Shown: positions 1 through 64,000, counted from the whole stretch's first letter. The stretch: 64,000 nt of DNA, filler included, from Dirinaria sp. TL-2023a (GCA_051941275.1; 31 parts of 31 records of this genome joined end to end with filler, not necessarily neighbours in it); one strand, 5' to 3'. Notes: generated from the sequence alone by a model not told the origin. Made by a program: numbers and translations.

Positions 1-1223
1 CAATGCTGCTTTTCAGTCTCTGAATAAATCAGAACATCATCCAGGTAAACCACGCAACAGACGTCAATATATGGCTTAAGAGCGCGGTTTACATAAGACT
101 GAAAGGTAGCAGGAGCGTTCGCTAGGCCAAAAGGCATTACCTGATACTCGAATTGTCCATAGCGGGTACGAAACGCAGTCTTCCATTCGTCGCCCTTGCG
201 AATTCGAATGCGATGATAAGCGTTTCTAATATCAATTTTGGTGAAGTGGCGAGCACGCGCGAAGCGCTCGAGCGTCTCAGAAAGTAGCGGTAGCGGGTAT
301 TTATTCTTGATGGTGATTTCATTTAAACCGCGATAGTCCACACAGAGTCGCAAGCTACCATCAGATTTCTTCACAAACAACACAGGTGCTCCCGTGGGGC
401 CGCTGGAAGGACGAATTCAATTCTTTTCCAAAGCGTCTGCGATGTAGTTGCGAAGCGTGGTTAACTCATCCTGCGACATGTTATACACGCACCCTGTACG
501 CGGTAGCTTTCCACCCATAAGGTCGATGGGATGCTCCACCTGGTCATGCGTGTTAAGACTATCGGACAACACCTCAGAGAACACCTCTGCTACCTCGCGG
601 AGAGGCTCAGGAATCGAAGGTTCTTCCGTTTGTAACGCTCCGCAGCACGCAGCGTCTTCATCAAGATCGCTGGCGTGCATAACCTGATACGGAAGCGCGA
701 CATAAGCTTCGCCATTGCCTCGCGTTGCGAGGATGGCTAACTCGGCGAACTCCTCCGCAGACACTACCTGAACATCCGTAGTTGTCGTGGCAGATTTTGG
801 TCGATATTTCCATGTACGTTCTGGCCAATGAATATCTGGGTTAACTTTGTCAAGCCAGGGCAGTCCAAGAATCATGTCATAGCCACGCATGTCCACCGCA
901 TAGAACTCCAAGCGATCCTCGCTGCGAATCCCGACGCCGTCGACCAACGCAATTGATAGCTCGTGAGTCCCATACGAATTGACACTGCGACCATCGACAG
1001 CCTGCACACGCAGAGGCGAGGTAGCACCTTCGAGTAGCTGCGAGTCTTTGATGAACGCTTGCGACACAAAGTTCCTCTCAGCTCCCGAATCAATAAGGCA
1101 CTTAACCTCGCGAACGCCATCAGGCGCGTCGACTTGAATATTCCAGATAAAAGTTCTTGACCGCCTTCGAGTCGGTTCTACCCCCAATGCTACGGCGGCG
1201 AGCATTAGGTCTTCGCTTTTCCC
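1..1223 (-). pseudogene. pol: Gypsy Pol (protease-RT) with one in-frame TGA at 417-419
   Basis: The frame continues past KN* as [28 protein letters not shown]...YLDD. The TGA sits where Trp (TGG) is expected. Confidence 0.92.
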
Positions 1224-2006
1224 AACTCATTGTCGCGGCGATTTCGCTTCTCCACCCACTCTGCGTATCTAGGACACGCAGGGTCACTAGATTTATGACC
1301 GGGTTGATCACAGGTGTAGCAGCGAAGGTCGTTTGGGGCGCCAGAGACGCCATCAGACACGCCTTTGTTTCGCGAGCGATTCTGCGGGCGATTTCCGCGA
1401 CCTCGAGAGGCGTTGTTACGATCGCCTCTTCCACGCCCTGCGTGGTTCCCAGACGGGGACGATTTGGAGTTCCCTTCATCCTCAGTTGCAGCGGACGCGT
1501 TGCCACGCCCTTGCGAGGATCGGTTACCTCCACGGCCGCCCTTGTCTGAGTTGTTAGCGCTAGGGGTAGCACCAGGCTTAGGTAACTGCCCCATGCTGCG
1601 AAGACGATGCTCAATTGCCATGTATCCTTGTCGCACTCCGGTAATGTTGTCATGCGGCATATTAATAGCCTGCGACTCATAGCGAATTTTCTCCACGACT
1701 TTGGTTCGCAGGTGCATGATTTTGATAGCATCCGGAGTCTCTCTTTCCAGTTGATTATAAAGGCTTTCCAAGTAGGTGGCGAATTCATTCACACTTTGAT
1801 TAGGACGTTGTTTTGCTGTTTCAATTTTCATTTCGATTTCGATGGTGCGAACTTCAGGCGTGGTTAGCCATCCTCGCACATGGGTAACAAAGTGGTCCCA
1901 GGTAAAGGGTCCTCCAACTTCGCTTGCGTGGGTGCGCCACTCATCACGTCGCTTGTCACTAAGCCGCGATGCAGCCCAGGTGACTTTGTGATTCTCGGTA
2001 GGGTAA
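1205..2006 (-). CDS. gag: Gypsy Gag, 5'-truncated
   Basis: KQRPNQSVNEFATYLE capsid homology region, RG-rich segment and CYTCDQPGHKSSDPAC knuckle. Confidence 0.92.
1217..1223 (-). promoter_or_regulatory. Putative -1 ribosomal frameshift heptamer G GGA AAA
   Basis: X XXY YYZ pattern in the gag frame three codons before the gag stop; the -1 frame is the pol ORF. Confidence 0.8.
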
Positions 2007-2106
2007 NNNNNNNNNNNNNNNNNNNNNNNNNNNNNNNNNNNNNNNNNNNNTTAATTAATTAANNNNNNNNNNNNNNNNNNNNNNNNNNNNNNNNNNNNNN
2101 NNNNNN
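2007..2106. other. Artificial contig linker (N-run + TTAATTAATTAA + N-run); recurs about every 2.1 kb
   Basis: The same all-frame stop linker flanked by Ns is repeated about 30 times. Confidence 0.99.
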
Positions 2107-2233
2107 TTATGTAGCCGAGCCAGACCTTTTCGAAGGTTAAGGTACCTTAAGCTTCTTTTATCAACCCCAAAAGTATATACTGTATATGAGAGATTCCGTC
2201 CAGATTGACTACAAATCACCGAGTCATGGTTGA

Positions 2234-3187
2234 TGTTGGAAATTTCGCTTATACCTAGCGTCTTGGCATATTTCTGTGTATTTAAGGGGCCAAATCCTCC
2301 TAGCAATTCCATCCTTAGTGTCATCAAATCAGTTGATTTCCAACAGGTTATGAGCCCGGGTTCGCGCTGTATATACGCACGAACGATGGCACTTCCTCAT
2401 GCAAAGCAGAAGGTTGTTGGCATGTTGTATTATGTGTTGACGTGTGTCGCGCTTCTTGCGCTTCAGACACATCTAAGTCAACAACTTGAAGCCAAATAAT
2501 GCTTCTTTTTGGGTCAAAAGAACTCACGGTCAAGAAGATCAATCTGCTGAAGCTAAAAAGCTTCGCTTAGGATCAAAGAGACCTAATCTTGAGGTAGTCA
2601 ACTACGGCACCTCTCAAAAAGCCCTGCATCGAGCAGACAGAGTCGACCTTGACGATGCTCATCTAACGTCACTGCGGTCAAATCAAAAGCCCTGCATCGA
2701 GCAGGCACATACTCAAAGCCGATCTTGACTATACAGAGTCATTGCGGTCAACAAAAAAGCTCTGCATCGAGTAGGCAAAGCCGACCTTGACGATGTCAAC
2801 CTGAAGTCACTGCGGCAAAAAAGTCCTGCATCGAGCAGGCAATGACAACGTCCTCGAGTACTCTTCCCGATTTCTCTACACGAACGAGGTTTGCGGGTTT
2901 AATGAGGCTTCAAGAGCAGGACATACTACACGGGAGAAGGACATACACTACAAGGAAGCAGCGGGATCAATATCTAGGTCTACACAGTCAACAGACTCTA
3001 CACAGGCAAAGGACGACAATATGAGTCAAGCAGGCACCCCACAGAGGCGGCGACGAGGTATCGCTCAAGGGGGTGTGTTGGAAATTTCGCTTATACCTAG
3101 CGTCTTGGCATATTTCTGTGTATTTAAGGGGCCAAATCCTCCTAGCAATTCCATCCTTAGTGTCATCAAATCAGTTGATTTCCAACA
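2234..3187 (+). mobile_element. Non-autonomous Copia-type mini LTR element (TRIM), 954 bp
   Basis: Identical 112 bp LTRs (2234-2345, 3076-3187) with TGTTGGAAAT...ATTTCCAACA ends; PBS GGTTATGAGCCC at 2346; PPT AAGGGGGTG before the 3' LTR. Confidence 0.92.
2616..2842 (+). repeat. Degenerate 65-70 bp tandem repeat, about 3.4 copies, inside the TRIM
   Basis: Recurring AAAAGCCCTGCATCGAGCAG...GACCTTGACGATG...GTCACTGCGG. Confidence 0.85.
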
Positions 3188-3968
3188 AAAGGCCGATAAT
3201 CTAGATGATGCACTTGTCAGAACTTTTTGCTCCCTCTACATGCACTGAGCGGCAGGGCCTGCAAACCTTTCATATATCATTCAATCAAACTGCGTTAGCC
3301 CTTAGAAATCAGACTAATAATCCAAAGAAGCTAAAGTGCTTTCGATACTTCATGAGCTCGTGTTGCAAAAGTAATTGTATTAGATTTTGAGTCTTGTCGA
3401 CGTCAAAGACGTCTATCTAGCAAGCAAAAAAACTGTCTCAAGTGTGAGATGAAGGATTTCGTTTAAAGAAGCTGCGTAGTAAGAACGAGACTGAAGACGA
3501 GACACAGACACATCGCGTGAACGCGAACGACAATTTTTGCTAATGAGTATTCTTTTGAATCTTTACTCAAAACTTATTTCATATAGAAGATCGAGTTGCA
3601 CACCAAATAGAGTTTGTTTCAAATACAGATTCATTGAAACTCAGATTTAATACTATTTTCAAAACTCAAAACTATGACTAAGATAACGCTGATGTTCACT
3701 CAACACCGACTCAAAACCATTCTAAAATCAGGTTGAAAAATGACGTACTGCCCGTGAAATAAGTGTCTAGCAGGACTAGGGGGAAGTGTCTACATGGCTA
3801 CCAGGTGCGTTGCTGACATTGTCATCTAGGTCAATGCATTGTTGATTTTTAAGCAATGCTTTGTTGATTTCAAAACATTGATTTCCAAGCATCGGATTTC
3901 CAAGCAATGATTGCAAAGCGATGCTCTCGAAGCAACTTGCGCATATCGCATATCGTCAATGCCTATCC

Positions 3969-4110
3969 CAATTCGGTTAGCAGCATGAGCAGTGAGGTTT
4001 TGGCAGTTGGCTTGGCAGTGTGTATTTAGGTCACCATGGCCATGGTGACCTAAATACACACTGCCAAGCCAACTGCCAAAACCTCACTGCTCATGCTGCT
4101 AACCGAATTG
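3969..4110. repeat. Perfect 142 bp palindrome running to the contig end
   Basis: Centre CCATGG|CCATGG at 4039/4040; arms are exact reverse complements. Confidence 0.95.
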
Positions 4111-4467
4111 NNNNNNNNNNNNNNNNNNNNNNNNNNNNNNNNNNNNNNNNNNNNTTAATTAATTAANNNNNNNNNNNNNNNNNNNNNNNNNNNNNNNNNN
4201 NNNNNNNNNNCAAGCAGGCTCGCAGACTCCGGGCAGGTTCTCGGCTCTATCGGGGATGGAATGCCGAACTGCCGTCATCGGACCGTTCTCGCGATTGAAG
4301 GTTCCTACTACCTTAGTTAATCTCCTTGACACTTCCTCTCTATATCTCACGACATTATTGACCTTAGCTGGGCAACTACCGCATTTGCATTTAGGTACAC
4401 TCTCGACTCATTCGTGCCCACTTGAGATCCTTTCCAACAAAACTGTGTCCCGGTTGTGGGATGTACC

Positions 4468-6212
4468 ATGTCAGAGGCGGAGAAATCTGATGTACACTAT
4501 GCTCGGGAATCCTCCCAGCCCAGCCCACCGTCAATCAAATCTCGGTCACTGTGGCGCAAGATCCAGACATTGATTACCTACACCCCAAAGCCATGTCGAT
4601 ATGATCCTGCAAGACCTCCTGAATTTTCTCTACCTCTCAACCTGCTCTTCGGGTTTGCGGCGACATTTACCGGTACTTTCCATCGAACGCGTTGTCTAGC
4701 GATGGCCGTGGTGACACTTGTGCATACTAGTCGCGAACCTCTACTACAATCACCCCATCTTGAACATACTCGCCCAAGATTTCCACGTTACTTATGAGCG
4801 GGCAAGTCTGGTACCCACTCTTGCGCAAGCTGGCTATGCCAGTGGCTTGCTGTTTCGTGAGTTGCCTTCTCACTGGCATCTTCAAGACCGTGCGCGTCTT
4901 GACTGGGATTTTTTTCGAGCTTGAAAGCTATGTGACAATGCTTCAGGGTTTCTTCTTATGGTCTAGCTTTCAACTACTAACCTTTGATCAATTGAAGTGT
5001 GTCCGCTGGGGGACATCTTTAGGCGAAGAGATTTTGTACTATCTCTTGTACTCTTCACAGCCACTGCGTGGTAGGTCCCGAGAACAGTACATAGAACGCT
5101 TAGGGGTTGGCAATGACATTATGATAGGATCGGTCTTTGCCTGACCAGCTCTTTTGGTGCATTTTGTGCTTTGACCTACGTGACATCGTTGACAACTGTC
5201 ACGCCTCAATTGAGTAAGACTCCAGACCTCAGCAACCTCTAGGCGACTCCATGCTCACAATGTGATGAAGTGCTTCCTTTGGTTGGCGAACTCGCTCCAC
5301 CTCATCGTCGTGCCACCGCTCTATCGATAGTCGTCTCAGGTCTCATTTTGGGTATCTTGATCGCGCGAGTCCTGTCTGGAGTAGTAACCTATTATACATC
5401 TTGGCGTAATATATACTGGTTGGCGTGCGGCCTGCAGTATCTTGTAAGTATATTAAATCAGGCCATTGCCCAACTTCAATTCCGTATCTCTCGAGAAGTT
5501 CCAATTTCCAAATCTCTTTGCAGCCACTGAACGCGTAATATAGATATGGATCCTCCTCTGGCTCTTCATGCCCGACTACCCTTCCTCCAACCCTTCAGGA
5601 ATCAACTACTTCAAAATGCTCTGGTCCATCCTGACCATCCTCTTCCACGAACCGGTCCTAGTCCAAGCCTCACTAATCGGCTGCATGACTTCCACGACCT
5701 TCACCTCCTACTGGACAACCCTGACCTTCCTCCTCTCCAGCCCGCCCTACAACTACTCCAACCTCGTCATCGGCCTCTTCGCCCTCATCGGCATCCTCAG
5801 CATGGGCTTCGGTCCACCATACTCCCGTTTCGTAATCGACAAATTCGTCCCCCTATTCAGCGTCATCGTAGGAGAACTCATCTGTCTGACCGGCATCGTG
5901 ATCGGGACGTACACCGTTCCGCACACGGTCGCGGGGCCGGTCATACAGGCGTTCATGCTCGACATCGGCCTGCAGACGAGCCAAATCGCCAACCGATCCA
6001 ACATCTACGCCATTGCGCCGAAAGCGCGCAACCGCGTCAACACGGCGTACATGCTCAGCGTGTTTGTGGGGCAGCTGGTGGGTACGGCGGCGGGTAACGC
6101 GTTGTATGCGCGAGGCGGGTGGATCAGGAGCGGGAGCGCCAGTGTGGGTTTTATCGGAGCCGCGCTGGTGTGCTGCCTCGCGAGGGGGCCGTGGGAGAAA
6201 GGCTGGGTCGGG
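4468..6212 (+). CDS. MFS transporter, multi-exon, 3'-truncated
   Basis: Exons give FAATFTVANLYYNHPIL, TLAQAGYASGLLF, LPLVGELAPPHRRATALSIV and ARNRVNTAYM; many hydrophobic helices; GT-AG introns. Confidence 0.9.
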
Positions 6213-6720
6213 NNNNNNNNNNNNNNNNNNNNNNNNNNNNNNNNNNNNNNNNNNNNTTAATTAATTAANNNNNNNNNNNNNNNNNNNNNNNNNNNNNNNN
6301 NNNNNNNNNNNNGCCTAAAGTCACTGCCCTGTTATGTCCAAGGCCCTGTGATGCAAGAGCCTCAAGTCCAGGCTTATGCTATCTAAGCGTGCAATGCGCT
6401 TGTAGACGCGGGGGTGCCTGAGCCTGGCAAGAAAGCATTGCAGGTTAAAGCGAGGAAATTTTCGACTGAAACTGTCATCGTTCAGGCCCTAGGCAAACCT
6501 TCTCGCTTATTAGACCAAGCTAATCTATAAGCATACGGCCTTGTCAACAATGTATACCTATAGAAGTCTGTGCGCGTAACACAGCCTGTGACTGATTCGA
6601 GGTTCAAGTCGTCACCTCTCTGAGAGATTTTTCGCTAGATCAGCTTCACGTGAAAATGAAAGCAAGTGAGTGAACTCAAAACATGGAACAATAAATCTGA
6701 TATAGATTGATGTTCAACAG

Positions 6721-7909
6721 TCATTTAGCAAAAGCGACGCCACCTTTTCGCATCGCGCCACTAGTCATGGTTTCGAAACTCAACGAAGTAACTGCTGAAG
6801 CTGCCGGAGCCGTCAATGCACTATCAAAAGGAACTCGCACTAACATCAGGAAGGGATGGTCTATCAGCGTATTCTGCGCTATCATGCAAGTACCATCTTG
6901 AATAGAGTAAGAGTCAAGGATGATAAAAAGTACACAATTGAGTGCTGTACCCGGAAACTCAGATCTGACGAAGTCGTTGACCTTTTGCGGCGTGTAGTGT
7001 ACAAATGGAAACTCTGGTGGTTTCACATATTGAGGTTGGCCTTGAAGGGACAATCGGGAAAGGTCCAGGCTGCTTATCGTACATATTTTTGTATTGTCCA
7101 TCGCTGCCTGCTCCCAATCAGGCGGGTGGGTTGCAGACCTAATAAATTCGTTCAGGATCTGGCGCATGTATCAGAGAATGAGCTATTTCCTCAAGATTTT
7201 TGAAGGCGGTCTTCAACCTACATCCAAAGGAAGCTCGGCAATGCAAAACACTGGAATGACCATAAAAGCTTGAATACCGCAGCTTGGCTTGCAGCACGTC
7301 TGCCAGATCTTCGTAGTGGCCGGCCGATTCAGAAGAGAACCCACTTTTTGTCCGTTGACTACGTGTGCGTTCAGGGTTTGATCATCTCTCAAAAATCCCC
7401 CACTTACCGCTGCCTCATTACGCAGTCGCTGTATATTACTCGACCCATCCAAGAGTGCGTCCATGCTTCTCTGAACACCTTGGAACTCTGAACGGACGCA
7501 AAAGAATTGGAGCTCCTTCCGACTGACTAGGCGGCAGGTGCAGTTGTCTCTCTTGGTTTGCTCATCGAGGATAACGAAAGCTGAGTCCGTCAAACTTCTT
7601 TCAGAAACCACCGTGTCTCGTAATTGAGATTCATGATAGCCTATGAACGAATAGCTGGATACTTTAATGGGCGCCGTCGATGGTTGAAATGTGGGAGAAG
7701 TATTTATGATGTGATTGACAATACAAAGCCGACGTTGAATCTCGCCCACCCCAATATATGCTTGAGTGAGGAATCTATTTAGCACCTACAACGTCGTGAG
7801 CAACTTTGATGCAACATTTGAAGCATCGAAATCTACTGACATCGGTATTGAGCTCTGCAGTGAAAAATACTGGGATCAGAACCCGTGGGCGGAGAGAAGC
7901 TGGAGACAT
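6721..7909 (-). CDS. Hypothetical protein made of two tandem homologous domains, 2 introns
   Basis: IPVFFTAELNTD|VLNRF...FVILDEQT..CTC..VRSEF and IPVFCIAELPLD|ILNEF...FIILDSYS..GTC..VRVPF. Confidence 0.7.
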
Positions 7910-8413
7910 TGCTAGTGTCGTAGGTTGTCCAGGACGAATGAAGGGTTCACTAACTTCAATTGAGAATTCACTTGCAGTGCAAATGGCGAGTAGTCATAGA
8001 TCAAGGCTCGTTTCGACAGAAGAGTGTCTGTTCAGGTACGACTGCATGATGACAAAAGCTCTTACTAAACACGAAAAGCAATTTATCGATTGCGCCCTTG
8101 GGCGCGAAACAACAGCATTATTTGAAATGATATCTTCATGTGGAGGGTGCAATGTCACACCAACTCAATATTAATGTCGACTGCCCATCCTATCAGCAGC
8201 GTGTCTGTTGCAGCATCCTTTTCGATTGGGTTTCAATCCTCAGCTGCGCCTCGCAGACTGTGCCTCCGGTTTGATCGGCATATGTTTTCTTTTTCAGATG
8301 ATCGCTCGAAAGANNNNNNNNNNNNNNNNNNNNNNNNNNNNNNNNNNNNNNNNNNNNTTAATTAATTAANNNNNNNNNNNNNNNNNNNNNNNNNNNNNNN
8401 NNNNNNNNNNNNN

Positions 8414-10411
8414 GAAAATAACTTCGTTCGTTGTGACATTATGATAACGATCGTCGACTGTGAGTATATAACAATCAAAAGAAAAAACGAAGAAAAAAAA
8501 AACAAAAATTTAATGAAAAAGATACAGAGTATATAGTACGGCCAACCCTTAAAATTTTCTTGCGGTTGAACTATGGCAAGATCTTAGCTTGAATGCGATT
8601 TAAAACCTATAAAAACATCTTTACAAGATCGTTGTCTTGCGTCAAAAAAGCTTCAGATTCGTTAATTTGTAAGAGTCGAACGAGAAATTTGAAGCAAGTT
8701 TGTAATTGTCTTTCAGTTTGATTTTGATTGTAAATTGATTTCATTGTTGTTGAATCTCTGTTTGAAAACGATACAATAGAGTTAAAATCATCATCTGAAA
8801 TGCAATCGTTGCGATCGAATCGACGATAGAGTTATCAAATCGACAAGTTTCTCATTGTTCATCGATGATGTTGCTTGAAGAAAACGAAATGTTTTTGAAT
8901 TTGTTACAAGAAATTTATTGCTAATTTTTAGCAAAGAATTTATAAATATGTTACATCTCAGTCGCATTTCAACAGATAAACATCATTCTTTTTTTGTTAG
9001 TCTGATTCACTGAGTGCTGAAATCAGATACAGAGATTCATCGCTCAAGACTAACAATTTATATATGATCTGTGTCTTAAGCTGTTTGTAAACGAAAAGAT
9101 CAAATTCTGAATCGCGAATGAATTTCGAGATCGTTGATTTCATTCGCTCAACATTGTATATCACTAAAAATTCATACATCTGATGACGATAAACATGAGA
9201 GAAACACTGTGCTAAACGAGTCTTGATTTTTTCAATCATTGCGACGTCGTCGACTTTGTAAACATGACGACGATTGTTTCTGTTTTTTCGAATTAATATC
9301 GATAAAGAGAGAGATACATACATTTTTAGTTAAATCTACACGTTTGTATATGCTATTCTTTTGTATTATCTCAGAAATCTCGATCTCAGATTTATTAATC
9401 GCAATTCATATTTTCTTTCATATGTCTGAAAAAATTTTTGTAAAAATGAATGTTGAGAATTTAGTTTTCTTAATTTAGAACTCGATTTCATTCGTAAATA
9501 ATTATTCATGACAAATCTCGAAAGAGAAAATTAAGTCATTCGATGATTTTTATTTTTCTAAACATCATGTGTATTTTTATTCTTTTTCTTCGATCTTTCA
9601 TTAATCGAACGAAAACTTTGTATTAGCGTTGAACACTTCTGATTCAATAGTTTCAAAACGATTATTAACTCGAAATGCGAGTAATTTCATGTTTTTTCTA
9701 GTCTCAATCTCATAAACTAAGTTATCACATCTTTGACGAACAAATATTTTATCAAATTTGAAGATGCGACATTATTTGTCATGATCTTGAAGATTCTAAA
9801 ATCGTAAATTTCAATTTCGTCAATCGAAAAACGCAGAAATTCTCACATATGTTTTAGCTCTTTTATCAAAACATTTACATTTATCACTGTGACGAATTCT
9901 CGCGCGTTATTCGTCAAATGAAAATCTGCATGCACGTTGAGAAAAAATAAAAGAGTCTCAAATTTGCTGTTTTTTGATCTTTTTGATATTCGTTTCACTT
10001 TTTTCTGAGAGAGCGTTTTGAAATCAACAGATAAAAACTTCAGCTGAGATTCTGACTTCGATCGTACAAATAAAATATTTTCAAATAAATTGATTACATC
10101 ATCGAATTCGAGATCAGAGTGAGAGTCGAGATGAAAATCGAGAAAATTTTTCAGAACGTCATTATTTCGAGCTTTTTGTTTAATATCAAATGAAATTGCA
10201 CATCGTATTAAGTTTTGATACGTTTTTCTGACGTTTATGATTGTTTTATGCAGCTCGTTTGAATCGATATATCTTTAATTATCAATCAGTATGTTCGAAT
10301 ACGCAATGATTTCGAACGCTCGAATGATAACTCGCATAAACGATGACTTCACATTCATGATACTTTCAACGAACTGTAAAAATATGAAACTGAATCAGCT
10401 CACAATAACAT
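8414..10411. mobile_element. Heavily mutated AT-rich repeat relic; family not determined
   Basis: Almost no CC/GG dinucleotides and no intact ORF, the same signature as the degraded Gypsy contigs. Confidence 0.6.
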
Positions 10412-10511
10412 NNNNNNNNNNNNNNNNNNNNNNNNNNNNNNNNNNNNNNNNNNNNTTAATTAATTAANNNNNNNNNNNNNNNNNNNNNNNNNNNNNNNNN
10501 NNNNNNNNNNN

Positions 10512-12008
10512 ATATCAGCAAAAATGTAAAATTTCTTTTTCATGACGTTTAAAATTATTAAATCGTTCGTTTGAAAATGATTGATCAAATGTTTACATTA
10601 GATCTTTATAAACGTATCTGCATAGAGTTTTTTTTTCTCGAACGTCATTTTCGCGTCATATCATTTCAATGCAGCACTCTTAAACGTTTCTAAAAACAAC
10701 TCGCGTAGACGAGCTTCGCTCAATGAGTCTTTAACAAAATACTTAAAACGATTCGTAAAAATATAAATATTTCGATAAAACTAATATCGATCAACAGTGA
10801 TTATAAAAAAGTTGATAAAATTCTCGTATTCAGAATCAAAATATGATAAATATCTTATGTTCTCGACGAATTTAATAATCGATATCTGATTAAATAAGTT
10901 TGCAAAAAACGATTGATTGAAATTTTCAAATCAATTGAACGTTTGATTAAATGTTGACTGAGTCGAATGACTCTGCGATGATGTTTGTGCGTTTCGAAAA
11001 ACGTCGATCATCAATGATATTAACTCACGACGCTGAGCGTTCGAAATGCAGAAACGTTAATTGAATCAGTACTCAAGTTATTATTGTCAGTGTCAAAAAC
11101 ACTGTGTGATTTATTGATAATCGTGCTGAATTCGAGATCATCGATATCTGTAACTAAATTAAAGACATTGTTAACATTGACAATATTGACGACGAAATTA
11201 ATATTTTTATCTGCGTTAAATGTCATATCGTCAAATTTCGATCGTAATATATTTTCTGTAATGTCGAAAACAGATGAGTTTTCGATAATACTCGCAGCAC
11301 GCTCAAATTGCTTCAATGTTTGTCGAAAAATCGATCGATTTAAAACTTACTCATTGAGTCACGAACGCGATGTGTTGAATGAATTATTATTAATTGTGTT
11401 ACGATTCGATGAGTCGACGAATGAGACTCGTTCTGCGTACAAGATGTTGAATAAACGATTTATTTGCTCGATGATATTTTTGACTCGATCAGACACTGCG
11501 TCATCGTACTGATGTTCAGTGACTAAAAATTTCGTTATCTGACGATTTAAAACGACAGTATGACAATCGAGACGAAGATTGAAAGTTGGATTGACGAGTC
11601 AATATCTCAGTGATGAAGAGCAGTATTAATGAAAAAACTGAACTCAATGACAATACTAACAGAAAAACAGAATTCAATGACAGAAATAACAGCGAAAATG
11701 AGAAATAATTGAACGATGAGATGAACGACTCAGGATGAGAGGCAACAACGTCAATGCAATAGAAATGCGAAGAACACAAAACGAGTGACTGTTAAACAAT
11801 CTGATAATCGCGATAAACGAACGATCTAATGATCAAAAACTTCAAAAAGCAAGATTTGATGAGTAATTAATGCTATCAATTGTGAGGGTGTTGAGGGATT
11901 AAGAATCTAAGTTCTATAGATGCTATAAAAGGATCTATATAGGCAGAAATCATGCTAACTAAAGGCGACCTAGCGATCCAACGTCATAGACCTGGGAAGG
12001 CAGTTACA
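10512..12008 (-). mobile_element. Degraded Gypsy 5' region: LTR (11881-12008) and gag remnant
   Basis: 128 bp TG..CA segment; minus-strand remnant FYRNIYIFTNRFKYF resembles the gag motif FRDIHLFIDR at about 18.0 kb. Confidence 0.65.
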
Positions 12009-12606
12009 GACCTGTCATGACAGACACTCAGAATATCATGATAACTACACGATAAACAATGTCATATAGAACATCATAACAAATAAAAACAAAAAAACAA
12101 AAAACAAAAAAAAAAAAAACAAAAAAACAAAAAACAAATCAGAAAACAAATCAAAAAACAAAAAAATCAAAACATTAAAAATCGACGACAACGATGATGA
12201 AAAATGAGACATCGTCGCAACGTTTGTATATTTATTTCGATTTTCAGTTTTCGTCGACGTTGCAGCATCGATTGATTGAAACTCAATTTATCAAACTTTC
12301 TCGATCAATTAAACTCTCTCGATCAATTAAATTCTCTCGTCGTGTAAATGTCAACATGATTGAGTCTCAATCAAAAACGACTTATTTTACTCATTTAAAA
12401 AATGAGTTTTGAACTGCGAATGCTCTCAATACATGTTAGATGATTTCAGTGTTTTTATATTTTTCATTTTCATGTCTGAACGTTTTGTGAGAGATATTAA
12501 AAATAGNNNNNNNNNNNNNNNNNNNNNNNNNNNNNNNNNNNNNNNNNNNNTTAATTAATTAANNNNNNNNNNNNNNNNNNNNNNNNNNNNNNNNNNNNNN
12601 NNNNNN

Positions 12607-14053
12607 CTTCTCCCCCGTCCTCGTCGTAGTAGTAGCAGTAGCAAGCGCCAGCGCTCTCCCGCCCGTGACGAACGCCTGCAGCCGCAGCGGCGTCTCCGGG
12701 CTCACGCGCGGGAGCGGGAAAAGCAGGTTCGCGCTGCCGGCGACGAAGACGTCGCCGCCGACTGCATCGGGCCCGTCGTGCGGGCCGAGGCCTGAGAGCC
12801 GGAACCCGCGCACGTCGGCGGGGCCGCCGAGTTGGAAGCGGTCGTTGAGGCGGGATCTTGGTGGTGGTCGGGAGGGGGAGGATGAGTTGAGGCCTAGCGG
12901 GAGCGGGTAGAGGAGGCCTGCTCGCAGGCCTAGGGTTAGGGAGATGCCGTTGTCGCCTTTCAGGCCTGGGATAGGGATCGGGATGGCGCCTTGGGTTTGG
13001 ACCTCTGATTTTGCGAAGCCGACATCCCCCTGCAGCGGACCCCAGCCGGCGACTTCGAGCATGGTTTTTGTGAAATAGCCGCGTTGGGGGAGGAGAGGGT
13101 TGTCGCGCCGGTCGAGGGTCCAGATGTGCGTCACGCTGCTTTTGAAGCTGTCCCCCGCGTCGCACCGGACTGTCGGCGAGGCATTCGCTGCCAGGCCCGT
13201 GATCTGCCGCCAGACCCCGTTGTAGGCTAGTTCTTGCCTCATCCCGCCATCGCCCACCCATCGCGCTTTGGCCCAGGCGCCTTTGAGCACTTCTTCGTGG
13301 CTTGCGAAACTGTTCTGGGTCGCGCTTGCGAGGCCGCCGATTTCGCCTCGCAGATCGCCCTTTATCCCGGCGAATAGGGGTTGTTCGTAGGCTGCTTGGT
13401 ATGCGGATCGGGTTCTTGTGCCGAGTGATGCGTTCACGCTGAGGGATTCTGCGCCTCCGAATACATTGCGCCACAGGAGATTGCCGTATGCTGATCCTTC
13501 GGCATTCCCAACATCGGTCCCTGTTTTCAGCAGTATCCGGGACTTTTCGCGTACTTGGAGGTAGAAATCGATATCGGTAGGGGTTGAAGAGGGATCGGTT
13601 GGCGAAGGGCGGTCGATGAAGAGGGTGATGGGCTCGTGGAAGATATCATATCTATGCAGCTTGTCGGCGCCGATGGAGACTTCTCGGATCGCCTCTGCGA
13701 GTGTGTATGGCCGTTCTTTGTTCGCTTGGATTATGGGTTCGAAGATATGTTTCAGGAAGCCGTTGCGCGTATGCTTGGCATTGAGAACTCGGATGGAGGA
13801 GATGTTGCACGGGAGGGTGGAATTGGAGTCGATCAGCTCTGCTAGTCTTCGCTGCTCTTTGGCGTAGTGGGCTGCTTCTCGTTCAGCAGCCAAACGGGCC
13901 TTTTCTTGCTGGACCTTGGGATCGCTGCGTCGTAGCTGCTCGAAGATCTGTAATTGGTATGTACGTCAGCCATTGAAGACGGCCTTGACAGGAGTATGTT
14001 GCAGCAGGTCTAGATATACTCACGCCATCTTCGGAGCCAGCTGCTGAAGCCAT
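12607..14053 (-). CDS. SAM50: Mitochondrial outer-membrane SAM complex subunit Sam50/Tob55, 3'-truncated
   Basis: POTRA-like region then Omp85 barrel motifs (RNVFGGAE, DRRDNPLLPQRG, DRFQLGGPADVRGF); short first exon MASAAGSEDG followed by an intron. Confidence 0.95.
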
Positions 14054-14356
14054 TGATTCCTTAGAACCTATAGCCTACATTTACCTAGAACGTTGAAGTT
14101 GAAGTTATTTCCTTTCCGCCCTATAGGGCTGCGCTAGTGCTCGCGGGTAAAACCGCCGACATTCTAGAAAAGATAATAACTAAACATCGCATGACACCGC
14201 ATTTCACTTTTCGCCATCCCTGCGACTTAGTACCACAAGCCTCAAAGACCGTCATGTCCATATAGGACCTTCAAATTTGCACGATCTAACGCTTCCATTA
14301 GCGACGCCCTTTGACCAGAATAGTACGCTTTCTTAATCGCCCCACCGAAAGCCACC

Positions 14357-14601
14357 ATGGCTACTCGGGCGGCCAACAAGCGGGTGGGTGATATATTCAT
14401 GACTTGAAAATCAGTGTTGCTAAGCTGGAGTAGCTCACTCGAGAATACCAAACCATTCAAGCCAATCCACCACCCTACATCATCGCCCATCCTTCAGAAA
14501 CAAACATCCTCGAGTAAGGCTACCACTTTCCCGGCTAAGAAACCACGAAACAAAGGGCGCCCCCCCTCCCCAAGATATATACCGCTAACGTATGATAGAT
14601 G
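14357..14601 (+). CDS. UBC6: Ubiquitin-conjugating enzyme E2 Ubc6, 5' exons
   Basis: Spliced MATRAANKR|LTREYQTIQANPPPYIIAHPSETNILE|W; missed by the ORF track. Confidence 0.92.
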
Positions 14602-16794
14602 NNNNNNNNNNNNNNNNNNNNNNNNNNNNNNNNNNNNNNNNNNNNTTAATTAATTAANNNNNNNNNNNNNNNNNNNNNNNNNNNNNNNNNNNNNNNNNNN
14701 NTCGCCACTCAACGGATTTAAGTTGAGCGAGGTGTGCATATGAAGGAATTTTTCAAACCGGAAAGGCAAATACGGCCCTCTTTCTGCAGACTACTCCTTG
14801 CCCAAGTATAATTTTGTATAGCTTTGAAACATAAACTCGAAACAGCTGTATGCTCGGCGTTCTCGATATTAATCAAAGAACTTTGACCATGTTTTGGTGA
14901 TCTTGATTGAGACTTGAATGCTCGACGAATTGAGAAACTCACACTATCCTTATTCATTTGATCGACTGCATATGTGAAGAATCGGTTCGTGTTTGTTCTG
15001 GAAATGTGTCGAAGAATAAATGGCAATTTGAAGATAGTAACAGATGGCGAAGACCGATTTGACTGAAATTCTGTATGTAGAGAAGTAAGAATGCTATGCT
15101 AGTAATCTCAGGTAATACATTGATGAACGACTTTGAACGAAAGGTATTTTGAAGGTTGTTCACGATGGGTTCTGTTGAGAGTTGGAAATTTACTGGTGGG
15201 AAACAGGACTTTTAAACTTCATCTTCTCCGGCTATGAGCTATGGAAAAACGCCCAGCAAAGTCAACCACAATACCATCCATCTGCATCTTCTTCGAGCCT
15301 CTAAACCTCACTCCTAAACCGGCGACCGCGTCAAAATCTCGGGTAAGGGACCATCGTTGCTTGCCGCCCGACGAAGCCATCGTGCTTGCTTGAGGGTTCG
15401 AGGTAAATCCTGGACGGTAACCGTGCGAGGAAATTCTATCATCTTCATCCGCAATTCGCATTTTCTCTTGCGAATTACTTCTCTACCTCCTTTCCACCAC
15501 TCCCAAAACACGGAACAAAACCCTGTCCGCCTCCATTCTTGCTTGCTCCACGTCGAGCGCCAGTTGTCTTCTTCGTTTCCGATAGCGCATTGCTCGAGTG
15601 AAGAATCTGAAACCCAGATAGGTGGCGCAAAGGGCCGCGAGTAGGCACAAAAAACATAGAATGCCCCAGCCGACCCATGTAGCGACGGGGTACCTTTTGA
15701 GACCGGAGCTGGAGTCGGAAATGCCTACGGATGGCATGATGTAAATGAGTGAGAGGAGGTGGTGAATTATATAAAGTTTTTTGGAAATAGTGGTTATAGA
15801 GGACGTCTATCTCTGTGAATAAATTTGGGTGTTGGAAGTGGTAGATATTCAGAGTGTATATATTTATGGATTATGGTTGGGTATTAGAAGTATGTGGATA
15901 TTGAGGATGTATGTGTCTGTGAACAGTGACTGGGTTTCTGAACTTGATCGGCGATGGAGACGGTTCTCTGGGGGAATACGGACTTTTATAGTAAAATGGG
16001 GCAATTGGAGATTGCTACTGAGGCTGCTATGAGCCCACCAAGATTGGCCTGTGTGAGTCATTCTTCCAGGGGAGAATTGCTCACCTAAATGTTGAGTATT
16101 TCGGTCATTGAAAACTGTTGAATGTTAGCCTGTACGCCACAGCCGCACGGTATCATAACTCATGCATCGCCCCTTGGCTGCAATTTTGGCTCTTGTTGAG
16201 CCAAATTTCATATCACGACCTTGGCTGGGTCAATCGACTCGAGAAGAACTTGGTTTAATGTGAACAACAAAGCAACAAGGGAGGTAGTAGGCGTTACCAA
16301 AAGCATATGAGGTACGGAGATGAAAATAACGTCCTTGCAGACGTACTGGACAATAGGAGCAGGAGAACAAAAATGCATAGAGTATACATAGAAGCTTCGA
16401 GAGGATAGACGAGTTTTAAGAAATTGCTTGTATGCTGCAATGCTGTGCCAGCTACAATTCCTCCAAAGGCTATCAGCATACTTATTGCATTCTCCGCTCA
16501 GGCACATTATGAACACTAACGCACCTACACTTGAAGTCGTATGAGATATACCAATGTTTGAAAGAGCACATGTGGTAGGAAGTGGCTCGAGTCGTCCTTT
16601 CCCCCAAGATTTCCGCTCCGTAATTGCCTTAAGCAATTGTGGACTTCCTTTCCGCACAGCTACCGACGCACGTCTTCAAATCATCACTTACAGCNNNNNN
16701 NNNNNNNNNNNNNNNNNNNNNNNNNNNNNNNNNNNNNNTTAATTAATTAANNNNNNNNNNNNNNNNNNNNNNNNNNNNNNNNNNNNNNNNNNNN

Positions 16795-18594
16795 TTTTGA
16801 TCGACTCTCATAATATTGATAGCATCAACAAGTTCGTTCTTTGTTTTGAACTTGACATCAGTGTAATTGTCAGCTTATACATCAATACTAATTATTCAGT
16901 ATATTAGTTCTCGTTATCAATTGAGTGAGCCGCGAAGTTCGCGTCTACTTCATCGTTCTACCTCGCTTCGATTGCATATCTCTTTGAAAGCATTGTAAAT
17001 GTATCACGATTTGACTCTTATTTTATCGTGTTGCCGCATTTTATTGTTGTTCCGAGTACTGTGTTCTAGAGTTGATGATTTTCTTTTATCTCGCTGTCGT
17101 CGTGATATTATTACATCGTCACTCTGATATTCACGTCATCTCTGATTATCACTTCGAATCTGTTGATAAAAGTCTTTCAGATAAGTGACTACTTAAAAAC
17201 GACAAAACTACTTTATTCGATATCTGAAGCAGAAGCCGTGATAAAAAGCGTTATTCACGAGTAATTTCGTTCTGCAGTATTGCGGTCTGCTTTTATTACT
17301 CGCATTACGCAGCGTGCACGTTTTTTCGAGTCATCGTCTTACTCTATCGAGTGATTAGTCAATCGTTCTAAACTTATCGCGAATATCAAGAGCTTTTTAG
17401 TCGATTACAATAAATGAAAGACAGAAAACGAAAGAGTCAGATCTGTTGCGATTACACCATCTAGAAAAGACTTTTCTACAGAAACTACGTGAGAAGAATC
17501 TTTAAACGCACTCAATCGTTAGAATTTCTTTGACATCAATATCAGTATCGAGCTAGAAACAGTCAATAAGTTGATATTACTCTTCATCGAAATCGGCATT
17601 CTCGATACGAATTCTTTTTTTATCAACGCTATTACTATATTCAATCAAGCTACAGATAGTAGTAATCACGTCAACAGCACTGCCGATCACGATAATATCA
17701 ATCTCAACGCTAGTATCAACGATAATAATAACGATATGTTAAATTGAGAAAATATCGAGTTTAGTCAACAACAATGAGCATCTCTTCAGATCTTATTTAA
17801 CATGATTGACAATAATGATGATCTTTCTAAATTATCAGACTCTCAAGATCAACAAGACTCTGCTGACGATAACAATATCGTCGTCGTCACATAATCGATT
17901 AAAAACGAATGAAACAAATGAAATATCACTGAGATAAACTTATTTAATTTTATATTTGATGACAAATCATACATTACTGATGATTCTATCGAGTACGCGA
18001 ATCGAGAGATCATATTTCGAGATATACATCTGTTTATCGATCGCATACACGATACGATGAGAACGAAAAATTCAAAATTAGTTCGCGATAATCTATACAT
18101 CTATTTGCGTGACTCTGTCATAAAGTAATACACTATTTTATCGAACTATCGTAAACGTTTGATTAGATTTAATGACGACGCGAATGAATGAATTCGTATT
18201 CTGTTGAAGAAATGAAAAGAGTTGTCTCAAACTGTCATCGCTGTCGTCACGACGAAGCCATATATTATGAAGAATGCTCGTCGACGTCGTGAGCTTTTTG
18301 ATTTTGCTCAAATAATTATTAGAGCAGCTAAATTTACTCACATGTCAGTGCTCAATCAACTAACTCTGCTTTATAACGAATTGAATGTTGAATTTCAACG
18401 CGATATTTCTGAGTCTAGTAAAAACGTTAATCTGAACACGTTCCTTGAGATATTGAAACGAAAAAAGCAAATCTAATAACGTCTAAACGAACGTCATCGC
18501 GGAGATGACAGTTATGTCTCGAATAATCGTCAGCAAGATTCTAATAAATCTAATGACAACGAATTTCACACATATGACTCAGATCAGTACAATG
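16795..18594 (+). mobile_element. Degraded Gypsy gag region
   Basis: Stop-riddled FRDIHLFIDRI...VRDNLYIYLRD...NQLTLLYNELNVEFQRDI; CC/GG depleted. Confidence 0.75.
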
Positions 18595-18724
18595 TGTCAA
18601 AGACCCAACCTTGGTTAGATAGGTTTCCCAGTGGTAAAGTTCCCGGCAGCGCCAAAAGACTAACTAAACCAAGTCAAGGGACTTGGTGCCTATCTTACTA
18701 CTTAGGTGTTCCAGGGTCGTAACA
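18595..18724 (-). mobile_element. 130 bp 3' LTR preceded by a PPT, nested in the gag relic
   Basis: Minus strand AGAGAGAGGGGTAG-TGTTACG...TTTGACA; close reverse-complement copy at 26640-26770. Confidence 0.88.
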
Positions 18725-18887
18725 CTACCCCTCTCTCTAGAGAAACCGCGTCCCGCGGTGAGCAAGGCTAATCAGAGCGAGTCATGANNNNNNNNNNNNN
18801 NNNNNNNNNNNNNNNNNNNNNNNNNNNNNNNTTAATTAATTAANNNNNNNNNNNNNNNNNNNNNNNNNNNNNNNNNNNNNNNNNNNN

Positions 18888-20365
18888 ATTCTTTGCGAAC
18901 TATGACAGAGAATCAAATCTATTCGAACATCAAAAAACAAACGTGTTTGTCAATGCAGCGAAAAAAAGAGTCGAGACACTCAAAAAAGTACACGAAAACA
19001 TTGTTAAAATGTAGAATCGATTATTCTATTATTAGAACAAGAAGAGAAAAATGACATCTCAACTAAAAAAAAGAAATAAGATCTATCTATTGATCAAAAA
19101 TTTGAAAACTAAAAAATCGAGCAAAAAACTTGATCACGTCAAGATCGAATCATTTTTCATCAGACAAGTAAAAGAATCGATAACGTTTGAATTGAAATTG
19201 TCAAAGAACGCTCGAATTCACAATGTATTTTATATATCGTTATTGAAATTAGTCGATCTCAGTACATTTATACAGAAAATCTTTTCTTTTGAATCACAAG
19301 AGAAGAACGAGTTCGAGATAAAAAGAATATTGAAACAGAGAGATCAGAGATATCTTGTTAAATGAAAAAAGTGATTTACAGAAAACAACACGTGAGAATT
19401 ACTCAGAAATCTTAAGAACTATCAGCAGACGTTGCAGTAGTTTCGAAAAAAATAGAAATCGATCAAAAATCGTCGAAAAGCTTGTTTATAGCATTTCAGA
19501 TATGTGACGACAGATTAAAAATCAGAGTATTCGACGGACTCTGGGAAATCAGAGTTTTCTAAATTTTCAATTTCTTAACATTCTTCTTCTCAATCGACAC
19601 TGCGTCATCGATACGATCATTTAAAAAATTCATTTGTTGACGAAGACGCATTTTTCGAGCAAAGACAGTGTTCAGATTCGCGCGAGCTTTCTTTTGCGTC
19701 TCGTACGCTTCTCTTATGTCTTGACGAAGTTTTGTTTTTTTCAACTTTAGACGCTCTCATTCGAACTGCGTCACACGAATGTCGCAACGCTGATCGCGAC
19801 GAAAACACTCGCTACATTTGTCGAAACGAATGTGCATCTTACAGCTGCGAGAATGCTTGACATAGATGAAGAATTTCTTAATCATTTTGTCATCGTGAAA
19901 CTTAATAAATTCTGCTAATAAATAACGACGAACGATGCTAGACTCGAGCTTACGAGTTGACATGACGAAGAATTATGAATCAGAAATAGAGAGATAAAAA
20001 ACGCTATATAAACATCGAGACGACGTTAATTTAAAAAAAATGATGTTACGACTCTGATCTGACATCTGAGATTAGCGAGAGAATTAAAAACTGATCAGTG
20101 AACTCTGAGTTTGATCAGTACTGAACAGAGAGATTTGACACTGAGCAGTGCTCAATTGATCAGCAGTGCTCAATGAACTGAGCAACTGAGCAGAACTGAG
20201 CAAGAGATTTTGACAGTTCTGAGTGAGATGTATATAAAGCTTCAACACGACGCTTTTCTGACATCGTGTTCAACATCTTTGCAATATCTATTTTTTGCTC
20301 AGAGTAACTTGTATATTGTTGTGATATCGTCATATCATCTTAAAGACACTCGTTGTTCCTTGACA
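18888..20365 (+). mobile_element. Degraded chromovirus-type Gypsy 3' end: integrase tail, chromodomain, PPT, LTR from 20044
   Basis: SKKLDHVKIESF...IHNVFYISLLK, then EFEIKRILKQR..RYLVK*..ENNT*E; purine tract then TGTTACG. Confidence 0.85.
19559..19963 (-). pseudogene. Antisense extra ORF (Cys cluster plus coiled coil) in the 3' region of the chromovirus
   Basis: ORFs 19757-19963 and 19559-19744 are in frame across one TGA: SCKMHIRFDKCSECFRRDQRCDIRVTQFE*ERLKLKK... Confidence 0.7.
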
Positions 20366-21631
20366 GACCTCTTCAACAAGATCAAACCCTAGCATCTTTC
20401 CTGTTTAGAACCTAATCCTAGATATTAGACTGATAGGACGCAACATTTTCGCGTTTTTTTCAAAATTTACTCATTTCTCATTCACATTTTTTTAGCTCTC
20501 ATTTATTTTTGTTATTACTCGTAATATTCTTTTGTCTCGTTATTGTGTGTGTATCATGTCAATCAGTGTGAGTGCTCGTCGTGTAAACAATTTCAATCGA
20601 AACGTTTTTTTTTTCGAATTAAATTTCAAAAATTTGACAGAAATGACGAATTTTTTGAAATTTAATATGTTTGAGTTTTATTGAACAATCTATATCAAAG
20701 ATTTTCTAAAACAGATCAAAAGATTTGAACGAAAAAAAAAAACGTTCGCGTTTCAAAAACGCGAATTTTCGCAATGTGATGAATCGAATCAATAAAAACG
20801 AGAAAACTGATTTGATCAAATATTTTATCAAAATTTTCAAAAAAAAAAGCGATAAGATGTCACAAATTACAAAACNNNNNNNNNNNNNNNNNNNNNNNNN
20901 NNNNNNNNNNNNNNNNNNNTTAATTAATTAANNNNNNNNNNNNNNNNNNNNNNNNNNNNNNNNNNNNNNNNNNNNGAGGAGAGAATGTGTGTTCGTGTGT
21001 GCGCGGACGATCTCGTAGGTTGCACAGATGACCGAACTGAAAACGAGCACAGTCTCAAAGAGATAGAGAGCGAGAAAGAGGATCGAGCCCATGCATGCGC
21101 ACAGTTGCTGTGGAGAGAGAGAGAAAAAAACACTCCTGGATTCAAGGTGCGTATCGAGGCAGAGACCATGGCGATGCGGAGTGGATCGTTTAGGAGAGAT
21201 TGGTAGGATTACCTATATCGAAAGGCAAATCCTGGGATTCTAAGGCAGAATGGCTTCGACAAAGGCACTGGCATTCAACAACGAGAGACAAAACCAGATT
21301 GGGTACCACAGCTTCTGGGCGAGAAGCGGATCGCAAAAGGAATATGGGGCGTTCGATGTTGATTTGTTTCCATATATTGATAATATCATTTGGGCAAATA
21401 TCCAACCAATTATGTAATTTCGCGATTCTCCGAGGTATGTTGTCCAAAGCTGGCCCAGCCAGTTGCTCAATTCTTCTTTAAGACTCAAAAGCAGGAGATG
21501 AATGGGCTCTGTAATTCCCCTCTACACCCAAAGGGGAAATCTGTTTAGACAAAACGCCAATGCCATGCTGATCCAGACGTCCTCTCCGCTCAACGCCGTT
21601 GCATATATCCCCAACAGTCGCATATAGATAA

Positions 21632-22597
21632 TCACACGAGTATTCTGTGCCTAAGGCTTTGGATTAGCGTTTCTCCCGCTCCCAAGGTCCACGTCCGAGG
21701 AAGCTCACTCTTGCAGCACAGCCTCCAGATTCGGCTGATTCATCTCTTTACCGGCCGGCATCGCATTCATAATTGAGACGAGGTTGGCAAAGCACTCGCC
21801 TCCCTGATACGCTAAGATGCCTGGTACGGCGATCTCATCCATCTCGGCCTCTAGCTGGTGCAACTTGACGAAACGTGTAGTGACGTGCTTTTGTGCCAGG
21901 CGTTCCAGTGCATCTTCCACTTTCGCGCTGTCCGTCGACTGTGCCCCATGTCAGTACACAATATTGGCCGTAATAAACGAAACTCTTGCGAGGGTTTTCA
22001 TACCTCGTCGTCGTAAATCAAGACGACGACAATCGTGTCTGCCGACACCTTCTCAATAGCGTCCAGATAGCCCACGGCGTCTACCGCGGTCAGCGCACCA
22101 TATTTCCTCTTGCTGGGACTCCGGCGCTTGGTCGTGACCCCGCTCTTCATACGCGCCAACTCATCTATTCGTTTCTGTCTCCATTCGCGCATGAATTCGT
22201 CATCATCGTCCGCCGAGATGTCCGGGCTGGGACTCTTCTCCGGACTGAACTCGTAGCCGCTTTTCTTCGGCTTTCCAAACCCCTGGCCGTTAGAGAAAGC
22301 GTGCAGGGTCTGACGAAAACTCCGCTTCCTGGCCGTCTCAAAGGAGCGAGCATCGGCGATGACTCCCTTGGGGCCGGTATTGGCGTCAAAGCTGGTGGTG
22401 GTGGGTAGGGTGTACGTGATCGAAGGCATTCTGTTCTCCGATCGCTCCGAGAGGGTGCGGGGCTCGTCGTTGTGCGAAGGCGTGAGAGTGGTGCCGTCGT
22501 TGTCGGACAGCGAGGCTGCGTCCTCGGGATGGGAGTCGGATACGTTGGATGGGTGAACAGCGAGGGCGTTGAATTCGTCTTGAGCGGGCGTGGACAT
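21632..22597 (-). CDS. Phosducin-like protein, 3 exons
   Basis: NTGPKGVIADARSF, DDEFMREWRQKRIDEL and TRFVKLH thioredoxin-like C-terminus. Confidence 0.92.
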
Positions 22598-23624
22598 ATC
22601 TCGAGGGAATGGGAGATATGTACAGATAGTGTTGACTGTTTGGGGGTGGTGCGACAGTGTTGGTTGTCTGGTGGCAGCGCAGGCTGCAGATTCAGGTTGT
22701 AGGTTGCAACAAGGATATTCGGGGGCCGGGATGGGGGTGAGATCTCGATTGATCTCTGACACGATCGTGACTGGTCGAGAGCGTAAGCGAGTCGAAACCA
22801 CGGCCGCCTCTTTGACCTCCGCCGATATAAACCAAGACGATCGCGAGTATCCGCGAAATAGTGGTATGACGGGTAGGCAAAGAGACGGAAAAAGAATAAT
22901 AAATACGGGAACAGCAAGAGGTAGAGGAGAAGGGGAAAGAGCAGCAGCAGCAGGAGGAGGAGNNNNNNNNNNNNNNNNNNNNNNNNNNNNNNNNNNNNNN
23001 NNNNNNTTAATTAATTAANNNNNNNNNNNNNNNNNNNNNNNNNNNNNNNNNNNNNNNNNNNNGTTGAGGCAATAAGCCATGGACTATTCAGTATCAAGCC
23101 ATATCGCCGCTCGGCCTCAGAGAAGGGAATTGCAACTCAAATTTGCCATGTCACGCTCTCATAAAATCTGAATTCAGTTCACACAGGAGCCTTGAAGCAA
23201 AGAGACATTGTTGTGCAATTCATCCATCTTCGACCCAAAGAAGTGTGTTAGTACAATGTAGCAGCTCGTAGCTTCGCGCATTATGTCCCACACATATACT
23301 GCTACTTCACAACATTGGGTTTGGCTCTCGCGTTTCAAATCCCTACTGTTTCACTCAGTTTTGCACATTCATTAAAGACCTGCCAGATAACTTTACCGTG
23401 TTGCCTAGTATTCTTTTGCAATAACAACAAATTCCCTACACCTTTCGCTAACTATTGACTCAATTAATTCTTTTGAATGACATTTGCTTCTCGTACAAAT
23501 GACAGCCTCTATATCAGGCTCCGGTGTTTCTTATCTTCTCAGAAACCTTGCTTCTCTGCCAACCTAAACCTTGCAACCCCATTTTCAGGAACATTTTCGA
23601 GAATCTGTGAACAGATCATCAACC

Positions 23625-25049
23625 ATGTCTAACAAATCTATTACTGATGAGGAAGGTAGCCTCGTCCAAATCAGTGCTACGCTACGTACTTTCGCGATTA
23701 CCGAAATCAGAGAGATGATCATGGATCACCTTGATATATCGTCACTACTCGAACTGACCGCCGCCCTACCAGCGGCTCTTCACAGCTTTCAGGAGTACCA
23801 TAGGAGATTTTTTGCTTCTGCTCTGGCAAAGGCCTGTCCTACTTGGCGATATCTTGCTATAGCCTTGCTGGCATTACCAGAGCAAGAACTAAGCGACGAA
23901 GCCACGGAACCATGTCCTCCATGCGAATGTCCTCAGCCGAGAAATAATCGCTTTCTCCCAGAACTGCCATGGCACAGGGTACCGGCCGCATCACCGCTTG
24001 AACTCTACCTAGATCGATATCTAGATAATGATAACGATACTCTCCCAGACTCAATCGTCAAGCCTTTAGAGAAACTCAAAAGATTGGCCTCCATCGTCGA
24101 GTTGGTGGAGCACCTTTCCGCCGCGCCTATTTGGAATCGCGTCGCCTGGCCACAGTGCGGCGCTAGCTCCGTCACCAGCATATCGTGGGAGCGGGAATTA
24201 TCAGAGATCCAGCAAATCACGGTTGCGCTTTGGCAGTTTGAGTTGTACTGTACCCTATACCATCCGAAAAGTGGTCCTAAGCCGATCGAATCACAACGAA
24301 AGTTCATTTATATGATAAGGAGAAACTTGACTGAGCGCGAGGTCTTCATTCAAGTCTACCTCGACTTGATAAGATTTTTGGGTATGGTTTATCAGGAGAA
24401 CATTATCCTGAGCTTCGAAGACGTATACAAGAGACGCGCCAACGGATTCAGGAATGAGCAGTGCGTTGAAGAGGGCGGGCAGGAAAGGGATAGCAAAGGC
24501 AAAATGGGGATAGACCAAGTTGATGGCCAAGCATTCGTTCCGGGAAGACTAACAGAGTATCCTGAGTCGTGGTTAGAAGACTTGCAGGGCCGAGCACTAT
24601 GTGTGGAGGTACACGACGATTTCCTCGCCTTCGCAGATTACCATGCATCCCTAGGCTTGTCTTTCACCGCACGGATCCTCCGTCTCGTCTCCGATCCGAA
24701 CCATCTAAGCAGCGTATACACTCTGCCTGAACAACAGCATAAATCAACATCATTTCTGGGGCACGTACTGCGTCCACTGAGCAATTGGGTCCCTGCTGCA
24801 GACACAACCATACACGATTTTTGGGATTTCGAAGCCTTTGAACTGAAGCCATGCAACGACGGCCGTTCGGGGTACCACCTACGCATGGGACTCAGGTTTT
24901 TCCGTTCTTATATCAACAGGGATTGCCTCCTGGAATTTGGGCGTCCGGCGTTTTCGGATGGGTTTAAGCCACCGCAGCTCGGGAGCCTTGACCAATGGCA
25001 CAAGGATCGAGCAGAGTATCGCCGTGAAGTTTTCGACGATGATTCGATA
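23625..25049 (+). CDS. Hypothetical protein, 3'-truncated, with a weak F-box-like N-terminus
   Basis: Long uninterrupted ORF; ITEIREMIMDHLDISSLLEL. Confidence 0.75.
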
Positions 25050-25671
25050 NNNNNNNNNNNNNNNNNNNNNNNNNNNNNNNNNNNNNNNNNNNNTTAATTA
25101 ATTAANNNNNNNNNNNNNNNNNNNNNNNNNNNNNNNNNNNNNNNNNNNNTTCTCGTTCTCGGTCGCCTCTTCGTCCTCGGTTTCGTTCTCGTTCCCGGTC
25201 GCCTTTTCGTCCGCAGTTTCGTTCCTATCCTCGATCATATCCTCGAAGGGGTTGATATCCCTCCCTCAAGAACGCAGGTTCCAGCCGCCACTGCGGCTGG
25301 AGCCCCTCCCTCTGGAGCTTTGCGCTCTCGTGCTTTTCGGGGCAGTATCGGAGGAAGGGAGGATAGGCATACGCTGATGAGCGAAGGGATTACTGCGAGA
25401 TTACTGGGTTTTAACTGATAGATTTCAAGAGTCAATAAATTCTTTTCTTCGACATATCGTAAACTATTCTGTGCAATCAGAGCAATTGAGATCAGACAAT
25501 CGTTCTCATCGCTGATACTTCGATAAATAGATGAACTAATTATCAATCAACAGTGAGCGCTGTGCATGAATTTCCCTGATCTTTTCGACTCAATCTCTTG
25601 AATCCTCTGATATTTTCTTGATCTTTCGTCACTCGAATTCTCTTTCCTCAAATTACGCGAATATTACGAGC

Positions 25672-25900
25672 TGTAAGGGAACCACAGCACCTAGAGGCAA
25701 TACCTCGGGAAGCAGACATGGTATTGGAGTACTATGACTATGTACGAGAATACCAGGCATGAGGAGGAAAATACTATGGGTGCTGAGGAACCCATATATA
25801 GGCACTAGTGGTCTAGATGTTGGACCCCCGAATCCCTAACACTAGTGGTATAGATGTAGAAAATCTCTAAACACGAATATTGAACTCTGAACTCGTGACA
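25672..25900 (-). mobile_element. LTR of about 229 bp
   Basis: Minus strand TGTCACG...CTTACA, preceded by purine tract AGAGAAAAGTGA. Confidence 0.7.
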
Positions 25901-26190
25901 TCACTTTTCTCTTCAAATTCGAGCTTCGACGATGAATGCTTTAATTTTTGAGGCAATTGTATCATGTAATATCGTATGTTATTGACTCATAAAAAGCTTT
26001 GCGATGTAGTCAATGAGATGTCTTTTGTAACAGACTTGCTGTGTGATATTAGATGTCTTTTGTAGCAGACTTGCTGTGTGATATGAGAACTTCGAAGATG
26101 AGTTTAGAAATCGCTGTTATGATCGTCGTCGATATCGTCGTTTTTCTCGTCGTTCTGTGAGTAATCATTTTTTCTCTTGACTTAAGTACT

Positions 26191-26427
26191 TGTCATGAAC
26201 CTGACCTGGAAGCACCTATGTATGGTCACGTGCCTGTCTTGGAGGACCCTGATTAAGGGGTTTTGCTACTAGGCGTGTTACCCGCATACCCGACCCCCTA
26301 TTTGTTGTTTGCACCTTTTGTACCTATACTTCTTTTTCTTCTGGTTCTTTTCTTCTTTTCTTCCTTATAGATAGTGTCCTAGTCTATTTGTACCCATATG
26401 CCATTGAACGCTGTGCAGGTCCTGACA
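26191..26427 (+). mobile_element. LTR, 237 bp
   Basis: TGTCA...TGACA ends; loosely similar to solo LTR 37062-37279. Confidence 0.8.
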
Positions 26428-26639
26428 TTACATTAAATCAAGTCAACACGGTCGCAAGGTTCTGAGTTCGATTCCCAGCCCGGACGCTTGAAGGGTTGTT
26501 TGAGTTTCGGCGAGGCCTTACGGCTGAGAGCTTACTTACTAAGCTCGGGGCGACTACTTAACCGTTCCATTTAAGGCAAATCTCCTACCACACCCTGGCG
26601 CTGAGCTTCGTGCCGAAGCTCAGAGAGGGACCCGAGTAG
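26428..26639 (+). mobile_element. tRNA-derived SINE-like structured segment
   Basis: T-arm/B-box CTGAG-TTCGATT-CCCAG at 26462-26478 plus several perfect hairpins. Confidence 0.5.
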
Positions 26640-26770
26640 TGTTACGACCCTGGAAACACCTAAGTAGTAAGATAAGCACCAAGTCCCTTGACTTGGTTTA
26701 GTTAGTCTTTTGGCGCTGCCGGGACTTTTACCATGGAAAACCTATCTAACCAAGGTTAAGGTCTTTGACA
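26640..26770 (+). mobile_element. LTR, 131 bp, same family as 18595-18724
   Basis: TGTTACG...TTTGACA; few differences from the other copy. Confidence 0.88.
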
Positions 26771-28701
26771 GTACTAATGTATTTAAATAGAGAATTAACA
26801 ACTGGATTAACATTAAATTTTAAACCAATAAAATGTTGGATTAAATTGATTTTTTTTTTTTTTTTGGCCAGCGACAAGGACTACCTGTACGTGGTGCTGG
26901 CTACGAACCTGCTGGTATTGCTTGCAATACTCAACAGAGCCAAATGTTCTAGCATCGTTGTCGTCACGATGCGATCGTCGTAGCAATTCAGTCTTTCTCT
27001 CGATCGACAACGATAATACAAAACAACACGCATCATCAATTCATCTGTATTCTTCGAAGAGAGGGCACGCAATTTCAATATTATAACTATCTCCTTCTCT
27101 CTCTTCGTACGCGTTCGTTGCTGTCGTCGCAGTNNNNNNNNNNNNNNNNNNNNNNNNNNNNNNNNNNNNNNNNNNNNTTAATTAATTAANNNNNNNNNNN
27201 NNNNNNNNNNNNNNNNNNNNNNNNNNNNNNNNNCTAATGGTGGGTAAGTAAAATCTTCAGATACCTTTAAGTCTGATCGGATGGCTACAGGCTGATTTTG
27301 AATGGCATGCGCGCTGAATCGATTCGAGACAGGAAGACTGCCAACGTCAATCGTCTCGGATGCTTGCCATGCAAGCAGCGTGCTGACCTTCTAACAACTC
27401 AAACACCGGTAACGAGCGATTGAAGAGCTCATCCGGAAAGGCCAGGGACTGTTGTGCATTAGGCAGCAAGTGGAGGACCGAAACAACTCACTGAGTGAGG
27501 GAAGTCCTGAGGTTAAGAAGACCAGGAATGATATCGTCCCAGTCCCTATGGTACGGCCTGACAAGAGCGCTGCGCCTTTCTTCGTACTGCGACTGACGCA
27601 CAGACTCCCGAGCATCGTAGATGGCTTAATCGAAGCTAGCGCTCCATACCTTTGTACATGAGTTTATGCGCCTTTGAGGACCACTTCCGCCAAGGTACAA
27701 ATAGAAATGAAGTCAATCGAAATTCAGCATATGCTGTGTAAGTAAGGCTAGAACCTACATCAGCTCAAGGTTCACCTCGGGTAGTACGCTAATCGGGTTG
27801 CCATTTTCTCTTGTCTTTAGTGACGTAAAACACAGTAGTTGTCTGTCGAACGAGGTAGTAGATCATGTGAAACAATGGGACTGTCAAACCGTTCTCTTTT
27901 CCCTCCTGCTTCTAGTCTTCAAATGCGTCCTTCTCTCGATCAATTCCAATTTGGTCTTAAACCATTTGCCACGATTCTCACATGCAGGACTCATGCACCG
28001 CGCAAAACTTTTCCTTGCTGGACTGTGGCTTCCATTCTTCGCCTAGATAATCGCCAAACTCTGCGGCGAGAATTTGACTGACGCGTTAGCTGGGGGGAAG
28101 AATGATAGACTTGACGCAGGTGACTAAGATATTCTTATAGAATACGTAGACGGTGATTCTTCATCCACATATGCTTTGGCAAAGTGAATGGAGAAACTTA
28201 TCATGGCATCGGTCTGCCTTTGCACGTATGAACGCGATCCCTTATATTTTGAGAGGGTGATCAGTTACATTTCTTGACCTCCGTGCCTGACAACCGTAAA
28301 CTTTTCACGACACATGATTGTTGAATTTATGGAATAGCAGGCTGTGTTCAAATGCGCAGCTTCAGGCGGGGAACCGATTAAGAGAGTATATAAGGGTACT
28401 GAGAAAACTTTGTGCTGCACGGCATAGTAAAAGCACCGAAGAAAATTCGACGAAACAAATGAGAAACAAAAAAAAGGTAATGAGGATGATAGGGCGCCAC
28501 CTTGAAAATGCTTGCAAAGCTTGAGGTTAACCGTCATAGAGGGAATATGGAGAAAAAGTATACTGTCAGAGACTTGATTAGTATATAGTATATCATCACC
28601 AAAGGAGTAATAAATAGTCAGTTCAGCGGTTGGGCGAAAAGTTTCGGTGGAGTAGCCATGTGAGCCGAGGTGGCAGATCTGAGTATCTCTTCACTCCGCC
28701 C

Positions 28702-29216
28702 TTAAATTTGAAGTTTCTGCATTATCAACTGAGAGCCTTTGTTTTCTTCATCGCAAGCTTCAACGAGCTCTCTTTTACTCTGTTTGAGTTTCTTCCTCAA
28801 TGCGTCCTGATTGGAGAAATCGCCAGCTTCGAGCATCGAGACGACCACGAAAGAATTTCCACTAGTTGCCCAGTTGATGATGTCGCTCTCGATCTTCGCA
28901 TACAGGGTATCATGGAACTTCAAGAGAGGCTCCGAAAGCTCCAAAGCCTGAGTATGCTGGTTAAATCGTCCACTCTGCACTAGCGTCTTCAGCATCCGGC
29001 CTGCAGCTGGCATGTAAAGAGCTTCCTTTGTTTCTGGGCTGCTGTCTACGAGATCCGCAACTGCATTCATGGCCAATTTACGATCCCCGACAGAGCCGAG
29101 AAGGACCTCACTGATGAATTGGCAGCCCAGATTTGTGTGTATCAATGACTCCGTATGATTCTGAACGAGAGACAGGAGAGGTAGTGAGAGTGAAGCGACG
29201 AGCTCCTTCCGTCTCA
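28702..29216 (-). CDS. PUF6: Puf6-like pumilio-domain protein, C-terminal part
   Basis: RRKELVASLS..LL, GCQFISEVLL, AGRMLKTLVQSGRF, WATSGNSFVVVSMLE, NKGSQLI. Confidence 0.8.
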
Positions 29217-29316
29217 NNNNNNNNNNNNNNNNNNNNNNNNNNNNNNNNNNNNNNNNNNNNTTAATTAATTAANNNNNNNNNNNNNNNNNNNNNNNNNNNN
29301 NNNNNNNNNNNNNNNN

Positions 29317-30294
29317 CCATTCCCTCCCACCCTCTACATCCCTCGCTCCAAACTTCACTACCGTCGCCTTTCCGCCTCTTACTTTAGCGACCGTCCAGGT
29401 CAGGCCATCTCTCTTCTCCCTTTCCTGTCTCTCCATTCTCCATTTCTCCCTCCCTTCAAGCTTCGGAACACCCATCGAAGACTCCGCGTTCCAATTCTTC
29501 GCCCCAATGCGAGGAAGCGCATTGAACTCCTCGCACATGAAATCCGCGAGAGCTTGGAGCAGTGGCCCGACGAGGATCAGCGTGCCGAAGATGCCCAGGG
29601 ACTCCATCCTGGCCCTGATTTGGGGGCCGGAAAGTACGACGTTATCTCTCAGCAGGAGCTTTGTTTTCTTTTCCCGTTCCTCTGTAGTAGGGTTATCCCT
29701 GGGTGGGTCAGACACGAGCCAGACCTCGTTCTTGCCCTTCCAACCACCGAATGCCCAGCTCTCGTGTCTCGCGCTCCGGCCCTCGGACACCCAATCCAGC
29801 ATGCCTAGACTGGCGCCTTCGCGCAGCTCGAAGATCTGAGTCTGCGCATAATGGCTATCGGCGAATGGCTGTGTCGGGTGTGGGGCGTAGAAAAGGGCTG
29901 AACCGGGATTCAGGGTGCAATGCAGCGTTTGGGTTGCGAGGGGCGGAGGATGAGAGGCTGGGTTTTCGGGCTTGTAGATCTTTGTTGAGCCTTGCGTTGC
30001 GATCGTAAGGCGAGCGGAGGCTGCAAGTGTGATGTTGAGGGTTATGTGGTCCGTGGAGAGAAGGCCGCCACCATAGGTCAAGAGGAAGAGGAGAGGCACT
30101 GTCTTGGGTATCACATGGCCATGCTTCGAGGAAGCCGGAGAAGGAGACGAGAGCGTGTGAGAGTTTGAGGGTAGGAGCTTCAGTGGGTATGTGTAATTCA
30201 AGGTGGTAAAGGTGGGATTTGCGGGTGGGAGAAGCTCGAGGTGGAGGTTGCCGCTGCCGGGAGTGCAGGCTGGGAGGGGAAATGGAGATGACAT
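29317..30294 (-). CDS. ureD: Urease accessory protein UreD, 3'-truncated
   Basis: YTYPLKLL, LLTYGGGL, TQGSTKIYK, PTQPFADS, LDWVSEGRSARHESW. Confidence 0.93.
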
Positions 30295-30641
30295 GTCAGC
30301 ATTTCGTTGGCTTGATGCTTTGCCAGGCCTCGAAGGCCTAGCTGTCGAATATAAGACCAATTGGCAAATCCCAGTGCCTGAAACCCAGTTTCTGTATCGC
30401 ATCCGCCTCGATGCTCCTCCGCCAAGGAAAGCCAAGATTTTGATCTTATCTGATCGATCGTTCCATCTCGCACACTAATGCCCTTAGTGCAGCAGTCCGT
30501 CCCATAACTCGAATCGCGTCAACCCAGAGCCCACACGTAAACTTTCAAAACGTGCATCACAGACTTTTCTCATGCCCACATCCTGTCTACCTGAGCACAT
30601 TTAGAACTTTCGCGCTGTAAATGCCCGCCAGGCTGTCAAGT

Positions 30642-31293
30642 ATGGAGCTCTCTGACCCTGTTGCGCCCTCTTCGAGTCCTGCGACAAATGACGCGACGAA
30701 CCGAAGGAGATCTGGGCGCGCAAGACAGCAACCTGTGCTATATCAACCGGACCCAACGATTCCAAAGAGTAGCTCAGCTAGTGCCAAGCGCAAGCGCACA
30801 GAGCTACGCGGTGGCGATGTGGACGGAGATGACGACGTTTCGGAAAGCGAGAGCGATCCCGCAGTGAGCGAAAGCGACCCCGACGAAGAAGAATTGAGAG
30901 ATAGGAGGAAAAAGGCCAAGAAAGCTCCAAGCAAGCCCGCTGTGAAGAAACCGAAGACACTGAAAACCACCAAACTGGCTGTCAGGCCGGCTACCAATGG
31001 AGTCACCAAACCTGTTAAAGCGAAAAAGCCGCGCGCTCGACCAAGTGCAGTAGCGGCGCTGGATGAAGGTGGACTGTACGGTAAGTATTAGATTTTAACT
31101 ATTACTACGTTCAATGGCTGACGCGTTATGAAGCGGAGGTGTTCTCCGATGTACACACCCTAGACGCGGTCGCGGCGCATTGGATATCGCTTTATGAAGA
31201 CGACAACGCCAACGCCATGTGCGACCTGATCAATTTCGTTTTGAGATGCACTGGATGCCCTCTAAAGATCAACGTGCACGATATCGAGGATCC
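30642..31293 (+). CDS. SCC3: Cohesin STAG-family subunit, N-terminus
   Basis: Basic/acidic N-terminus, intron from about 31082, then DAVAAHWISLY..AMCDLINFVLRCTGC. Confidence 0.85.
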
Positions 31294-31393
31294 NNNNNNN
31301 NNNNNNNNNNNNNNNNNNNNNNNNNNNNNNNNNNNNNTTAATTAATTAANNNNNNNNNNNNNNNNNNNNNNNNNNNNNNNNNNNNNNNNNNNN

Positions 31394-32005
31394 TATCTCG
31401 ATGATCTTGGTATTGCTTTCATTGATGCTCGGGGGAACCGTATCCGGTATCCTTACCACACACAGTATCCACCAATTCGAATCATCGAATCCGAAGAAGC
31501 GGACGCTGAGAACACCCACATTAGCGAAGAACAACCCCAAAACTGTACCCGCCACCTTAGTGGCGTTCAACTTGGGCCCAGCCAGACTCCTTCACCCGAT
31601 TTATCCCCTGGTGGATCGGAAGCATTCTCGGCGAATCCTGAACCATATGATCCTGTGTTGGATGCTGTGGCTTCATCTGAATATCACTCTTTCCCCGCTT
31701 TCGAGGCCATGAATGCGTGGCTGGGATCATCCAATGGTCCAGAAACAACCGACAAATACCAGAATAACACTGAAAGTACTGCTATTTCAGTCGAGAATAA
31801 TATACCTCGACTAGAAGCTGGGAATACATCGCTTAATCTTTCTGGCGCTAACATAGCTGAGGAGAGCGTACAAGCCAAAGACTTCTTTTCAGACGTCAAC
31901 TCCATGGCGTTCACCCAGGAAGGCGGCATGAACTTTCAGGATCTAATGGATATGAACCTCGATGATATTTCGACATGGGAGCTACCTCCAGATACGTGGT
32001 CCTGA
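31394..32005 (+). CDS. 3' end of a gene with an acidic low-complexity tail (transcription-factor-like)
   Basis: Open frame ending FQDLMDMNLDDISTWELPPDTWS*. Confidence 0.55.
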   Translation, partial: YLDDLGIAFIDARGNRIRYPYHTQYPPIRIIESEEADAENTHISEEQPQNCTRHLSGVQLGPSQTPSPDLSPGGSEAFSANPEPYDPVLDAVASSEYHSFPAFEAMNAWLGSSNGPETTDKYQNNTESTAISVENNIPRLEAGNTSLNLSGANIAEESVQAKDFFSDVNSMAFTQEGGMNFQDLMDMNLDDISTWELPPDTWS

Positions 32006-32097
32006 AGCCGGCCCATATGGAAGGAGACCAGGGAAAAATCATCTCTGTCCGCTTTCGGATTGTTCTGCTTCTACCATGCTCACTTTATTTTCGCTCT

Positions 32098-32243
32098 TTC
32101 GCTCTAGCTTGCATTGTAATACCGGGAATCCACGTGCGTCTTGCAATGTATAGTTCTCGTGGTGATAATTTCGCTCTAGCTTGCGTTGTAATGTCGGGTA
32201 TTCACGTGCCTCTTGCAATATTTAGTTCTTGTTGCGGATAATA
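32098..32243 (+). repeat. About 72 bp tandem duplication, 2 copies
   Basis: TTTCGCTCTAGCTTGC..TGTAAT...CACGTGC.TCTTGCAAT...TAGTTCT occurs twice. Confidence 0.8.
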
Positions 32244-35025
32244 TGGTAGGATAGATGATATCTCCTCAATGTATGTTATTGCTGGGTATTAATTACACAT
32301 TCTATTTCGAGTGAACGATAGATCAGCGCTGTCAGTGATTTTTGTAGTTCTTGCTGCCTGTTAGTGATCAGGACTCATTAAGCAAGGTGCTCAATGCTGC
32401 ATTCTAGAAGCCAGGTATCCGCTGCTGCTCCTACCATGATGCAAAACTCTCATATAATTACTCTAACTTGCGTACCTCACTCATGCGCTATCTGCATGAA
32501 TGCTAGCGTAGTCCCACTCCGGATGATGGTAAAGTCTTTGCAACATCAATGACTGACTGACAATTAAGATGACAGATAGTATAGCGCCCTAATAACATTT
32601 TATTTCTATTTGTAATTATCTCAATATTTTGTGGTTAACTAAGTTGGTCATCGAACCTTTTCAAGGGGGGTTTGAATTTTGCTTCTTCTTTTTTTTCTTT
32701 CTTTTTTTTGAAATCTCGAGATGATGGAGGATTTTTCATTGCTAGTTTTTTAAAGGTTATGAATTGTCGAGTACTGGGTACAATTAAAATGTGTCAAGGG
32801 TGTTTCGAACGATTGCCATAATTAAGACAATGTTTTGATTTCACCTCTCTTTCACTTTGAGAGAAATAGGTTATATCACGTAGGGCGTAATTCGGAGTTG
32901 AAAATCATCGATATATGATGTCTTTTCTGACTTCGACTCGACTCGACTCGGCATGATGGGAATAATGTATTAGCGAGTATCAATATTCTGAATTATTTTT
33001 TTGATTTTTTGAACTTCGCGAAAGCTTTAATTCTTTGAATCAGAAGATAGGGGAGAGGCTGTCGTTGAAGGTCTGCAAAAATATCGACAATGTTTTTTTT
33101 TTATCACAATAATAGCCCCCCTGACAATACTTTAAAAAGAGTTACTTGAATGACGTTGGTGGTCACATAAGATACATTCTTCAAACCTCGTCATCCAAGA
33201 TGCTCGTGGTTCAATTCCCCATCATCAAAGTACCCAAGATCAAGATTTGATGATAAGCCTGGCAGCAATAGATAATTTGTAGGGAATAGACTTAAAAGAC
33301 GATAGGCGTCTTTAATTAGAGATTCGCCATTATCTTGGAGCTCGAAATTACAGACGGTCCTGGAGNNNNNNNNNNNNNNNNNNNNNNNNNNNNNNNNNNN
33401 NNNNNNNNNTTAATTAATTAANNNNNNNNNNNNNNNNNNNNNNNNNNNNNNNNNNNNNNNNNNNNCCTCTCTCCCTTCCGACCATCCCACCAGGGCCTTG
33501 TACTCGATATATATATTCCTTAGGCCTAGACTATCCACCTGGATTTGCCACTCCAATACCAGTATCTATTCGCTCGCCAAGCTTAGCTTGGTTTCATTGG
33601 CTCTGCGCAAATACAACATAATGCCCTTATTCCATCGCTCCTTCTGTCCTCAAACAAGCAAGAAAAAACCATTCATCATATCAAAAATCCAGTATCAGAA
33701 AACGCGGTGTCAATCGCTCAAGGCATTCAAACCACCATCTCCTTGTCCATCGTTTTTTTCTTGAAGAAAATATCCATTACCCATTTTTCATGGTTTTTTT
33801 AAGTCCTCACCACCGCCACACTCGCTAACTCCCTTCCCCTCTTTTATCCTCTTGCTTTTTGAACTCTATACCCAAATTCTTACTCCGCTCTGCTATGCTC
33901 TGACAGGGACATGGACAAGACGGATAGGAAGGCTTTTCTTCGAGAAAGCAAGTAAAAGCACCACAAAAGAAAAAGAGGAACAGGAGAAGCGAATGAAACG
34001 AGACGAACTGAAGTGGACTTGGTACCTGCCGAATAAAGCTAAGGTATGGCAAGCTGCGGAAAGGGTTAAATATTGTATGGTAGTTTAGGAGGCAAAGGAA
34101 AATAGGATTAGGAGAATCGAATCGATGATAGATTTGAAATTTAGAAGTAGAAAAGGGCGGGCGCCTCTTTTTTTCTATTCTTTTCGCTATCTTTATGATA
34201 TTTTTTCGATAATCCTTCAAAGCCACATTACTCCCTTTACTAGAGATGCAATCACCATCTTCACACGCATCTTCCTCCTCCTCCTCCCCTCATCAACTCT
34301 ATTTCCTTCATAAACACAAACTTTTAAAACCCAGCGAAGCAGAGTGAGTGCACATAGCCTCCATAAGACGATACACGAGAAAACAAATAGAGAAAAAGCT
34401 GCTGCGGTTTTAAATCCAAGTATCTTAGATATGATGTACTGTATATTATGGGACTTAAGTGTATATTTAACGGTTCAAGGGTGGAGATATAGTTTCACTC
34501 TCAATCATGGAGGGAAAGGGGGCAAAAAGGGTATATATTTTAATATTGTGAATAACTTCCTCAAAGTTACCACGTACGTAATTACGGTGGTCGGTGGTGT
34601 AGCTGCAAGACTACCGCGAAAAAAAGACGCTTGGCTTTTTCCATCGTTTAAGTCTCTCTCTTTTCGTTGCATCGTTTTTTATTTGAAAGCTTTTAGACAC
34701 CTTACCTTATGTAAGGTTAGGTGTTCGAATCCTGATACACTTCAGGATTTTTCTTTTCTTTTTTTTTTTGGGCTTGCTAGATGTTTTGAATCTAAATAGC
34801 CAAAAAAAAAAAAAATGAATGAATGAGTGCATTAGATCATATAGCAAGGTTGTATGTGGCTGAACAGAATACAATAGAGAATCCAAATGTCAAAAGAAGA
34901 AGAAGAAAATAATTGGGACTTGCATCAGAGTCCAATGATAAATTTACTCTATGTACTCGGTGGGTGCGAAACCCGGATGTTCTATCAAGGCTTGATAACT
35001 ATGGGTATGCTCACCTAGTGCTAGT

Positions 35026-35437
35026 CTAACAAACCGCATCAGACCCGTTCACGCATCGTCTTCTCTGGCCCTTGCCCTGTCTCCCCGGGGAAAAGCTCAA
35101 TCCCCGCTTCGCGGGCAGTTTCTCGCTCGCTACCAGCCCTTCCTTCACTTGTACATCCGGTTCTTTGATTTTCCGCAACGCCAACGCCTGTTCCTGCGTG
35201 ATCGGCTGGATTGAGTATCGCAGTTTGACGCTCTCAGTGATGGTGGATTTTAAGAAAGCGCAGAAATCTTCTTTGCGCGTCGTTTGATTCAATCCCATCG
35301 CTTTGAAAAACACAGGCCAACTGTTCACCGTTCTGATCTTCCGGATATCGGCGGCCATGCGTTCGGCGGTGCCTTTGGGCGGCGCGCCATGGGCTGCGAA
35401 GAGCTCGTCGCGGAGGGTGGTGAGCGGGGTGGAGGGG
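35026..35437 (-). CDS. 3' end of a hypothetical protein
   Basis: GC-rich open frame from the contig edge to the stop at 35026. Confidence 0.55.
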
Positions 35438-35537
35438 NNNNNNNNNNNNNNNNNNNNNNNNNNNNNNNNNNNNNNNNNNNNTTAATTAATTAANNNNNNN
35501 NNNNNNNNNNNNNNNNNNNNNNNNNNNNNNNNNNNNN

Positions 35538-37507
35538 CTGACGCGTCTTTGCGCGAATCATGTCGAACAGATTGTGCAGTTCAGTCATCGACATCATTTC
35601 GCTGACATTGATTTTCTTAGACTCATAGAGTCTCACAATCTTATTTACCTCATTCAATATTTCGCTCGATTCTGATATCCTTCTCTGCGAAGGCGTCTCG
35701 ATGATGCCTCGTTCACTTGTCGACGTCGCGCCGACCGCGTTCACCTCATCGCGACGGTCAGAGTGAATCGCGGGCCTCATCGCCAGTGATAACCCTCAGT
35801 AGCTCTTCGAATTCAAAGGTAGTTTTAATTGATAATATGATCGAGTTCCTCAATCCCTTTATCGTTCGACGATCAATTTAAATTGATTAAATTTATTTTA
35901 TTCGCGATTTGTTTCGAATAAAATAATTGATATTTCTTTTCATGCAATTAATCAGAGTAACGTTCTTCATCTGAGAACGTTTTTTTTTCTGATAAAAGAG
36001 ATTATAGTATTTCGCAAAACTCGTTGAGTCTTGTTTGAGAATGTCGCGAAGATAGTTTCGAGCATCTTCGATTTCGAAAAAGTTTTCACAACAATGACGA
36101 AGATTTTGACGTCATTCGACGAAACTGATTAGTGTACAGAGATCATTTACTCGATATTAACTCATTAAATTATGAGTCTTCTTTTTTATCGTGAGTCGAG
36201 ACTCATCATAAACGATTTTGAAACGATCAATGAGATAACGATCGTGATTTACATTCATGCGCTGTATTAGATTTTGCTCTCACGCGTCTAAATGATCTTT
36301 GTCTCTCTCATACTCAAATATATTCGAAAGTTTCTCGAATCTGAGAGCGATAAGAATAATTTGACCGACAGTCGACGTAAAAAAGAGATTAATAACAGAC
36401 GAGACATACGTGAGCGAAAATTGATTCTGAAAAATTTGAGTTATCATCTGAGTTATTATACTCATTGATCGCGGATCGAGTGAGATCACGAGCGAAAAAG
36501 ACGAAAAGAACGAAATAAACGAAAACGACGTGATATCGACATTGAAACGAGCATGATTAAATTCATTTTGAAGCTTTCTGAATTGACGAAAGACTTCAGC
36601 TGAATCTTGAGTTATCTGCTGAGCAAATTTATCGACGCTCAGCTCGATTTCGAAAAGATTCTCGAAATGCTTCATTGAGTCGAGGATTCGTATAGTGACT
36701 GTATACGCGTGATAAATACGAACAGCGAGATTTTCAACGCGTGAAAGCGTTGTGAGAATTGTAAATCTTTTGTAATGTCAAGAGCTGAGCTGAAATCTAT
36801 TCATAAATAGAGATTAACGAGGTTTTATTATTAGATGAACTTAGATCAATATACTGAGTATTATACAAGACGAAAGACAAAGAAAGAAAAAGGGGAATGG
36901 GGTTGCTCTGGAATATAACATTAGCAACCCCTATAGCCGCATACGCGACCCGTAGAAGGCTTGGCAAGCTTGATTAAAGGACTGTGCAACTTAGCACCAT
37001 GACAGAGAGACTCATTATCGAGACTGAGAAACGAACAGCTCACTGCGAAAAAAGTGACAACTGTTACGAGCATGCACCTGATACACTACCTGGGGCGACA
37101 CCTCCCAGGGTTCTTAGGGGTAATGCGCTAACCCGATCGAGGTGTTTACCCGATATCCGCACACACGCATATATACCCGGGACCCCCTATTGTATCTAGT
37201 TTTCCTTCTTCTTCCTTTCTTAGTGATAATATCTTAGTTAACTATATCTGCATTGACTTGCTCTGCACCTGTCCTAACAACAACTGCGTAGATAGAGTGT
37301 ATAGAGTTTACTCAGACAGTCAAGTCTTACTAAAAGTGATACACACAATGATCTCGACAACAGATTAGTCACGTTTACGACGCATACAGAGCGCGTGCGA
37401 GACGATACGAGAAAAAAGAGCTTCACTCGAATTTCACTGAATACTCGATTACAAAAAAATAAAAGATAATGAAGAAACGAATAAAATAGTCAACGAGATA
37501 CACAAAT
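35538..37507 (-). mobile_element. Degraded Gypsy gag plus LTR region
   Basis: KLSNIFEYERDKDHLDA*EQNL..RMNVNHDRY gag-like remnant; CC/GG depleted. Confidence 0.75.
37062..37279 (+). mobile_element. Solo LTR, 218 bp, with 5 bp TSD ACAAC
   Basis: ACAAC-TGTTA...TAACA-ACAAC. Confidence 0.9.
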
Positions 37508-37607
37508 NNNNNNNNNNNNNNNNNNNNNNNNNNNNNNNNNNNNNNNNNNNNTTAATTAATTAANNNNNNNNNNNNNNNNNNNNNNNNNNNNNNNNNNNNN
37601 NNNNNNN

Positions 37608-38182
37608 GCACTCATCCTCTCCCAGCTCCTCTCCCTCCTCACCATGCCCAGCCGATAGAACCTCTCCTCCCCCTGCGCCGTCCTGCCGCCCACATACCAT
37701 TTCTCGGCGCCGAGCACCTCCCGAAAACTCCCTCCTTCGCTACTACTATCGCTGCCTCGGCGCTGCTGCTGCGGGGTCGGGCCTGTTGTGGTAGTCGTTG
37801 TTCTCCGATAGGGATTCGATGAAGGTGGGGAGTGCGTTTGTGAAGGAGGCGGTGGGGAGGTCGACGAGCGGGATTGGATTGCGGCTGTGGTTGCACCTCC
37901 TGCCCCTCCTCCTGCTGGTGGTGGTGAGGGGAGAGGTTGCGAGGAGGAAGAGGTGGTGGTTTTCGGGGATGGGGCTGTTGTTGTGGCGGTAGTGGTCATG
38001 GAGCGGGCGGCGGCGGCGGCGGCGGTGGAGGAGGAAGAGGATTGGGTTGCGAATGAGGAGGTTGCTGGACCTGTGCTTTGCGAAGCGGTAGTGGGCGAGC
38101 TGCTTGGTTTCGGGAAGGTAGAGGCGCGGAAGGCGGAGAGGAAGGTGGAGAGGAATGGGCGGTTTGATGGGATTGTTGGCAT
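37608..38182 (-). CDS. Fungal hypothetical S/T/P-rich protein, 3'-truncated
   Basis: PFLSTFLSAFRA N-terminus and EKWYVGGRT..GEERFYRLG C-terminal block. Confidence 0.75.
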
Positions 38183-39225
38183 TTTTTCCTTTGCCTGCTG
38201 CCGGTGGAAGGGCTGTACCGATCAAGGGACGTGGATTGTGATGTATGAGAGGACGAGAAGCAGAAGAGGAGCTATTCTTTCAGACTAATTGTTCTTAGGG
38301 ATGTTCGGTGTTTGGAGAGAGAGAGAGAGAAAAGAAGAAGCGGGATTTCAGTTTTCTTGAGGAAATTTTTTCGGGACAGCGGGATCGTAACCACACCTGT
38401 GTGGTTTTTGCTTGCTTGCTTATTCAAAGCCAGCCCCCTCCTACCTTATACCAATTGCAGCGAACCTGCAGAGCAAAGCAAAGCAAAAAAAGTGAAGAAG
38501 GTTCGGAAGGGTGGGGGGAAGGACCATTTTTCCGTTAAGATATCGGCATTATTACCTCAATGTATGTAGTAGTTGCTTTTCTGAAATTTCGAGCCCGACG
38601 TAATAATAATCGGCCTTTTGCGCGTTTTCACAGGCTGGAGGTTTCGCCGGCACTACGGAGCCTCGAGCCGATGGGGCATGACTAAGCCGGCTTTTTCGGG
38701 AATTCTTGAACGGTTGTGTGCCAAGAGAAGCACGGTTCGATTGGTCCTTTTCTCCATTTATGTATGCCCGAGGAGCCGCGTGAAAAGGAGTAGAGTAAGG
38801 TATCGGATTATAGGAAGTCAGAGCCGTCGGGATCCTGATAAGGTACCTCATAACAGAACAAAAATTGACGAGATGGGGATAGGCTGGTCTATTAACGAAG
38901 AGCCAACGTCAGTTCAGCAAACCATTAGAGCTAATTTCAGTCGTGTTGAAAGCATCGGAAGAGCAACTACAAGCATGAATCGATGTGCAGATGTAGGTTA
39001 GAGCAGTAGAAGATTTAAAATATTGGTATTTCTAGAGTATCTAAGCAATTGAGCTACCCACAGTGTGCACTGAAATCCAAAACAAATTAAGCCAGAAATC
39101 TCAAAAACTCCAAAAACACATCCAAACGCCAAAGCACAAAAACAAACCCATTGTCAAACGCCAAAGCACAAGAATGGAGCCAGCTCCTCTCAACTCAAGT
39201 ATCCGCCGCTTCCTTTTCGGTCTTC

Positions 39226-39570
39226 TCAGTGATGGCGCAGGCCATGCTTCGGATGCTGTGCCTGGAAAGCCGCATACTGGTCCCGATAGCGGGACGCAGT
39301 TTCCTGCAGCCGACGAGTCTCTTCTTCCGGATCTTGCGTCCGTCCGCGTCCGCCAGCGAACCGCGGAAGGCCGCTCGCGGGATTGAAAGGGTTGAAAGTT
39401 GGCGCGGCGGCGTTAAGGATTGGACGATTGGCGGGCGGAGCGACAGCAGAAGGGACAGCCGGAGGGGGGAGCACCACACGGGGGAGAGCCATGCCGGGGA
39501 GAGCCACACGAGGGCGTTCGGACGTCAAGGCGGCTATGACCGCCGAAGAATCTTCGGGTGGTGGAAGAAT
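39226..39570 (-). CDS. 3' fragment of a Pro-rich protein
   Basis: Open frame from the contig edge; LNAAAPTFNP resembles a PAM2-type motif. Confidence 0.5.
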   Translation of the reverse strand: MLPPPEDSSAVIAALTSERPRVALPGMALPRVVLPPPAVPSAVAPPANRPILNAAAPTFNPFNPASGLPRFAGGRGRTQDPEEETRRLQETASRYRDQYAAFQAQHPKHGLRHH

Positions 39571-39670
39571 NNNNNNNNNNNNNNNNNNNNNNNNNNNNNN
39601 NNNNNNNNNNNNNNTTAATTAATTAANNNNNNNNNNNNNNNNNNNNNNNNNNNNNNNNNNNNNNNNNNNN

Positions 39671-40522
39671 AGGTTTGGATTCCTGGGCGAGGTGGTTCAA
39701 GGTATGGTTGTAGGTTCGGAAGAGGGCCCCGACGCCCTCGTATGCGCCGAACCATGCTGCGCTGCCGCCTGTTTCTCGGATCAGCGTGCCCAGCTGCCCG
39801 TGCCAGAACCCTAGGAGGCCGTGGTGCTTGAAGACGTCGGCCATTACGGCCAACGGACTTGAGCGGCGCTGGTGTAGACGAGAGGAGCCGGAGCCTGGGA
39901 CTTGCATCTGGCATTTCACGAGCTCGATGGGCGTGAGCAGGAGGGATGTGAAGGCGCCGGAGGCTGCACCACAGGCTACAAGGCCACTGAATCCCGGTGA
40001 TTTTTTCTCGTTCTTTTTTTGCTTCCTTGTGTCCTTCTCTGAGCCACAGTTTTCGAGGAAGAGTAGTATCTCCTGCGCAATCCTGTAGCTCCAGAACAGA
40101 CTGCTTGTCTCTACCGCCGCGCCAACGAGCGGCGCAGATACCCCCCGATACAGGCCTGGCAGTCCGTCTGCAAGGAACGATTTCCGGAAACAGTCCAGCG
40201 GCCCTGTGTACAGTGGAGGGAGATACAGGGGTTGTGATTGTAAGCGGACTTTCACGGTGTCGAATGGGTATTCAAGGATTTTGCCGAGGGCACCGGCGGT
40301 CTAGAAACTCTTTTTGTAAGTCGCTGCAGCTTCAATTGACGGATAGGAAGCGAGCGGTGGGGTGGTTCTTGAGGGAAGACATGGTGAGGGCCTTAAGACA
40401 AGCAGAGAGGGGCTTACGGAGCCATATGCCACGTCCTTGAGCGCCTCCGTTCCCTCCGCCTTTACAATTGCAGTTTGTTCGACCGGTAGAGAACCTTCAG
40501 GGCGGGCGGCAGTGGAGGTCAT
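39671..40522 (-). CDS. ORT1: Mitochondrial carrier, ornithine transporter-like, 3'-truncated
   Basis: GKILEYPFDTVKVRLQ, TPIELVKCQMQ, GTLIRETGGSAAWFG; one intron at about 40301-40417. Confidence 0.85.
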
Positions 40523-41733
40523 AGGGGCGATTATCCTGCCAGTACCAGCACCTCAGATGAAAGAAGGATCTCATTGTGCTGGCATATCCGGTAGAGGGTT
40601 GAGGAGGGGAAATTGGAGTCAGGGCGGTGAGTCAGCTGGGTCTGGTGGTGAAGGCAAACAGAAGAAAGCAGGTCATTGAAGCATGGTCGATGAGCCGGGT
40701 GATGGGTACGGCATCCAGTGCTGAGCTGTTCACCTTTGGCTGCGTACCTCCGCAAATGTACTGTGAGGACTCGCAGAATCAGGTGTTTGGCTTCATGTGG
40801 GATCAAAAATCAACCTCCGATGTCGCAGTAGCGCTCGAGCACGTCGCTTATTTCTCTGGATCGAGACTAGCTGCATTTGGTCTTGGCGCAAACACTGACA
40901 CCCCGCCATAGGTATGCTTAGTACGAATACTAATGTACAGTAGTAAGGCACCGTTTACTACTGTACTCTACCTTCCGACCTAAGCACATCTACTCGGCTT
41001 TCGATGGTCGTCTTGGAGTCTCGAGCTCCAGTTTAGCCCTCATCGTGCATTCCACACTGGCACGTCTAGGAGCCCCTTCCTGAACACAGCAGGAACGAAC
41101 TTCCCCGCCATCCAGCAGCCATGGCAGAAGCGGCGCCGACCTCCAGCAACCCGTCCGAGCCACAAGCTCGTAAGGTCGTTTATTGCGACGGTAAGCAAGC
41201 CCACACATCATTGCTATAGCCACAAATTGATCCCCTAGTCCAGTCTGCACACTTCCGCCAGAGGTACGCATATTGTCCTCATCGTTCCCAATGCATCTCG
41301 CCGAAAAGGCCATCGCTAAGAATTGCCAGGCTGATGCGCATAGCACGCCTTAGTACTGCGAGTATGGCGGCACTGCAAAGAAGTGCAAGGAATGGCTGGA
41401 GCAAAATCATCCGGATATGCATGAGCGGCTATACAACGAAGGTCGGCTCCATCCCGCTCATAATATCCTACACTTTCTTCTATTCGAGCCCCCTGGATCG
41501 CTGTGTGTAGTCGGGAATAGTAGCCCTGTAAAGAAGGCAGATTCGCCAGTTCGCATCTGACAGCCACACTTGCAGAAGCCATCGCATCGCAACTTTCGAC
41601 CCTGTCCGTCGATGCTCAAAAACGCGCTGCGAANNNNNNNNNNNNNNNNNNNNNNNNNNNNNNNNNNNNNNNNNNNNTTAATTAATTAANNNNNNNNNNN
41701 NNNNNNNNNNNNNNNNNNNNNNNNNNNNNNNNN

Positions 41734-42875
41734 GCCTCATCCCAGACCGCAGGCTCCGTAGAGCCAAAATTCCAATACGCATATGGGATCCCAAGCGGGG
41801 AAGCCAGATCCGCAAAATCCTCGCTCGCAGTATCGCGCTCCATTTCAAAAGCGCTGCCTTGGAAAAATTCTTTGAAAGCTTCGAAGATCGGGGCGACGAT
41901 CTCGGGACTGTTGACGGTAGGAGGGGAGGAATCGACGAGTTTGATATGCGGCGCTTCAGGAGATCTGGAAGCTGTGACCTCGGCGCAGATGGTGTTTACG
42001 ATTTCGCGATGGAGAAGATCGCGGATGGCGGGATCGTAGTTGCGCACGCTGAGTTTCATGTCGAGATGGTCGGGGATGATGTTTTCCGCTTCACCGGCGT
42101 GGATACTGCCTACGTTGATGATGGCAAACTCGTCCGGGGCGATCTTGGTGGTTATGATCTCGGGCAGGCGGGCGACGATGCGTGCGCCCATGTGGATTGG
42201 ATTGATGGCTTTGTGCGGGACCGCCCCGTGGCCTCCTTTGCCGAAGATCTTGACGTGGTATGAATCGTTCCCCGCCAGCACTGCTCCTGATCGGATGGAG
42301 ACAGTGCCGGCTTTGTGGGGGCTAACGTGCTGGCCGAGAATTACATCAGGAAGGGGGACTTTATCGTAAAGGCCATCTGCAACCATTCCAGCTGCCCCGC
42401 CGCCGGCTTCCTCGCTGGGTTGGAAGAGGCATATCAGTGTCCCGCTCCAGCAGCCCTTTGCGGAAGCCAGGAGGGAGGCCGTTGCCATCAGGACCACGGT
42501 GTGCATGTCGTGCCCACAGGCATGCATCACGGGGTATTCGACGCCATCCTCGAATACAGCTCTCTTTTCGCTCGCATAGGGTAGCCCCGTCTTCTCGAGG
42601 ATCGGTAGAGCATCCATATCTGCTCGAAGTAGAACTCGTTTACCATCACCATTGTAAAAAACCCCAACAACGCCGTGACCGCCCACGTTCTGATGGACTT
42701 TGAACCCAAGCTCGGAGAGATGCTTGGCGGGATAGGTAGCAGTCTGTCGCTCTTGTCGTGACAGTTCGGGGTTCTGATGGATCTTGCGGTAAACTTCTTC
42801 GAATGGTCCGAAATCAGGCAGGTTTTGTTGAACGACTTGTCCAAGCTCTTGACTGATGGAGGCTGTGCTGATCAT
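41734..42875 (-). CDS. M20-family amidohydrolase (hippuricase-like), intronless in the visible part, 3'-truncated
   Basis: HQNPELS, LRADMDALP, MHACGHDMH, FQPSEE, GKGGHG, ASEDF. Confidence 0.93.
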
Positions 42876-42984
42876 TAGCTATCTTCGGAGATCAATCAGC
42901 AGCAAGAAAGAGCTCACACTGGCTCTGTGCAATTTGAGCGGGCATGGTGGGGTTGGCTGCTTCGTCACGTTCAGCAGCTGATCC

Positions 42985-43026
<42 letters not shown>

Positions 43027-45024
43027 ATCTTGGAGAAAAATAGGCCGCAAATCAGACTTAGATCAAGAGAAAAATAATAATAGCTGATTTATTCAACAAC
43101 AACGCTGGATATCTTGGAAGACTAAATATCGAGGGTGAGACTGGCAGGTATGCTTCAGTTTGCGTCAAGTGGTAATGAATGAAAACATTCACAATGCGTT
43201 TCAGAGAGAAACTTGGCTGAGCTTGCGGGCTGTTTCACGGGGTCCAAACCATGAATCATGCATTCAAGCAGCAAATAGAGAGGGAAAAAACCTGAACCAT
43301 TGAGGAAGAAAATCGTAATCAAGGCGATTGTTATAGTTCCAAGACCAATGCCAGAGAAAGATCGTTGCTAAGATCTGAGCGGTATGGAACACCATTCTTA
43401 GCAAAAATGTTAGCTTCACTGCTGGTAGGGCGGGTGGAAAGTTGAAGATGAGACTCCAGGCCATGAAACAACAAAAGTTTGACATTCCTAAAAACTACGT
43501 CGTAGCTCTACTCGAAGCCAGAGCGAAACGCAAGATAGACAGTAGCATTATTGAAACTAATTTCAAGAAAATAGCTCGAAATTCATGCGTCAAGCAGAGA
43601 CTGAGAGGTATCGAACCTCCTGCCGCCCAAGTTCGGTACTTATTACAGTTCCATGATTTGGGCAGGACGTGCTTGGTACCTTGCAAAACGCTGCGNNNNN
43701 NNNNNNNNNNNNNNNNNNNNNNNNNNNNNNNNNNNNNNNTTAATTAATTAANNNNNNNNNNNNNNNNNNNNNNNNNNNNNNNNNNNNNNNNNNNNAGTCT
43801 GAACTGGCTGTTGGTTGGCGGTGTTTTGATTAATGGCGGTGGCATGCGTCTCCGACAACAAGTGAACGTCTTGGCGATAACGTGGAGAGGATCGCAATGG
43901 TAGCATGATTCTTGATGCACCTGATGCAGGTGCAGAGGGTGCTGCATTGATGCAGATGATGCAGCTATTGGTTTCTCTGATGAGTTTGCTTTTGCCTGAA
44001 GAATGTGGAGGTTTAAATTGGAACTTCTCCAACCTTTGCAGTCCAATTGGCCCCTCAGCTGCCGCGAAGATAACGCTTCACCTGACCGGAATTCGGGTTC
44101 CACCGCACATCCATAAGGCAGAAATCGTCCAACGACCTGCCTTGGAACCAAGAGACATCTATCCGGCATACCTTACTCAACGCAGTACGATACCTCATCG
44201 CGCATCCACTGAGACGCCGCCTGCTATGGCAGGGATGACGTCAAACATTTCGGTCTTACAGAAATGTAAAGTACATCGATCAATCTGCAACCCATTCGAC
44301 TGGCCCCAGCTTGGAACCTATTCGCCGTCCGCCCCGCAACGGCGATGAGGCTCATTCGATCAACAACGGTACCTATGGGATCGGGTCGTGCTGCAAACAC
44401 GGAGTACTTGCAGAGGACCTCAATTGGGATTACGGTATGCATAATTTTATGCCAAGGCTTGGCGCTCGAGAAGCCCCACCTTACATGTGCACAAACACGC
44501 ATAAGTGGGAAGATCTTCCTGTGTGTGTATGTAAACCCGTGGAATCGAAGTTCAGATGATTCAGAGGTTATACTCGGTATATGGGTTTGGTTGTGGACGA
44601 AAGTCCTATGTGGGTACGACTGAGCAGGAAAAAGAGATAAAATGGGAGGCCGGGGATGAATGGGAAAGGAAGAGGGGTTGGTGTTCATGCCAAGACTGTA
44701 AGCATGAATCCCGCTGCCTAGAGCTGATCGTGAGAGAGCTTGTATACAGTATCAAATATCCAGTATACAAGTAACGTGTGCAACGAAGTCGCTGTTCCTG
44801 TTGCCATCGGATTTCGCAAAACGAACATAATAGTAAAGACACGAAGGTGACTGCACCTGCAGGATAGCCAGCTCTCGACCTCATGCTCCGGGACCCTTTC
44901 TACTGGGACCATTCCTACGAGGGCTCGATCCGCACCAATATCTTGATTCGTCTCCAGTACTTAAAGTTGAAAATTTATCAGCACATCACGAACATCTGAA
45001 GAATCTACCATCAGAAATTCTGCA

Positions 45025-45750
45025 ATGGACAATGCAGATGACCCACCGCCACCACCATATACAGTAGACGACCCACACTCCTCGCAATGGGCCACAGCAA
45101 ATTTCACACGCCCTAATGTGACATCTCCTAATAACGAGAAAATACCTCCGACCGAAGATGAAGGGCCAATTTTTGTATCTGGAGCTGCATATTTTGCAAT
45201 GCGTCCATACGTGGGTTTGCGAGAGTTTCCACAACTAACATATCGAATCCCACTGCTTCGGAATGAGACCACAGTGTCAACATCTTTTCCGGCAAAAACC
45301 GGCGTGATGCGCGAGCGGGACTTGTGCAAAGATGATTGGCAAGCTTTTCTAAACCACCTTGACCTGCAGGCTTCCAAAGAAACAACCGCAGGCGCTTCTC
45401 GTTCCGATCAACAGCCGGTACCTACTAAGGAGTACACAAGATGCTCAAGAATCAATGCTGTTACTGCGGAGTGGAACGAAGGTTTTTTCCTACCACGGGG
45501 CTTACGGATCTCAATGGACATCGAGCCAAAGTATAAGTACTTGACAGGTGATGGAACAAGCCATTCTTCCAGTGCGCGACGGTCTGTCGAATCCTCATTA
45601 GATCACTCTACTGGTCTGGCACTATACCATGCAGTATCTCAAGGAAACGCGAAATTGGTTCAAACGCTTCTTGACAACGGTGCCAATGCGAACACAAGGC
45701 CTTCTTGCGCCAAGCCCGCTGTAACTCGAGCGGTTGAAAACAACGACTGG
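45025..45750 (+). CDS. Ankyrin-repeat protein, 3'-truncated
   Basis: PPPPY motif; ALYHAVSQGNAKLVQTLLDNGANAN ankyrin repeat. Confidence 0.8.
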
Positions 45751-45850
45751 NNNNNNNNNNNNNNNNNNNNNNNNNNNNNNNNNNNNNNNNNNNNTTAATT
45801 AATTAANNNNNNNNNNNNNNNNNNNNNNNNNNNNNNNNNNNNNNNNNNNN

Positions 45851-46888
45851 AGATCTTCGTTTTTCTCGTCTCAGAGTCGCGACGATTTCGTCTCTTCACA
45901 TATTTTGAGTACTTCGAACAAACAGAGTCGCTAATTTTGTGATTAGACTGATCACAAATATAACATCGAACATTGAAAAAAACGTCAGAAACGCTTTCAG
46001 AGATTTCGCTTCGCGAGCGATTCTAAGAGCGATTTTCGCGATCACGAGAAAAGTTGTTTCGTTCGCTCTTGTCACGTTTCACGTGATTCTCTGACTGATT
46101 CGATTCGTTTGACGACTTAAAGTTATCATTATTCTCAGTTGCAGCGAACGTGTTGCCACGCTTTTGCGAGAATTTGTTATCTTCACGATCGTTTTTACTC
46201 GTGCTGTTATTATTGAAAGAAGCATCAGACTTGTTTAACGATCTCATACTGCGTAAACGCTGCTCTATTGTCATATATTCTTGACGCACTTCGTTAATAA
46301 TTTCGTGAGGCATGTTGATCGCTTGAGACTTATAACGAATTTTATTCAGAATCTTGATTCGCAGATACATAATCTTAATAGTATTCGACGTCTCTCGATT
46401 CAATTGATGATACAAATTTTTCAAATAAATGGCAAATTCGTTTACATTTTGAGTGAATCATTGTTTGATCGATTCGATTTTCATTTCGATTTCAATGATG
46501 CGGATCTTGAACGTGATTAATCATTCTCGCACGTGAGTAACAAAATGATCTCAAATGAAAAGATCTTTAATTTCGTTTGCATGAGTGCGTCACTCATCTC
46601 GTCGCTTGTCGTTAAGTCGGGATGCAGTTTAAACGATCTTGTGACTCTCTGTGAGATAATTCAGTATGTTATCACGAAATCAATTCTCACAGTCTGCGAA
46701 TCGAATGCGAAAGTTGTTAACATTGATGACATTCTGCATCTCTGACTCTTTCACACGAGTGTTTATTTTGCGTTTGTTTCGCATTTTCTCGCGATAATGA
46801 TCATCGTTATGTTCACGACGATGTACGCGAAGACGTTCTTTCGCGAGCGATGTTTTGACTTCAGCGAGCTCAGCTCTGACTTGTAGAA
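45851..46888 (-). mobile_element. Hypermutated gag of the same Gypsy family as 1-2006
   Basis: LYHQLNRETSNTIKIMYLR..KIRYKSQAINMPH aligns to LYNQLERETPDAIKIMHLR..KIRYESQAINMPH. Confidence 0.92.
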
Positions 46889-47804
46889 TGTAACAGTGAT
46901 ACCTGATACATTGATATATATTGACCAATGCAGGCTAGCGCCGCTTGGCAGTCGGGGGTGCCCAGGGGCAATCCTTCGGGGTCTGAAGCATGACTAGCGC
47001 CGTCTAGAAGCCAGCGTCGAAAGATTGAATCTCGAGATTAACTAGAAGTCAATGAGCGATTGACGCTTATAAAGCATTGTGTCTACGAGCGCTCGTGACT
47101 CGTCAGCGCGAAGCTCGTCACGATGAGACAATGTTAACGCTCGCGATTAAGTATAAAGAATCACTCATCTTTTCGAGAAAGATTCTTAGTGATTAATTTT
47201 AGCAGAAACTACAGTATCAAATAATCATATAATCTATTACACTGTCACGTTTTTCACACAAGTACTGCGTCGACGAATAATCGACGCATACGATCTTACA
47301 GTTTTAATCACTTCAATCTTTTGAAGAGAAAGACTCGAAGTGTAATAGTGATGACGTCTTCACGTGAAGTGTCAGAGTCTCAACAATCGAAAAACGATTT
47401 TGAAATCGTTTCGAGCGATCGCTCGTTTCTCGTCGTCGCGATTTTATCAAACGACGTTGAGTCAAACAACAGTTCGAACATTTTGCGAAATGAGCTCGCT
47501 CAACGCATTCACGACTTGAAATCTCAAAATCAGCTGTTACGAAATCAACAACGATTGCGAGATCTGAAAAAAAAAAGAATCGTCAGTTAAATAGCGATCT
47601 CTTGTTTGAATTCGTCGATTCGACGACGTCTCTCTCTGTTAAAGACAAAAGCATTAAATCAGAGAAAATACGTCTCTACAAAAAAAAGAGTCAGAGCGAG
47701 CATATTAAATGATTTAAAAACGCGAAAATTAGATATTTGATGAGCTCGAAGTATTTTTCAAATGATCGCATCAAGATCGTTTTTTGTATGCAATCGTTAG
47801 AAAA
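46889..47804 (+). mobile_element. Second Gypsy element (5' LTR and degraded gag start) nested in the opposite orientation
   Basis: TGTAACAG start; coiled coil then IKSEKIRLYKKKSQSEHIK*F...DRIKIVF gag-like text. Confidence 0.65.
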
Positions 47805-47904
47805 NNNNNNNNNNNNNNNNNNNNNNNNNNNNNNNNNNNNNNNNNNNNTTAATTAATTAANNNNNNNNNNNNNNNNNNNNNNNNNNNNNNNNNNNNNNNN
47901 NNNN

Positions 47905-48433
47905 GACCTTGACTGAGGATGATAACTCGCTACTGGAATCACAGCATGTGCTTGCTTTGGCGTATCAAGCTAATGGACAAGTTCAGGAAGCAGTGGTAGT
48001 AATGGAACAAGTGGTCAAGCTCCGTGAGCAAACACTGGCTGAAGATGATGACTCTCTGCTGGCTTCGCAACATGTGCTAGCAAGAGCATATCAAGTTATT
48101 GGACAAGTCCAAAAGGCAGTGACAATTATGGAGCACGTGGTTGAGGTTAACAAGCATTCCTTAGTCGAGGATCACCCCTTTTTGCTGGCCTCACAGCATG
48201 TACTAGCAATGGCATATCAAGCTAATGGACAAGTACAAGAAGCAATTAAACTCCTGGAGCATGTCGTTAAGATTAATGAGCAAACTCTAGCTGAGGACAA
48301 TCCTCATCGACTAGAGTCACAAAATCAGCTTGCAACAGTACGTCGAGCCATTGGGCAGGCTCAGGAGGTAGGACACTGGTCGACCACGGCCAAAATCCGT
48401 GAGCAGACCCTTGCCAATCATCATCAGGATTGA
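47905..48433 (+). CDS. C-terminal 42-aa TPR repeats, kinesin-light-chain type (probable NLR-like protein)
   Basis: Repeated LAEDxxxLLASQHVLAxAYQANGQVQEA units. Confidence 0.88.
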
Positions 48434-48672
48434 CTGGCATCCCAACACCAACTTTCAATAATCTGATGCAATCAAAGACGATTTCAACACTCAATTAAGA
48501 TGATGCGCAACGTAGGGAGACATTTTAATCTAGAACACAAGGATATGTAAAACAGATCTTGATATGAAAACCTCATTTGCTTTTCAGGAGGGTATTCGAT
48601 TGTCTAGACAGATAAAAGACGTCTCTTGACTTCTCAGGCTCCTCAAATAGCGCCGAGATTATCAACTATTCT

Positions 48673-49857
48673 TCAGTATTTTTTCAAATTGCAGAGCCAA
48701 TGAAAGTTACGAAAATCCTTAGGTTCAGAACCGTCTAAAATAACATTGCCTATAGCCTTCTTTACTCTATCCAGAATGAGCCACATGTTCTGGGGAAGAG
48801 CTGGAAAATTTACAACTCCATTTACTTGAGGAAAGCCCCACTTCATGCAAGCACTGGTCCAAATGTGCTGGAAAACCTGACAGCAGGTATCCCATTGCCA
48901 CTTTGCCATCGGCCCTCCATGGTAGAATATGAATCTTGCTAGAACTGAACTGTACTGGGTCTGGTATTTCGTCATATTTTCTTCGTTTTCCCCATTCCAA
49001 ACGAATCTTGTCAGTCTATTTTCATTCTTTTGATCATCCAGATCTTGAATCAGCTGAACCTCTCTCTTCTGAAGATCCCATTTGATCATTCCATGGAATC
49101 TGATTCTAAGACTGGGTGTTGCGGATCTGTGTTTGATAATATCAGTAAAGTATTTTGATGGCAGAAGTCGAGTGATAGAATGAATCATGAACCGTCACAT
49201 TGGCCAAAAAAAATTATCTGGCATCAAGGAACACTAACAGATGTGGGGGAGAGAGTGAAGATCAAATCATACCGGAAAAGACAGAGTGGTTTCAAGTGTG
49301 CTTCGCTTGCGAGTTGGCGAAGGCATATTTCCATACTCTGATCTGGAGAGAGAGCTTCTTTTCTGTTGTGCTATCATTTAAATTAGTAAAGAGAAATGCT
49401 ATTCGACCATTTACCCTAAATACCTCTATTTTATCGCCACAACGATTCTTTGAACTATATGTGGAGCTTCCAGATTCGTAACTCCACTCCCTTTTCCGTG
49501 GATCATCTACGGCAGCCACCTTCTGTCCATCTGGTAAATTTACTGGACCATTTGGCCAAGCTGAATCAATCAGGATTCCGGTGAGTTTGCAGCGAGCCAC
49601 TCGATGTCCATTAATGTCGTAATATTCGAAATCAAAATGTGGCAATTCTTCGAGGTGCAAACTCACTTGAACAGCGACGGAAGTACCACGCCCAGGCTGG
49701 ATTGATAATAAGGACAGATCTTCTGTGATCGAATTTTGGATATCACTATTGGTGACTTTTCCTTTCCTCAAGGTTTTGGGGTCATCCAACAAGTCCGCAT
49801 ACGAGACGTCTGATTTGTGTAAAAGATAATCAACCATCCAAAAGGTTGTGTAGGGAG
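48673..49857 (-). CDS. Hypothetical protein, 5'-truncated, probably spliced
   Basis: Two same-strand ORFs (49292-49837, 48673-49188) separated by an intron-sized gap. Confidence 0.55.
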
Positions 49858-52192
49858 NNNNNNNNNNNNNNNNNNNNNNNNNNNNNNNNNNNNNNNNNNN
49901 NTTAATTAATTAANNNNNNNNNNNNNNNNNNNNNNNNNNNNNNNNNNNNNNNNNNNNCGCCCACTCTCGCCCACGTGCATCGAATCAAAGATGTTATAAG
50001 AAGCGAAGTGATCTTGATAGAGATCGAGCCGGAAAGCCATCGAAAATCTTTGACAGGAGTTCTCGAATACGAGAGCACGAGCATGGAGATCGTTCAACAT
50101 GTCAAGCACAAACCTCAGACGCAGAACTTATCTCAAATGAACATGAAGGAGCTTCATGCCTTCACTGAAGATCAAAATACGGGAACTCAGAATGCTGTCA
50201 CTCAAATAAGCAAAACTTAAAGCCACGCTACTCTCCCATATACTAAATACAAGATCAGCAATATCATCAATAGATCTATAGCGCGAAAACAAGCACTCAG
50301 TCTCATGCTGACGACGCTTATGTGCCACTCGCAAGGATCGATGGTAGTAGCAATGTCCGGGTGGAGGAGTTGGAGAATAATTGGGACTCTGGTATTGACG
50401 AGGTGAGGGCGTTAGTGAAAGCTAGAACTTTTTGTTTTATTGATGAGCAGGAGAAAGAAGCTCACGTGCTGGATTCTACAATCGCGACGTTACGAGTCCT
50501 CATAATCACTCATTTCCTCGATTATTCAGTTCAAATCGACACTTGGAAAGATCTTCAAATTTGTTACAGCTCTTTACAAAGCTACCTTAAGAACGAGGGC
50601 TTTCATACGCGGTCACGAACTTGTCAAAATTCTTCAAGTATTACAGCAGAAGAAAGAAGATCGTTCAAAACGCCCAACACAAACCCTATGAGTGGAACTT
50701 CTCGCGTGAACATGAAAGCTGTTGATGAATTCATACAACAGCAGACGCGGAGACTTGAAAATACCTTTTTTTACAATCACGACGTCACGGATCAACGTAC
50801 TCACTCAGTCTCAATATCAGAACATTTCGACGAACACTTTGAAGAATCTTCAAATTTGCTATAGCCCTCTCTTCAGAAGGCTGAAGACACATTTCAATCA
50901 AAACCTCGAAGGAGGACTCAGAGTCCAAGAAAATCTCACGTAGCATCACAGAAAAAAGAGATCCGTCGAAAATGTCCAACACAACCCTACGAGCGGGATT
51001 TCTCTCGTGGACATAAAGATGTTCATGAATCCATCCAAAAGCAGACATGGAGAGCTTAAGGTACGGTATATGTAACCTCTCATCCTCGGAGTCAGGGATT
51101 ACAAGCAGCCGTTTCGAAAAGACAGACCCTATCGCTGTCGATCTACAAGGTAGCCGAACGCAAGTTTGGTGCCAAATCCAGACTTTATGTTATAGTATCT
51201 ATCTTCCGGCACTTCATCATAATTGTCAACTTCTTAACTTGCTTCTGCTTTCAATTATCTACTCCATGAGCTAATTGGCTGAATCACAATTCTCTCGGGG
51301 GCTTCTGATTCTTTTCTGTGGATACAGACATTCATAAAGTTGAAGACATGGATTGATAAAGATTTCGAAGGAGGATGGAGCTCATATGCTACTAGGCGCA
51401 TGGGTTCATTTGCTGGCATTCGACATTGAAAAAAATTCCGAGGAAATTATTTTTCTGAAAAATGAAACAGAGATCATTCTCTCAAATTGAGATTCTCAGT
51501 CAATTCGAAATCGCGAACTGAGATATCTTCGTCAAAAGATCATACTCATTCTTTCCGAGATCAAGAAAACTTCAGTCAATTCGTGCAAAAGTTTTGACAG
51601 TTGTCATCATCCGTCACGAACTCAAACATGGATTTTTCTCAAGATCATAGTTCTGAAGAAGAGAATCGAGTTTACGAGAAACACTCGAAGTTCTCGAACT
51701 TAAATTGTCATTTCTACTTCTTGATTCAATTGCAATTGATTCAATCACGTTTCTTTTCGCGATTCCTGAGTATGTTCTGTGGATACAGACATTCATAGAA
51801 CTGAAGACATGGATAGACAAAAATCCCGAAGAAGGATCAAAAAATAAGAAATCGATCAAGATTCTTGAGATGAGAAAAACTTTTCGAGACACATAGAATT
51901 CATTTGCTAGNNNNNNNNNNNNNNNNNNNNNNNNNNNNNNNNNNNNNNNNNNNNTTAATTAATTAANNNNNNNNNNNNNNNNNNNNNNNNNNNNNNNNNN
52001 NNNNNNNNNNCGCTCGCTCGCTCCTCCTGACGATCCATTCTTGGCAACAAACCACCCGTTACTACTACTACTGCGCGCTCAGATCATACCTACCTTAACC
52101 AGAAGATCTTCAATACATAAAATGCTACTTAACGACCGCCAAGCTGCACCAAAAAGCAAATATTCATGAAGGATTCAGGATCAAATGCACTA

Positions 52193-52393
52193 CGGAGGTC
52201 GACACCATAAGTCCTGGCTAGCGCGGTCAATGCTACAGGTTGGGTCAACTGAAAGCCGCCTGGGGGACTACCTAATATTATCACCCGAGCCTTCCAATTT
52301 GTTACCTAGGCTCTGCAAAGTCTACCTGTAGTCACCTGGACGACTGGTCTTGGCGTACATGACGCTAGCCAGGACTTATTGTGTCGTCCTCCG
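52193..52393. mobile_element. MITE of about 201 bp with 31 bp TIRs and TA TSD (Tc1/mariner-like)
   Basis: TA-CGGAGGTCGACACCATAAGTCCTGGCTAGCG ... CGCTAGCCAGGACTTATTGTGTCGTCCTCCG-TA, 2 mismatches. Confidence 0.75.
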
Positions 52394-52815
52394 TACAAAC
52401 GCCCAGATGCCACGCGTGTAGGGCTGTCCTGGCTCTTGATTCGTGCGCTTCCCTTGAAGATCTGCAAGATGCAGATCTTTAATGTACACAGCCCAAATGC
52501 CAAATGGGGCTGAAAAACGCGGCTGAAGAGTTTATTTGTTTGATTGTTTTAGTATTTGAGGTGCTCTTCTCATGAAAGTTCTTTGGAAGGTTTGGTTTTT
52601 TTTCCAGCTCCCCGACTTTGGATTGGGAATGATTCTCAAGTGCTGTCTGTGATCTCTGGAAATAATTGCGCTCGCTCACGAAAGTGACTTTCAAGTGGCT
52701 ACGTTGTTACTGAGGATAATTTGGATCATATAGCAGAAAGAGTAAACGGGCACGGTCCGCGGTCTACGCCGTGATTCTTCGGCAGCACTGCCTGGTCTCG
52801 TCTCCACCCATCAGA

Positions 52816-53682
52816 ATGAAGACTTCAAGAAACCCAGCTCAGTCCAGCATCATCTTCGCGCTTGCACTACTACTACTACCATCCGTCCACGGCTACGACT
52901 GCAATATATTAACCAACACAAAATGCTCTCCCAACTACTCAGGTCCCCGGCGGAGCCCTCCCGAGTGTCTCGTCAACCAACTTTCCGCTTCAGCCTTCAT
53001 CCAATGCGCCAGCCAAAAAGGTTCCCCAAACCTCGTTTCCACCGACGACGAGGGCGAAAGGAAGACACAGACGCCCTTAGAGGTCCTGATCTCGGCCCTT
53101 AGTGCCCCCGAGTGCGACGCCTGCCCCTTGGCGGGCAAGATCCAAAACGTAGCCATAACCTCGAACAGCGGCGGGTCCTTCGGCCCCGCCGACTTCGGGA
53201 CCAATCTCTGCAATGCACAGCCCGCCGACGTGGGGATGTGCTGCTTGAAGAACTGCCTCGGCGGCTCGCCGGAGCATTCGATCGCGGCGTTCTGCGCGGG
53301 CAAGGATTTCATCACGCAGGCGCCGCTGTTGCCCGGGAATTGCGTTTCGAACCGCGAGCCGGCCGGCCCGGGTTACACCGGCGACGACGACACCACCAGC
53401 AGCAGCAGCGGTGTTAGCGGTTTTGATACCTCGTCGTCGGGGGTGGGGGGAACCGGCGGTTCTTCTTCGACCACGCCGGCGCAGCAGGTGTCACCTTCCA
53501 CCAACCTTCCCACGACGACATCAGCAACACGGGTAAGCACTTCGAATGCAGGCCCGACACCGCAGGCAACGACGCCGACGATACCCAGTTCCGGGGGTGC
53601 AGCATTGGGTCGGCAGCATACGTTGATGGATTGGGTAAGGAAGCTAGGCGTTGCCGTATTGCCGTTGGCAGCGGCTTTTTGA
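52816..53682 (+). CDS. Secreted Cys-rich protein, probably GPI-anchored
   Basis: Signal peptide, 12-Cys domain, S/T-rich stalk, SSGG omega-like site, hydrophobic C-terminus. Confidence 0.85.
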   Translation: MKTSRNPAQSSIIFALALLLLPSVHGYDCNILTNTKCSPNYSGPRRSPPECLVNQLSASAFIQCASQKGSPNLVSTDDEGERKTQTPLEVLISALSAPECDACPLAGKIQNVAITSNSGGSFGPADFGTNLCNAQPADVGMCCLKNCLGGSPEHSIAAFCAGKDFITQAPLLPGNCVSNREPAGPGYTGDDDTTSSSSGVSGFDTSSSGVGGTGGSSSTTPAQQVSPSTNLPTTTSATRVSTSNAGPTPQATTPTIPSSGGAALGRQHTLMDWVRKLGVAVLPLAAAF

Positions 53683-54061
53683 GAGGGTGCACGCTTTGCG
53701 CAGAATTAGTAGCTATAACGTCAAGTATGGGGAACCTGGGCTTTGTCAGCCTGGAGGAAAACCTCGAAGACACTGTCTCGAGCATCATTTAAGAATTGCA
53801 TTATCAGGGTCCTCGACCCGGTCAAAAATCTCCCGGAACCAGTAATCCGCAAGGTTATAATAATAAGTCAATACCCTTGAGGCCGAGGGAAGCACAGGAA
53901 AACCCGCGGCAGCGCTTCGAAAAAAAGGCTCTCGAACTATTTATTTGGAGAAGAATTTCGCNNNNNNNNNNNNNNNNNNNNNNNNNNNNNNNNNNNNNNN
54001 NNNNNTTAATTAATTAANNNNNNNNNNNNNNNNNNNNNNNNNNNNNNNNNNNNNNNNNNNN

Positions 54062-54680
54062 AAACACAACACTTTCCCTTTAGTGATGTGAGAGTGAGCC
54101 GAGCCGCTTTAACCAGAAAGCTGCTGTGGAGATGGATCGTCGCGCTAAAGCTGGAAGAGGTTGGTCGGCCACACAATCAAGGAGACTGTTTGATGTGCGG
54201 AGTAGAAGAGGTTGGTAGGCCACACGATCAAGGAGACTGTTTGACGTGTAGGAGCAGAAGAGGTTGGTAGACCACACGATCAAGGAGACTGTTTGATGTG
54301 CAGAGGAGCAGAAGAGGTTGGTCGGCCACACAATCAAGAGACTGTTTGATGTGCGGAAGCAGGAAGAGGTGATGGAGCACACAACAAGCAGACTGTTTGA
54401 TGGTGTAGCAGTTGTGATGATGAGAAGATGATCTGAGATCTGAAGCAGTGGATGTGATGTCAGAAGCAGAAGAAGATGTTCGAAAGCCAACTGGTATGTA
54501 GTATTGAAGGAAAAGAAAAAAGGAAAGAGGGAGAAGAAGGTAGGGGGGTTTAAATAGTCACCCAGGGGACGCCGGGTAGTGTGCTGTGAGTTCTGGGATC
54601 ACCACCATTGTGAGATTTGAAATTGTTCAACATTCACTACCTTAGGCAGCTATCTAATGGTAATTCAACACCCCCCTCCT
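54062..54680 (-). mobile_element. Probable Copia-type LTR (starts 54670) preceded by a PPT
   Basis: Minus strand AGGAGGGGGG-TGTTGAATT; TATA-like TATTTAAA; the far end is not visible. Confidence 0.6.
54154..54405 (+). repeat. Minisatellite, 52-57 bp unit, about 5 copies
   Basis: GAAGAGGTTGGT.GGCCACAC.ATCAAGGAGACTGTTTGA.GTG. Confidence 0.9.
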
Positions 54681-55343
54681 TTGTTCTCACAACAATGGAA
54701 TACAAATACCCGCGCACACGGGAACGTGGTGGAGCCCCATCGAGTGTTCTTCCCTATTGTACATTGTAAATGTTGTTCTCCTAGCCAATCGCTATGCCGC
54801 ACCTGAGGACGCCACATGACTCGCCTACGGGATAAAACGGCAGGAAACTCAATTGATGTTGTTGATGTTGATCGTGCAGGTATATCGACACCTTGTACTA
54901 AGGTAAGGTAGGGCTCTCCCACTCACGTGCACACACTTAAGCGAGAGAGCTAAGCTAAGCGAGAGCTAAGCGAGGTGAGGTGGCCCCGCTTATCGATAAG
55001 CACCCGAAAGAAGGGAATTTAGCCGCACCGTATTTCAACCTCCAGGAAGTGCGTTTTTCGGGTATCGCAATCAGGGCTTGTAAGGATCTTCTATGTTAAG
55101 GCGAAGCGTCCTGGTGCCTTTTTGTGCGGTCTTTCCATGGTCCTCCTCCTCCTCCTCCGACGGCGGGATTTTGAGTGGTGATCCCCAAGCCGTTGTTGGG
55201 CTGGCTTTACGTCACTCCGTCATCCTCCTTGCTTAGCGTCCCCATTGTCATCTGAAACGTCTCTATAGATTCTATTGTACCTCTTATTGATCTCGTGTCT
55301 CCCTCCCTTCATCGCAACTTCTCAAATCGCCTGTGGAAAAACA

Positions 55344-56010
55344 ATGGATATCCGCGTGCTCCAGCCCTCCGACATCCCGCACGTGCAATCCACCAACATC
55401 ACCAATCTCCCCGAGAACTATTTCCTGAAATACTACCTCTACCACGCGCTCTGCTGGCCGCAGCTGTCGTTCGTCGCCGTCGACACCGCGCGCCCGCAAC
55501 GCACCCCCTATGACCCGCCGAAGATCGTCGGCTATGTGCTGGCGAAGATGGAGGAGGAGCCCGTCAACGGCGTGCAGCATGGCCATATCACGAGCTTGAG
55601 CGTCATGAGGACGCATCGCAGGTTAGGGCTGGCGGAGAAATTGATGAGGCAGAGTCGTAAGTTTTTTGTTTTTTTTGGTGTTCCTTATTTTAGAGACTTG
55701 AGTCTGCGATGGCAATATTTTCTTTTTTTTTCTTTCTTTTTCTAAGGACGTTCAAAGGCATGGCTAATGTGTGGCACGGTGAGATAGAAAGAGCAATGGT
55801 TGAGACCTTCAACGCATCCTACGTCTCGCTGCACGTGCGCATGTCCAATATCGCCGCACTGCGCCTCTACCGCGACACCCTTGGCTTCATGGTCGAGAAG
55901 ATCGAGCCTAAATACTACGCTGACGGCGAGGATGCGTATAGCATGAAGATGGATTTGGGTTTTATACGTGAAAAAGCCCTTGATGAGGATCTGGATGAGG
56001 GCGACGAGGT
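55344..56010 (+). CDS. ARD1: NatA N-terminal acetyltransferase catalytic subunit, 3'-truncated
   Basis: [53 protein letters not shown]; one intron. Confidence 0.96.
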
Positions 56011-59000
56011 NNNNNNNNNNNNNNNNNNNNNNNNNNNNNNNNNNNNNNNNNNNNTTAATTAATTAANNNNNNNNNNNNNNNNNNNNNNNNNNNNNNNNNN
56101 NNNNNNNNNNATATACAACGCTTCCGCTAAGAATAGAATTCCCTTTTTTTTTGGTGTGTGTTGCAAAGGGTTCGGAAAATAATCCCACGCCCTGCCTGTC
56201 AACAATGAGTGCTCCTCCTTCCATAACTAGATGTGATCTCCTCTTCAGGATTCTCTTTTGTATACTGGTCCCCCTCTCCGCTCCCTTTTCCCTTGCAAAA
56301 AAAGACACTCAGGATCGGCCGGTTTGATCCAGTGCTCAGAGTGACTTTGGATCTCGGAGGTCATCTATATAGTTCCTCTATGTCGGACCTGCATACGAGG
56401 GCGTATGCTATTCTTTCTGTTGTGCGGCAGATTGTTACGGTACACGCAGTCCCTATATAGTGAAATAAGGATTGACATGCCATCCAAGGGATGTTGGTCG
56501 ACCTTTTAGCGGTTAGATCTTATTTCCTAACACAGGCGTTCCAATTAACCCGCGAGCGAGAAATAATGCGATGCGAATATACAATGTAAGAGCCTTGAGT
56601 GAGTTGCAAATGAACTGATTAACTTCCACCTGGGTACCGCAATGCTTTCCATAAGGGGAATCTACATTTCGTACATCGTTTGCTTGACTTCAACTCTCTT
56701 TCTATTAGAAAAAAAACAATCAAAAGCTATGATGTTTTCCAGACCTCCTAGACCAATTTCACCCTCTCCAATCACGGGTCGCAAATGATTGATATTCGAC
56801 CATTTACCCTGACTGGTATAGAGGCGACCGAAACGCAAATTTCCAATTCTTTCAGTTATCAATGCATGGTAGTATGTGACTTGTCATAATTTCACTTTTT
56901 CTATTTCGCTCTCTTCAATTCAGTAAATCCCTCATCATGAACTAATATCGCCTCTCTCTATCACAATGATGCCTAGTACGCACTCAGTAAAACCTATGCT
57001 CGTCTCGTCAGCAGAAATTCTTACCAAATTATAGAAACTAGGGGAAGCCGCTTTCCTCATTCTTATAACATCTCTCAATCTTCTTTCGCATCGATTGTGG
57101 AAAATAAATACCGCTCTCTTACAGAAAGAGAAATACGTGTGGCTTGCGAATCAGAACAAAGAACCAGGTCTTCACACACCTAATTAACTCCATCGCCTGC
57201 CCCTCCAGGCATAATTCTCAGTGACCCATGTTACGGCACAGTAACGATTTCTCTTCTCGCGTGTACGGCGGCTGTCGTCAACCAATGCTTTTTTTAAAAA
57301 AAGGGGGTTTAGTTACCCTTTCCCTAGTCCGAAGTATGATGATGACCGTTCACGTATTCAGTCAATTGAGACTATTTCTCACTAAAAGGACAAAAAAAAA
57401 AAATCACAAAGGCCTGGTATGTGAATCCTATTGCGATCCCATCTGACCAAAGTTGAGAATATGGAACGAAATCTCTGCGCAGATTTTTGCTCTCGTAAAT
57501 CGATACGTGAGATGAGATAAGATGAGATGAAGTGCTAAGAAGAAGAATAACTAATACCTACCGTGTCGGAATCAAATAACACTATCTCTATGATATAGAC
57601 AGACAGATATATTGAAAAGCACATCGTCATTTTTCTTCTCCTCCCCCTCTTTCCAGGAATAAGCATCACAAACCCCTTACACACAACATCATTCCATCTC
57701 AACGACCCCAACCGCCAATCCTCAAATCCTCAAATATAAATGAAACCCCTCTCTCCTATGTTATCAATTCGTCGTCATTTCTTCATCTATAACTCAAACC
57801 AATCCTCCCTCCACTGCCCCTTTTTTCTTTGAGAGAGGCGGAAAAAAAAAAGGAAAAAGGGGGGTAATGAACGCTCGCTTTAGATTTTATAAATTGAAAA
57901 AAGATATGCAATGAGAGATAAGTGATGGTGTTACATTCGGATAAAATATCTTCAGCTCTTATAGCTTCTTCGAGGAGAGATCGAGAATGAAAGACTTATA
58001 CAAGCGAAATTTTCAACGCCTCGTCTAAATTGATCAACGAAAACAAATACAAGAAATTNNNNNNNNNNNNNNNNNNNNNNNNNNNNNNNNNNNNNNNNNN
58101 NNTTAATTAATTAANNNNNNNNNNNNNNNNNNNNNNNNNNNNNNNNNNNNNNNNNNNNTTTTGCATGGATCGTGGCGCGAATGATGAAAACATATGCATC
58201 CCGCGCGAAATCGTCTGCGCGTGCAGAGGCCACGATCGCTTCGCGGATTTTGCGCATGGCTTGCATCAGGATCGAATGCTCTCGCTGTCTGGGCAGAGAG
58301 GTCGTACTTTCTGCATTATTGCGAGCCTCTCCTTGTTCAAGGGAGAGTGAGGATAGAGCTTCCTCGAGCGGTTTGTCATGAAGCTCATGTCTCTTGAGGA
58401 TTTCATCGTAGTAGGCTTCTTGGGCCGAGAAAGCGAGGAGTCTGAAGAGGCCATCATCATCAGCTCATGCTTTTGGCAGAGGCTGGAGATGGGATCCCAT
58501 GCCTGTTGTCGCCTTTGGATGGAAGGCCTACGCTTTCCAAGAGGTCGACTTTGACGTCTTTTAAGCGGCCCCATTTTCGATCCATATTAAATTATTATTT
58601 GCTGTGGCAAGATATGACCATAGTTGAAGAGGATACTCGATTCTTATATTTCAAGGATCAATTGGAGAATGAAGGATGATCTTTGGCTGGCCAAAAATTG
58701 GCCAGACTATTTGGTGGAAAGCTGACGCAACGAAGGATTCCGGACCATTTAGTTCCTCAATTTCGACTTTGCTTCACTTTTGATGTTCCACATGGTTCTG
58801 ATGACATGTGTACTATTGTGGCAGGGATCAATCGAACAGTATCGTAAATATTAAGAGAAGAGGTTTGCTTGGGTGAAACTAGCGAAACTCGGTACTCCAT
58901 ATCAGCCTTATTGTAGGGCTGGATAGTCTAAACCTGTGGACTGAATAAAGTGATTGGAAGGGTAAGTGTAACCGAGAGGTCTTATCAGGCCTGCCTTCTC

Positions 59001-59272
59001 TCTTTGTCTTCTTTCGCCCAATACTATTGCTATGATACCGTATATTTCTATCTAATGCTTGGGCAAAGGTGGAAAAACAGAACTTTAGAAGAAGCCTTGA
59101 AGTAGAACAATCTCATTCATCTACCTCAGAAGAGATGTACAACACGTGTTCGATGAGACACTCTCGATTAGACTTACCGTTCCAATTGTTCTGACCACTG
59201 GCAGTCCCTGACCCCTAGACTCACTGAGTGCATGTACTTTCTTTGCAACAATCTCCTCCAAGCCATTGCAAG

Positions 59273-60095
59273 ATGACCACCCATCGCCAACCGTGGCCCG
59301 CGGACAAAGACTGGAGGAAAGACTTGCAGAGACTCTCGGTCCCACAACCTCACCGTGATCCCCACCAACCCCCACTACTGAAATGGAACGCTCTGCCAGA
59401 ATGGCAGAGAGATAACCATTACATTCTCGGCCACTATAGACCAGCCTCTTACTCATACTACCGTTGCTTCCAGAGCTTATTCTACATGCACAACGAATCC
59501 GTGAATATCCACAGCCACCTCCTCGGCGCCTGCCTCTTTTTCTTCATGTCCATTTCCGTCTACATTTTTCGGGAATTTCCGACCTCGAACGCGGACATTG
59601 CGGCCTTTGGCTGCTTCTTTGTCGGCGTGATCATGTGCCTTGGTATCAGTGCGACGTACCATGCCATCTCGAGCCATTCGCCGCAGGTCAATCGCTGGGC
59701 GAATCAATTGGATTATGTAGGCATCGCAGCATCGATCACCGGCAGTTTCGTGCCGAGCGTGTACTACGGATTCTACTGCGAGCCGGGACTGCAAATGATA
59801 TATTGGGGAATGGCAAGTTTTTTGGAACATTCGTTTCAGACTCCTTTTGAGAAAAATTGCTGTTTCTAACACCCCCTTTTTTTTTTTTCTCAAATTCAGA
59901 TCATGTCCATCGGTGCGGGTTGCACGATAGTATCGCTCCGTTCGAAATTCAGAACCCCCGACTGGCGCCCGTTGCGAGCGGGTATGTTCAATGCGATGGG
60001 ATTTTCGGCTGTTTTCCCCGTGTTCCATGGCCTGAAGCTGTACGGCTTTCAATCCATGAACGAGAGGATCGGGCTCTCGTGGCTGGTACTGGAGG
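59273..60095 (+). CDS. PAQR/haemolysin-III (IZH-like) membrane protein, 3'-truncated; start uncertain
   Basis: LPEWQRDNHYI..YRP, HNESVNIHSH, SATYH...HS, LDYVGI. Confidence 0.93.
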
Positions 60096-60642
60096 NNNNN
60101 NNNNNNNNNNNNNNNNNNNNNNNNNNNNNNNNNNNNNNNTTAATTAATTAANNNNNNNNNNNNNNNNNNNNNNNNNNNNNNNNNNNNNNNNNNNNGGATA
60201 CATGGCACCTCTATAATATTGAGTGTCCCACGTCTGTCGCATACCTACAGTATGTTTGATACGCGCACTGACTGTTTCCTATTTTGGTTAGAGTCTTGGC
60301 ATGAATTTGTGTACTTAAGAGTACAACCATCCTGGCAAGATCATGTCTCTAAGCTCATTAAACTGGGTCGTCTTTTAATACAAAACAATTCCATCTTCGT
60401 GCCGTACATACCATCATGGCGGTCATCTCTTGAATTGCACAGATGCTCGTCGCGTTTCTAACTCTCACTACGATTTCTTTTTGGAATTCTATCCTAACCT
60501 TCAGTACTGAAGACTTGTGGTAAGAATTGCTCTCGAAGTCTTGCTCTCGAAGTGTTTGTGGCTTAGTCCGGCCTTTGATCTAGCTGTCATTGCAGGCGGT
60601 CAACTAAGCGAACTACAGATGCACTGAGGAACTCAATATTGA

Positions 60643-61266
60643 AGAAGTAGAACCACCGTCACCAAGGCTGATATTATCTGGGATATCCCCAACCTGAAAG
60701 GCTCAAGTAATTGGATAACCTGGGAGGGAAGACTCATTTCGGCCTTGAAGTGTGAAGGATTCGATTATGTGCTCACTGACAGTCCTCCACCGGCTACATC
60801 GCCTCAACAACGTATCCTGGATTTCAAGATCCATGACACTAAGACCCATGCATTAATCGTTTCGAAGTGTGAGGACAGCCCTCTCGACACCATCAGCCAT
60901 TGCACAACTGCAAAAGAAGCATATGAGACGCTGAAGTGCCAATATCTTGATACTAGTTTTGCAGCTAAGCATCTTATCTTCCAGGAGCTGGCTGCCACTA
61001 CAATCTCTAGCCCCGGTATCGGAGGTGACCTTGAAGCATATGTAACGGCTCACAGTCTCCTCAGGCATGATCTGAAAGCCATCGATGACACAATTCCTGA
61101 TTGGGTTTTCTGCTCAGTATTGGTCGAGAATCTGGAAGGGCGTTATAAGAAGTTCGCCGTAACTGTCACTGTACAGAAGGAGTTACCAATATTCAATAAT
61201 CTTGCCGCTGAGCTCTACAAGTTTGACCGTTACGAAAAGCGTATCCAGGGGAAGATTCAGTATTAA
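60643..61266 (+). CDS. Copia-type Gag-like open frame with no pol downstream; start unresolved
   Basis: IPNLKGSSNWITW, TAKEAYETLK..Y, LEAYV, LKAIDDTIPDW...LVENL..RY. Confidence 0.7.
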   Translation, partial: RSRTTVTKADIIWDIPNLKGSSNWITWEGRLISALKCEGFDYVLTDSPPPATSPQQRILDFKIHDTKTHALIVSKCEDSPLDTISHCTTAKEAYETLKCQYLDTSFAAKHLIFQELAATTISSPGIGGDLEAYVTAHSLLRHDLKAIDDTIPDWVFCSVLVENLEGRYKKFAVTVTVQKELPIFNNLAAELYKFDRYEKRIQGKIQY

Positions 61267-62760
61267 GTACATACCGTGCTTCTATCCGTCTTCAGCAGAT
61301 TTGGGACTCATTATCATGTTGTCATGGTCGGATGCACGAGCCTTTGCTCCCAACATCTGGTATGAATCTAGCAATCGAAGGCCTGTGCTCATACAGACGC
61401 TGGCGTGAAAGTTCAAAACGTCTAGAAAGATTGCAGCCGGTTCTTTAAACTCTCCACGGCCCTTGAGATGGTACCTTTACAGAAAAGGACTCTCAAAGCA
61501 TGAGCCTACCAACCAGCCACCCTAAGTCAGGAAGACTCATGTGTAATCCTAGCTACACATTACCTCGGAGCGGATCTGATCCAAACGCCTCCACTTCATC
61601 CGCCAAAGTGTCGGCACTTGAGAGTTTGACAAAGTAGGACGCAATTCGATTTCCGCCGCCGGAGTTCGCTAGGATGTTGGGATTCGCGTAGTGCGAAGTC
61701 GAAGATTTGGATTTGAAACTCGCATTCCAGATATCCTTTTGTTTTCTGAGCATCTATGAACCCTTGTCTTTAAACAACTTCTAGCAACACAGGAGAAATC
61801 CCTAAAAACAATTGCCCATGATTCAGCGCGTCAACTGTCACTTCGCCAAGTATCCTATCCCTCTCTCCTAAATCATCGATGACACGATTCCCTCATGATC
61901 GACGACAAGTCCCAGGTATTGCTCCGCTTCTAAACAAATTACTTTCTTTCCAATTTCGCAGATATACCCTTTCCCCATCCATTCCACCAAGCAGTCCTCA
62001 AACCCCCCTCCCATCCAACGTAAACCTATTTCCATCGAAAGGAGTACTGGGCCAATCAAAGAATGATCAATCACAAAACCTTCCTTTTTTCACAAAACCC
62101 CCCGGCCCCCACCATCAGCCCTCCCTTAGCACNNNNNNNNNNNNNNNNNNNNNNNNNNNNNNNNNNNNNNNNNNNNTTAATTAATTAANNNNNNNNNNNN
62201 NNNNNNNNNNNNNNNNNNNNNNNNNNNNNNNNCGCTGTTTTCTGGCATGCATATGGACGACTGCTCATGGTCTTTGCATTTATTCTTGTCTGTTTAGTTC
62301 GATAATGCGGCCAGAGTATTTAGAGATTATAAGCGTCTTAGACCACAAGCAGACAGGTCTGGCTTCAAACCAAGACTTGCGATTCTCTCTAAAAGTGATT
62401 TTGCCAAGCCTAGACTCTAGTAGGTTGATGCAAGAAAGTATCCATTATCGCCTCCAAACTGCCAGGCCAGGAAAGAATGAGAAGATTTTGAGGATGTTCG
62501 CGTAATTTCGTACGCGCTCCGCCGGTATGATATCTTTCCATACATCGTCCTATCGCGGCTTTATATATGCCTTTATAAAACAGTGTGATTGACAGACGAT
62601 TTAAACAACCATCAGACACGAGGCACGGGTTATTCAAAAGGGATAACAAGATTTGGTAAAAACCTTGTCGAATCGTGGGATAAATGCATGGTTTGGCTGA
62701 ATTCGGTCGAATGATGAGATTGAATAGTCGACAAGCCGATGAGGGAATTATACGAAGCAT

Positions 62761-64000
62761 TTATTCCAATTGCATACTAACGAGGCTGCCTATTCTGTTT
62801 CGAAACTTGGTCCATGAGTGTTCATGGTTTCTTGAGCCGGATTTCTTCCTTTTAATGGCATTGGCTGTAGTCTTGGCATCGTGTATGTTCACACTGCCTA
62901 CTTGCTCGTTGTCATAATCCTCACTACCATCGTCCTTGTTGGCACCGTACACACGCTTTTTTTCATCCATGATTACCTCCAGACGTTCGAGAACCTCTTT
63001 CACTCTCAGTACCATCTCATGATCAGGACCCAACAGCTCTTCATATCCATTTTTAACATCTGCGAAGATGGCTTTTGCTTTGACACAATCTTCCTCGTCA
63101 CGGACCCAGGGCTGAGTCGAATCTTTTATGATGAGTTTCCGGAAGTATATCATTCCTAAATTCTCCTTGAACCTTAACAATACAATCGGTTCGTCAGACA
63201 ATGTCTTTTCGACCATACTGATAGTCTCCGTCAACATTTTGATTGCGTTATTGAAATCTTGGATAACACAGTAGTACATAGAGTATATTCTTCGAGCGGA
63301 AAGAGTCCTGGAATGATCCGGTCCATGTATGTTCATGAAGTATTCGTTTGCTTGTTTCAGCAAGTCACCTGCTTCATTGACTTCTTCTTGAGATCTACCT
63401 GAAACCAACAAACATAAAGCGAGATGTACTTGGGACTCGGCGATCTCGGACTCTTTAAGAGGCATCCGCTTCGACCACTCCTCAAGAATATATCTAGCTT
63501 TTTTAAGCGATGTGTGGATATCTGTATTGCCAAGTCGGGCATTAAGCTGCATACGAAGTGCTTTCAAGTCACCATTGTCCTCGTCTCTGTATCTATATAA
63601 TGCCATCTGATCTAAGGTCTGCCATTTCTGCTGACGAGCGAGAACGCGTTCGAAGACCCTTACTGCAGCTTTAGTGCTGCTATTACGATCAGCTTGTCCC
63701 AAAAAATTTGTAAGATAGGATATGTGTTTCGCCAGTAAGCTCTCTTCATAGATAGTTGAACTTTTCGAGGCGATGGCATACATCGAAACGGCCATTTTGA
63801 CGGTGCTCGTTTTCTCTTCTTGGGAAAGGCGGTCGAAAGCCCAGGTGTGCACTAAGGGATGCATGTGCAGAGCTTTATTGCTCTGCAGAGAAATTGTATC
63901 GTAGTAAACAAGGTGATGTGACTCTATTTCAGAGACCGCATCCTCATACGTAGTGCCAACCCACTTATCAATGTCATCGACAGCCGTAAGGTCCAGGAAT
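62761..64000 (-). CDS. NLR-like (NB-ARC/NACHT-TPR) protein, C-terminal part
   Basis: MHPLVHTWA winged-helix motif, then TPR-like units (HGPDHSRTL, LGPDHEMVL). Confidence 0.82.
   Translation of the reverse strand, partial: FLDLTAVDDIDKWVGTTYEDAVSEIESHHLVYYDTISLQSNKALHMHPLVHTWAFDRLSQEEKTSTVKMAVSMYAIASKSSTIYEESLLAKHISYLTNFLGQADRNSSTKAAVRVFERVLARQQKWQTLDQMALYRYRDEDNGDLKALRMQLNARLGNTDIHTSLKKARYILEEWSKRMPLKESEIAESQVHLALCLLVSGRSQEEVNEAGDLLKQANEYFMNIHGPDHSRTLSARRIYSMYYCVIQDFNNAIKMLTETISMVEKTLSDEPIVLLRFKENLGMIYFRKLIIKDSTQPWVRDEEDCVKAKAIFADVKNGYEELLGPDHEMVLRVKEVLERLEVIMDEKKRVYGANKDDGSEDYDNEQVGSVNIHDAKTTANAIKRKKSGSRNHEHSWTKFRNRIGSLVSMQLE

Follow-up and report, generated by a model that had tools for sequence, protein, structure and literature searches.

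The question raised by this locus is which process turned a retrotransposon gag gene at 45851-46659 into an AT-rich relic, and which cytosines that process attacks. The initial annotation had proposed a RIP-like defence that changes CpC to TpC. The window, i.e. the whole 64-kb stretch of DNA that was analysed, consists of 31 contigs of about 2 kb each, joined by N44-TTAATTAATTAA-N44 linkers and ordered by decreasing size from 2,006 bp to about 1,937 bp, the last one being clipped by the window end. As the contigs were joined artificially, those adjacent in the window are not genomic neighbours.

The long, intron-poor ORFs of the window code for proteins that are common in eukaryotes, namely UreD, an Omp85/Sam50-type protein, an M20 peptidase, HlyIII and an MFS transporter, and the gene-bearing contigs have a normal composition. 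The best named relatives of UreD are found in lichen-forming Lecanoromycetes only, with 59% identity to Physcia stellaris and 55% to Heterodermia; many proteins of Teloschistales and Lecanorales are 49-55% identical, and the top match overall reaches 64%. Since these relatives are all lecanoromycete, the host was treated as a lecanoromycete-type ascomycete. No methyltransferase was seen among the window ORFs scanned, and Rfam and tRNA scans of the whole window gave 0 matches. The open copia-type gag represents a second retrotransposon family; it is unmutated and its contig is of normal composition. With a CpG observed/expected ratio of 0.58 and a CA/TG of 1.24, the contig at 47905-49857 is lowest and highest, respectively, in the window, a tendency opposite to that of the mutated tracts described below. 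All feature coordinates are collected in Table 1.

Table 1. Features of the window and of the comparison loci; ratios are observed/expected.
Feature	Position	Strand	Remarks
Aspartyl protease ORF	420-1226	minus	after the gag frame, contig 1-2006
Intact GC-rich Ty3/gypsy gag	1207-2006	minus	open frame; weak Pfam Retrotrans_gag and zf-CCHC matches
First linker	2007-2106		then every ~2.1 kb; stop in all six frames
AT-rich contig with CC/GG signature	8414-10411		CC/GG 0.08, CpG 1.99, TC/GA 1.55
AT-rich contig with CC/GG signature	10512-12506		CC/GG 0.17, CpG 2.05; island 11886-12011
Mutated tract with sharp end	16795-18603		normal composition from 18604; step in sliding profile
Relic of Ty3/gypsy integrase C-terminus and chromodomain	18888-20875	plus	CC/GG 0.10, CpG 1.74
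UreD ORF	29317-30474	minus	
Mosaic contig, mutated tracts plus normal islands at 35648-35856 and 36821-37273	35538-37507		CC/GG positions
Hypermutated dead Ty3/gypsy gag copy	45851-46659	minus	GC about 0.38
CC/GG-poor contig of the mutated gag	45851-47804		signature throughout except island 46902-47011
CC/GG-poor continuation upstream of the gag relic	46660-46901		CC/GG counts
Unmutated 110-bp island	46902-47011		20 of the contig's 26 CC/GG
Second mutated tract, same contig as the gag relic	47012-47804		0 CC/GG in 793 bp, 55.9 expected
Open copia-type gag ORF	60643-61263	plus	Retrotran_gag_2, E = 4e-13
Islands	8540-8606, 11886-12011, 20358-20436, 35648-35856, 36821-37273, 46902-47011		CC/GG positions
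AT-rich comparison tracts	L005:1-1000, L007:1-10000, L009:1-3000, L016:1-10000		GC 0.10-0.30

All-vs-all BLASTN and a transition-tolerant Smith-Waterman search (465 pairs, both strands) found one alignable repeat pair in the window, the two gag copies; the only other homology between contigs that these searches returned was one 136-nt repeat and short low-complexity matches. The latter came from purine-rich, A-rich runs at 11900-12100 and 42985-43030, which give K/Q/N repeats in one frame and are probably microsatellite-like sequence; no other inter-contig BLAST matches were obtained. The gag and protease frames of the contig at 1-2006 make up the 5' part of a Ty3/gypsy-type element. A homologue search with the gag gave 1 protein, 49% identical, and none of 148 pattern matches in metagenomes was a relative.

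The intact gag served as the ancestor proxy for counting changes. The alignment of 1207-2006 with 45851-46659 contains 797 aligned pairs, of which 552 are identical (69%), and the counts were the same with the transition-tolerant aligner and with MAFFT. The homology noted initially between 1859-2006 and 46512-46660 is thus real, with all six example changes listed for it present, and it is part of this longer match. From the intact to the mutated copy we counted 74 C>T, 79 G>A, 18 T>C and 17 A>G changes along with 57 transversions, i.e. 153 changes in the C:G>T:A direction vs 35 reverse transitions. The directional C>T change on both strands that the initial annotation had described is therefore borne out, here as hypermutation of a retrotransposon copy, and it agrees with the C:G>T:A excess between copies that is a hallmark of RIP. 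C>T and G>A are interleaved along the copy (67 runs vs 77.4 expected, z = -1.69), and this alternation indicates that both strands of one molecule were hit, i.e. that a duplex was mutated. The mutated gag has 6 in-frame stops, 4 of them at Trp codons (three TGG>TGA and one TGG>TAA). It should be noted that the 7% transversions between the copies mean that the GC-rich copy is not the direct progenitor of the mutated one.

To obtain the sequence context of the changes, every C of the GC-rich gag copy was counted on both strands. The share of C converted to T depended strongly on the 3' neighbour (chi-square 107.6, 3 df, p = 3.6e-23), being 76% for CpC (73/96), 49% for CpT (43/88), 22% for CpA (23/104) and 12% for CpG (13/112); by Fisher's test CpC differed from CpT with p = 2e-4, from CpA with 1e-14 and from CpG with 3e-22. 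With context-normalised counts the CpC excess that had been proposed is thus found in the gag pair, and the converse outcome, no excess over the other contexts, was not obtained. Background transitions in the pair amount to 8.0% for T>C and 11.5% for A>G. As the 12% of CpG equals this background rate, CpG is no target at all, and CpA is converted at about twice the background. Of the sites first described as surviving, CpG and CpA are indeed mostly kept. CpT, which the initial annotation had not listed, is a clear secondary target. The preference for CpA>TpA typical of RIP is not seen. These rates rest on about 400 cytosine sites of one family, because a single pair could be aligned.

The base 5' of the cytosine had little effect (AC 34/84, CC 43/96, GC 37/117, TC 38/103), while the base at +2 mattered. 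For CpC, conversion reached 53/59 when A or T followed (CCW, i.e. CCA or CCT), 11/15 in CCG and 9/21 in CCC; for CpT the corresponding figures were 29/41 in CTW (CTA or CTT), 10/22 in CTG and 4/24 in CTC. A or T at +2 favours conversion and C at +2 disfavours it, with 21/119 sites converted when all contexts with C at +2 are pooled. Within CC it is the 5' C that is the target: among 35 isolated CC sites (no preceding C, purine after) 25 had become TC, 1 CT and 3 TT, and 3 were unchanged, as had been stated at the outset in contrast to APOBEC3G.

These counts bear directly on two alternatives. The first is that an AID/APOBEC-like single-strand deaminase edits the retrotransposon cDNA during reverse transcription. 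The C that APOBEC3G deaminates on single-stranded cDNA is the 3' one of CC, which gives GG>AG on one strand. The aligned pair is a retrotransposon and CC is a known motif of APOBEC3G, as this explanation would have it; however, cDNA editing is strand-specific, and here the changes are equal and interleaved on the two strands (74 vs 79). The 5' C of CC is hit 25:1 and not the 3' C, positions +1 and +2 matter where the 5' neighbour does not, and tracts without recognisable retroelement coding share the signature (see below). Neither 5'-neighbour specificity nor a strand-asymmetric G>A pattern, the marks of AID/APOBEC editing, was observed. Because of the strand symmetry in particular, cDNA editing fails as an explanation and we regard it as highly improbable.

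The second alternative is mutagenesis by UV photoproducts at dipyrimidines in a sun-exposed lichen. The targets CC and CT are dipyrimidines, and to that extent they agree with it. UV-linked deamination is described, in the part of the source available, as affecting the 3' C in RCCR sites with TpCpG as a hot motif (PMC6648339). In the gag pair the 5' C is hit instead, the 22 RCCR sites (purines on both sides) having given TC at 14, CT at 1 and TT at 1; TCG was mutated at 5/36 sites only, tandem CC>TT changes account for 3/35 isolated sites, and 25 other contigs of the assembly are unaffected. Since the mutated C of CC is not the one expected from UV and TCG is rarely changed, the UV explanation fails and seems scarcely credible.

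The signature is not confined to 45851-46670, where it had been placed: it is present there, and it also covers most of 45851-47804 and five other contigs. Six AT-rich contigs out of 31 (GC 0.30-0.39) have the same unusual dinucleotide profile, and the other 25 are unaffected. CC/GG observed/expected is 0.08-0.47 in the six contigs vs 0.67-1.14 in the others, and CpG 1.68-2.05 vs 0.58-1.19; in the six, TC/GA is 1.42-1.55, TpA is not raised (0.49-0.80) and CA/TG is near 1. Of 186 window slices of 500 bp, 29 have a CC/GG observed/expected below 0.4, and these are clustered in the same number of contigs, 6/31. As the five extra contigs can be aligned to no other, apart from short low-complexity matches, they are independent samples, for which the evidence is compositional only.

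We pooled 9,283 bp of mutated DNA, leaving out the aligned gag region, for comparison with 45,143 bp of normal contigs. A surviving C is followed by another C in 1.6% of cases in the mutated DNA vs 23.4% in the normal. Observed/expected ratios of the pooled tracts are 0.05 for CCA, 0.14 for CCT, 0.07 for CCC and 0.16 for CCG, and CGA and CGT are enriched 2.6-2.7-fold. The +2 rule derived from the gag pair predicts fewer CTA and CTT and more CTC and CTG, and this is what the pooled tracts show. The observation is a real one with overwhelming statistical support, and it is general in the assembly.

The RIP indices give the same picture. The ratio (CpC+GpG)/(TpC+GpA), defined in the accessible text of the RIPCAL paper, drops from 0.97 in the intact gag to 0.04 in its mutated counterpart; normal contigs have a value of 0.79 and the remaining mutated DNA one of 0.03. 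TpA/ApT is 0.49-0.60 in mutated DNA vs 0.70 in normal contigs and so lies under the threshold of 0.89 as quoted in the available part of PMC3897900; indices built on TpA miss the signature, as the initial annotation had anticipated. (CpA+TpG)/(ApC+GpT) in mutated DNA is 1.12-1.14, and no window slice (0/186) has a CA/TG observed/expected below 0.4.

Along the individual contigs the depletion is often complete, with tracts of zero CC/GG spanning 648 to 1,805 bp where 29 to 81 are expected. In the contig of the gag relic, 45851-46901 (1,051 bp) has 6 CC/GG vs 76.8 expected, the minimum of 1000 shuffles being 54, and 47012-47804 has 63 CpG vs 28.0 expected. The contig at 8414-10411 has all its 7 CC/GG within 8540-8606, and 8607-10411 (1,805 bp) has 0 vs 81 expected (lowest of 1000 shuffles 58); six-frame Pfam searches of this contig, with stops read as X, gave no match. 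Similarly, 10512-11587 (1,076 bp) has 0 CC/GG where 53.1 are expected. In the contig at 16795-18787 there are 12 CC/GG in 16795-18590 and then 29 in 18604-18787. The same six-frame Pfam search gave an LEDGF match at chance level in this contig (E = 0.016), which we rejected, and nothing else was found. In the mosaic contig CC/GG observed/expected is 0.00-0.15 at 35938-36837 and 0.83-1.27 at 36738-37337.

A transposon origin could be shown for 2/6 tracts, the gag relic and the integrase/chromodomain relic. In the latter, the frame at 18889-19590 has a match to SH3_Tf2-1 (E = 1e-5) that falls short of the curated cut-off, and a weak one to Chromo (E = 0.043). Its stretch YLVK*KK*...NT*E contains three stops, all TGA, at what we take to be conserved Trp positions of the chromodomain consensus.

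Borders are sharp at about 18604, 36821, 46902 and 47011, where CC/GG density changes between almost nil and the normal level over tens of bases. Inside otherwise CC-free DNA there are islands of normal composition, 67 to 450 bp long, which show no mutual similarity and no Rfam or tRNA match; they may be spared single-copy spacers or later insertions. As to confinement to repeats, the borders are thus sharp and most contigs untouched, with transposon relics recognised in the two tracts named.

Two shorter or more diverged repeats were also seen. The 136-nt repeat has copies at 18595-18728 and 26636-26770 on opposite strands with 94% identity; both are unmutated, and the first directly adjoins a saturated tract. 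With its 136 nt the repeat may fall below the length that the mutating process recognises. At 49958-51910, at least three units of about 460 bp each are repeated in tandem; this array was excluded from all counts, because its units have diverged so far that only the last ~100 nt align reliably. Its loss of CC/GG is intermediate and varies along the contig (observed/expected 0.17-1.07) with a TC/GA of 1.51, and the array may be a partly mutated repeat.

A slower process is another explanation, namely DIM-2-type non-CG methylation of CCW and CTW in heterochromatic relics followed by mitotic deamination of 5-methylcytosine, with no duplication sensing and no premeiotic burst. The same class of enzyme with its reading of the 3' side would fit the context counts, and a tract-limited pattern suits heterochromatin domains as well as repeats. 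Further, the family retains an unmutated gag copy alongside a saturated one, which is easier to understand if chromatin state and age decide; the contigs of the pair could also, in principle, come from different strains within one assembly. On the other hand, zero CC/GG over 1.8 kb, borders within tens of bp and intact 110-bp islands look like an enzymatic sweep, and CpG, the usual methylated and fast-decaying site, stays at background (13/112 vs 8-11.5%). We therefore consider slow decay unlikely.

To compare related fungi, we collected 80 metagenome loci, in total 916 kb or 3,546 windows of 500 bp, with a profile built from 14 UreD proteins. None of these (0/3,546) had a CC/GG observed/expected below 0.4, the minimum being 0.47, vs 29/186 here, and CA/TG fell below 0.4 in 90/3,546 vs 0/186 here. 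The AT-rich tracts beside UreD in L005, L007, L009 and L016 have CA/TG 0.00-0.26, TpA/ApT 1.14-1.82 and CC/GG 1.3-2.7, and the UreD proteins of these loci are 58-70% identical to proteins named Pseudevernia and Lecanoromycetidae. Pattern and kinship together indicate that lichen fungi of the same class carry canonical CpA RIP, of which the signature of the present organism is the mirror image. The comparison tracts begin within a few hundred bases of UreD and look like textbook CpA>TpA RIP; the loci L007 and L016, which belong to two different records, are nearly identical. In the three closest loci, L001-L003 (UreD 60-62%), there is no AT-rich tract.

The comparison loci also bear on whether the signature could be an artefact or foreign DNA, i.e. 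chemically converted reads, misassembly, or an organism natively without CC/GG. The contigs that make up the window are small and unplaced, the purity of the assembly is uncertain, and lichen assemblies often mix several organisms. Against this, bisulfite-type conversion hits one strand per molecule, while here both kinds of change, C>T and G>A, occur in turn over distances of tens of bases; the AT-rich gag can be matched position by position to a GC-rich copy of its own element; and mutated and normal DNA adjoin inside single contigs. A foreign genome natively poor in CC/GG has no counterpart among the other fungal contigs (0/3,546 windows). Because both strands change in one molecule and mutated and normal DNA meet within contigs, chemical conversion fails as an explanation, and an artefact or foreign origin as a whole seems very unlikely.

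Taken together, we suggest with a probability of about 0.8 that these tracts result from RIP-type targeted C-to-T hypermutation of duplex transposon-derived DNA with the non-canonical target CC(W) > CT(W). In such a process a pyrimidine at +1 would make a C convertible, C far more so than T, and A or T at +2 would make conversion easiest (about 90% in CCW and about 70% in CTW), while C before G would be left at the background rate and C before A be changed at some twofold of it. The process would continue to zero CC/GG and destroy reading frames, typically by turning Trp TGG into TGA, and, owing to the survival of CpG and CpA, would halt at a GC content of about 30-38%. Sequence duplication would presumably be the trigger.

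C5-methyltransferase-type enzymes discriminate on the 3' side, and AID/APOBEC deaminases are classed by the 5' neighbour. The agent would read the 3' side of the target C, as would a C5-methyltransferase-type RID/DIM-2 enzyme, and not the 5' side. Given the reading of +1 and +2 with no 5' effect, a RID/DIM-2-class enzyme with altered target recognition is the most economical agent, and the chances that it is the actual one seem to us about even. We further speculate that the lineage has re-targeted its repeat-mutation machinery, or else uses an undescribed cytosine-converting enzyme, since CCW > CTW is hit and CpG never touched where other Lecanoromycetes show classical CpA; the case for this falls a little short of even odds.

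Among fungal genome defences RIP is the textbook case; it depends on a RID/Masc1-class (or DIM-2) cytosine methyltransferase homologue and takes place before meiosis. Its CpA preference is built into all standard RIP detectors, i.e. TpA/ApT, the composite index and AT-rich k-mers. Genomes with the CC/GG-erasing form would score 'RIP-free' although a sixth of the window is hypermutated. Target choice can flip within one fungal class, and a CpC lineage next to lichen fungi with classical RIP would be a natural pair for mapping the RID/DIM-2-type residues that read +1 and +2. A RIP relic may be neither poor in CpG nor extremely rich in AT, which alters expectations for heterochromatin recruitment and for the binning of lichen metagenomes. 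If the re-targeting is true, it would be a natural switch of RIP specificity; its AT-rich product with 2x the expected CpG could stay a substrate for CpG methylation and heritable silencing, and surveys by TpA index or AT-rich k-mers would have missed such genomes systematically.

How does this signature compare with systems already described? The literature searched, which included few subscription journals and no supplements, contained no CpC-dominant RIP, and a prior description may exist. Clutterbuck 2011 is reportedly a survey of 49 ascomycetes and could hold a relevant CpC case. The RIPCAL paper, in its accessible text, lists CpC>TpC as one of four formal classes and reports CpA dominance, and the available text of Amselem et al. 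(PMC4352252) gives CpA, CpT and CpG signatures with CpC absent from it. As far as the accessible parts of these sources go, both the RID and the DIM-2 pathways of Neurospora prefer CpA (bioRxiv 10.1101/344036), and a 2025 survey of 1,239 fungal genomes describes RIP-like defences as sharing the CpA preference (PMC12543289). Lichen genome papers, in the portions available, infer RIP from GC content, RIPper or TpA indices with the context not given.

With classical, Neurospora-type RIP the present signature shares dense C:G>T:A changes on both strands of transposon copies, nonsense codons, and saturating, AT-rich tracts with sharp borders. It differs in the target, which is CpA in classical RIP, whereas here CC/GG falls to 0.08-0.47 with CA/TG near 1 and TpA not raised. 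For Magnaporthe oryzae, Botrytis cinerea and Sclerotinia sclerotiorum the accessible text (PMC4352252) gives CpT as the predominant or a secondary signature and links it to a RID-specific motif. These fungi resemble our case in that a pyrimidine is accepted at +1, CpT being second-best here (43/88), but they also carry CpA signatures, whereas here CpC dominates and CpA is nearly spared. The TpCpG hypermutation of Pucciniomycotina (Microbotryum, Puccinia, Melampsora) is likewise a RIP-like, non-CpA context, lineage-specific and clade-conserved in the available text of Horns et al. (PMC3318451); its target is CpG with a 5' T, in contrast to the present case in which CpG is the most protected site, TCG is mutated at 5/36 and the 5' base is irrelevant. 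APOBEC3G has the CC dinucleotide in common with the process seen here, but here the 5' C changes (GG>GA) on both strands. The CpC-dominant signature is best filed as a new form of RIP-like hypermutation; it lacks the classical CpA preference and shows the C:G>T:A excess and the mutation of both strands that are typical of RIP.
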